This document shows positions 1-64,000 of a stretch of DNA of 64,000 nucleotides, in pieces. This DNA is from Amoebidium appalachense. Taxonomy: Eukaryota; Protista; Ichthyosporea. The number at the start of each line of letters is the position of its first letter. Within the stretch, counting starts at the first letter, position 1. The notes below the pieces were generated by a model, which had not been told where the DNA came from, made no database searches, and saw only the letters and a program-made list of their open reading frames with translations. Position numbers and translations under genes: made by a program. The DNA lies in the NCBI GenBank assembly GCA_963693365.1, contig CAVNZM010000011.1, positions 1,178,001-1,242,000 of the forward strand. The letters are read 5' to 3'.

Positions 1-5718
<5,718 letters not shown>

Positions 5719-6626
5719 CTTCCCTCCTTGGTTTTCAGGCACCCAGAAACCACAAATCCCACGTACGATGCACTCAAAGTTTATGAGCACAGGAAATAGA
5801 ATCTGATCTAAGGACCCGCACAACCACCAAACCTACTCAGCCCCTAAGCGGCTGCAAAGTGACAAACAAACAAGGCTCATCACGTTCTCCACCCGCGTGC
5901 CACGCGTACATGCAGGCGACTCCCTTTTAGAGAAATCCCCACTACACTCCATGTTATGTTGGCGGCTACCGCCTAGACACGGCTCTATTTACATTTTCAT
6001 TTCAAGAGAGTGACGCGACTTCGTTTTCGTGTGAATGGCTCACTGTAGTTCGTGTAGACCTGTGCGATTTCCAAATCGAACCTGAACCGACTACGACCCG
6101 GCGCGGGTCGGCATAAAGAGCATGAGTTTAGCAATACATACTTGTTTGCAACCCACTTGAACTTTGTGTGTATGTACTGACTAAATTCTCTTTTAACACA
6201 AACATAGTGCTGACTGTACTGATTTATGGACATATGGGCAGTGACAAGCACGTTGAAATAGAAAGTGTTGTTGTCCCACTACAGCTCCTTGTGTGACTTT
6301 TAGCCCGAATCGAATGCTTTCGGTTCTGCAACAAAACCGCACAGACCCACAAGTGATTGGCACGGAACGCATCATGCTGGCGGGCCTTTTGTGCATGACC
6401 AGAGCACGTCTGCTCTGCTGCAGGTGACTGGCACGTCTGCTTTTCCGTGACACACTGTGGCCCACACGTTTCCAAACTAAACGAGTTAGGTTAGTAGACT
6501 GGTGTAGGGAGGATAAACACAGGCTAGTTTTCTGCACTGTGGGAGAATATAATTGTGAATTTCTCTTTTTAAGTCTAACGGGAACGCTTGAGGGATTACT
6601 CTTCGGGTACATCATAGCTACTCAGC
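5719..6626. promoter_or_regulatory. Probable bidirectional promoter between divergent Dicer-like and XPA genes
   Basis: About 0.9 kb free of simple repeats separating two head-to-head start codons; inferred from geometry only. Confidence 0.45.
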
Positions 6627-8022
6627 ATGTCTAGTGAAGGGCTGACGGAGGAGCAGAAGAGGCGCATAGCAGAGAACAGACAGAGGGCTATGCGCTTGAA
6701 GCAGTCGCGTTCGACCACAGCATACCCACCAGCACGACCAGAACCAACAAACCTAGAGCCCTCTCATGTTTCTTCCAACCCACCTGCTGAAATTAAGTCT
6801 AGTGTTTCAAGCGAACAACTTGCTCTTGTACCCAAGAAGTCAAGTAGGCCGATAGACACAGAGGCTGGGTTTCTGCTGACGGCGGAGGAGGAGCAGGAGT
6901 TACTTCACGGTGTTTTCTACGAGCCAGGTGCGTGCTGCTCGGAGTGTTAACTGTGTTTGTTGTGTCGTGCCTTTTGAGCTTGGTGTTGTTTTTGGTGTTC
7001 ATGTTTGTACACGGACAACGGCCTTTTTGTGATTGAGGGAATAATTCAGAGGCTGCAGGCATGTCACACGTGTTGGTTTAATCTTTGTCGTATGTTCGAA
7101 ACGGGATCATTCAGGTGGGTGATTAGATTCGGGTGGGTGATTAGATCGGGGAAATGGCGGCACAATTTGTCCCTCTTCATTATTTGGCCTGTTGTGTGAT
7201 GAGGTCAGTGGTTTGGGTGTGGTATGATGGTATGATTGTATGGGTGCAATGCCTGTGGGCTCTTGACTCTGTGTGTGTGCGCAGGTGTGCGTAGGGGTGT
7301 GTGTGTGTGTGGGTGGGTGGGTGGGTGGGTGGGTGGGTGGGTGGGTGGGTGTGGTGTGGGTAAGCGCGCGTGTGTGTGCTTGTGTGCACGTGCGTGTGGG
7401 TGGGTGTGTGTTCGGTGGTGCCCGTGGGGGAGGGGTGTACGTGCGTGTATGTGTGGTGGGGGGGGGGGGGGGGGTTGAGGGGGGGGACTGGGGGGGAGGG
7501 GGGTCATGAACGGTGGGGCTGGGAAAGGACCACCAGACGGGGAAGTTGTAGGGAGATATTGTTGACTCTAGAGCTTGGAACTTGGGGGTCTGGTAGGTTT
7601 GTAAAAGGCTGTCACTGTACTGGTTGTGCTTTGGTGGCCTTCAGTCCCCTTGTGTTGTGTGCATTTTTGTGTACTCCTGCTCTTAGCGAGTGTCTTTTCC
7701 CTCCGCTAAGCTGTGTGCTTACCCCTTTGCCCGTGTTTTTCTCGACCTCTCTCTCGTTGCCCCGTCCGTCCCCCCCCCCCCCCCCCCCCCCCTTTCTCCC
7801 TCCCCCCTTTCTCCCTCCCCCCCCTCCCCCCCTCCCCGGGGGGACCTTGGCACTCCCCCCCCCCCCCCCCCCCCCCCCCCGCCGCCCCTTTCACCCCGGC
7901 TCACCATCCACGCCTGTACTTTGTTGTCGCACTCCTCCCCACTGCGCCGTTTAAAGGTGGATATTTTTGGTGGGCATGTGGACTGTTTTTATGCTGCAGG
8001 TGGGCCGGGGGGAGGGGGTGGG

Positions 8023-8062
<40 letters not shown>

Positions 8063-8419
8063 AATCTAAGGCCCACACTGCTTGTTTGCTCTTTTTTATA
8101 TTCTTTAATGGCAGATCCGCAACCCAGCCAGGCATACCACAAGTGTGCTGAGTGCCAAAAGGAGTTGGTAATCTAAGGCCCACACTGCTTGTTTGCTCTT
8201 TTTTATATTCTTTAATGGCAGATCCGCAACCCGGGCAGGCATACCACAAGTGTGCTGAGTGCCAAAAGGAGTTCTTTGACTCGTTCCTTCATACTACGTT
8301 TGGGGTGTCTGTGTGCAATCAGTGCAAGGCCGCAGACAGAGACAATGAGGACAAGTACGGTCTGGTTACTAAGACCACCGCAAAGGAGGTGGGGTTGTGT
8401 TCTTGCTTTGTTGATTGTT

Positions 8420-8450
<31 letters not shown>

Positions 8451-8505
8451 CTCTCTCTTTTCGTCTTCCCTCCCTCCTCAACAACCCCCCCCCCCCCCCT
8501 TTTTT

Positions 8506-8545
<40 letters not shown>

Positions 8546-9011
8546 GGAATCGCCTTGTACGTGAATGTGTTTGTGGGGTGCCTTGTCGCATATGTAACCT
8601 TCGTGGGATATTGATTTGTGTTAAGCAAACAAGGAACCAGGGATCAGGCTTCCCATTCCCATGTGTGATGCCCCCATAACATCATCTCAAAGTGTGAGAA
8701 GGGAATGCCATTGGTTTACTGTGCACCCTTTTGGAATGTATGATAGTTGCAGTTTCTCTTTTCTCTTGCATTGTGTTGCAGAGAGTATTGTGTTGACCCA
8801 TATGCCACCTATTGCACATTACAACAACAGGACTATCTCCTTACGGACTATGATCTGAGCAACAAGGAGGATGGGCTGAGGTTTTTGGAGAGAAAGAACC
8901 CCAGAGGTCCTACATACAGTGCTATGAAGCTCTATTTGAGGTTGCAGGTGAGTGAGTGTGGGTGGTTGTGTTGGTGTGTGTGTGTGTTTTGGGATGGTTG
9001 GGTGAGTATGT

Positions 9012-9048
<37 letters not shown>

Positions 9049-9685
9049 GGGGGGGGGGGTTGCTCTAGACGCACCCACCTGTGTGTTTGGTAGTGAGACG
9101 AAGGTGGTAGCAAACACGAACAACGTGAACTCTTAGGAATTTTTTTGGGTATTCTGGACTGGTAGGTACGGGCTGTGGCTGGCTGGCTGAGAATGGTGCA
9201 TGTGGGGTATGTGGGTACACTCTAATGGCATTGTGCAGTCGAATGCGCCTAAATACCTGTGGGTTGGCTTAGGGTGGAGGGTGGCCTTTTGTGTGTGTGT
9301 GTGGGGGGGGGGGGGGGGGGGGGGGGGGGTAACACCCAGCACACCTACTAATTCCTCTGGCGCTTGTCAGGTTGAAGAGTTGTCGTTCAAACGGTGGGGG
9401 TCGGAGGATGGTTTGGATGCGGAGATAGCAAGGAGAGAGGCTGAAAAGAGAAGACACAAGCAGGCACGATATGAGAAGAAGGTCAAAGGTAAGGAACATG
9501 GTTGTGTGTGGTTGGTGTGTGCGGAGTAGTAGTAGGAGGATGGCGGGTGGTAAATGCGCATCGTTTCTTTTATTGAAACATGCACCGGGATGGGTGGGGT
9601 TTCACGGAGTGGTGATATTGCTGTTGTGTGTATGTGGTCCACACTTGTGTGTGTGGGTGGGTGGGTGTGTGTGGGTGTGTTTTGG

Positions 9686-9722
<37 letters not shown>

Positions 9723-10084
9723 TTGGATATAGCTTGCGTGTTCAAGTTCAGTGGTTATGTTGTGTGTGTGCTTCTGCTTGCTCCCTAACCTGTCTCTTTT
9801 TGAAAATCCAGGGCAAGGTGGTGGGGGGGAGGTCTTTTTTTTTGGGATTGACGAGGTGGGGAGGGGGTGGGGGGAGGGGGGGGGGGGGGGGGGGTTGAGG
9901 TATTGAAGGGAGGAGGGGTCTGTTTGGCGTCTGGGCAACTATAATTTATCGTACCTGTTTCCCGCAGTCTGCCTTTCTCCCTCTGCCCCCTCCCGCCCCC
10001 TGCCCACCCACCCACCCACCCACCTACCCACACGCACGCACACTCCACCTGTATGTATGCTACCGCATTCGCAATGCGGATGCT

Positions 10085-10115
<31 letters not shown>

Positions 10116-10453
10116 CCCGGCGCGCCCCCTTTCTCTTCTTTTCACTTGCTCATTGTGCCTGCTCCCAATTTTTCCGGTACATAGGGCAAGGGGGGGGGGG
10201 GGGATGTAGTAGAATCCACACAAAATGAGTGCGTGGGGTGTTGCTCGTTTGCTCAGCACGTGCAGTTGTTGACCTTGAGGCCCCTTTCTCCCTTCCAGAG
10301 CTGCGGCGGACTACGCTAGCGGTAGCCAAGTACACAGAGAAGGCCAAACAACACGTGCATGTGTACGGGGAGGAGACGTATGACGACGAGGAGGACACGT
10401 ACAGCACCACGTGCACAGAGTGTGGGTACGTGAGCACGTACGAGAAGATGTGA
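6627..10453 (+). CDS. XPA: DNA repair protein XPA / Rad14 (nucleotide excision repair)
   Basis: Exons 6627-6927, 8222-8388, 8831-8947, 9371-9488, 10299-10453, all phase-compatible. Motifs: LTEEQKRRIAENRQRA, IDTEAGF, C4 zinc finger CAEC...CNQC, KTTAKEDYLLTDYDL, KNPR..YSAMKLYLRLQVE, WGSEDGLDAE, and C-terminal HVHVYG...CTECG..STYEKM, which ends like animal XPA. Confidence 0.95.
8061..8273 (+). repeat. 107-bp-period tandem duplication covering the XPA exon 2 acceptor and first 52 exon nt
   Basis: 8061-8166 and 8168-8273 are identical except cccagccagg versus cccgggcagg. Confidence 0.95.
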
Positions 10454-10979
10454 GGGGGTAGGGGTGTGGCAATGGGAGCACGTATGAAAAACAAACAGGG
10501 AAGTTTAGTCTCTCTGAGTTTACGAATGATAAACCGTGGTCGCTATAGCTTGTCATCTTTTTATGTGTGTATATGAACACTTTGTAGGAATCTGTGTTGG
10601 CATGAAGGGCCTATACATGAACCCCTGTAGAGATGCATGTACCTAAAAATAGGTTGATGTCACGTGGGTGACATCCATTGTTGTACTGGGTGAGGTCTGG
10701 GACCTATCAATGGCGATTGTTGAATGAAGGCTGAAGAGCCTGTCACAATAAACATTAAAGCACTTTAAGGTTGCAAACTTAAATCCACAATCAAGGGAGT
10801 TGTTGCAGTTTCACAATAGATTTGCATGGAGAGCAGATGCTGCCCCCCCCCCCCTCTCCCCCCCCCCCCCCCCCCTTCTCTTCCCACACAGACACACGTG
10901 GACCAGAGCGCATGCGCACCCCCACACAAACACACGTGTGCGGACACACGCACGCACACGCGCACACAGAGAGAGAGAG

Positions 10980-11010
<31 letters not shown>

Positions 11011-11472
11011 AGCAAATTATATCGAGGCAAGTTAATTACTAGTTAGATGCAATCATTATAATGTATAGCAACAACCCCACTGCATTTTGTTAAGAGAGAA
11101 AAACATCGTCTTCTTTAGCCATTTATGGTGCCCCCCGGTCCCAATCACCACCCCCATGCAAAGCGTTTTGTTGTCCCTTTACCGCCCTTTATTTATTTTT
11201 ACACCATCCTGGAACCCAATCAACTATTGTCACCACCACCCGTCAGCACACGCTGTCCCACCCAATAAAACACACACATACCACTCAACCCCCATCTGTT
11301 GAGGATATGAACAGCCAAGGAATTCCCCATCTTATATTCCCGGAAAAAGGGCCACCCCGCTTCCCCTCCCCCCTCTCCCCCCCCCTTCCTCCTCCCCCGG
11401 GCGCCCTTTCTGCTTCGTTGAGACACAACCAAACAATGTCACCCTGCACGTGTACACTCCCAAATTCCGGTG

Positions 11473-11683
11473 CTTAACTATGCTATATTAGTGAGTTAAT
11501 CGCAACTTTGAGGAAGATGGTAGTCTTAACTATGCTATATTAGTGAGTTAATCGCAACTTTGAGGAGGATGGTAGTCTTAACTATGCTATATTAGTGAGT
11601 TAATCGCAACTTTGAGGAAGATGGTAGTCTTAACTATGCTATATTAGTGAGTTAATCGCAACTTTGAGGAGGATGGTAGTCTT
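11473..11683. repeat. Minisatellite, 4 x 52 bp
   Basis: Unit cttaactatgctatattagtgagttaatcgcaactttgagga(a/g)gatggtagt starts at 11473, 11525, 11577 and 11629. Confidence 0.97.
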
Positions 11684-11728
11684 TGAGACCCGGATGTGGT
11701 GTATGCGTGTTGTTTTTTTCTGTTTTTT

Positions 11729-11759
<31 letters not shown>

Positions 11760-11979
11760 GGGAGAGGGGGGGGGGGGGGGGGGGGGGGGGGGGAGAGGGG
11801 GGGGGGGGGGGGGAGGGGGGGGGGGGGGGGGGGGGGGCTTGGGGAAAGGAAGTCGTTATCAATGAGGGGATTTACAGGAAGAAGGGGTGGGCTGGGGGTG
11901 TGGGTGGGCTTTGTGGTGACACACCGAAGGACCCCCCAAGCATAATGATGGGCCTGTGGAGTTGTTAAAGCGGAATCCC

Positions 11980-12060
<81 letters not shown>

Positions 12061-12687
12061 GCACACAACACACAAAACAAAAAGAAGAACCAAAAAAAAA
12101 AAAAAAAAAAAAGAATGGCTCTGCAGCGAGGGGATACATAGGTGTACTAGTGGGAGGGTCAGCCACACACACACACCTGCTATCAATGGTCCCGATCAGC
12201 TGATCAGCTCTTTTGGACATGCCATAATGGGTGGCCCTCTTGAGTTGACATTGAAGGGAATACAAATTGTAACCGAGACAAGGGGTATGAGGAGGAGTTG
12301 TGGGAGATTTGTGGGTGGGCGGGGGAACTGAACGGAACGGGGGGAAAGGGGGAGGGGGGACACGGATGGGAGGGTAAGATGGGGGGGGGGGGGGGGGGTG
12401 GGGAGGGGGGGGGGGGGGGGGATGGGAGGGGGGGCTTTTCATGAGGTGCGACAGTGCAGAGCTGGATTTTGATTGGCTGAGAGCCGGAATAACAAATGTG
12501 GTGTTGGTTGTGTGGGTGGGGAGATGAGGTTTAGGTACAAAGGATTGCGACAGCAGAGGAATGTGTGAGTGAGTTTGGTTTAGATGAATGGCCTGAGACG
12601 GAGACCGGAAGGTGTTATTTGTGTACGTGCGTGTGTGTGTGCGTGTGTGTGTAATTTGCGTGTGTGGGGTGGGGCAGGGTGGGGCGC

Positions 12688-12720
<33 letters not shown>

Positions 12721-13440
12721 GTGGGGGGGGGGAGAGGGGTGGGGGGGGGGGGGAAGGGGGGCTGCCGGGGGGAAGGGGGGGGGGGGGAGGGGGGATGGAG
12801 AGGGGGGGAGGGGGGGGGGATGGGAAGTGCTGAAGGCACAGAGTTTTTATACTGCCCACAGTTTATTTCTCGAACACATCTTTCGAAAATAGACACAAAA
12901 GCCCTTCAAGGTATCTGATCTCTGATTGCACCCGGCCACCACACATCTCTACCACGTGAAAGCGATAAGCACAATCCTCCCCCTATCCTCACCACACAGT
13001 TATGCACATCAAAGCCATCAAACGCAAACCGCGCTAGACTACTATATGGTATGATACAACAGCATACATGGCCTCGTGGGCCATAAAGCAACAAAGGTAA
13101 GGTCTTTCTCTTGTCTCCTAAGTATGCAGTGCATACTTTCACCTCCATCGGGTGAAAAAATCCAATCCAAAAAAAAAAAGAAGAAGAAGAAAAAAAGAAA
13201 AAAAAAGGAAAGGAAAAAAAAAAAAAAAAAAAAGACAACCTAAAAACCCGTCCATTTCCATCAAACCAAAAATAACTTACACCAGCCCGCGCTTCAACCA
13301 ATCACTTAACCGTGCACGTACCAACCGATAATCTCCAACACTACACCTGCACCTAACATATACCCGAGACGGTCTCCATTTGCATGCCCAACCACCACCA
13401 CACATCTAACCGATAACGCGTGCAGCTGATAATCCACCAA

Positions 13441-14179
13441 TCAATCGACCTCCTCCACTGTAGGACCCCCACCCATCTTCGGGCCCTCAGCCCCGTACCC
13501 AGGCCCGGCCCCAGCGTCAGCAAACCCCCCATACTCTCCGCCTGTCCCCCCAGACTGGTAAATTTTCGCCATGATGGGATTTACGGTTCTTTCCAGCTCC
13601 TTCTGCCGATCCTCGTATTCCTCCTTGGCGGCCAACTGATTGCGCTCCACCCAATCAAGTACCTCCTTTACCTTGCCGCTCAGCATGGTGCGATCCGATT
13701 CGCCAATCCGATCACGTATTTTCTCGTCGTCGAGTGTTGACCGCACGTGGAATGCATATGCCTCGAGTGCGTTCTTGGCCCCCACCCTGTCCCTCTGCTC
13801 TTCGTCCTGCTGGCGGTATCTCTCTGCCTCTTGCACCATCCTCTCTATGTCTGCCTGTGTGAGCCTCTCTTTGTCGTTCTTCACCGTGATTGTGTTGGTG
13901 CGCCCGGTGGACTTGTCGCTTGCTGTCACCTTGAGGATTCCGTTTGCGTCAATGTCGAAGGTTACCTCGATTTGGGGCACACCGCGGGGGGCTGGGGGGA
14001 TGTTGGTGAGGTCGAACTTGCCAAGAAGGTTGTTGTCTTTGGTCATGGCACGCTCACCCTCGTACACCTGTGTGTGTACATGTGACGGTGTGTATGTGTG
14101 TGTGGGGGGGTGGGTGGGTGGGTGTAAGTGTGTGTGTGTATGTGTGTGCTGTGTGTGTGTGTACGTGTGTCTATGTGTT

Positions 14180-14210
<31 letters not shown>

Positions 14211-16253
14211 GGTCGCGCGCACACGTGTGTTGCCTGGGTAAGGATCATGGAGAAAGGGTTGAATGAGTGAGGTGGTTATTGTACGGGCTAGGAGGGTGTC
14301 GAGCAATTGGTGGTGTGGCGTGTGTGTATGTGTGGGGTGGTTGTGGTGGTGGCGGTGGTTTCGAGGGGGGGGAGGGGGGGGAGAGGGGGGACGCGGGGGG
14401 GGGGGGGGGGGGGGGGGGGAGGGGTGGGACACTGCCTCGATGGGGGTGGGTTGATAAAGGGTAGGAATTGAAAAAAAAAAAAAAATGAGCGGGGAGGGCA
14501 TTGCCTTCTTTTTTTGTGAGCGCGCATGTGTTTTTTTGGCCAGTAGTTGTGCGTTGAAAAGGTGCACAAGAACTGTAAGCTCTCAGAGTCTGTGTCAACA
14601 GGAGTGCGTAGGGGCAGGATTAAAAAGGCGATGAGGTAATTAATTGAGACGTCGTGCCCAAAGTTAACAATAAAAGGAGGAGGAGAAGGGGTGGAAAGCC
14701 GGGTTGGAGGAGGGGGTGGAGGGGGGGGGGGGGGGGGGGGGGGGAGAATAAAAGGAATAAAAAATAAAAAGACGGACGGGGTAGGAAGGGCTGGGGAGGG
14801 GGGAGGGGGGAGGTTTTAAATGGAAAGGGGAAGGATAAGACTGCCGGCCAGGAAAATTTAAATAACGAAGTTCATGGTTAGCGGGCAAGAATGCAGGGGA
14901 GAGATGGCCCCAAATACCCACCTGGATGGTGACGGCTGGCTGGTTGTCGCTGTACGTGGTGAAGGTCTGTGTCTGCTTGGTGGGGATGGTGGTGTTGCGC
15001 TTGATCAGTGGTGTCATAACACCCCCGGCCGTCTCAATGCCCAGCGACAGAGGTGCCACGTCCAGAAGAAGAAGGTCCGAGACGTTTCCAGAAGTCTCCC
15101 CAGACAGGATGGCCCCCTGCACCGCCGCACCGTAGGCCACGGCCTCGTCCGGGTTGATGCTCTTGTTCAGCTCCTTGCCGCCAAAATAATCCGACAACAT
15201 TTTCTGAATTTTCGGGATGCGCGTTGAGCCCCCCACCAGTATGACCTCGTCGATGTGGGCCTTGTCGAGTTTTGTGTCCCGCATAGCCTTTTCCACAGGG
15301 CCGAGGGTGGACCGGAACAAGTCTGCACACAGTTCCTCAAACCGTGCACGGGTGATGGACGTGTAGAAGTCGATGCCGTCCATCAGTGAGTCCACCTCGA
15401 TGGTTGCCTGGGCAGAGGACGACAGGGTGCGCTTTGCACGCTCGCATGCAGTGCGCAGGCGCCGCAGGGCACGGGGGTTTGTGTTGAGGTCCTTCTTGTA
15501 CTTGCGCTTGAATTCGGCCACAAAATGGTCCACCATGCGGTTGTCAAAGTCCTCCCCGCCCAGATGTGTGTCCCCGGACGTGGCCTTGACCTCAAACACA
15601 CCGTCGTCGATGGACAGAATGGACACGTCAAAGGTGCCGCCGCCCAGGTCGAAGATCAATACGTGCTGCTCCTTCTTGCCCCTCTTGTCCAGCCCATATG
15701 CAATGGCTGCAGCCGTGGGCTCGTTGATGATGCGCAGCACGTTGAGGCCTGAGATGGCCCCTGCGTCCTTGGTGCTCTGCCTCTGCGCGTCGTTGAAGTA
15801 TGCGGGAACGGTAACCACGGCGTCTTTGATTGGACGACCCAGGAACCCCTCTGCCGTCTCCTTCATCTTCCCAAGCACCATAGCACTGATCTCCTCCGGC
15901 AGGAATGTCTTCTTTTCGTTCATAAACTCCACCTCTACGGCCGGCTTGCCCTCCTTGTTGATGACTTTGAAGGGCCAGTGCTTCATGTCGGCCTGCACCT
16001 CCTGGTCGTTAAACCGCCGCCCAATGAGTCGCTTTGCGTCAAACACGGTGTTGGCGGGGTTGAGGGCCACCTGGTTCTTGGCTGCGTCACCCACCAGACG
16101 CTCAGTGTCGGTGAAGGCCACATAGGAGGGTGTTGTGCGATTGCCCTGGTCGTTGGCGATGATCTCCACCTTGCCGTGCTGGTACACACCCACACAGGAG
16201 TAGGTCGTGCCCAGGTCAATGCCCACAGCTGGTCCTTTCACTTCGGGTGCCAT
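13441..16253 (-). CDS. HSP70: Cytosolic heat shock protein 70, 652 aa, one intron
   Basis: Exons 16253-14922 and 14067-13441 (phase-0 GT-AG intron). Signatures [45 protein letters not shown] and C-terminal GPTVEEVD. Confidence 0.98.
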
Positions 16254-16434
16254 GGTTGTAACTTGTGGTGTGGGTAAGAGCAAAAAAAGTAGGAAAATGG
16301 CGATTGCAGAATGAAAGAAACGGTACTCAGACGCTAAACAGGACGTGAGAAAGACTTGAAGGTATTACTAGAGAAAAAGAGACAGGAGTGCGATCGTTTT
16401 GGCTTTGGTGTCACTTGATTTTCAGATGCTTGCT

Positions 16435-16590
16435 TGAGTCGTGACTCAATTCTGACAGCTCAATCTGGCGGTGAGAGTTTATATAATTGAGAGTGGCTCA
16501 TCAAGTAACCAATCAGATCTGCAGAACCTTCGTAGACCAATCATCTACGTTTGAGTCCAGGGTTCGAGATTTTCCCATTGATGACGTCAC
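16435..16590 (-). promoter_or_regulatory. Hsp70 promoter: TATA, CCAAT, HSE-like and CRE/AP-1 motifs
   Basis: TATATAAA on the minus strand at 16485-16478; CCAAT at ~16509 and ~16537; aGAAccTTCg at ~16523-16532 and a degenerate gTTCgaGATttTCC at ~16562-16575; TGACGTCA at 16582-16589; TGACTCA at 16442-16448. Confidence 0.65.
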
Positions 16591-18178
16591 AGCCTACAGC
16601 CGCTCACCGATTGACACTGCCGATGAGTGTCACCGACTCGTTTTGTTTTGTGTTAGCACCTAGTAGTGCAAAATGACAGAAGCCTTTACTGGTAAAGAAG
16701 TGTATACACAAAGTGAGATAATATCCTCACCCAAAAATCACCTTTTGTCCACGGAGTGTCTTTCCGGATCTTGTCTAGCTTTTCTAACATTAAACCTTGC
16801 CTTTCTTGTTGGAAAACCTTTTCCAAGGTGCACGAAAAATGGTACAAACAAACTCACTGGTCGGCCTTTCGCTTTCCGTGGGTTCCTGCGTCATCAGTAC
16901 CAGGAAGTTCGGGACTTTGTCCCCGAATTAATTCCTCGCCAAAAAGTGTCCGCCTGTTTAAGTTATTTTCGAGTGGTCCTCCCCCCCCCCCCCCCCCCCC
17001 CCCCCCCCGGGCCCCCCCTTTTCCTCTCCTGCGAACTTATAATAATCAAGGTTCTTTTCCGGATGGCTGCATCTCTATCCCACTTTCCCTCCCTGTTTTC
17101 CTCCTTCCTCGTCTGTACGCCCGCCCTGCCTACGTGTCATTCTTCCTCCTTCCCTCTCTTTCGGAAACTGCACTGGATCAAGTGTGTTACACAAATGTTG
17201 GTGGTGGAGTTCCGCGGTGGAAGGGGTGCCCTGCCGGGGGAGTGTCGGGGTGAAGACGGGCTTGTGGGGATCACCCTTACCGGTGGGGTATGGGGCATGT
17301 GTGTGGTGGTGGTGATGTGTGTCTGTGTGTGTCTGTGTGTGTGTTGTGTGTGTGGAGAGAGGGGGGGAGAGGGGGGAGGGGGGGGGGGGGAGGGATCCTG
17401 GAACGGAAGAGGGGTTGGGGGAGAGGGGAGGGGGGAACGGCGAGGAAGCGGGGCGGCAGAGTTAGAGGCCTAGGGAAGGTGCGTCACAGTGTATGTGGGG
17501 TCACAGTATTATCAACACGTTTGAAAGGGGAGGTAACGACATTTGGTTACCGTCAAACACAGTTCTAGGGCTCAGGGGCGACTTCTTATATGCAGTTTAT
17601 GAAGTGTCTATGCAAACCAGGGGACCGGACTACTAGTGGTGTGCCCGTGATTTGCACAACAAGTTTGGTGTGGTTGTAAAAAAGTGAATATGGGTGGGTG
17701 GGTGTGGGCCTAGGGGGAGGGTCTGGCTCTGGAAGGGGAATTAAAGGGGGGTTTTTTTTGTTTTGTTTTTGCGCCGGGGGGGGGGGGGGGGGGGGGAGAA
17801 GGGGGAGAGGGAGGGAGAAGGGGAGCAGGGAAGGATAAACCATGGAACAGGTAGTGATGAGTAGTCGGGGTCCTACACTTGAATGTGGCCCTGTATGGTC
17901 ATATGAAACATACTGACCTAACCTTTGCCTCAGGTTCCGAACGGTTGTTGATAAAGCAGTAGAGCCCGGTGTATGTAAGTCACTGCAAACAGGCTAACTG
18001 TGCATTATATGTGGGCCTTGTCAACTGCCTTCTTGCTCTCTTCTACAAGGTGACTAGTAGAAGAATTGGGAATTGTCGTGAATGTGTATATTTGTGCCCC
18101 AGGGGGGAGGGGGGGTGCAGGGGGGTTTTTTGGTTTGATTTGCAACCCAGGTCAATGGCCTTTGCTTTGGGAGTGCAG

Positions 18179-18788
18179 TGTAAACATCTGTACACGCCGT
18201 ACATGTTTACTATTACGAATATACTGTACATATCATAGTGATCACGTAGATATTGTGTACATATGATCAGATCAATATCACACGCGACAGCCGCGGGCTG
18301 CGGCTCACGACTGAGCCGCGGCGCCGGCAATATGCAGTGGCCGTGCAGTCAGTATGAACCAATAGAATGCGAGAACCGCTAGGATAGGAATGCAAGTCTC
18401 ATCCACTACGGAGGCGACATCTATAGCTAAACGAACGGAACCAATAAGGAAATCAGACCCAGTTGCATAAACCTAAACGGGCTTAAGTATTGACCAATCA
18501 TTTGCCACAAAGTTATCCTTTTAGTTAGCTTCATGTTATTGGTGCACTGTGTGCACATAAAGACGACCGCACTCTTCTGACTGGTCAGAAGTCACGAAGG
18601 CATCAATGCCACCCATCCAGATGATCCGGAACCTGGGGGCTATATAAACAAGCCGTCCCAGTACGGGGGATCACTCTGAACGAGCACATTAAATAGTAAC
18701 CTGGCCGCGTGTGCCTTACTACCCGTTCTCTGTCTTTATTCTGATTCAGTTGTTCTCTGCCTTATCCCAACTAGTTCAACTGTTTACA
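18179..18788 (+). repeat. 5' LTR (610 bp)
   Basis: Identical to 25815-26424 except 18369 G versus 26005 T; 8-bp terminal inverted repeats; TATATAAA at ~18641. Confidence 0.98.
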
Positions 18789-18789
18789 T

Positions 18790-18803
18790 TGGCGACCGCG
18801 CAG
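18790..18803 (+). other. Primer-binding site, probably tRNA-Arg
   Basis: TGGCGACCGCGCAG lies 1 nt after the LTR. TGG complements CCA, and TGGCGACC matches the tRNA-Arg PBS type of Drosophila 412/mdg1. The tRNA identity is from recall, not verified. Confidence 0.7.
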
Positions 18804-18840
18804 TTCCAGAATCTCACATCTTTCAAGAATCTCTTCAACC

Positions 18841-20844
18841 ATGGCGGGCGAATTTGACGACTACCCTGTACTCTCGGACAATGAAAGCAAACTGACACGT
18901 GACACCAAGAAGCCTACCGCAGTCAAACCGCCGCCCCCAACGCAGAAGAAAGCCAAGACTCCGGGGCAGGGCACGAAAACACTCCCCACCCCTCCCCCTA
19001 CACAGCCTCGTGCTCCCCAGAAACCGAACACGATCACAAAACCCAACACACACACGAACACAAAGGCAACTACGAAGCCCACTGGCAACGAACAAACGAA
19101 GCCCAACGAAAGCACGAAACCCAAAGACAAAACGAAGCGCAACGAACACACGAAAACCAACGAACATACGAACACCAACGAACACACGAACACCAACAAA
19201 CACACGAACGAACTTCAAGTAGCAACGAAGGAAAAAACGAAACAAGACCGGGACACTGCCACAGCTCTGGCAGAGGTGCGGGGCCGTGTTCTCTCCAAGT
19301 TCTATCGTATTGAAACTCTGAGACGTGCCATTCAAACTGCAATCGATGCTGGGCGGCCTGTGATGGACCTCGAAGCTGATGTCGCGCAGATTTACAGTGA
19401 GATTTCGCAGATGGAAGACACCACACTGTCTAGAATGTTGTGCACGTCCGCGAAATGGTCTGAGTTGGAGCGGGAAGCACAGTTGGTGGCTGAGGCACGT
19501 GTGAAAAATACGACGGTGCCCACCACCCCCCGTCCTCCCCCACCCACCACAGGCAAGAAGCCTTTGTCCCCGGTCCCATCTGGGTGCACTGATCCCAAGG
19601 TAATTGCACCTCCCGCACCCCCCACTAAATTTACATATAAGGATGTGCTTGCGCGCACACTCAGCTACACTGATTCTGATGCTGAAAATGAAGAAAAACA
19701 CGAACAAAGTTACGAAGACACACCCACAAACGAAAACGAACACATGACTGCGAAAGTGCATGAAGAAGATCACTTCGACCAGCCTAAAGCACCCGTATTT
19801 AACGAAATCCCCCTTGCAGGATCCCCTCTGGCGTCTGCAGGTGGACTGGCAGGCACGCCAAGTCGCCCGAGAGGCTCTGATGTCAGCACAGGCTCAGGAG
19901 GTAAGGCTGGGTCTATATTGAACAAGCACTTTGCAGAGCACGAAAAACTGTGGTTGCACCCTCTCCGCCAGTTGCATGCATCCGAATACGGCCCCATCTT
20001 GGCTGCATTGAAACTACCAGAATACAAGGGTGACTTGCAGGATAAATGCACGGTGATTGAATGGCTGCACGAATTTTCCCAGCAGATGTTTTGCATTGCA
20101 GGGGTCCCCCCCACACTTGCTGTTCGCTGGGCGGTGCAGTGCTTTCCTCTTGCTTCCCCCGCCCGTGTGTGGTACACGAATTTTACCAGGACACAGGGAG
20201 AACTCACGTTTGATGCATTTGCACATGCACTAGTTACGAAATTTCACGACCAGCGTGTGCACAAAGAGGCACTCAGTGCCGAATTAAATGCACTCAAACA
20301 AGGCAAGCAAAAGGTGGCCGAATTTGCAAGCAGGCATGCGCGTTTGTGGGCACGTGTGTACCCCCTTAAGTCTGAGGCACACCAAATTTTGGATTTGTCT
20401 CACCGATTGGGTGGGGAAGACGAACAAGAATTTCGCAAATATCAACTCAGACAAACACGAAAAGAAGAAGAATTGACCCTGTCTGGAGTTGTTGCCTATC
20501 TCGCAGAAAAAGAAAGAGACAGGCACACACGAACCCCATCCACCATTCTAACACAGAAACCCCCCACAAAACAGCAACCCGGTGGTGGATCTGGTGCCAG
20601 CGAGAAGCCGTCTATTTTTTCGCGCATGGGCACCACCCCCTGCAACCGTGGGTGCAAGTACGGCAGCCACGCCGAAGGCAAGACGTGCCCGGCCCTCAAA
20701 TTCGAATGCCACTCCTGCAAGCAGAAGGGGCACTTTGGGGGGTCACCAATTTGCCCCAAGTACGACCCCAACTTTAAGAAGGGAACCCGCAAGGCAGAGA
20801 TTGAGGCTAATCGGGCCAAGTTCAAGAGAGCACGTGTAGAATAG
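18841..20844 (+). CDS. gag: Gag polyprotein, 667 aa
   Basis: Low-complexity N-terminus (NEHTNT repeats), retrotransposon capsid-like region (ARVWY...TFDAFAHALVTKF...LNALKQGKQKVAEFASR) and a double zinc knuckle CNRGCKYGSH...CPA..ECHSCKQKGHF....IC. Confidence 0.92.
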   Translation: MAGEFDDYPVLSDNESKLTRDTKKPTAVKPPPPTQKKAKTPGQGTKTLPTPPPTQPRAPQKPNTITKPNTHTNTKATTKPTGNEQTKPNESTKPKDKTKRNEHTKTNEHTNTNEHTNTNKHTNELQVATKEKTKQDRDTATALAEVRGRVLSKFYRIETLRRAIQTAIDAGRPVMDLEADVAQIYSEISQMEDTTLSRMLCTSAKWSELEREAQLVAEARVKNTTVPTTPRPPPPTTGKKPLSPVPSGCTDPKVIAPPAPPTKFTYKDVLARTLSYTDSDAENEEKHEQSYEDTPTNENEHMTAKVHEEDHFDQPKAPVFNEIPLAGSPLASAGGLAGTPSRPRGSDVSTGSGGKAGSILNKHFAEHEKLWLHPLRQLHASEYGPILAALKLPEYKGDLQDKCTVIEWLHEFSQQMFCIAGVPPTLAVRWAVQCFPLASPARVWYTNFTRTQGELTFDAFAHALVTKFHDQRVHKEALSAELNALKQGKQKVAEFASRHARLWARVYPLKSEAHQILDLSHRLGGEDEQEFRKYQLRQTRKEEELTLSGVVAYLAEKERDRHTRTPSTILTQKPPTKQQPGGGSGASEKPSIFSRMGTTPCNRGCKYGSHAEGKTCPALKFECHSCKQKGHFGGSPICPKYDPNFKKGTRKAEIEANRAKFKRARVE

Positions 20845-23800
20845 GAAGGCGGGCAAGGGACTGGTCTCTCCCCAGTAGAACATAATGTATTTGATTTAAT
20901 AGCAGAGCTGGAACTGTGTTCCCCTCTGGCAGATAAATTGCAAAATAAATCTACTGGTGCGGAAATTTCTGTTGTCTCGGAGCCCTCCCACGAATCTGCA
21001 TGTGCCCCACCCCCCCACGAACAGTTACCCCCGTGTACTGACCCCCCCATGCACACGCACACCCCGCCCCCGCGCAAAAAGAAAAATGTGCATTTTGCTG
21101 ACCGTGTGCACTCCTCCATTGCAGAACCACGGCATGAAAATGCCACTGTGTGCACATTAACCCACGAAAATAAATGCACAGCCACACTTGCGCGAATGTA
21201 TGTGCATGGGAAGCTAGTCACAGTAGTTGTCGACTCTGGTGCTAGCCATAGCTGTATAAGCACAGCATTTTACGAATCTCTCCCTGTAGTGGCAAGAAAA
21301 CGAATTCAGCATGTTCCTAATTTTAGTGTACTGGATGCACAAAGTAACGAAATGACATGCCAAGGAAGTATATCTCTCACTCTCGCCATTCCCAACGAAT
21401 CTGCTCTAGTGGTGCACAGATGGCATGTGATTGATAATCTACCATATGATGCCTTATTAGGTGTTGATTTCATGGGGCCACAACAGGGACGAATTGATTA
21501 CGGTGCTGCAGAACTTTCGTTCATGTATGCTAAGGGAAATCGCAGGTGCAGTATTCCGGTGTGGTGGTTGCGTGGGAGTGCGGAGGAGACAGCTGTTTCT
21601 CGCGTATTAATTACCACCACAGGTATTCACCTCCCGGTAGATGCGTCAAATATCGCAACGTGTAAAATAAAACTCGCTGCCGGCGCACCACCACCACGAA
21701 CTTTAGACTGTTGTATGGGCACAGTGGTTCCATGTGGTCCACTTAATTCACGGGCTTACACAACAGCATGCAGTGTCACCAGTTTAGCTCGAATTTCGAA
21801 TAACGAACCCCCCCTCTCCACTAGCGAAGAAAGTGTGATCGAGGACGAATACGAATGCAAGGTGTTGTTGACTAACACATCGGACCATCATGTGTACCTA
21901 GGCCCTGGTACGGAGGTGGCCATGTTTATTCCCTTGCAATCAGATGACACTGTTACTCTTTTAGCACGTCCACACTCCGGTAATGGAACCAGGAGGGCGA
22001 CAACCCCACACCCTGGCCATCCATTAGGTACCTCTGCTAAAACGAACTTTTCTTCGCAGGAATCAACCGAAGAACCCACCGAACACGAACCACACACTTT
22101 CCAGGCGGCTACTAATATTAACGGTAGTATTAAGGTGTGTGAACGGAGTAAAATTATGAATATGAGTACGAAAAAGAACACCACACAGCGCAGTTCCACG
22201 AAAATGAATGGTTTTGGTAATCCAGCACGAACAAAACCAGAGGTAGGGCCACCTACTATCGAAGCAGCAGATGGGGCACCATCTACCACTGCACTGGAGG
22301 ATACGAATAATTTACGAAAGCGTACGCACGAATGTACCTCCGACGGGGAAGCCGCCACAGACGACGACTTGCCTTTTGGGGTCAAACCTCCAGAAGAATA
22401 CGACATGCCTGGAACTCCCCCAGACCAACGGAAACCGTTGGCGAAACGGATACGAAAACTGCTTAAGAAATGGAAGCATGTGTTCTCTGTCTGCACACGA
22501 CAACGACTTTGGTTTGAGTACCTTAGACGAACTGTCGATCGAAGTAACTACCACCATACCACAGTACCGCAGGCCCTATAACATCCCACATCACCTTCGC
22601 GATAGCCTACACAAACAAATTCAAAATTGGGTAGAGTTTGGAGTGATTGAGCCTGCGTCCAGCCCTTACTCCGCTCCGATGGTGTTGGTGGCGAAAAAGG
22701 ACGGGTCTTTAAGAGTCTGCATTGATTTTAGAATGCTGAACTTGATTACGAAGAAAGACGGTTACCCTTTACCACGAATTGACATGGCTCTGGGTATGCT
22801 CAGAGGTGCCCGCGTGTTTTCCGCACTTGATTTAAACGGTGGTTACCACCAAGTCAAAGTAGCCGATAACGACAAAGAAAAACTTGCATTTACCACCCCC
22901 TGGGGGCAGTATCAATTCGCACGCGCACCTTTTGGAGTAAGTAACATGCCTGCTGTCTTTTCAAGGATGATGAACCGTGTATTCGCTGGTATGCTGTGGA
23001 CACATGTACTCATATATCTCGATGATATATTAGTTATGTCACCCACTATCGAAGAACATTTTGGGCATTTAGATTCATGTTTTTCCCGGCTCTGTGATGC
23101 AGGATTAAAACTGAAAGGCAGAAAATGCTCTTTGTTCATGGAAGAAGTTGGCTATTTAGGCCATCGCGTATGCCCGGATGGTATTAAGGTAGACCCAGAA
23201 AAAGTGGCAGCAATAAAGAATAAAAGCTACCCACAAAATTTATCTGAGCTACGAAGTGACCTCGGGTTATTTTCATATTATCGAATATTTGTGGACGATT
23301 TCAGCCATACGGCTGAACCACTCACGCGAATGCTGGGCACCTCGAAGGAGGATTCAGAATTACTAAAACGAATTCACGCAAAAATGCCCCCCTCTACGAA
23401 ACCCGCCAAACGCAACGGCAGCGCAAAACAACGAAAAGACGAAGCAAAAAATTTGCACGCCGATTCTGCAGCTATTTTGGCCACGAAAAAGAAAGCACAG
23501 AAAAATGCTGCATGGGTGTGGGGTACGGAACAGGAGAAAGCATACGATACCCTTAAGAATGCGTTAATTAATGCACCTGTGCTTGCTCACCCCGATTTCA
23601 CCAAACCTTTTATTGTTGACTCAGATGCTTCACAGTATGCTCTGGGCGCAGTGATTTCGCATGTAGGTGATGACGGCAAAGAACGACCCATAGCTTATGC
23701 TAGCAGAACACTCTCTAAGAGTGAACGAAATTATGCGGCGAATAAAAGGGAAGCCTTAGGTGTGTATTGGGCTGTGTGCAAAGCATTTCGCGCTTACACC

Positions 23801-25750
23801 TATGGGGCTCCTTTCTTGTTACGAACCGACCACTCCAGCTTGACGCGCATTCTGTCTACCGGCGATGCACCGGAACCTGTTGTTGCAGGCTGGCAAATGG
23901 CGCTTTCCGCATACACATACGAAATTCAGCACAGGGCGGGCAAACACCACAGCAATGCTGATGGACTCTCTCGGCCATCTAAAGAAAATGCGCAACCAGG
24001 ACCCGAAGATACTGAGCTGACATACCCCTCACTGATCGGCACAGTCTCGGGCTCGTCCACGGTGTTTGCGGTAACACGCTCCGCCGCAGCGACAGCGCAG
24101 GCACAAGCTGCCACCCACCCACCCCCAGCTGAACCCACGAAACCTAATACCACGCCGCCAGAATTTATTCCCCCAAAAGCGGATGGACGAATGCCCACCT
24201 ATGAACAGTATGTGTCAGCACAGAAGGCTGATAAACACATTGCGAAAGTCAGGGCCTACCTGGAAAAAGCACCGGGCTACGAATTATTTGGCAACGAAAT
24301 CGCGATGGAAGCTAGTCGCTGCACCATAGACAATGACCTTGTGTATGTGTGGGTCCTAGAACAGCGTGGCCCCCGCAAACCCAGCAAGGAACCACGAATT
24401 TGGGTGCCGTCTACGCTTGTGCGCCTCGTTTTGGCCGCATGTCACGACGCCCCAACCGCAGGTCACCTCGACGCAGCACGCACCTTCCACCGTGTTACCC
24501 AGATAGCATGGTGGCCACGTGTATGGCAAGACTCGGTGCAGTGGGTAACCACATGCAAAGCCTGTCAATACCGGAAGACACCCCGAATGCAAAAGAAACT
24601 ACGAATTCACGATGGTTTTATCCCCACCTATCCCTTTCAATACGTGTCTATGGACATTACTGAGATGCCTACGAAATCTGATCTCAGAGTTTCCCTGTTG
24701 GTGTTTCTCGACCTCTTCACTCGCTAGCCGGAAGTGATTTTATTTCACAAAACACCCACAGCCGAAGATGTGGCAAAGGCATTCGAAGACTCCATCTACT
24801 GCCGTCACGGTCGTCCGGAATTTTTAGTATCAGACAACGGCGCGAATTTGGCAGCTATGTTGGTCACAGATGTCTGTCGAGTGTTGGCTACAAAACGAAT
24901 TTTTGCAAGTCCCTACAGCCCCCAGACCAATGGTGCCGTAGAGCGATTCAATCGCACACTTAAGAATATTCTTGCCACTCTCGTGCAGGATAAACACCAC
25001 GAATGGATTGACTACTTACCGCAAGTACTGTTTTCCTACCGCACCGCCTACCACTCTTCCTTGGGGGACACGCCATTCTTCATGCTTTATGGCAGAGATC
25101 CGGTCGAGCCCCCCCGCCCCCCAATTGCGGCTTCATGTGGGATGGAGACGGAGGAATACCGTCGAGAACTACTGCAACGAGTGCAGTATGCCCGGCAAAC
25201 AGTCACACGAATTATGTCTGAAGCTGCCCGTCGTAGTAAAATCACGGCTAACAAAAATGCTCGTGAACCCACAGAACTCGAGGGTCTGGTGTTGAAAGCA
25301 GTCACAGACTCCACCACCGACCACAGTCTACCCACGGCACTCAGACCTAAATGGGAAGGTCCGTATCGCGTCCTGCGGCGCGTTACCGACGCCCCCATGT
25401 CTTACGAAATTCAGCGGGTTGGGTCAACGGACACCGTTCGAGCACACGCACGTCGCTTGAAGCCGTATTTTCCCCGTGACGACGTTGATATGACGCCAGC
25501 CGACTCTGGTCCGCAAGATTCACCCACCCCCACCTTCGAAGTGGCAAAAATTATTGCCCACAAGTACGACTCGGCAACTGCCCAAGCCCTTTACAAAGTT
25601 CGTTGGAAAGGGTACACGGCTAAGAACGACACCTGGGAACCTCACTCCGGCCTGCAAGACACAGCCGCAGGAGCACTCACAGACTACCTAGGTACTTTGG
25701 TGGCCGGCCCTGCCAGCCAGCCCGCACGAAAGAAGCGCCGACGTCGCTAA
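20845..25750 (+). pseudogene. pol: pol (protease, RT, RNase H, integrase, chromodomain), interrupted by one frameshift and one nonsense codon
   Basis: VVVDSGASHS protease; RT with YPLPRID, APFGVSNMPA and YLDD; RNase H DASQYALGA...TDH...NADGLSR; integrase H..GH...C..C, VSMD, SDNG, AVERFN and GPY; chromodomain FEVAKII...YKVRWKGY...DTWEP. A TCTG duplication at 22486-22493 shifts the frame, and there is a TAG at 24725-24727 in DLFTR*PE. Confidence 0.93.
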
Positions 25751-25801
25751 CTTCCCTCAGCCTGGTGGTTTACCGTCTCCAGACCATACCACCAGGCTCC
25801 C

Positions 25802-25814
25802 GAGAAGGGGGGAG
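25802..25814 (+). other. Polypurine tract
   Basis: GAGAAGGGGGGAG directly abuts the 3' LTR. Confidence 0.9.
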
Positions 25815-26424
25815 TGTAAACATCTGTACACGCCGTACATGTTTACTATTACGAATATACTGTACATATCATAGTGATCACGTAGATATTGTGTACATAT
25901 GATCAGATCAATATCACACGCGACAGCCGCGGGCTGCGGCTCACGACTGAGCCGCGGCGCCGGCAATATGCAGTGGCCGTGCAGTCAGTATGAACCAATA
26001 GAATTCGAGAACCGCTAGGATAGGAATGCAAGTCTCATCCACTACGGAGGCGACATCTATAGCTAAACGAACGGAACCAATAAGGAAATCAGACCCAGTT
26101 GCATAAACCTAAACGGGCTTAAGTATTGACCAATCATTTGCCACAAAGTTATCCTTTTAGTTAGCTTCATGTTATTGGTGCACTGTGTGCACATAAAGAC
26201 GACCGCACTCTTCTGACTGGTCAGAAGTCACGAAGGCATCAATGCCACCCATCCAGATGATCCGGAACCTGGGGGCTATATAAACAAGCCGTCCCAGTAC
26301 GGGGGATCACTCTGAACGAGCACATTAAATAGTAACCTGGCCGCGTGTGCCTTACTACCCGTTCTCTGTCTTTATTCTGATTCAGTTGTTCTCTGCCTTA
26401 TCCCAACTAGTTCAACTGTTTACA
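25815..26424 (+). repeat. 3' LTR (610 bp)
   Basis: Copy of 18179-18788 with one substitution, followed by TSD TGCAG. Confidence 0.98.
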
Positions 26425-27089
26425 TGCAGTGAATAGCGGCCACTTATCGACTGAAAAAACAATAGATGGAAGACAGCAAGCAGCTGTACCGGTAGGGACC
26501 GTGAATGATCCGTGTAGTTTATTGACTCACGGCTTGAGGGCTTTAATTACAGATCTTGGCTAAGACACAGGCTAGCAGGCCACTACACTTGCACGTGCAA
26601 CGCGCGGGTACATAGTGCAACCTTGGCCATGGCCATCTCGAGTCTCTAGATGGCCGTGAACCTTGGCTTATGTAAAGCCACAAGGACCGAGTGGAAGGTG
26701 ATAGTCACATCCAGATGCAATAATGGTTAGGCCACGACACAACTACATAAAAAGCTAATTCAGCAGAGTAAAAACCATAATCTTGATGATGGCAGGAGAG
26801 GTCCCTAGGGGAAAAAGTCGTGTTGAGCTTCATACGGGAAGCAGCAGTGAAAGGGTGGAGGGAGGAGCACCAATCGAAGGGGGGGAGGGAGAGGGGGGGA
26901 GGGAGGGAGGGAGGGGGGGGGGGGAGAAGAGAGCGAGAGAGCACTGGCAAGAGATCGAGAGCGAGAGAGAGAGAGGGAGAGAGAGAGAAAGGGAGAGGGG
27001 GGGGGGCCGGGGGACGGGGGGAAAGGGGGGGGGGGGGGGGGAGGGGGGGGGGAGGGGAGGAAGGGAGGAGGGGGAGAGAGAGAAGGTGT

Positions 27090-27128
<39 letters not shown>

Positions 27129-27419
27129 GGGGAAGGAGAGAGCAAGAGACATAGAGAGAAGAGAGAAGAGGCGGAAATGAAGAAAAGGAGAGAAAAGGGG
27201 GAGGCCGTGTAGTGTGTGGATGTGGGTAAGTTGTTGTCTGGTGTGTGCATAGGTACATGCGGCCGTGTGTGTGTTGGCGCGTGGGTTAATGACTGGAGAG
27301 ATTTTAACTACGCTGAAATGTGCTTGGGTTGGTGTGGGTGGGTAGTTGGGTGGTTGGGTTAATGGGCTTGTATACTGTCTCCTTCTTGCATAGGCATTTT
27401 TCTTTCTTTCTTTCTTTTT

Positions 27420-27429
<10 letters not shown>

Positions 27430-27496
<67 letters not shown>
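27430..27496 (+). repeat. Poly-G tract (~67 nt), the longest noted of many G/C homopolymers
   Basis: Direct reading; exact length may be an assembly estimate. Confidence 0.9.
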
Positions 27497-27497
<1 letters not shown>

Positions 27498-27565
27498 GGG
27501 GGGGGGGGGAGGGGGAGGCAAAAAGAAAGTAGCAAGTTCCAGTCGGACTGGTTGCATGACTTTAA

Positions 27566-28688
27566 GGGGAATATACCCCTGCAGCGGGTCGGGGGGCCCC
27601 GCGGTCAAGCTAATGCGTGATCACATACCAATCGACATCCCGGATTGATCAATCATTAGAAAAGCTCTGATAAGATTCGTGAGTCAGATGACCAATAGGA
27701 TGCATTTGATGAAATGACGTAATTGCTGGTGCAAGGCGTTGCATGTAAAAACGGTCGCAACGAGCAACAAACATGTTGATAATTGTTTTTTTTATATATA
27801 GCTAGTGCTCTATACAAAGCAAAACACTATAACTAATGTCGTTGTGATAACTTCTCTATTGATTAGTGAATTTGCTTAGTTAAGCAGGAACAAGAGAGAG
27901 CGAATAAGGAACGGTTTGTATAGAGCACTAGAGGATAAAAAAAAATGAATTTTGAGCCCACATGTTGGGGGGGTCCATCCCGCCCCTTGCCCAGCATTTT
28001 TTCTTTTGACTCGGTTTTATTGATCCTTTGACGAAGGCAACGTGCAGCCACAGGCTACATAACCACCAATAGAACTGAAAAAGCCAAAGCTACGGAAAAA
28101 AAATAAAGCGACAAGTGACAAAGGACACCAGCGGGCAAAACCTTGAGTGTACGTGTATGCGTGAAACTAGTTTGCTCCAACTAGTCATATGCATAACGTT
28201 GCATCGATGTTGACCAGACCACACTCCGCAAGAAGACATCATTACTGCTGCTTCCCAACAGGCCCCCCCCCTCAAAACCTACCGAGGCACAGCAAGCAAG
28301 TCAGCCTCTAAAAAAAGAGCAATGCAGACCAAGTCTGAGCTAAAAAACAATCCCAACGGGCCGGCCCCTAGATAACCCGGAGAAACTGCATCTAGCTCTC
28401 TGATAAGGTGGCCTAGTTGTGGCAGGACACACAGAAAAACACAATTACAGAATGCATGCAAGCAAACCCGGTCATTGCCATACGACTGGAGGCTAAGGTG
28501 CACGGAAAATACACATAATCGGCAATCACCTAAGTTTACAAAATGTCTCCCATAATCCATTGGTCATCTGGCTCACGGATCTAGGGAAGCTTTTCTTATC
28601 AGTGATCACTCGACGCATAGATTGGATCGTGATCACGTACGCACCTGGCCGCCGGGCCCTCCCGGCCCACCGCATCGGTATATCCCCC
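27566..28688. mobile_element. Non-autonomous DNA transposon (MITE-like) with long diverged TIRs and TTAA flanks, Kolobok-like
   Basis: ~27552-27730 aligns with the reverse complement of ~28510-28702 (TTTAAGGGG.ATATACC, GGG.CGGG.GGGCCC, CGTGATCAC...CCAATC, AGAAAAGCT, AGAT.CGTGAG.CAGATGACCAAT). TTAA at 27562-27565 and 28689-28692 flanks GG...CC termini. Confidence 0.65.
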
Positions 28689-29384
28689 TTAAAATCTTGC
28701 AATATAAAGGTCCCTCTGCCAAGAGAGCTTGGCCGGCCGCCGAGGGCCTGTCGTCGTCATGATCAGTGCCGTGGCACCGTGATCCAGGGCCAGACCAGTG
28801 CTCATATTTGCTTTTCACGTGAAAGAAACAGCGCTGTGATCGAAGTTTGTTCTGCAAAAAAAGGCCTTTTCATACTACGATGTAGTGTGGTGTGAGAAAA
28901 TGAGGGAAAGCAAGGAGAAGTTATATATATATATATTTGTATTTTCCTTTATATTTTTTTTTCGCATGAAGTTACAATGATTTGAACAGCATGGACAGCC
29001 GGTGTACGAGGACCGTCAGCCCTCACGCACGGTGACTCAGCCGCCCATCAAGCAACTCGCGGCAACACCGCGAAATATACAAAGCCGAAATGCTGGATTA
29101 TACTACCTAAAAGATGGATGTTATTATTGTTACAAGTTTAACGGTGATTTAAATCATTATGATTGGTTTACAATCAGACATTACATAGTACAGAGGAGTG
29201 TCCAAAAGTTGCCATATAGCACAACATACATGTCTTAATTTCTTAGCAAATATTTTATTATACTTGAAAAAGATAAGAAAATTTGATATAAGTTTCATTT
29301 ATGGCCCTAATACTAGATTTATGAGTTATGAGGAGAATAAGTGGTCCGTCCTTTACGATATAGCTATCATAACATGATTGTATT

Positions 29385-29445
29385 AATTGACCAATCAGAT
29401 GGCTATCTTAATTGCTTTTTTCATTCAGATGAAGGTATAAAAGCC
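29385..29445 (+). promoter_or_regulatory. CCAAT plus TATA core promoter
   Basis: GACCAATCAG at ~29389 and TATAAAAG at ~29436, upstream of the 29675 ORF. Confidence 0.45.
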
Positions 29446-29674
29446 AGGTGGCTTCATTTCATAAGGGCACTCTTCTAAAATCGCTGCCCAACGTGAAACG
29501 GCTATGACTGATTCTGCTGTGAAACGATCACCGCTAGCCGTAAGGCAACCCAACTGGAACACAAACCTTGACAGGAGAAAACCGAGTCGGCGTTGTTAAG
29601 CAAGCGCACTCTTTTGTACGCATGCTCTGTGATAATAATTTAGCATAACGCTTATCTACGAAACGCAAACGAGA

Positions 29675-29983
29675 ATGTCCGTCCAAGCGAATGTTTTCCT
29701 TATGTCCGGCTCCGTCATGGCACGGCGGCAGCCCGGGGTTCTCTCCGTCTACGGCGCACGTACGCTCCACACCTCCAAAAATGTGGGCAACCAACGTAAT
29801 GATGCCACCGATGTGAACTTGCAGGTTTCGGACAAGGTTGAAACCGACACGCCTCGTGCGGTTGCGAAGGAACAGCCCCGAGTGGCAAGAAGAGAGGAGG
29901 AGAGACCCAGGCAACGCACACCGGCCTACATGCAGACCAGCTACTTCGCTACTGAGCAAGTGCTGTTTGGCAATGATTTTTGA
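29675..29983 (+). CDS. Small hypothetical protein (102 aa), possible mitochondrial presequence
   Basis: Repeat-free ATG ORF downstream of CCAAT/TATA; N-terminus lacks acidic residues and contains GARTLHTS. No family recognised. Confidence 0.35.
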   Translation: MSVQANVFLMSGSVMARRQPGVLSVYGARTLHTSKNVGNQRNDATDVNLQVSDKVETDTPRAVAKEQPRVARREEERPRQRTPAYMQTSYFATEQVLFGNDF

Positions 29984-31078
29984 GAGATGTGAGATATGGT
30001 TTAAATAATACGCGAAATGTTTATGTCACGTCTGTGGGTGTGTGGGATTTATGAACGAACACAGCACCGATGAAGAGAGTAGTAACATTTTTGGTATTCC
30101 TGGTGAGTCCTAAAAAAAGAGCTTTTGTGCCAAATTTCTTTGATGCTTCACAGTATGGTTTGTCTGACTAAATAAAGCAGCTTTGCGGTGCCTAGAGAGT
30201 AATTATCTGTCTGGGTGTGGTGTGTCGTACGTTTGAGGCTGTCGTGCATTTGGCATAGACAGGGACTTAAACTCGGAGCTACTACTACACAAGACCGCCG
30301 GAATTGCCGTAAATGGGCCTACGGTGGACAGAACTACGAGCATCGATGTTGAGGTGACCAGGGGTTGTGGACACTTTCTTTTCAAGTGGTGTGTTGGTCC
30401 CTTGAGTTATGGTGTGAAAGGCTGTTAACTTGGTAGAAGTTATCGCTTCTGAATAAACAGGAACTTTTTCACCTCCACAAGGATTCTGCAAGACACACAA
30501 CCTTTTGCATTTTGATTCTGGCGACCTGCCCACGTGCCGAAAGTGTTCATTTGAGTTCTCGCTGAACGCGAAGTCGAGCTCTCGCTGTGTAATGGTTTAT
30601 TCTAACCTGGTGTCGATCGTGCCTCTCCGTGGCATGTGCGAACGATGTTTCTGCATTGCTTCTTGCTTCTTCCCTTTTAAGGGCCTACATAGGTGCCTCC
30701 ATTTGTGCTTGGCCTAACTTTATTGCACCTGGCATCTTGAGACTTTATAATTTGTGTGTGGCAATAACAACATTCCACCCCTCCAGTTGCGTGAGTTGTT
30801 ACGCCATCAAACTTGCATTCTCTGTTTAGATACCTCTTTCATACCTGCGATAACCAGGCTGAACCTTCCACCGCACTATGCATACTATGACTAGCCCTTT
30901 TTATTCTAGTCTACAACAGGTTCTATGGTGGGACGTGGTTTGCTGCCAGGGTTCAAAGTGATATTACGTAGAGAACGGCTTGCCAGCCCAGGTGATGGTG
31001 TGATCATTGCCCAAATACTAGCATTTCATGTTACTAGTATGTCTGCTGTCAAGTCACCAGACACACTCTCTCTTCTCT

Positions 31079-31081
<3 letters not shown>

Positions 31082-31166
<85 letters not shown>
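31082..31166. repeat. (CT)n microsatellite
   Basis: Direct reading. Confidence 0.95.
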
Positions 31167-31169
<3 letters not shown>

Positions 31170-32105
31170 CCCTCTCGCTCTTATCTCTCGTTTCATGATA
31201 TACATAACTCCTACACACACACACGTACCCCGCCCCGCGATCGAGGAAAAGGGGCGTTGGTGAAAAGTACAACGGATGCATGGTACATTCACGGCAGTAG
31301 TCCAGTACCCCAACTCCGGTGACCCTCCCAGTGCCCGTAACACCGCCCTCTTCTCCCTCCCCTCTCTCTCTCTCCAAATCTTCCCCCCCCCCTCCCCCTT
31401 CCTAAAACACGCAAGCATATTGATGAATCATCGGACGTTCTGGGATCTTTTGACTAGATTGGAGGTAGGTCACTTTTGTGCCCTCAACCAGTGCACATTA
31501 CATAAGGATTGGATACAGACACTTTTTATACCAGGCTGCTATTTGCACACCCACTTTTTGCACCCAAAGGCAAGCAAAAGATAAAGTGTATTCAATGATC
31601 ATGTTGGTATGCAATTGTGGGGATCTCTTGGGTAGCTTGAGCGTACACGCATGCACAGCTGGCGATGCGCGACACCGTTAGTTCTGTGCAGCAACTGATA
31701 AATCGATCTTGACGGACCTCCTACAAAGCTGAAAGACTCCTGGTGCGTCCAAACCCCCCCCTGGAGTTGGCAGTCGTGCAGGTACACTGTCGCCAAAGCC
31801 TACCCAGTGCACTGCCTTCGGAATTTGAGCCCGGGCAAGCGGTAGCCAGCGCACCGGCCCCTGTGCGGATTCAAGGTTTCGATCTCAGATTCTCTTGGAC
31901 CCACTCTGATTGGCTGGCAGGGACCACGAGATGTCCAATGGAACTATTCGACTGCTTTCAAAATGGTTTACCCTCCTCTACTTAGCCTTTTTAGGGTTGT
32001 CAACAAGTTTCAACTTTCAAAAACCTTCGACAACTTTTCTTATCATTCACTTCGCCACACGACCAACAGCTCAAACAAACCAATTGCAAGAGCTCTGCAT
32101 TAACA

Positions 32106-32853
32106 ATGCTTTCCAAAAACGACATCGTTCCTTTTGCTGCGGGCGTGGCGGCCTGCGCCGTGCTGCAGTTCCTGCTGTCGCGCAGGCGCGCACTGACAGG
32201 TAGGGCTGGAACGCATGGGTGGGTTGGGACGTAACTGCTGTTTGTGTCTCTACAATTGCGCCTGTTGACCATTATTTGGTCCCTACTTCACTATTATTTC
32301 CCTGGGAGTTAATTTTTATCTCCTGTCCAAGGCTGGCTTGGGGAAAAGATCTTTCTGCCCTCACTTGGGACACGCGGTTCTTTGTGCCACTTTTGTTCTC
32401 GAGTTTCTTGTGATTCTGGCGCTTAGGGAAACTAGCAATCAACCCCCCCTAGGCTTAGATAGCTTGGTTGCGAAACTGGTGAAGCGGCGCGGGATGAGGG
32501 TGGAAAGTGGGGGGGGGGTGGGGGGGGAAGCGGAGGGGAGGGGAGTGGGTGGGGGCGGTGCGGGAGATGTTCCTGCGTGCCTGAAGGCATTGAAGAAGTT
32601 AGCAAGAGTGGGGGGAACGCGCGGCGCGAGGAGGGGGGGGGGGGGGGAGGGGAGGCATGTTTTCAGCCATATTAGCAAGGAAGCAACCTCAAAGTTTACT
32701 GTTGTGGGAGCTTGGGTTATGGGTTGGGGGAAGGGGTTTTGGCAACCTGTTAGAATATTGTCTTCCTGCTTCCCTTCTTGACTTTCGCGTTATTGTGTGT
32801 TTTCTTTCTGTGTGTGTGCGTGAGGGGGTGGGGTGGGTGGGGTGGGGTGGGGT

Positions 32854-32898
<45 letters not shown>

Positions 32899-33487
32899 CG
32901 AATACGATGCAAAAAATTGTAGGTGAGAAGGGGTTGGGGGGAGAGGGGAAGGACGGGGAGGGGGAAGGGGGGAGGGGGAGGGAGGGAGGAGCAAGAAAGG
33001 GGAGGGGGGAAGTTTCTAAGGCTTTCCCTCATGGGCTTTTTGCCGGGAAGTGCTCATGCTATGTGTATGTGTTTGGCGGGGGGAAGGGAAAGGTGGGAGG
33101 GAAGGGGTTTGAGTATGTGACGTGTCTGGTATGATTGGGAAGTGGGGAAAGGAGGGGAGGGGAAGGGGCGTTGACGGCTGCAAGTTTTTCCGGGGATCTG
33201 ATGGTGGGTGGTGCAGCTATGGAGCAGGACAACGTCTACGAGACAGACGCCCTGGTCAACCAGTACCTCGTGTTTCACTACGGCAAGGTAGGTGTGTGTG
33301 TGTGTGTGTGTGCAGTTGAAGGGGGGGGGGGGGGGGGGGGGGGAGGGGGGAGGGGGGGGGTGGGGCGCGTTCCTGAGCTCATTCATTACTATCAACTCAC
33401 TCCCCCTTGTCACTGTTGGTGGGGAAGAAGGAAGGGATTATCGGTTTCTTTTCTTTTCTGTGTGTATGTGATCGTGGTGGTGGTGGT

Positions 33488-33528
<41 letters not shown>

Positions 33529-33878
33529 GGGGCGGATTTGGGAGACGCCTGATTATACTTGGGGGCGAGGGGGGCCCGGGGGGGGGGGGAGGGGGAAGAG
33601 ATTGGGGTGAGCATATGTGGGGATGTGTGTTGGTCATGGAATGTGGCTGGATGGTTGCTTCAGTTAGGGATAGGAATTAAGGCTAACCGATTGGGGGGGG
33701 ATTGGAGAGGGGGTTTTAATAAAGCCTGGAGGCCCCGGGGGGGGGGGGGGGGGGGAGGGGGGTCTGTAATTGTGAAGGGCACACGGACTGGAACTGGTGG
33801 TAAGGGATTTCTCGTTAGGTGAAGGGAAACTTGCTTTTACCACCTTACATATCAGCAAATTAAACACAACCATCCATA

Positions 33879-33925
<47 letters not shown>

Positions 33926-34638
33926 CATAAGGAGGTTCTTCGGTATGACTTTGGTCCCCAAGATGCTCTGGAGTTTCCCAAACGAGTGGCCCAGGAGTGC
34001 TTTGCCTACGAAAAGGGTATAAATCCTCCCCCCCCCCCCCCCCCTCCCGCCTTCCCCTTTCACCTATCGTAACCTTTGTAGTATACACTAGCTGACCGAT
34101 TTGTTCCATGAAACCTTTCCCCCCCTCCCCTTCCATCCCCTCTCCCTCCCCCCCAACCCCCAATCCCCCCCCCCCTCCGGCTGCCACCCCCTGTGCCTCA
34201 AACTTCCCTTACCCCACGGGGTTTCAAAGAGTGAGTGAGAGGCGAAACCTGGAGGTAGCCAAGGAGGGGGAAGAAAAGGGGCTTGTATGATGCAAAGTTG
34301 GGAGAAGGTAGCTTGGGACACTCTCCCCCCCCCCCCCCCCCCCCTCTCCCTCCCTCCCTCCCTCCCTCTCCGCTCCCATATTCCTCCTCTCCCCGGGGGT
34401 CAGCCGCGTTCCACGTGGCTTCTTGTCCTGTTCTTCTCCTCCCCCAGCCACCCACCGACCAGCCCAGCTCACACTCTTTCTTTCTTTGCCCTTGCGTACG
34501 CCCTTTTATCTCATTTCTGCTTTTCTTTTGTTTCCACTCTCGACAGGGACATGTTTTGGTTTCACAAACTTTCTTTTGGCTCGAACTCTGATATGTATAC
34601 TCACGATACACAATCACACACGCTTTGGCCTGCACACG

Positions 34639-34685
<47 letters not shown>

Positions 34686-34744
34686 GCCCATGCCCGCACA
34701 CACACACACACACATGCACACACACACGAGCGCGCCCATGCCTA

Positions 34745-34780
<36 letters not shown>

Positions 34781-35421
34781 GGGCAGAGTGGTGTATCCCG
34801 TGCGCTGGATATTGGCTGTGCTGTGGGCCGGTCTGTGTTCGAGTTGGCACGTGACTACAAAGAAGTCGTGGGAATCGATTTCTCCCATCGGTCAGAGCCC
34901 CCTCCCCCCCCCCCCCCCCCCCCCGGCTGTTTTCTCCCAGCACTTTGCTTGCTCATCTGCGCATGTTCACATGCAACACAAACCTACTTCACACATCATC
35001 GATAACACCTCTGCATGTTGTATTTCCTCCCTCCCCATTCCCCCTCCCCCTCCCCTCCCTGCCGTGGGAGCCCTTTGATGCAAATTACACATGCTGGTGC
35101 CTTGCCTGGGTGTTTGGTGTGTTCAACCGGCCAACATGGCAGCAAGGGGGGGAGTGTTGTGTGTGGGTTGGGGGTGAGGGGGGGAGAGAGAGGGGGGGGG
35201 GGGGGGGGCAGGCATAAAAACATGGCCCGTGTGATTTGGTGTGAGGGGCAACCATGTGCACTTTGCCTTGATGATCGTGTTTAGAATCATCCATCCCCCC
35301 CCCCCCCCCCCTCCCCCCCCCTCCCCCAACCTACCCCTTGAATATCCGTATACATCCATACCTCTACAAAATCTCTCAGTGCAAGCCCCCCAGCAGGAGC
35401 TCGATCACTCACCCCCTCCTC

Positions 35422-35452
<31 letters not shown>

Positions 35453-35782
35453 CTCTCTCTCCCTCCCTCCCTCCTCCCCCCTCAACCCCCCTCGTGTGCA
35501 CACACACACAGAGTACATACTAACATTTTCTCTTGTCTTTGCTTTTGTTATACCGTATACCCCTTCTCCCTCCGCTGGGGCCCTTCCTCCTACCAATTCC
35601 TTCTCTTTTCTTCTCAATACACGCACGCTAGCACAGCATTTCTCTCGATATCTTGACCCCCCCACCCCCTCCTCCCCCCGGGAGAATGGGCTCTACTTCT
35701 TATGCATTCTCTATACGTGTGGTTTGCACTCTGCCTTGTGTTGTCCGTTGTGAATGTGTACTTTGTACTTTATGACCCATTC

Positions 35783-35819
<37 letters not shown>

Positions 35820-36204
35820 CCTCCCTTCCCCCCACAAAGCAAATCAACAGAAAGGGGAAGGGAAAAGGGCAAAGGAGAAGAAATGAATAAGACGATGCCC
35901 ACACTACCACACCGACACGCCTTACGTTTTTATATTCCTCATAACCCCTCCCCCCTTATCTCCCCCCCCCCCCCCCCCCCCTCTAACTCAACAACCCCCC
36001 CCTCGCCCCCACCCACCCACCTCCCTCGTGTCAGCTACCCCCCCCTCTTTAACCACACCCCACCACCAACACGGTCACTTTGTGCATGCAGGTTCATAGC
36101 CGAGGGCAACTACCTGAAGGAGCATGGCAGCCGGCCCTACGAGATACAGGACGAGGGCCGCCTGGGCACAAAGTGTGTCGCTGAGATCGACCCGGCAATC
36201 GTAT

Positions 36205-36281
<77 letters not shown>

Positions 36282-36699
36282 GAAAAGAAAAAAAGGGGGG
36301 GGAAAGGAAAGGAGGGAAGAGGGAGCGGAAAATAGAAGAAAGAGGAAACAAAGGAAGGGAAGGAGCAGGACGGCGGAGTAAGAGGACTGGGCGGGAGAGG
36401 CCCGGGGGGGGGGGGATTGAAAGAGAAAGGAGGATTCTTTGTACGGCGTGGCCTTGAATGGCTGTTAGCATGCTTGGTTGCTCATTTGTTTCTGTGTGGC
36501 TTTTCATATGAGGGTTTTGTTCTTGTCTAGGCGTAAACAGTAAAAATCCTGCTGCCGTCACTCTTCTTTAACCCAACCCAACCCAACCCAACCCCTTCCC
36601 CCTCCCTGCCCCTCTAAACACACTGAGCAGCATTACCATTACGTTGTTCGTCGTGAGTGTATACTTCACATCTGTGTCACATATAAACTCCCCACAACA

Positions 36700-36767
<68 letters not shown>

Positions 36768-38003
36768 AAAAAAAAAAATCCAATCCACATGTAACCAAAA
36801 GGTATATCAACTTTCGGCCACTCTGAACACCTTTCCTGGATATGTTCATCCAATTTATTACCACATGCCCACTCATGCAAAAAATGTGCAACACACAGAC
36901 GTGTTGAAAAAAGCACACACACACACACAGACATGCACGTGTGTTTGAGCATCCACGCGCACAAATACGTCTGCTAGCACACAGACACACGCATACTCCG
37001 GGACCACACTCGCACATACACGCACACACACGCAGACACACACACACCGCGCACACAAGGATCACATGTACCTGCACCCTCACAAATCCAAAATGTCTCG
37101 GTGCAGGACCGCAGCCGGGCCCATTTCCAGTGGGGTGATGCCTGCGACCTGCCTGAGAGCCTCGGCCAGTTTGGTGAGTGCACTAGATGTGGGGGAGGGG
37201 GGGGGGGAGAGAGGAGGGGGGGGGGGGGGGGATCTGTATCCTCGTGTGCTAGCTTGTGTTTGTATGTGTAGTTGGTGTTGCTGTTGGAAAGGTGGTGGTG
37301 TCGGTCTATGTTCCTTTTGGGGAGGGTGGGGGGGGGGGAGAGTTTATGGATGTGTATGTGGGGGTGGGGAGTGGCTGGGGGGTTGCGGGGTGTGTGTGTG
37401 TGTGTGTTGGGGGGAGGAGGGGGGATGGTGCTCTGTGTGGGTATATGCATATGGTTGTGTGGGCTTTGGGAGGGAGAGGAGGGGGGGGGTAGTATGCTTT
37501 ACATAGTACGAAGTACACATTGACAACGAAAAGCGCAATATAGGTATGCAGGGCACATGGTGTGTGCATATGCAGCCTTGGGGCATGGTCGGTACAGATA
37601 GATCCTGATAATGAGCATCTGCACGAAGGAACCCATGAGAACCTACATGTGGGTGTGGTTAAAGTCATCTGGTGTGGATGTGTCTCCACACGTGCATCCC
37701 TGTGTGGTTGAATCAGCCCGGGGGGGGGGGGGGGGGGAGGGGGGGAGTTGATATGTTCGTGTGTGAGTTCGTGTGCTCGTGTGTGTGTGTGTTGGGGGTG
37801 TGGTAGGGAGCTAACTGTGTGGTGCAGGGGCTGTGCTTGCAGCCAATCTGATCTGCCGCCTGCCCGACCCTCGCAAGTTCCTTCGCCGCTGTGCCTCCCT
37901 CGTGGCCACTGGGGGGGTTCTGGTCATTGCCTCCCCGTACACCTACATGGAGGTTGGTGAACCCCCCCCCTCCCCCCCCCCCCACCACCACCACCACCAC
38001 CAT

Positions 38004-38068
<65 letters not shown>

Positions 38069-38175
38069 CATCTCTCACACAATCACTTACTTGACTCAGT
38101 CATTCATACATTCACACACACATTCTCTCTCTCTCTCTTTCTCTCTCTCTCCCCTCTCTCTCCCCTCTCTCTCAC

Positions 38176-38207
<32 letters not shown>

Positions 38208-38811
38208 CCCCCCCCCCCCTCCCCCCCCCCCCCATCCCCTCCGCCCCTTCCTCCCTCCCCCCATCTCCCCCCCCCCCCCCCCCCCCCTCTCTCTCTCTCT
38301 GTGTGTGTATGCTTCACGACCCAATACCCTCTTAAATATGTCTACTCCCACATCCCTTTTGAGCTTGTTATCACGGCGGTATATGTGGGCACGACACAGC
38401 AGGCAACCGAGCCACCCGATTCCACCAGCACACAGTACACACACACACACATGCACAAACTCGAACACACCAATTTTTCAGTTGTTTCACGGTAGATAGC
38501 AATTGGCTCCGTCCATATTCCGCATTATCCCTGCCCCCCCCCCCCCCCCCCCCCCTTTTTTTTGGGGGGGGGGGGATACACACCCATACTTTTTTCCTTT
38601 CGACCAACAGGAGTTTACACACCGGGACCAATGGATTGGTGGATACACGGATGCAAACGGGAAACCGGTGTACGGATTCGACACCCTGAAGCAGATTCTG
38701 GGCGAACACTTTGAGCTGGTTGGTGAGAAGGAGCTCCAATTTTTCATCCGCGAAACGGCACACAAGAACCAGTGGAGTGTGAGCCACGTCACAGCGTGGA
38801 GGCGCAAGTAG
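32106..38811 (+). CDS. Stand-alone SAM-dependent methyltransferase of the OvoA C-terminal (mercaptohistidine N-methyltransferase) type, ~288 aa, with N-terminal hydrophobic segment
   Basis: Phase-compatible exons 32106-32199, 33217-33287, 33926-34016, 34782-34890, 36092-36200, 37107-37173, 37828-37952, 38611-38811. Motifs [94 protein letters not shown] and [12 protein letters not shown]. Exon 1 is less certain than the rest. Confidence 0.88.
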
Positions 38812-39518
38812 GTGTGTGTGTGCAGGGCGAAAGGCATGAAAGCAGGTAAAACTTTTAGTCGGTTTTCTTGGGTGGCGTAGAATCGTTCTCAATGGTTAAA
38901 GTTTCTGGTTGGGTCGTATTTCTATCTTTCTCTGCAACGGCCAAACGTTTTGTAAACCCACTGTTTTCATTATGTGTGCTGCGACTGGTGTGATAGGACT
39001 AGTAGAGTGAAAGCTGATAAAGAGTTGTGTTAAAACTGGTCCCGTTCGACATGCTATTCGTCCGTCAGTACTGATATGTATAGCCTCAGGTTTATGGTGT
39101 GTGTCACACAGTTCCCTCGTTATATTTATTGATTTTGTTGATCTTTTAAATGATTTGTTTATTTTGGCATGTAGGTCTGTACCCTGTTTACTGTGTCCTG
39201 CAATGCGTGTTTCCAAAAGAGCGTTGCAGGGCCCAAACTTATATGACCAGGCCCTCTAAGATCACACTTTCATGTTATCTCTTTCTGGCGTCGTGTCGAG
39301 TTTTGTTCTGAGCACAGCCGTTCAGGCTCACATTTTAGCTGGCACCGCGGCTGCAAGAAATAAAGTTATAACCTTCCTTTTGACGACTCAGGCAGACCCG
39401 TCATTTTGACAACGGCTGTGTCTGACCATGACTCACTTCGCTTGGGCAACTGAGCTCGATTGAGCAATTGAAGTCCATCATCCCGTCCGGAATACTCTCT
39501 CGTCTCACAGAACCGTAG

Positions 39519-39553
<35 letters not shown>

Positions 39554-39564
39554 TTCTTCCCCGA

Positions 39565-39608
39565 CTCTCTCTCTCTCCTCCATCCTCTTCCCCATGGAGT
39601 TCATTCAC

Positions 39609-39640
<32 letters not shown>

Positions 39641-39681
39641 CTCTCTCTCTCCTCCCTCCTCTTCCCCATGGAGTTCAATCC

Positions 39682-39715
<34 letters not shown>

Positions 39716-39739
39716 ACTAGTTGGAGTTCATTCACCTGT
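39565..39739 (+). repeat. Three degenerate copies of (cttcccca)TGGAGTTCA(TTCACCTG) separated by poly-C
   Basis: Copies near 39595, 39668 and 39722; the first two are preceded by ctctctctctcctcc.tcctcttcccca. Confidence 0.8.
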
Positions 39740-41170
39740 CCTCCGGACCCGGTCCGGCGCATGACAGGCACAACATGACCAAAGCTTTTATTGCCCAGCT
39801 TGCAACGTTTGCAAGCTGCTGCAGAATCTCAATGCGACAGGTGGATCACGGCGTGCCGGCAATGGCATGTTTCTCTGCGGGGCCTTATTGTGCCACGTGG
39901 TTGCTTTTACAGCACAAAATGTGCATGCTGCAACAAGCGCACGCCTTAACGGAGTTAAGCCCTCACTTATCCCCCCCCCCCCACCACCACCACCACCACC
40001 ACCACCACCACCACCACCACCGCCACAACCACAACCACAACCACCACCACCACCACCACCACCACCCCATAAAAGCGAATCGCGGAGGGACCCTCTACCA
40101 GAGGCGCCCTGCGTTGCATAGGGAGCGCTCCGGGGCAGATCTCAGCTACAGGCCGGTTGCGCCGGGCCCCGCAAAATCTGCCAAGAACTTCACGGATGCA
40201 TATATATTTATGTCTCATTCGCTCATTTCTATACCCTACATATAACCTGGCACGTACTGACGGTGCCTGGGCTGCTATGAACTTGCCGTTCGCCTCACAC
40301 CCACTCGCGTTCGCGTGCATGCTTTCTCTCGCGGCGGCTCTACGGTCCCGAGAGTCCAGTGTTCGCTGTGTGTGTAAGGAAAAATACGAGTCACCTCAGT
40401 AGGTGACAGACATATAACGTACTTTGTATCATATCACTGTATTTATGATGCACGTATACACCCATATGTGCCGTGATGTGCCGTCTTACGGTCGCAGGAT
40501 GTTGCAAGTCCGTGTGTGACATATGAAATTTGTGCGAAGTACTGGCACACTGCTACCACCTACTGAGGCGGTGTCTCCTTTTTCCTTTTCTTTTTTTTTT
40601 TTTTTTTTTTTTTTTTTTGCAAAAAGGACCGAAAAGGGACCGCCACAAGTAGATGTATAACGTCGCACGTGCGGCAACACGTCAGTACATGTTAGGGCAC
40701 ACTGAGCCGCGCAGGTAGTCGACTTACTGGTGCCTTCCGGCTCCAGAGCCAACTTCTGCTTTTTGCCCCACTCTACAATAACGCTTGTTCATTCGTTGGA
40801 GAATCTAGTATCTGAAGATGACCTTATTACACAGATTTGGCGCTCTGATTCTGAAGGCTTTCTCGAGCACACAGAACTCGAGTTCTGTTTAGGTCATTAG
40901 TTCCTTAAAATGGTGTTTTTGGCTCGGCTAATGCACGTAAGTATCTTGAGTGCACAATCAGTAATATGACGGCTTTTTTTCGCTTGCACTAAAACCATAT
41001 GTACCCCACTTGATTCAAACACGTATCGAGCTCGAGCACCGGGCGGTCCCGTGCAAACCGCAGGTGGTGCAGTATAGACCAATCACACACGATTTATGAG
41101 CGCGGCAAAACAATTAGTCTGAGAGAGAATCCAATCAGCAGCCCGATTGAAAGAATCCCATGCCGGGCGG

Positions 41171-42176
41171 CAGGGATGCGCCGAAAGTTTCACGGGTCGG
41201 ATCGGGTCAGGTTTGAAGGTCTCCGAGTCGGGTACGGTCGGTCATGGAAAATCTAGGACAACGTCGGTCGGTCACCGGTCACGCAAGTCCCAAATCGGGT
41301 CGGTCACCGGCCGGGCCGAGGTGAAAACCTCGGGAGTTTCTATCTAACAACTGTTGTAAACCTGGGCCTGTAACGCTCTCGATATATGGTCTGGTCCCAA
41401 TAGCTGCTAGAGTATCCCATCTCGCGCTGAAATTCAATAAGCACATAAGCCGCAAGCTTAAAGAATTATTTGCCCTCCCACCCTCTCGTCTCTATCCGAC
41501 CTGTCCCCTCCTCACCTCTCCCCTCTTTCCTTCCCTCTCTCTCTCCTTCTCCCCCGGGCACAAATACAAATAAACCCCGCAAAAGTGTGCGTGTGACTTT
41601 GGACTGCCACTTACTTATTAAACATGTACACAATCACAAGATAATCACACATTATAACAAATGGAAAAAGATACCACACGACACTAGACCCGATGAAAGC
41701 AGACGTCAACACCTTGAAAAACTAAGCCTTATGTCTCGTTTTATATATAATGACCGCCCCAACCATATTGCCAAATATGGCACTCGCAAATGTATAACAC
41801 CTAAATACATATTACCGTCCTGTAGAACTGGTCTTTCTCTAGCTGATGGTATTATTGATCAATTGCCACGCTTTTACTGTACACGTGCTATACAGTGGAG
41901 ATCTAATAAGTATAAGGTGACATCGTTTGCATGCCCAAACAACACACACACACACCAGGTTAAACGGTCATGTATCGCTAAATGTAGTTTGATAGACCAC
42001 ATAATACCGCAACACACACACGTCACATTCACAACAGACACCCAGAAAGATAGCCTACCTGTAAATTACAACATCCTTGATTTTATACTATACACGCGTA
42101 ACTACGACCTGTTTAGTAGATGTATTGATTGGCTTGAGAAACACATCACTACAAAATTCTAGCGCACACACACACA

Positions 42177-42275
<99 letters not shown>

Positions 42276-42303
42276 CCAGCTGATACCGAGTGTCCCAGGG
42301 GAG

Positions 42304-42372
<69 letters not shown>

Positions 42373-42603
42373 GGGGGGGGGGGGAACCCCAACTAATTGA
42401 CTTTTCTTAGTCTTTATGGTGTCTCGTAGAGAAAGTAAACCCTGATATATAGTCATCACCCGACATTTATGTACGTGATCATGATATACCGCAGGGGATA
42501 TTCCGAGCAAAAAAACCCCATACCTGAGACTGGTCTCTCTTTGCCTCGAGTAAACAGCGTAAACCCCTCATAATAGTGGCACGAACCTTACACACGAATC
42601 CCC

Positions 42604-42653
<50 letters not shown>

Positions 42654-43056
42654 GTGGCACACACACACAGACACACACACACACGCGCGCGCACGCGCAC
42701 GCGCGCGCACACGCACACACACACAATTAGTGTGTTTTGTGTGTATTAACGGGCACGCCCTACATGTTCGAATTCCCTGTTAAAGTTTAAAAGTTTGCAA
42801 GCCCCTGTGTTTACACCATGTCACACGTGCGTTTTGTATGCGTCCGTCTATGTGCGTGTGTGTGTGTGTATGTATGTGTGCGTGTGTGAGTGAGTGGTGC
42901 TGGTGCGCACCGTGCGGCGCGCCGGCGGCACGCGCGTGTGCACGCGTGTCTGTACATGTGTAAGCGTGCCACATGCCAGTGTTTGTGTACATGTGTATAT
43001 GTGTGTGTGTGTGCCGACTTTGTGTGTGTGCCGTGCGTGTGCGTGTGTACGCGTAG

Positions 43057-43148
<92 letters not shown>

Positions 43149-43169
43149 GTGTGTTTGTGTGTGTGTGTG

Positions 43170-43212
<43 letters not shown>

Positions 43213-43232
43213 TGTGTTTGTGTGTGTGTGTG

Positions 43233-43277
<45 letters not shown>

Positions 43278-43756
43278 GCAATTGTGTGTGTGTGTGTGTG
43301 TGTGTGTGCATGTCAGTGAGTTCCGCTCAGCATGTGCGCATGCACGTGTCACATGTGACATGTGCCGGGTCGACATATGCATCACGTGCACGCCGGCGGA
43401 TGCGCGTGTCACAGCTGCAGCGTGTGCACGCGTACGCCAGTGTACAGGGCGTGCCACGGTGTCAGTGCAACTACTTGTACCATAAGGTAGTCAAAAGGAT
43501 AAATTCACTGTACCTACACATAATAACTGTAGGAAACAAACGGAAAATAATGCACAACCCTATTTATTGTATTCATGATATTCCCACACCTCCCCCCGGC
43601 CAGGCCGATACCCGAACGGACTTTGACCTCGGGTCGGGTCGGTCACGGGTTGGCCCGTCCGGGTATTTTTGGCTATCGGGTATCTCCAAAATCCAACCGA
43701 CCGACCCGATGACCGGTCGGTCCTGGGTCGGCTCGGCTCGGCCCGGCACATCCCTG
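41171..43756. mobile_element. Non-autonomous hAT-like DNA transposon
   Basis: TIRs CAGGGATGCGCCG (41171) and CGGCACATCCCTG (ends 43756); clustered subterminal GGTCGG/CCGACC repeats at 41193-41310 and 43600-43745; 8-bp flanks ccgggcgg and ccggggtg match at 6/8. Confidence 0.65.
41560..42272 (+). mobile_element. Probable 5'-truncated non-LTR retrotransposon 3' end with (CA)n tail, nested in the hAT-like element
   Basis: About 200 stop-free codons in AT-rich sequence with ..RAIQWRS....ACP...C...CSLIDHII.., reminiscent of a LINE ORF2 C-terminal Cys/His region; the stop at 42160-42162 is followed at once by ~110 nt of (CA)n. Confidence 0.4.
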
Positions 43757-44408
43757 CCGGGGTGGCATACCATCACACATCGCAGAGAGCCAGCTCCAAA
43801 TGACCAGTGTGTGTGACGCAGTATACTTATGTGTTCCTTTCTCCTTGCCTGTCTTTATTCTCCCTTTATAACATTAGATAAATACAGCGACAATTGAGGT
43901 ATATATCGACATCAAGTCTATTATTGAAAGTTCGGCGGCAGGCCCCTGCCATACAGAACCACTGACCTCGACCATAAAAAAGTGAAGTTGTAGTGAAGCT
44001 TTGTGTACAGGCAGAAGGCTAGCAGATTACACAAGTGCTTTAATGTTTGTATGTGACGCTTCTATGGATCGAATTGGAGCCATATGTGAGTAGTGCCCGT
44101 GCATGGAAGACGAGGCAAGTTATTTTACTGGCCGCCTACCAGCCACACAATAATTCGAGAGAATTTCCTCGCCACGGGCTGCGCAGACTGAGCCGAATAA
44201 TTTCAGGTGGGTAAATGTAATTTAATATTATAGAATTATTAACGGCATGTAAATTATTTTCGCCTTGGATATACAGCATACCGTTTGACTCAGTCAATTC
44301 AGTAACACACTCACCAAGTCGTCCCCCCCTTCCACCTGCCCACACACACACACACATACACACACACACACATACACACACACACACTGACACACGCGCG
44401 CGCGCGCA

Positions 44409-44501
<93 letters not shown>

Positions 44502-44510
44502 CACACGGAC

Positions 44511-44547
<37 letters not shown>

Positions 44548-44822
44548 CAGACGGACACACGCACACACACACACACACACATATGTACACAATCACATTA
44601 CTGCACACATACACACACATGTATACACACACACACACGCACACAAACGCACACACAGACACACGCGCACACACGCACACACGCACACACGCACACACGC
44701 ACACACGCACACACACATAGTCACATTACAAACACAATCATCACATTGCACGCACATACTCACAGACACACAGACATACACGCACACCACACATGCACCC
44801 ACCGGACACACACATGCACGCA

Positions 44823-44881
<59 letters not shown>

Positions 44882-45443
44882 ACACACACATACACACAAT
44901 CACACACACACACACACACAATCACACTGTTACACACACACAAGCATACACACACACCGGTACACACACACTAAATTCACTCGAGGTACCCCCACCCATG
45001 CAAATGCACGCCCTGTCAGACACTACTAAAATACATATACCAGATGCTAATGGAATAACACATACATACATCGAGGGGTCACCCGCAACTTGTAAATATA
45101 TGCAAATATATGCAACTGGCCGGTGACCCCTCATTGCACACAGAACACGCATACACACATCATGTGACCCGAACAGACGCAAAGGCTAAAACATACTACG
45201 ATGCACGCACACACACTTATGAGGCTCCACCATAAACCCTGACCGCAGTGCCACACACATACTCACCGCACACACCTACACACGCTCGTACGCATGCGCA
45301 CACACCCACACACACGCACAAACACACACGCGCACACACGCAAGCACACACGCACGCACACACACACACACACACACACAAAGCGCACGCACAAACACAC
45401 ACACACATACACGCACACGCACAAACGCACATACACGTACACG

Positions 45444-45480
<37 letters not shown>

Positions 45481-45540
45481 ACACATACACACACACCGTG
45501 ATACACACAAAAGCACACGCGCACACACACACACACAAAC
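42850..45540. repeat. Large (TG)n then (CA)n microsatellite fields
   Basis: (TG)n ~43020-43310; (CA)n ~44341-44970 and ~45250-45540. Confidence 0.9.
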
Positions 45541-46583
45541 TGTGATAATGATTTCACCGTGGCACTCCCGTGTGTGCACTAAGGTCCTCAGATAGAAAAT
45601 ATGGACACTTCAATATGCTTAGCGGCACATGCATAATAAAGATTATAATTAGATTTGCACAGAACACATTGCATGAATAAACCAGCACATAACCCACTAT
45701 TCAGCCACTCACCCACACAGGAGCATCACATATGCAGACCTACATTAACATTTATAGGTACAAATGCACACAGCAAAGCTAATTAGCCAACACATTTACT
45801 TGTGCACATGTGCGGTTTAGTGGGCCAGATTTCCTTGAAAGAATAAGACACCTTATAAACTATGTGGCACTACGCAGGAAGACTTGGTGACAGCAGTAGG
45901 GGTGGAGGGCAGAAACACCAGCAGACAGGATGGCTTCAGTTCTTGTCGATGCCGCACCGAGGGGGTAGGTGCACCACACATGCATGTCACATGCTCAGAT
46001 TATCATAATAAAGATTGGCATGTTCAAAGGCCGCCACGTTTGTTTATGTCCTGCCCAAAACATGTGTTTATTCCTGAGAGTGAAGCCTACGCGTTGTAGG
46101 TCCGATTTTCTATCCTCCCCCCCCCCCCATATATACACACACACACACACACACAGGGACTTGAGTCTGGGCACTTCTCATGCTCTTTATTTACTCTCTC
46201 TGTGTGCTCTGCAACTTCTGCATTGTGTTGTCCGTCGTTGATGTAAACCTCGTACTCTTCCCCCCCTCCCCCCCTTCCCCCCCCCCCCCCCCCCCGGCGC
46301 TCCAGAGGAAGGGGGGGGGGGTTTGGCTGTTTTATCGCACAAACAAATCACCTCCCCCCCCCGCTTCCTCCTCATCCCCGTTCCGGGTACCGCAGATGGC
46401 ATGGGTATGGGTGTGGGCTGTGCCTGTGCTCAAACGGTGTGTGTGTGTTCTTCTCTGCATGTCTGCCTCATGATACCCGTTGTGAATTTTATTCCACACT
46501 ACGTACCGCATTCTACCCTCCCCTCCCCCCCCCCCCTCCCCCCCCCCCCTCCCTCCTGGCGCCGCCCAACCAAAAGAAGAAAA

Positions 46584-46629
<46 letters not shown>

Positions 46630-47061
46630 GGGGGGGGGGGGGGGGGGGAAGATAAGAAAAGAAAAGAAAAAAAGTAGAAGAAAGGGAGAGTGAAAAGAGA
46701 TCCCAAATCCGCTTAACCAAACGTCTCTTATACAAACTGCAGTAGCACCCACCCTTTGCATCTTTCCCTGCAGTGCTGCTTGCCAGAGCTTTCAATTTTT
46801 TAGGCGAATCTGCGGCCAAAGCGCATGCACCACAACCATGGTGTCATCTCCTTTCAAACCTTTACGACAGTGAACATCATGCCTGTCCACCCGATTACAC
46901 TACCGCACCACTCCACGCACACCTGAAAAGTGATAGATGGAGTGCACGATCACTTTTTCTTTTGCTGACCTCTCCACCCGTTGCACAGGCAGGGAGATGC
47001 CCCACCAATCATATACAGCGACCCAGCACTATCCTCCCCTCTTGGCAGTCGGCGAAAATCC

Positions 47062-47433
47062 ATGGCCTCATTTATGTTGGAGGCTCAGGTGCTGCCCAAC
47101 CCGAATAGTGCCGGGTCAGATCTGACCCTGGCCGACCCGAATGCAACCCGAAAGAAAAAACCGCTGATGACTCCTCTTCGAGCAAAACTAGTCCAGGTAT
47201 GGCTTGGGTTTTCTTCGGAATCTCCCTTCTCCCCCCCCCCCCCCCCCACCCTTCTCCCCCACCCCCCTTCCCCCTCTCGCTTTCCTTGACTTGCCTTATC
47301 TGCCTGCCCTCACGTACCCATCCCTGCCCCATGCCCTCCCCCCTCCCCCCTCCCCCCCTCCCCCTCCCCCCCCCCCCCCCCCCCCTTCACTGAGACCACC
47401 AACACCGCTACTGATGAGGTGTTTGAGGTGTTT

Positions 47434-47507
<74 letters not shown>

Positions 47508-47532
47508 GTGTGTGTGTGCGTGTGTGCGTGTG

Positions 47533-47625
<93 letters not shown>

Positions 47626-48287
47626 CTGTGTGTGTGTATGTGTGTATGTTGGTTCCTTTGTGTCAGTCACGGGTGGCAGGGTATACCTGCACATGTATTG
47701 TGTGGATGGAGTATGGGTGTAGGGGGGCAGGACGAGAGGGTGATGTTCAGTGTGAAAGGGAAAAGTGTTTTGTGCTGGCCGATGGAAATGTGTGGTTAGT
47801 GCATGCGATTGTAAGGTGTGGTGGCGGCGGTGGTGGGGTGTTTGTGTGTGTTTGGGGGGGGGGGGGGGGGGGGGGAGGGGGGAGGGGGGAGGGGTGATGT
47901 GCATTGGGACGGGCACGGGGGTGGGGGGGGTGGGGGGATGTGCATTAGGACGGGCACGGGGGGAGAGGGGGGAGGGGGGGGGGGGAGGACAGAAAACGAG
48001 GAGCAGGAGTGCACTGGTGGTGGTGTGTGTGTGTGAGTGGTGGGGGGAGGGGGGGGGAGCGGGGCGGCAGGAAAGGGCAAGGCACTTGGTGTACTATGTA
48101 ACTAACTGTTCTTTTGTTTGCCTTTGTTTACAGGACTCATGGGAGAGAATGTCGGCTAAGGAGAAGGGAGAGAAGTTCATGTGCACAAGGTTGATTGGGA
48201 GCTTCTTTGATGAGCTGTTTGTGCAAGATCCAGACACTAAACCCATATTCAACAGTCTGCAGGTGGGTTTTGTGTGGTGGTGGTGGT

Positions 48288-48340
<53 letters not shown>

Positions 48341-49903
48341 GGGGGGAGGCATGTGTCGGTGTGTATGAGAGTGGGCGTGTTTTGTGTGTGTTGAGCGGAG
48401 AGGGGGGATGGGGGGGGGATGGGGGGGGGGGAGGCGGGGACGGAGAAGGGGGGATGGAGTCAGGCTGTGGGGGAAAGAGGGGCAGGGAAGGGAGGGGGGA
48501 GGGGGGGGGGGGGGGGGTGTTATCACCTCGTCCCCAACATATCTCCTCTTCATTCTCCATCCCCCGTGCCTCCCCTCCCTCCCCCTCCCCCCCCCCCCCC
48601 CCGGGCTTTCCCCTTTCCCCTCTACCCTCCTCATCCCATTCATTACCCTCTGTATCTACAGTATGGGTAGCGATTTATGCCCTTGCATGTCATCCTGAAC
48701 GTCGTCATATGGGGGTGTCTCCTGTTTGTCGTTTTCGGGGTGCAGGTGGTAGGGGGCTGTGTATGTGGCAGGCGTGGACATAGTTGCTGGAGGGCAAACA
48801 ACGAGAAACCACAGAGGTCAACTTTTGTGCCTTCCTAACATCATGTGATTTTTAGAATGGCACCACGGGAAACCACAGATACCAACCTACCCCAGCTAAC
48901 GCACACACCTCCCTCGTTTCTTTGTTGCAGAGCCGCACCAAGGCCTTCACAGCCATGATAGGCACACTGGTCAAACACACAGACGATCTGATGGCAGGAA
49001 AACTCAAAGCAAACCTCAGAGAGCAGGGCAAGGCACACACGGTCCTCGGGGTAACACGGAGCATGTATGTGTCCATGGGCCGTGCACTCTTAAAGATGGT
49101 GGAAATGAGAATGGACGAAAAAGACAATTTGCAAGCGGCGGCCGAATCATCGGGGGGGTCCTATGGGGGGTTTAACACAATGGACAGGGAGGAATTGTTG
49201 GTGTCTTGGCTCACGGTATATGTGCTTGCGGCAGCTCCAATGGTTAAGGGGGCAGGAGGGAAGGCTACGGGTCTGGTGCATGACATTAACGTGACACTAG
49301 TAACGCATATGCACTTTAAGGGAAAGAAGAGAGCCCCTAGAGTCGAGTCTATGTCGGGACCACCGGGAGACTCACTGAAAACACGCAGTCGTAGTTTCGA
49401 TGACACCATTGATAGTCCAGGGGGTGCTCAAATGCCGAAACCTGAGGGGGGTCTGACAGAGGGAGATGAAAATTCTAGTGATTCGGTTCTACCGGATTCG
49501 TTGCCCGGAAGTCCCAATTGCAAACCGCGGACGAATCACGTTCCCATGCACATGTTTTCAAGACGGAGAGCAAGTGCAGCAGACATTCTATTCGGACAAG
49601 ACGGTAATAGTGGGCTGGCAAATATTGGCGTGGGCGAGGGGGGCTCTATCGATGTTGCAAATAGCGCTTCAACTACAGAGAGGCACAAGGAAAAACGGCC
49701 GTCACTTGCAGGAATTTTCAAGAATAGGGGGTCTGTGGGAAGCAGATCCGTTCCTGGCAGTCCGAAAGTTGAGCGAGGGGGGGCTCCTGCTGTGAACATT
49801 CCGGTGTGTGCCTGTGTGTGTGGGAGCCCTGTCTGCTTTCTGCTAACCTCTTTTGATGGCGGGGAAGGGTGGGGGGCTCGGGGGAAAAGGACGGGAGGGG
49901 AGG

Positions 49904-49939
<36 letters not shown>

Positions 49940-50023
49940 TAAGGAAACAGCCACCGGCCGGGATGATCGATTCGACCCGTTGGCCTTTGCCAGATGGTCT
50001 TCAAATTTTATTTTATTTTTTTC

Positions 50024-50093
<70 letters not shown>

Positions 50094-50641
50094 TGATGAT
50101 ATTTATACTTTATTTTTTTTGCTCCCTTTTTTTTTGGGGGGGGGGGGGGGGGGGGGGGAGGGCTAGAGGAGGGAAGGGAAGGATGGGGAGATATGAAAGG
50201 TGCCAGAATATACGACAGGGGATGTCGAGGCATAGCATTAACTCGGTGAAACTGACTGTGTTTTGTCCCGTGCAGGCCACCATGACCGACCCCACCCACC
50301 CACCAGTCCACGATGAATCCCCCACACACCTCAACGACAGCACAGAGAATTTACTTTCGGGTCAGGCCAAGACCCGAACCGGATCACCCCTCGGGTGGAT
50401 GAACAAGCTCATGCCGCAGGCAAGAAAGAAGTCTGTGGCTGCATCCAGCCCCGAGTTCCCTGCCTCTGCACGTCGGGCCAGTCTTGCATACATGCTGGAC
50501 GGGGTCAACCCCCCCACCTCACCACTATCGGGCCCAAATTCGGCAACTGCAACCCCTGATGGATCCCCCCAGACCTCCAGGAGGGCAAGTAGGGCCGATG
50601 TGTTGTTGGAGCACCACCACGACACATCCACTGCCGCATAG
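47062..50641 (+). CDS. Globin-domain protein (~500 aa) with long disordered C-terminal tail
   Basis: Phase-0 exons 47062-47196, 48134-48262, 48931-49803, 50276-50641. Globin pattern: MTPLRAKLVQDSW (A), FFDELF (B), PDTKPIF (C/CD1 Phe), AFTAMIGTLV (E), LREQGKAH (F8 His), GVTRSMYVSMGRALL (G), LLVSWLTVY..AAAPM (H). Confidence 0.82.
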
Positions 50642-51360
50642 GTTTATGATGGGTGCTCCGGTGCATGTGTGTTTACTGAAGAGAGAGAGAGAGAGAGAAA
50701 GTGTGTGTGTGTGTATGGTTGTGGTGTGTGCGCCCGTGTCGTTCTGCGCCCGCAACCGTGGATGTGTGGTGGAAGGGAGGTTTTTTTTTGTTGGGTTGGG
50801 GGGGAGGGGGGGGGGGGGGGGGGGGGGGGAGGCGAGGGGAGAGGGGGGGGGCTTCGTTTGGTAGGTACAGGCCGTACAGTAGCAGCATATGTTGTTTGTC
50901 ATGACGATTAGTGGCTGTATTTTGATTGGAGTATTATCCTGGAAAGTCACATGGATGTCTTTGTGTATGATGGGGCAGGAGCAACTTATGATCTCTCTAA
51001 GATAGCATAAGTAATACTTCCCCATAAGGGAAGTTAACAGGCAACAACCATTGGGTTATTTTGATTTAGTGTTAGTTTTAGGATTAGGCTAGGCTTTAAC
51101 CACTTAACTTCTAGTATTAAAATTTACGGCATACCCGTGGCCAAACATTTAAGAATGAAATGTGTTGATTAACTTCTAAATCTATTTATTGCATCGACAA
51201 CAGCATTCACAATGACATCAATTACTACTGGATATTTTCTTTAGTCGCTATGGATTGTGTAATGACCTTGTGTGTAAGCGCGTGTGCAGGCGTGTGTGTG
51301 TGTGTGTGTGTGTCAAGGTGTGTGTATGTGTGTGTGTGTGTGCCTGTGTGCAGGTGTGTC

Positions 51361-51410
<50 letters not shown>

Positions 51411-51440
51411 TGCGTGCGTAGGTGTGTGCATGCGTGACTG

Positions 51441-51495
<55 letters not shown>

Positions 51496-52915
51496 CGCGC
51501 GTGTGTCTGTGCATGTGTGTATGTGTGTGTGTGTGTGTGTTTATCGTGATGTGTGTGTGTGTGTATGTGCAATCCAAGGCCTCCTACTCTGACAGAGTAG
51601 GGGACCTTCGGTGCTGACATTAAGAAGCCTTGGTGCGATCGCGACCCTGTATATACGTGCTTAGATGATCCTTTTTGAAACCAACAACCCCCCCCCCCCC
51701 CCCTTCCCCGCCTGGTTAGGAAGCCTAATACGGCTTTTGCCTCTATCGAGAGCGTGCAGCGGGTTGACTCAAGTGCATGGCCCAGACCGCCAATAGTCCA
51801 TTGAACAACTCATAACTTATCAAACAGAATCTCTGTATAGCTTGGGTTACGACTGACCCCGGCCAACCACATTTACACATTGTCAAGGGCCTGAGCACCG
51901 TGCACGCTAGGCCGGTCCACTCGGCTTGTGAACGGCGAAGAGCAGATTTGTCTACCACACATTTATTGGCACCCAATTCGTGCTAACGGTAGAGGGTGAG
52001 ACCCGTGTACACGTGGTGGAGGAATTCCCAACAATGACTTAAATGTGGACCCTTCCCATCTCCCCCTCCCCCTCGGAGTCCCCCCCCCCCCCCCCCCCCC
52101 CCACCCCCCCCCCCACACACACACCACTACCACCACCACGACAGCATCTTCCCGGAATTTGTTACTCATTTTTCCTATACGTATAAAGTTTCTTGCTGCA
52201 TGGAAGTAACTGGTTAGCAACTGCCTTGGCACTTCCGCATGGCTATTGATAGTAGGACCTGACAGTGTAGCCAGACCGCTCATGTTATTGCTCGTGGTCT
52301 GATTTACCCTCGTTTAACTGTATCTTCTTGTTTATTTTCGAAGGTGGCTAAAGCCTTAAGCATACCGTGCTTTGTACGAGCATCATAGTGTTTTTGGGGA
52401 GAAATATCTTCATGGTCATTATTACACCAAATATGGTGAATATTCTTTCCCTTTTAGCAATACCATGCCACAGGAAGCAGCCGTTCTTATATTGCTATAC
52501 CACAAGGGTAGGGGTAGAAACACACAAGAACTAGCGTACACGAACAATTACTATATTACAACAACTATGAACGTGTATTCACATCATACCTGTGCCCGAA
52601 TGTATTACTAATCTTATACGTGGCCCACCAACACTCAGAAGGGTGGGTTCAAAAGATGCATGGGTGTACATATACACGGATTGAAAAGGAAAATGCATTC
52701 AAGATGAGCGGCGTGGAGAAACGGAAGAAAAGAAAATGAATGAAAAAAAACAAGAATAAACCTCTGATAAAACCAGGTGGTCAAACGCGTTACGTCCGAA
52801 AAGTCTCACGAAATATCGCCTCGACCTCAAAACAAAGGCTGCCTCGGGGTGTAAAATTTCCCTTTTGGCAGGCACCAAAAGGGAGAGGTGAGGGGGGAAA
52901 AAAAAAAAAAAAAAA

Positions 52916-52951
<36 letters not shown>

Positions 52952-53049
52952 AGGTCCCGGCACAGTATTTCATATCTGCCCTTGCCCAGCACCTCAGTCA
53001 TACTCAGACACCACCCCCTACAAACCCTAACAAAAGTATTCACCTTCAA

Positions 53050-53327
53050 CTAAAACTTGGGGAACGGTTCAATTATCGTGCGAGTCCCACTCAGTCTGAG
53101 AGTAAACTGCAGTGTCACATCCACACCGTTGGTGAAGACTAGAGAGTAGTCACCGGGCTCACTGACCAGATTGCCATCCTCATCGACCAATTGGATCGTC
53201 CGCACGTCAATCTCAAACGATGCACTCTTGCTCTGGCCGGCCTGATATGATCCAAGTATAAACCGTTAATGTGTTGCACAAATTAGAGGACTTTAATTGG
53301 CGGCAGACACCCAAGCATGAGCTAGAA

Positions 53328-53374
<47 letters not shown>

Positions 53375-53861
53375 AAAAGAAAAAAAAAAAAAAAGAAAAA
53401 GGAAAAGAAAAGGAAAAACCCCCCCTCCCCAACCACCACCACCAAAAAAAAACACCTCACCCCGAGTTCCACCACCATCAGACGTATTTACCCGTCCTTT
53501 AGTCCGAACGTCGGGACCGTTCCTGATATCACAAGGTTGAAGTATAAAAGTGGCAACAGAGCATAAAAACTAAAACAGAGGCCTGCACAACAATGAAGTA
53601 CACTCCTAAGTCGTCTCCAGATTATAATTGGCGTATTTAAACTTCAGTAAACTTCAGGATCATGATTCAAGATTTTTTGCCATTGATCACTTCCTCAACA
53701 TTGCAGAGTCGAGTGCAAAGTACTAAACACAATTGACAATAGATACCATTAAAAAACAAGAAACAAAAAACAAACAAACAAACAAAAAAAAACAAAAAAC
53801 AAACAAAAAACATTTAGAATCTCATAAATCCTCATTCGTTCTTCTTAGGAAAGCTTTCTTT

Positions 53862-53922
<61 letters not shown>

Positions 53923-54114
53923 TGGTTGTTTGGGGGGAGGGGAGGGGGGGGGGGGGGGGGGGGGGGGGGCAAAGACACACACCTTTATATCGAGGCGCTT
54001 AAAGGCCACCAGTTGACTTTTGAGCTTGGAGGCAGGGCCAGGGAGAGAGAGGGGAGAGGGGGGAGAGAAGAACACAAGCACGGTCTCACTGCCGTCAACA
54101 CTGCCTGTGTTGGT

Positions 54115-54170
<56 letters not shown>

Positions 54171-55192
54171 AGCCTGCTGTCTTGCTTTCATGGTGTGTAA
54201 ATTAGAAGCAGCACAACACAACACATAAATCGATGAACATGAATGCCAGTTGAGGCTCTGAGTCTTAAAGTGACTGCACAAAAACAAACGCCCATCCCAC
54301 AGCTCCTGGCCCCTGTCCCCCCCCCCCCCCCCCCCCCAACACACACACATTCCCATGTCATTCCATTATACCAGACCCTAGGTACAGATCTGTTCAAAGT
54401 CTTTCAGCCCCCAAATCATCACCCTCGCACATACATAGTATCTTGTCGGAGATGCATGGCCAATCACCACTGACACCCCAGGTTAAGCGTATATTGTTGT
54501 GTGCTAGGTACGCACAGAGCTAGAGCCCTAATATGGGAGAGATATCCCCCCCCCCCCCCCCCCCCCCCTCAAAAAAAAAAAAAAAAACAAAAAAAAACCC
54601 GGTGGCCTGGTTGTAAGAGAGTCGGTAAAGTGCCAGACAGGAGCGGTGGGGGTTGGTGGGTGGGTGGGGGGGGGGAAGGGGGGGAGTTTGGACCTCGATA
54701 GTAACGCCAACACCATTGGAGGGGGTGGTGTTGTCGAGGGTGAGGAGGCTGTTGGCTGCTGGCTGGGCTTCGAACTGGAAGGAGGTGTAGCTCAGCCCAT
54801 AGCCTGTGTGTGTGTGTATATGTGTGTGTGTGTGAGTGTGTGTGTGTCTTTGAGGGGTGATAGCTCTGGTGAAAAGACGAAGGAAAAGGAGTCAGCACTA
54901 TGTGGTCGAAGAGGCCAAGCAAACCATAGTTTAAACGAAAGCCGGCATGCAACAAATCGAGCAATGAATCCAAGCATAAATTGTTGCCATTTGCGTGATT
55001 GTGTGCGTGCCTGGGTAGCTGTGGTGGTGGTGGTGGTGGTGGTGGTGGGGACCTCGAAAGAAGACTCATTCAACTTCGGCAAACCTACGCCTAACCAAAT
55101 ATCCCTTCAATTGAAGGTGTGTGATGCATGGAGGGATTTGGGTTCGGGGGCTTCTGGGGGAGCGGAAGGGGAGGCAGGGAGAGGGGGAGGCC

Positions 55193-55227
<35 letters not shown>

Positions 55228-55366
55228 GGGGGAAGGGGTTGTTACCAAAGGGCCACAGAGGTTCACCAGTGTAGTACTTGTATGAGCGGCCAACCCCCTC
55301 AGTCATGGACATCTCGGTCATGGCCATCTCATCCACATAGTGCTCGGGGTACACGGTCACGGGCAG

Positions 55367-55444
<78 letters not shown>

Positions 55445-55809
55445 TGGGGCTAGCAGAAAGGGGGATTTGGGGGAGGAGGTGGAGGGAGGAGAGGGAAGGA
55501 GGCAGGAGGGGAGGGACGGGGGCAGGAAGGAGAGAGTGAGAGAGGGGAGGGAGAGGGAGAGAGAGAGGGAGAGGGGGGGGGGGGGGGGAGAGGGGGGGAG
55601 AGAGAGGGGGGGGGATTAAATGTCGAGCACCACATATTCAGCTGTTGCTCATGCTCGTTGTGCCAAGCCAACTGTCACCCCTAAGAATCTTCTTTCATCT
55701 TGCTCTACAACAAAGCATGCCCTTTCAAATTGCCACAACCTTCCAGTCAGGCTTGGTCTCGGTCTGATGAATCTCTTTACACTTGTGTTGCTCTTGTGCA
55801 CGTCCTAAG

Positions 55810-55895
<86 letters not shown>

Positions 55896-56205
55896 CGTGC
55901 GCGCCCGTGCGTGCGCGTGCGTGTGCGTGTGCGTGTGCACATCTGTGGTCTGTTGAGTGGGTTGATAAGGGGATAAATTCAGTAGTGCACCCACCTTGCC
56001 CCCGGGGTTGTAGTGACCAAACAGCACATCAGCAACAGCCTGTGACCCATATACCCCCGGGTAGAATGCTTCCACAATGGCATGGGCCCCACTCTTCACA
56101 CTGGCACAGGCCACAGGCCCACCGTTGAAGAGAACTACGATGGTGGGTTTGCCTGCTGCCAGCACCTGCGCAAAGAGTTGCTCTTGCACACCTGTGTGTG
56201 TGTGT

Positions 56206-56258
<53 letters not shown>

Positions 56259-56890
56259 TTTTGTGTGTGCGTGACTATCAGCCCACCCAATTCCCAAATG
56301 AAGAGATAAACGGGTCACGTAAGTAACCACAAAATCAAACACGTAAGAGCACAGGTAAGGTACAAATACAAGAAACCGACACCCAAGACTGTTCCCCACC
56401 GCCATATCCACATTTACTTAACTATAGGTCATGCGGAAGATAACACCCTGGCAGTTGCACACGTCTTTAGATGATTAAAAAGGCTTACAATTTTAACTGA
56501 CATCTTTGCCCTGAGTTCCCTGTCCCTCCCCATTACCCCCACAGCTGTCTTCCGCTTCTCCTATAGTATTATGAGAAAGGAACAAGCCCCCCCCTTCCCC
56601 CCCCCCCCCCCCCCCCTCTTCCCTCCCCACCCACCCGCCTTCCCCCCCCCACACACACGCACACACACACAAAAAAAAAGTTTCCCCCACCAAAGGCAAA
56701 CGAAACAAAAATTATGCTTAAAATCACCACTGATAGAAATGAAAAACACATACCCGGCAGGTTGATTGCACGTCTGTCTGCACTTTCCCTCTCGACTGAT
56801 AGATCCGTGCCCAGCATCACCACCACCACATCGGCACTCTGATTGGCCACAGGTCAGCAAGGCACAGTAAATTTCGAGAAGTCGATCATA

Positions 56891-56927
<37 letters not shown>

Positions 56928-57089
56928 CCCCCACCCATTAGTTCCTTAAACACAAAACCCATCATGCTGCCCAAGCCAGCAACTAAAAGCACGGCACAGA
57001 TGAGTCCAGCAGCTTGGTATGATGTGCCCAAGGGAGAAAGGATGGAGGGAAACGGGGGAGGGGGTCAGACGGGGCAAGGCAGGTGGGCG

Positions 57090-57169
<80 letters not shown>

Positions 57170-57258
57170 GGGGGGGGGGGGGGAGGGGAAGGAAAGCACC
57201 TTTGCAGCGTCGACGGCTGCGCCAATTCCACCAGCATCTGTTCCCTGAATGGAGCAAC

Positions 57259-57293
<35 letters not shown>

Positions 57294-58509
57294 ACGTGCA
57301 CAAGTGCGTGTGCACGTGTTTGTAATAATTGTGGTGTGTGTGCGCGCGCATGTGTGTTTGTATGTGTGTGTGCCGTTGTCAGGAATTCTTGCTTGCTCAA
57401 TGCTCATTTTCCCATGCAAACCAAAGTATGTGTGAATAGGTGGATGTGCGCATGTGCCTGAGTGTGCACACGTGATCGGCCACGAGGAGAGGAAGATGGG
57501 GTAGGCAGGCATGCAGACTGATGTGCCCCCCCTTCTCTCCCCTCGGCCTTTCTTCCCCCCGAGACATTTTCGTCTTGTTGTTGGGTTAGGGTAGGGTTGG
57601 GTTGGGTTGGGGGGATGGGAGGAAAGGACGGGAGAAGGGGGGGGGAGGGGAGGGAGGGAGGGAGGGAGGGGAGGGGTTTGCAAACCTCGACACCGACTGT
57701 GCTGCCTCCTACGTTGAGTGAGGTGATGGCCTCAAGAGGACTGACCACACAGCTGTAATCGTCAAATCTGCTTGGGCCAGGGTCAGTTGACTGGTCAAAA
57801 GGCTTATGTGCACATCGGGGCACCATGGCCCACCCATCCCCACGTGAGGAGTCATTGTGAAGGAAGAAATGGGAGAAAAGAGAGACAAAAAGACCGAATT
57901 ATGAAAAGGTGAAGGTGTTCTGTATTGCTACGCGAGTGTAGAGGGTCAATCAACACACTGTTTTGGTCATTTTTTCATCTAGAAATGATTGCAGGGGGTG
58001 GAATAACTCGATAAGCTCACAACTATCAGAGCAGCCCCAACCTAACGGATGTTTAAGTTTATGTTGGGCTCAACCAAGGACCATCAACTACTGCCTCAAA
58101 GAGTAACGAGATTCTGGTGGTAAGTAGAAATGATCATGAGGCGACACTGTGCGTGTGTACACACGTACATGTTGGTGGGTGTTTGATACTCGAAGGCAAA
58201 GGAAAGGTGGTGATGGTGGTGGTGGTGGTTGGGGGGGGGAGAGGGGGAGTGCATACTGAGGGCAGACCTGGCCCTGGTAGTTGCTGATCTGGGCCCTGCG
58301 GGAGTTGGTGTGGGGACCAACCACCGCAATCTTCTGCCCTGCATTTCATTGGTAGTTGGAGAACCAATCAGATCGGGGCATTTCATTACCGAATGTGGCA
58401 CCATGCTTCACTGCAGATGATTGGCTGATACATCATTTCGGTTTTGCACTCCACAAGCCACCAATCCTTAAGCCCTCCCCCTCTCCCTCTTTCTCTTCCA
58501 CCCCCCCCC

Positions 58510-58545
<36 letters not shown>

Positions 58546-59434
58546 CCCCCCCCCCCCCCAAGCACGCACACACACACACCCAACCCCCTCCCCTCCTACA
58601 TGGGGTGCCGAAACAACAATAAGTAGAGGCAAAAGGCGCATAAACAATGTGCACAGATCATCAGGAAACAATGATCACCGCCAGAAGAAAAAATAAATGG
58701 GACTAAAGAGGAGGGCGGCGGGGGGAGGGGGGCGGGGGGGGGGGGGGGGGGGGGGGGGGGGGATCACGGACCCTTCTTCAATGGCAGGGTGTTAGCATTA
58801 TTCTTGAGCAGCACCATGCCCTCACGTGACATCTGAAGGCTCAGATCAAGCGCACGGGGGGTGCGCACGGCATCTGGGGGACAGAGGGTCAGCATGCACC
58901 AATGAGGCAGGAAAACACAGCATACACGTGCAAAGGGAGGCAAGAAAATACAAAGGGTACAAGTGCTTGTGCACCCCGGAGGGGTAAAGAGGGAGCGAAT
59001 TGAAGGTGGGCTACTGATCGGCTACACAACATCAGATATTAAAATGTTTGCGCGCTCTTTTACGCTGCCCCCCCTCCCCCCCCCCCCCCCCCCCCCCTTT
59101 TTTTATTTATTAATAAAAGAGCAGAAATGGAAAAAAAAACCAAAAAAACGGAAAGAAAGAAAATAAAGGGAAAGAAACCCAATCCAATCATCTGCATGCA
59201 GTAGCACAACCCATCATGGCCCACACAAGTGCCTCGAGCCCATATGCATCTAACAATAGCTGTGTGAGCGATAAATAGTACCCGGGGTGATGTGCCAGTA
59301 GGGCTGGTCCTCCACTGGGTCAAACAGGCCCAGCATGAATCTCATGCGTAGTGACCGGTAGAGGGCCAAGTCGATGTCCTTCTCACTCAGCAGGCCCTTG
59401 CCTATGGCCGGTATGAGGGCATCCATGTAGGGTC

Positions 59435-59505
<71 letters not shown>

Positions 59506-59660
59506 TGCCAGTAGATTTGTGCTTAGGTTTAGTCATTGTAGGTGTAGGTATGCATGTAGACATGAAAGTACATTTACATTTGAGGGAATTTTGTTTGCGA
59601 GATCTTGACAACAGGGTGGGGTAGCACGTACGCACGCATGCACATGCGCCCCACGTGCGC

Positions 59661-59703
<43 letters not shown>

Positions 59704-60017
59704 GGTGGGTGGGTGGGTGTTTGGGGGGGGGGGGGGGGGGGGGGAGATGGGGTTGGAATGTGTCATAGAGTGCAAAGTACACACTCACGACGGACAGCAT
59801 AAGAAAAAAGAACACACAAAGAATATGCATCAAGGGGTGGGGGGTGGTGGGGGGGTGGGGCTGGGGGAGGCTGGGGGGGGGGGGGGGGGGGGTGGAGGGG
59901 GGAGTAATCGAAGCCAGAAAAGGAAGGGGGAGCATAGTAGTAAACGGTAAGCAAGAATGATTAACAGTATAGGTGAGGAAAGGGTGGTGAAGCAAACGTA
60001 CACGTAAAAGCCACACG

Positions 60018-60100
<83 letters not shown>

Positions 60101-60505
60101 GGTCTCGTGGTTGCCGTGGCGCAGGTTTGAGTTGATGTCTGTGCCGCCATCCACCAGGGCAGCTTTGACTGCTTCCTCCATGCTCTGTACATAGTGGTGC
60201 TGCAGTGCACAGTCAGCAACAACAACAAAAAAAGAAAAAAGAAAAAAAAAAAGAGAGGGGGGGGGGGGGGGGGGAGGATGTTAAGTTGGATAAAAAAAAA
60301 AATGATGATTTCTTCCACACGTGATGTCTATAAATGTATGGTAATGCCGATGCGTGTGTGCGTACGTGTGTGTTTTTGGGGGATGAAATAAGATGACAGA
60401 ACAATCAGGGGCAGGAAAATGGTGGGGAGTTCTCTCTCTCCCCCCCCCCCCCCCCCCTTTTGACCCTCCCTTTTTTTCTCTTTCTTTCTTTCTTTCTTTT
60501 TTTTT

Positions 60506-60536
<31 letters not shown>

Positions 60537-60582
60537 CCGGGGAGGATGTCCCGGCGCCACAAGGTATACTCTCTGTGTGTGT

Positions 60583-60630
<48 letters not shown>

Positions 60631-60769
60631 GGGGTGCTGCGAAGTTCTCCCCTCTACAATTAATGCTCAACTGACTTTCTAGTGTTTCCAGTGTTTCTGC
60701 CTTCTCATGTAGCTGCTTGTGGTTTCTTGGGTCCAAGGAAGCATATGGGTATGTGTGTGTTGGTTGTCT

Positions 60770-60801
<32 letters not shown>

Positions 60802-60875
60802 CTCTCTCCCTTTTTTTTATTCTTGTGCTTTCTTTTCTTTTCTATAATTATTTCTTTCTTTTTTTTTTTTTTTTT

Positions 60876-60906
<31 letters not shown>

Positions 60907-61129
60907 GGGGGGGTGTTACAGACCTGGTACCAAATGCTCTCGACGGCATCCGAATCACTGGTCACATAGCCGTCAAAGCCCCACGTGTCACGCAGCACCC
61001 GACTAAGGAAGTTGCTAGCACATGCTGGCACCCCATTCACGGCATTGTAGCTGTGTGGGTGCAGGGTGTGTGTGGAGGTGTGTGTGCATTGGAAGGGGGT
61101 GTTGCTTGGAGAATGAAGGCTTGTACACA

Positions 61130-61193
<64 letters not shown>

Positions 61194-61440
61194 ATGTGTG
61201 TGTGTGGGAGCAGGAAGGAGAGTGACGAACGGGGGAGGGGAAGGGGGAGGGTCAGAGACATATCCGTGTCTTATGTGGTGCAATGATGGAGGGCTGGAGC
61301 AAACCAATCTATTTGGATCCATGTCCTCTCCAGCTTCCTCCCTCTACCCATTTACCTCACCATCTCATTCCCCGACCTATATTAGACACGAATGATGTTG
61401 AATGCACCCGGAGAGCGATGACAGCGGGTAAGATAGACAA

Positions 61441-61472
<32 letters not shown>

Positions 61473-62660
61473 AGAGAGAGAGAGGGGGGGGGGGGGGGGG
61501 GAAGAGAGAGAGAGAGAACGTAAGCGAGGGGGTGGCGTGGGGGGGGGGGGGGGGGGGGGGAGGGAAGGAAAGGGAAGGAGAGAAAGGGAGGCAGAGACAA
61601 GCCAGTGCGGGGGAGACGAGAAGAAGGGGAGACAGATGGGAGAATGTGTGTGTGTGTGTGTGTGTGTGTCTGTGTGCAGGTGAAAAAAAAAAAGAGCACA
61701 GCACACACAAAGCGTACGGGAGATCTGGGGGGGGGGGGGGGGGGGGGGTGGGAGGGGGGGAAGGGGGGGAAAGGGGGGAGGTGGGGGGGGGCAATGCCAG
61801 CCGGCTGGCAGGGGGGTGTACCTGCACATGATGCCCTTGGCATTGCCCTGCTGCACAGACATCTTGAAGGCGGGGAAGTACGAGTCCTGGTAGTCTGCAC
61901 ACACCACCACATAACCATCAACCACTATACTCTCAACTGCTTTCCCCCTTAGCGCCTGCCCCCCCTCCCTCCCCCCCCCCCCCCCCCCTCCCCCCCCGCC
62001 CCCCTGCCCGCCGGCCGTCGGCCTGCCCATCCCCTCCTCCTCTCCAGCTCTCCTCCCCGCAACCACCACCACCACCACACATACACGCCAGTTGCAGGTA
62101 GCCTTATTGATTCATCCTCGGTGATCAACTACTAAAAACTATCCTACCCCCCCCCCCCCCCCCCCTCCCCCCCCCCCCCCCCTTCTCCCCCCAACACACA
62201 CACACACACACACACCACACACTACCACCATCACCATGTCACCACCACCGTAAAATAAAACATGCAGAGAGTGTGGGACATGTAAATTTCCAACAGGCAT
62301 CACCCATTTCCAACCAACTATACTACCATTACACCACACTCACCCACCAAATCCCTTATCCCCCCCCCCCAAAAAAAAAATAAATAAAAAATAAATAAAT
62401 AAATAAATTAATAAAATGAAAAATAAAATAAAATAAAAAATAGAAGAGAAACAAAAAACACACCCAAACACACACACACACACACATACACAGAAATTCA
62501 CCCACCATAGTTTGACACAATTGCATTGAAGCTCATGCGGGATAGATTTGTGCCTGGCCACCCCTCGAGGCTGTATGCGTCCCAATGCTTCACTGTTGAT
62601 ACAGCTAGAAGGTAGCGCTTGTCGGGTCCCTCCTGCAGCCCTGGTGGTGATGGCGGGGTG

Positions 62661-62691
<31 letters not shown>

Positions 62692-63345
62692 TGTGTGTGT
62701 GTGTGCGTGGGGGTGGGGAGGGGGGAGGGGGGAAGGATGGGTCAGGGGGCGCTTCACAGTGCAAAGGTGTGGAAAGAAGATATGAGGTGCAGGAAAGGGG
62801 GTAGCATGTTAAAGCACACATGGAATATATGTAACATATGTAGAGCCCCTCAAAGGGGGAAGGATGGGGGTGCATGGGTGGGTGGATGGGTGGGTGGGGG
62901 GGGGGTCATTTACAGTTTTAGTGTTAACTCATACGTTTGCCCGAGGGAAAGGGGGGGGGGGGGGGGGGGGGGGATGAACGGGAACTGGCGGTGGCGTTGG
63001 CGGTGGGTGGATGCCCCCGAAGAAGGGGGGGGGGGGGGGGGGGGGGGGGGCAATGCAACCAGCCATTTCAGCATGACAGGTCATTAGATGGAAGCTAATA
63101 GAAGCTTCTGAGAAATGTACTTGGATGGTTGGAGAGGAGAGACTTCGTTAGTGTGTGCGTGTGCATATGTACTGTGGCTGTGTGGCTGTGTGTGTTTTGA
63201 GGAAGAGAGGGGGGGGGGGGGGGGGGGGGGGGGATGGTTAGCACACCCTTAGTGTAAGCCACCCCAAACATGCCGTTGACATAGGGATCCTCGGAAGGCA
63301 CTTCATTGGCCCGGCCCCTGCACAAACCGTCCACTGGTCAGTTAA

Positions 63346-63377
<32 letters not shown>

Positions 63378-63818
63378 TTCACACACACACATCTATTCCC
63401 CTTACCATATCCTAGTCTATGCTGACCGCCAAACACATTCCTCGAATTCCCCCCCCTCGCCCCCTCCCCTTTCCCCTCGCCACCAAAAAAAAAAAAAAAA
63501 GAAAGAAAGAAAAAAGAAAAAGAAAAAAGAAAAACCCTCCTACTCGACACAACACAAAAGCAGCCCGATGACTTAAACCCCCCCCCCCCCCTCCCTCCAA
63601 AAAAGGCGGTCCCCCCCCCCCCCCCACCAATATCCACATAAAGACCACCATATAAGGTCATCCCTCCTCCCCCTAGAAATGACTAAAAATCCGAGATTGC
63701 ACACACCATCTTGGGTCCCTGTTGATGTTGATATTTGGGCTCCAGCAGTCCAGACCCAGGTGGGGAAGGTTCTCCTGCCGATGTTCACCCACACCCTCCA
63801 GCCACAGTGCTCGGAGCT
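53050..63818 (-). CDS. Glycoside hydrolase family 3 beta-xylosidase/arabinofuranosidase-like protein; 5' end beyond the right edge
   Basis: Exons 63818-63707, 63317-63247, 62640-62506, 61894-61822, 61050-60924, 60199-60100, 59437-59282, 58873-58772, 58338-58257, 57767-57686, 57259-57200, 56838-56754, 56191-55995, 55366-55246, 54803-54694, 54117-53983, 53241-53050. Motifs WSPNININRDPRWGR..E.PSEDP, VKHW, GIMCSYNAVNGVP, WGFDGYVTSD (nucleophile Asp), GMVLLKN, ERESADR, FYPG..G..AVADVLFG..NPGGKLP, PFGYGLSYTSF and FnIII-like VTNTG..DGSETV. Confidence 0.95.
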
Positions 63819-64000
63819 CTGAGCAATATCAATCTGATAAGGTCTATGGCTTTCTAAAGCCTATTGGCCCCCTCTCATGTAACATTCTCCATATCCACTA
63901 CACCCAGAATAACCATTTCCCCCGCTTCTAACTTTTGCATCAATATTTTGACCACTTCAATGGTTTGCCACTGCTGTTGCCCCCCCCCCCCCCCCCCCCC

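Follow-up and report, generated by a model that had tools for sequence, protein, structure and literature searches.

The window analysed here is a 64,000-nucleotide stretch of Amoebidium appalachense DNA (assembly GCA_963693365.1, contig CAVNZM010000011.1, positions 1,178,001 to 1,242,000), and all coordinates below refer to its forward (+) strand. It carries a Ty3/gypsy LTR retrotransposon bearing a chromodomain. The element is flanked by a 5-bp target-site duplication (left copy 18174..18178, right copy 26425-26429), and its 610-nt 5′ LTR (18179..18788), with TG...CA ends, differs by one base from the 3′ LTR (25815..26424), as in a young retrotransposon. A putative primer-binding-site-like sequence (18790..18799) and a polypurine-tract-like stretch (25800..25814) accompany the paired LTRs and the target duplication as hallmarks of Ty3/gypsy elements, and the genes follow the Ty3/gypsy order, namely, gag, protease, reverse transcriptase, RNase H and integrase. 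The gag ORF (18841..20844, 667 aa) ends in a TAG that is in frame with the protease ORF and may be read through. An aspartyl protease with a long linker (20845..22485) is followed by reverse transcriptase, RNase H and the integrase zinc domain (22486..24724), and then by the integrase core with a C-terminal chromodomain (24728..25750). In the copy analysed, a frame break near 22486 separates the protease frame from the reverse transcriptase frame, and an in-frame stop (24725-24727) precedes the integrase core; this copy also has private differences from the public contigs.

Pfam matches on the element comprised PF03732, PF08284, PF00078, PF17917 and PF17921, together with PF13683 only just above the cut-off. 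The chromodomain (PF00385, E 1.3e-10) lies at the integrase C-terminus, as in the chromovirus clade, to which the element may belong. The ORF list and Pfam revealed no accessory ORF besides gag and pol. A retrotransposon-encoded adenine methyltransferase, as described in the available part of 10.64898/2026.05.21.726589, was rejected because the element has no such Pfam domain. The nearest pol relatives were P0001 (58%) and P0009 (50%). Alignment-based searches returned no relatives from viral or prokaryote collections and only distant relatives (≤45% identity) from metagenomes, where the pol protein alone as query found none.

Frequency and specificity of ACGAA

The original prediction held that about 75 ACGAA pentamers fill 6.9 kb of this element on the sense strand, about 55 of them outside the repetitive N-terminus of gag, in all three codon phases and with about three in each LTR. 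Exact counting on one strand of 18841-25750 gave 75 ACGAA, 57 of which lie outside the repeat, and the 74 sites in frame-defined segments are divided 23/31/20 among the codon phases. The whole element holds 81 sites, 75 of them inside the coding span and three in each LTR; those of the 5′ LTR, which has no TTCGT, all lie 5′ of a TATA-like box at 18643. The expected number in 18841-25750 was 10.1 from base composition, 10.9 from a first-order Markov model and 31.2 from a second-order model.

With the N-terminal repeat excluded, 56 sites were observed against 21.4 ± 3.5 under synonymous-codon shuffling (maximum 32 in 1000 shuffles), and ACGAA ranked first among the 1024 pentamers. A shuffle that keeps the protein, the codon usage and the dinucleotides, and likewise leaves out the repeat, yielded 18.0 ± 3.2 (z 11.7, maximum 29 in 193 samples). 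ACGAA is thus about three times as frequent as codons and base pairs account for. Two outcomes had been named in advance as counting against the prediction: disappearance of the excess under dinucleotide-keeping codon shuffling, which it survived, and the same excess in host genes. The host exons read, roughly delimited and including a 1.4-kb HSP70 exon, contained four ACGAA in 5442 nt and no excess. Likewise, none of the 61 testable distant Ty3/gypsy loci had an ACGAA excess (maximum z 3.3; maximum 6.9 for any pentamer).

There is a close to negligible probability that A-rich composition, amino-acid content and the gag repeat produce the excess, or that it is an assembly artefact. A-rich control elements do carry 4-5 ACGAA per kb but few TTCGT (35 vs 2 in one of them, L009), 18 of the 75 sites fall in one repeat region, and the copy has its private differences. 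Those controls, however, stay at z ≤3.3, whereas the element reaches z 10-12 under composition-preserving nulls without the repeat, and long stretches of it recur with 0-1 differences in contigs from DNA-type runs of two samples.

The scarcity of TTCGT, also part of the original prediction, was confirmed as a count of two. As a rarity it is not unusual, since 1.9 were expected under the dinucleotide-keeping shuffle (z 0.1) and A-rich controls are lopsided too; the informative part is that TTCGT is not enriched despite 50 positions that could encode it, which points to a single-stranded nucleic acid. Heat-shock elements require alternating GAA/TTC, and this candidate was rejected because TTCGT is at background. 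Among near-neighbours of ACGAA, neither ACGAT (4 vs 7.5 expected) nor ACGAG (1 vs about 7.5-8.4) was enriched, ACGAC was mildly enriched (15 vs 9.9), ATGAA was depleted (7 vs 12.8), and TCGAA, CCGAA and GCGAA were close to expectation. GAAGA was outside the 25 most enriched pentamers after codon shuffling, and AAAAA was depleted. A longer consensus was rejected, the flanks merely avoiding G at −1 and +5, as was constant spacing outside the 5′ cluster.

The strand result also bears on the proposal that ACGAA is a DNA site for an anti-silencing or chromatin factor of the VANC or TnpA style, its CpG being read in a methylation-dependent manner. Every ACGAA contains a CpG. CpG is scarce in the host DNA of the window (o/e 0.63) and, apart from these sites, in the element too (0.72), as methylation of CpGs would lead one to expect. 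All three LTR sites are on the promoter side, dense same-orientation family-specific motifs are the VANC pattern in the available text of PMC5735166 and 10.64898/2026.08.24.746577, and the accessible part of PMC11244446 reports transposon 5mC in an intron-rich unicellular animal relative, which may or may not hold for this host. Against this, the word in reverse orientation occurs no more often than by chance (2 vs 1.9, from 50 encodable positions), the 57 sites are single and in unrelated coding contexts whereas VANC motifs are co-oriented within tandem repeats, no ORF besides gag and pol was found, and a pentamer is short for DNA-binding specificity. We consider a DNA site improbable.

Codon choice and protein sequence

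Codon choice leans towards ACGAA in each of the three phases, as does the protein sequence. The positions able to encode the word use it in 25 of 29 cases in phase xAC-GAA, 11 of 20 in ACG-AAx and 20 of 53 in xxA-CGA-Axx (56/102 overall), and the original description of the ORFs as saturated therefore holds for the first phase and not for the other two. His, Asn, Asp and Tyr take their C-ending codon in 25/29 cases before Glu and in 146/281 elsewhere (Fisher P 3e-4); Glu is GAA in 29/29 cases after these residues and in 71/102 otherwise (P 1.5e-4). Thr is encoded by ACG in 11/20 cases before Lys or Asn against 25/145 otherwise (P 5e-4), and Arg by CGA in 20/27 cases in the A_A context against 13/107 otherwise (P 7e-10). 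Peptides compatible with the motif are in excess in protease plus linker (35 vs 18.2, z 4.4) and in gag (49 vs 27.6, z 4.6), and only slightly in conserved pol (z 1.8); none of 30 related proteins showed this excess (maximum z 2.1).

In a contig of a sister family, none of the 36 listed substitutions fell in the 25 motif positions (five sites), where 4.25 were expected (P 0.007); the null ignores protein constraint, at least 36 differences are counted, and the value becomes P 0.065 if the complete range is only 22056-22189. The listed substitutions include two additional ACGAA sites, a gain that arose in 16% of trials when the positions were fixed and the bases randomised. Selection acting on a one-strand ACGAA motif is well supported by these data, and the claim of a cis-acting code laid over coding sequence gained support from the dinucleotide shuffle, the host exons, the action in three phases and the sparing in the sister family.

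During the retrotransposition cycle, mutation or repair that is strand-specific and directed by sequence could instead create and hold ACGAA without function. The density of ACGAA tracks low protein constraint, some one-mismatch neighbours are depleted (ATGAA, ACGAG), and the sister-family gains suit an attractor as well as selection. Such a process would, however, have to make differing changes (T replaced by C ahead of GAA, a G in the third position of Thr codons, A replaced by C in Arg codons), and low-constraint linkers beside the splice sites described below remain free of ACGAA. Nor does simple G-to-A editing that spares CpGs match the pattern, because TCGAA, CCGAA and GCGAA are near expectation. 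We regard directed mutation as highly improbable.

Distribution of sites and RNA folding

A dense cluster of 18 sites occupies 18973..19241, with 17 of them in 19054-19241 at spacings of mostly 8-18 nt; it encodes a Thr/Asn/Glu/His/Lys repeat and has no stable RNA fold. The 57 dispersed sites (19700..25730) are densest in low-constraint linkers, reaching 26 per kb in the insert between reverse transcriptase and RNase H against 4.7 per kb in reverse transcriptase. Two segments folded no better than their shuffles (z −1.0 and +0.5), and an Rfam search matched no family. ACGAA was predicted to be more unpaired than its anagram pentamers (mean 0.40, n=78, vs 0.33, n=280; P 0.002).

Gag domains and a spliced gag contig

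The N-terminal part of Gag contains a helical hairpin domain (19204..19509, residues about 122-223), similar segments of which occur in several relatives. As part of a larger model, it matched only generic helical hairpins (Z ≤9), with no specific fold match, and the N-terminal domain had no usable match in the Atlas. Residues 359-564 (about 19915-20532) are predicted, with pLDDT mostly >90, to form a retrotransposon capsid fold. This model matched Copia, Arc, PEG10 and MLV capsids at Z 10-12, including the Copia capsid (Z 12.3, rmsd 9.3, 162 aligned) and the Arc C-lobe (Z 11.6, rmsd 1.8, 81 aligned), and a profile search found Ty3 Gag (E 1.4e-4). Modelling Gag from its single sequence gave a poor result (pLDDT 45), and a fold search with that model was uninformative. 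Gag relatives numbered 23 by full scan and none by word-index search. Downstream lies a double Cys/His knuckle (20641..20754), Cx3Cx4Hx5C followed by Cx2Cx4Hx6C, with seven of its eight Cys/His invariant in 19 aligned sequences; the region matched no Pfam family at E 0.05, and a PDB sequence search gave nothing meaningful. This knuckle is the candidate reader of the motif.

One contig, of a single run that we presume, as a guess, to be of RNA type, joins gag across two GT-AG introns; no such joints are listed for three DNA-type runs. Intron 1 (19600..19819, 220 nt) contains five ACGAA, and the adenine (19802) of its branch-point-like TTAAC is the first base of an ACGAA, an overlap that is not significant alone. 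The middle exon (19820..19900, 81 nt) has no ACGAA and is read in a shifted, stop-free frame when spliced. Intron 2 (19901..20574, 674 nt) has a CTAAC branch-point-like site and seven ACGAA. Removal of both introns (894 nt) keeps the frame, and intron 2 (Gag 354-578) encloses the predicted capsid fold. The spliced form in this one, probably RNA-derived, contig thus drops exactly the capsid fold and retains the double knuckle. The contig ends at 20933, 11 nt before the first AATAAA of the element (20944..20949), and the next ACGAA lies 41 nt after that AATAAA; this candidate early poly(A) site is placed by a single AATAAA because contigs cannot show ends.

The exonic sequence flanking the splice sites has no ACGAA in 794 nt, against 7.0 expected, in a comparison that excludes the exon 1 cluster (18 sites) by a choice made after seeing the data. 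These motif-free parts use 0/4 encodable positions against 56/98 elsewhere (P 0.038). The densest cluster lies in exon 1, so ACGAA does not simply mark intronic RNA. The ORFs showed no depletion of words resembling 5′ splice sites (GTRAG z −1.5).

Proposed function

Several functions had been offered for the motif. One-strand, dispersed gain and the apparent splice anatomy favour the RNA readings; the VANC/VANDAL analogy is weaker because the 9-mer motifs of VANC lie in the non-coding tandem repeats of a DNA transposon, against 57 dispersed coding sites here. Our leading reading, with a probability of roughly 45%, is that ACGAA words are RNA sites bound by the knuckles of the element's own Gag, marking full-length RNA for retention and packaging. 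The gag-spliced contig would then be a genuine mRNA ending near 20960-20985, and ACGAA would be bound by its 369-aa product or by full-length Gag. The 5′ cluster might nucleate Gag binding, and occupied intronic and downstream sites would shift output from the short spliced RNA to genomic RNA. Marked full-length RNA would in this way escape splicing and early termination and be packaged, with selectivity possibly arising from avidity (about 78 sites on genomic RNA vs about 18 on the short RNA). Relatives share the invariant knuckle cysteines without the peptide signature, and the specificity of the knuckle would therefore have had to change.

A recruited host RNA-binding protein (SR-type, SAFB-type or export adaptor) could instead use ACGAA as a sense-RNA site, so that in a host dense in introns the 7-kb RNA is spared splicing, stays stable and is exported; the one-strand bias and splice evidence speak for this reading too. 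In the available text of PMC10901741, SAFB binds A-biased, GAAGAA-rich animal transposon ORFs and suppresses splicing, and according to the accessible part of PMC9022966 SR proteins bind GAA/GAY triplets and aid export of some intronless RNAs. The exact pentamer ACGAA is nevertheless unlike GAY or GAAGAA preferences, and the 5.4 kb of roughly delimited host exons has no ACGAA excess; host recruitment is on the unlikely side.

A more specific form of the Gag-binding reading, which we consider rather unlikely, is a feedback code: host splicing would generate a capsid-less, double-knuckle Gag that binds ACGAA, stops splicing and early termination, and licenses full-length RNA. If true, Gag and a dispersed, family-specific word that rewrote protein sequence would together make up a switch resembling Rev.

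Discussion

Beyond a few models, little is settled about how the long unspliced RNA of LTR retrotransposons passes through an intron-dense host and reaches their particles. Selection on ACGAA is strong enough to skew codon choice whatever the phase and to alter amino acids, and the signal should therefore be removable by synonymous changes and its reader, which we place conditionally in Gag, findable by pull-down. New here is a contig, probably of RNA, with two in-frame GT-AG gag introns, in which the capsid fold is lost and the double knuckle kept. Literature searches, confined largely to the main texts of openly available articles, so that an earlier description may exist, for example in a repeat-library supplement, found no ACGAA retrotransposon motif, no over-represented coding-strand pentamer acting in cis in retrotransposons and no Rev-like system with a spliced gag zinc knuckle; for dispersed packaging signals in retrotransposons, they returned virus papers only. 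Should the element's own capsid-less Gag prove to be the reader, this would be a code for self-recognition of a type absent from the literature searched, and a simple k-mer test could seek such codes in other transposon families.

In retroviral Rev, Rex and Rec systems, a spliced product licenses unspliced RNA; each of these proteins recognises a single structured element, and none is a Gag isoform, whereas the reader proposed here is a capsid-less Gag and the target about 75 dispersed pentamers. According to the available text of PMC5580714, the unspliced genomic RNA of EVD and other Arabidopsis Ty1/copia elements faces competition from a short, spliced gag RNA (shGAG). The gag RNA of our element appears likewise spliced, in a single contig, and may terminate early; shGAG, as described there, is a template for Gag itself, whereas the element is Ty3/gypsy and its two introns excise the capsid fold, so that its spliced RNA would not encode assembly-competent Gag. 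Sroscv and Cocv, chromodomain Ty3/gypsy elements of unicellular holozoans, likewise have a target duplication of 5 bp and LTRs that are nearly identical (PMC6875170, PMC4007536); the accessible parts of these reports note no pentamer code or gag introns, and describe GC-ending codon bias in S. rosetta families.

With VANC/VANDAL and TnpA/Spm of Arabidopsis, as far as the available text extends (PMC5735166; 10.64898/2026.08.24.746577), the element shares a dense, one-orientation, family-specific motif (75 vs 2, unenriched in 61 control loci). Those systems are DNA transposons with 8-10-bp motifs (9-mers for VANC), mainly in non-coding tandem repeats or termini, and a dedicated DNA-binding protein; the element is a retrotransposon with mostly dispersed coding sites, only a repeat-like 5′ cluster and no such ORF. 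A sense-strand bias in transposon coding sequence also marks the SAFB-bound L1, Tigger and ERV ORFs, where the available text of PMC10901741 ties it to splicing suppression. In that system a host repressor meets a diffuse purine bias across unrelated families, whereas the element lacks a diffuse A-biased, GAAGAA-type bias and has one CpG pentamer, so far in one lineage. The accessible part of PMC6281560 describes, for MS2, parechovirus and the HBV pregenome, many short related genomic-RNA sites proposed to be read by the virus's own structural protein, and the element similarly has many related sites along its genomic RNA strand. The packaging signals of ssRNA viruses described there are degenerate and form stem-loops; here the word is an exact pentamer, without stem-loop support in two folded segments, and it is carried by an LTR retrotransposon whose protein sequence it has visibly distorted.

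Structure of the element and its genomic surroundings

The element is a Ty3/gypsy LTR retrotransposon at 18179-26424, with two LTRs of 610 nt that are identical except for one base, a 5-bp target duplication, primer-binding-like and polypurine-like sites, and the domain order gag, protease, RT, RNase H, integrase and chromodomain. The gag stop codon is a TAG in frame with the protease, which would be reached by read-through. In the window copy the reading frame breaks near 22486 and a stop codon lies in frame at 24725-24727; public contigs differed from this copy at both places, so these defects look private to it or its assembly. Sequence words of the element were present in sequencing runs of several samples and the contigs included variant forms, so the element is probably multi-copy. 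Contigs of X19, one of these public runs, matched only short stretches at 18662-18800 and 26258-26425 (LTR 3′ end and primer site) before diverging, which suggests related or non-autonomous families with the same ends.

The neighbouring host genes were intron-rich and included XPA and a family 3 glycosyl hydrolase (Pfam), with weak matches only to a globin and a DExD/H helicase; the helicase exons (2168-5600, minus strand; weak Pfam support) look Dicer- or RIG-I-like by their motifs. Taken together, these neighbours suggest that the host belongs to the unicellular relatives of animals. An HSP70 gene (13444-16253, minus strand), whose best database identity was 83-84% and whose named matches were animal, has the element 1.9 kb upstream in divergent orientation. 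The host introns of the window, and its intergenic DNA, are rich in CA repeats and exceptionally long poly-G/poly-C tracts. Host DNA was CpG-poor (o/e 0.63), and GCGA/TCGC was the most depleted CpG context outside 18179-26424 (0.37, with simple repeats only partly masked), hinting at context-dependent CpG methylation in the host.

Enrichment of ACGAA on the sense strand

Exact counting of 18841-25750 gave 75 ACGAA, the number estimated for these 6.9 kb in the original prediction, and 2 of its reverse complement TTCGT; the entire 64-kb window held 107 and 28, and the approximately 55.7 kb outside the element 26 of each. The base composition of the region predicted 10.1 ACGAA, and a second-order Markov model, which already absorbs part of the signal, 31.2. 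When the gag N-terminal repeat was omitted, 56 sites were observed against 21.4 ± 3.5 under synonymous-codon shuffling, exceeding 1000 of 1000 shuffles and ranking first among 1024 pentamers. Loss of the excess under shuffling that preserves dinucleotides had been named as a refutation, and the excess survived it (18.0 ± 3.2 expected, maximum 29 in 193 samples). The motif itself spans five letters; in its flanks, the only preference was avoidance of G. Saturation of all frames had been proposed; it holds for one phase, where 25 of 29 encodable positions are used, but not for the others (11/20 and 20/53). The scarcity of TTCGT was confirmed but is not unusual, the strict null predicting 1.9, so the informative point on the opposite strand is the absence of enrichment and not depletion. 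CACAG was a second, weaker enriched word at 19246-25747 (27 vs 14.1, z 4.4, strict null).

The control set comprised 78 Ty3/gypsy-like metagenome loci, all distant (≤ 45% identity), several redundant and none known to be from this host; the 61 whose long ORFs reached 900 nt or more were tested and 17 were skipped. The highest z for ACGAA among these 61 was 3.3, compared with 10.1 for the window element, and the highest for any pentamer was 6.9. This top control value belonged to GCCTA in the ORFs (6120 nt) of locus L026 (16 vs 4.3); it may stem from a local repeat, or it may be a code of lesser strength. An excess in host genes, which would have counted against the prediction, was not found in the roughly delimited host exons (only 4 ACGAA in 5442 nt). 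The ACGAA feature is real, strong and unexplained by composition.

Selection on codons and protein

Codons for His, Asn, Asp and Tyr ended in C in 25 of 29 cases before Glu and in 146 of 281 elsewhere, and Glu was encoded by GAA in 29 of 29 cases after these residues and in 71 of 102 elsewhere. Thr was encoded by ACG in 11/20 cases before Lys or Asn (25/145 elsewhere), and Arg by CGA in 20/27 between two adenines (13/107 elsewhere). These four preferences change only where the word is completed. Directed mutation as the source of ACGAA is very improbable, since the base changes behind these shifts differ in kind and would not all come from one mutational bias, for instance G-to-A editing, and TCGAA, CCGAA and GCGAA were near expectation. 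Motif-compatible peptides numbered 35 in the protease and linker (18.2 expected), 49 in gag (27.6) and only 44 in conserved pol (34.6), and among 30 related proteins no such excess was above z 2.1; the protein sequence too has bent toward encoding ACGAA. Site density tracks freedom from protein constraint: the gag repeat carries 42 sites per kb, the RT-RNase H insert 26 and RT 4.7. Selection, not composition, is well supported as the source of the excess, and the predicted cis-code overlaid on coding sequence is supported by codon choice and peptides biased to the word beyond composition-preserving nulls. The insertion between RT and RNase H (23331-23520; 5 ACGAA in 190 nt) also occurs, with a different sequence, in the pol relative P0001 (58%).

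Sister-family contigs, one each in the public runs X18 and X19, matched 22023-22283 at about 80%. None of the 36 listed substitutions touches the five ACGAA in 22023-22234 (4.25 expected, P 0.007; P = 0.065 if the listing, which omits 67 rows of differences, is complete only for 22056-22189), and two of them complete an additional ACGAA, one at 22058 and one at 22204. When 35 substitutions were placed at random (one common to every run dropped), zero loss arose in 0.8% of trials and zero loss together with two gains in 0.025%; with substitution positions fixed, two gains arose in 16%. This sparing supports selection but is not decisive. The gaps listed in 22023-22283 were not multiples of three, so the sister may be read in a different frame there. 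The sister family matches the protease-RT linker (21845-22283) at about 80% and most of its RT does not match at that level, which suggests nucleotide-level constraint or recombination between families.

A probable spliced gag RNA and its predicted product

One contig from X19, the one RNA-type run examined (its RNA type is a guess), contained two junctions, 19597/19818 and 19898/20573, each of which can be read as GT-AG; the same joints were not listed for the three DNA-type runs. This contig represents a probable splice form that lacks the predicted capsid fold. Introns 1 (19600-19819) and 2 (19901-20574), both on the plus strand with a branch-point-like YTAAC, have two of the six donor-like sites that a simple pattern scan found in the 7-kb body. 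Removal of either intron alone causes a frameshift, and removal of both takes out 894 nt and leaves a 369-aa ORF. Gag 121-667, modelled from an alignment of 19 sequences (mean pLDDT 77), was predicted to have three folded parts: a helical hairpin (~122-223), the capsid fold at 359-564, and a double Cys/His knuckle, seven residues of which were invariant across the alignment. Intron 1 falls in a disordered linker, and the whole predicted capsid fold lies inside intron 2 (Gag 354-578), so the spliced product is predicted to keep the hairpin and knuckles and to lose the shell. Several relatives have a similar hairpin to the one encoded at 19204-19509, and ESCRT-III-type hairpins can be superposed on it (Z 7.4-8.3, rmsd 1.4-2.4, 70-79 aligned), with values in the generic helical range.

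The 794 exonic nt that flank the splice sites contained no ACGAA (7.0 expected), and the two introns contained 12; the motif-free exonic parts offer only four encodable positions (P 0.038), and the 18-site cluster itself lies within exon 1. The spliced contig, whose limit need not be that of the RNA, ends at 20933; downstream of it come an AATAAA at 20944, the element's first, and then at 20990 the next ACGAA.

Proposed reader of the motif

ACGAA is a selected, one-strand and so far lineage-restricted pentamer. With 57 sites scattered singly through coding sequence and the reverse orientation no commoner than background, the reader would recognise nucleic acid in single-stranded form, and the RNA is the simplest candidate; in RNA folding predictions, ACGAA sites were more open than anagram words and the 5′ cluster was unstructured. 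A host RNA-binding protein is a somewhat unlikely reader, as neither host exons nor distant relatives are enriched in the word, and a protein of the element itself would be the better candidate. The natural RNA-binding part of the element would be its Gag knuckles, as in the nucleocapsids of retroelements. We propose, with a probability of about 0.45, that the Gag knuckles bind ACGAA, keep the RNA unspliced and full-length, and select it for packaging. The boldest reading, Rev-like feedback driven by the capsid-less isoform, is unlikely.

Comparison with known systems

The feature is unmatched among the controls and literature examined: in searches of main texts, mainly of open-access papers, no description of the motif or switch was found, and the available text of surveys of unicellular holozoan chromoviruses mentions no such code (PMC6875170, PMC4007536). 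The spliced gag recalls shGAG, the short spliced gag mRNA of plant copia elements, which is the template for Gag itself (PMC5580714). As far as the available reports describe them, VANC and TnpA motifs resemble ACGAA in density, orientation and family specificity, and to that extent the suggested VANC/VANDAL analogy stands; but they lie mainly in non-coding tandem repeats, unlike most ACGAA sites (PMC5735166, 10.64898/2026.08.24.746577). A VANC-like DNA factor is a quite improbable reader. In the way it would work, ACGAA most resembles two systems: the packaging signals dispersed along RNA virus genomes (PMC6281560) and the sequence bias by which ORFs of animal transposons are bound by SAFB (PMC10901741). 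Unlike the former, ACGAA sites are exact and had no stem-loop support in the two segments folded, and unlike the latter, they are not a diffuse purine bias.
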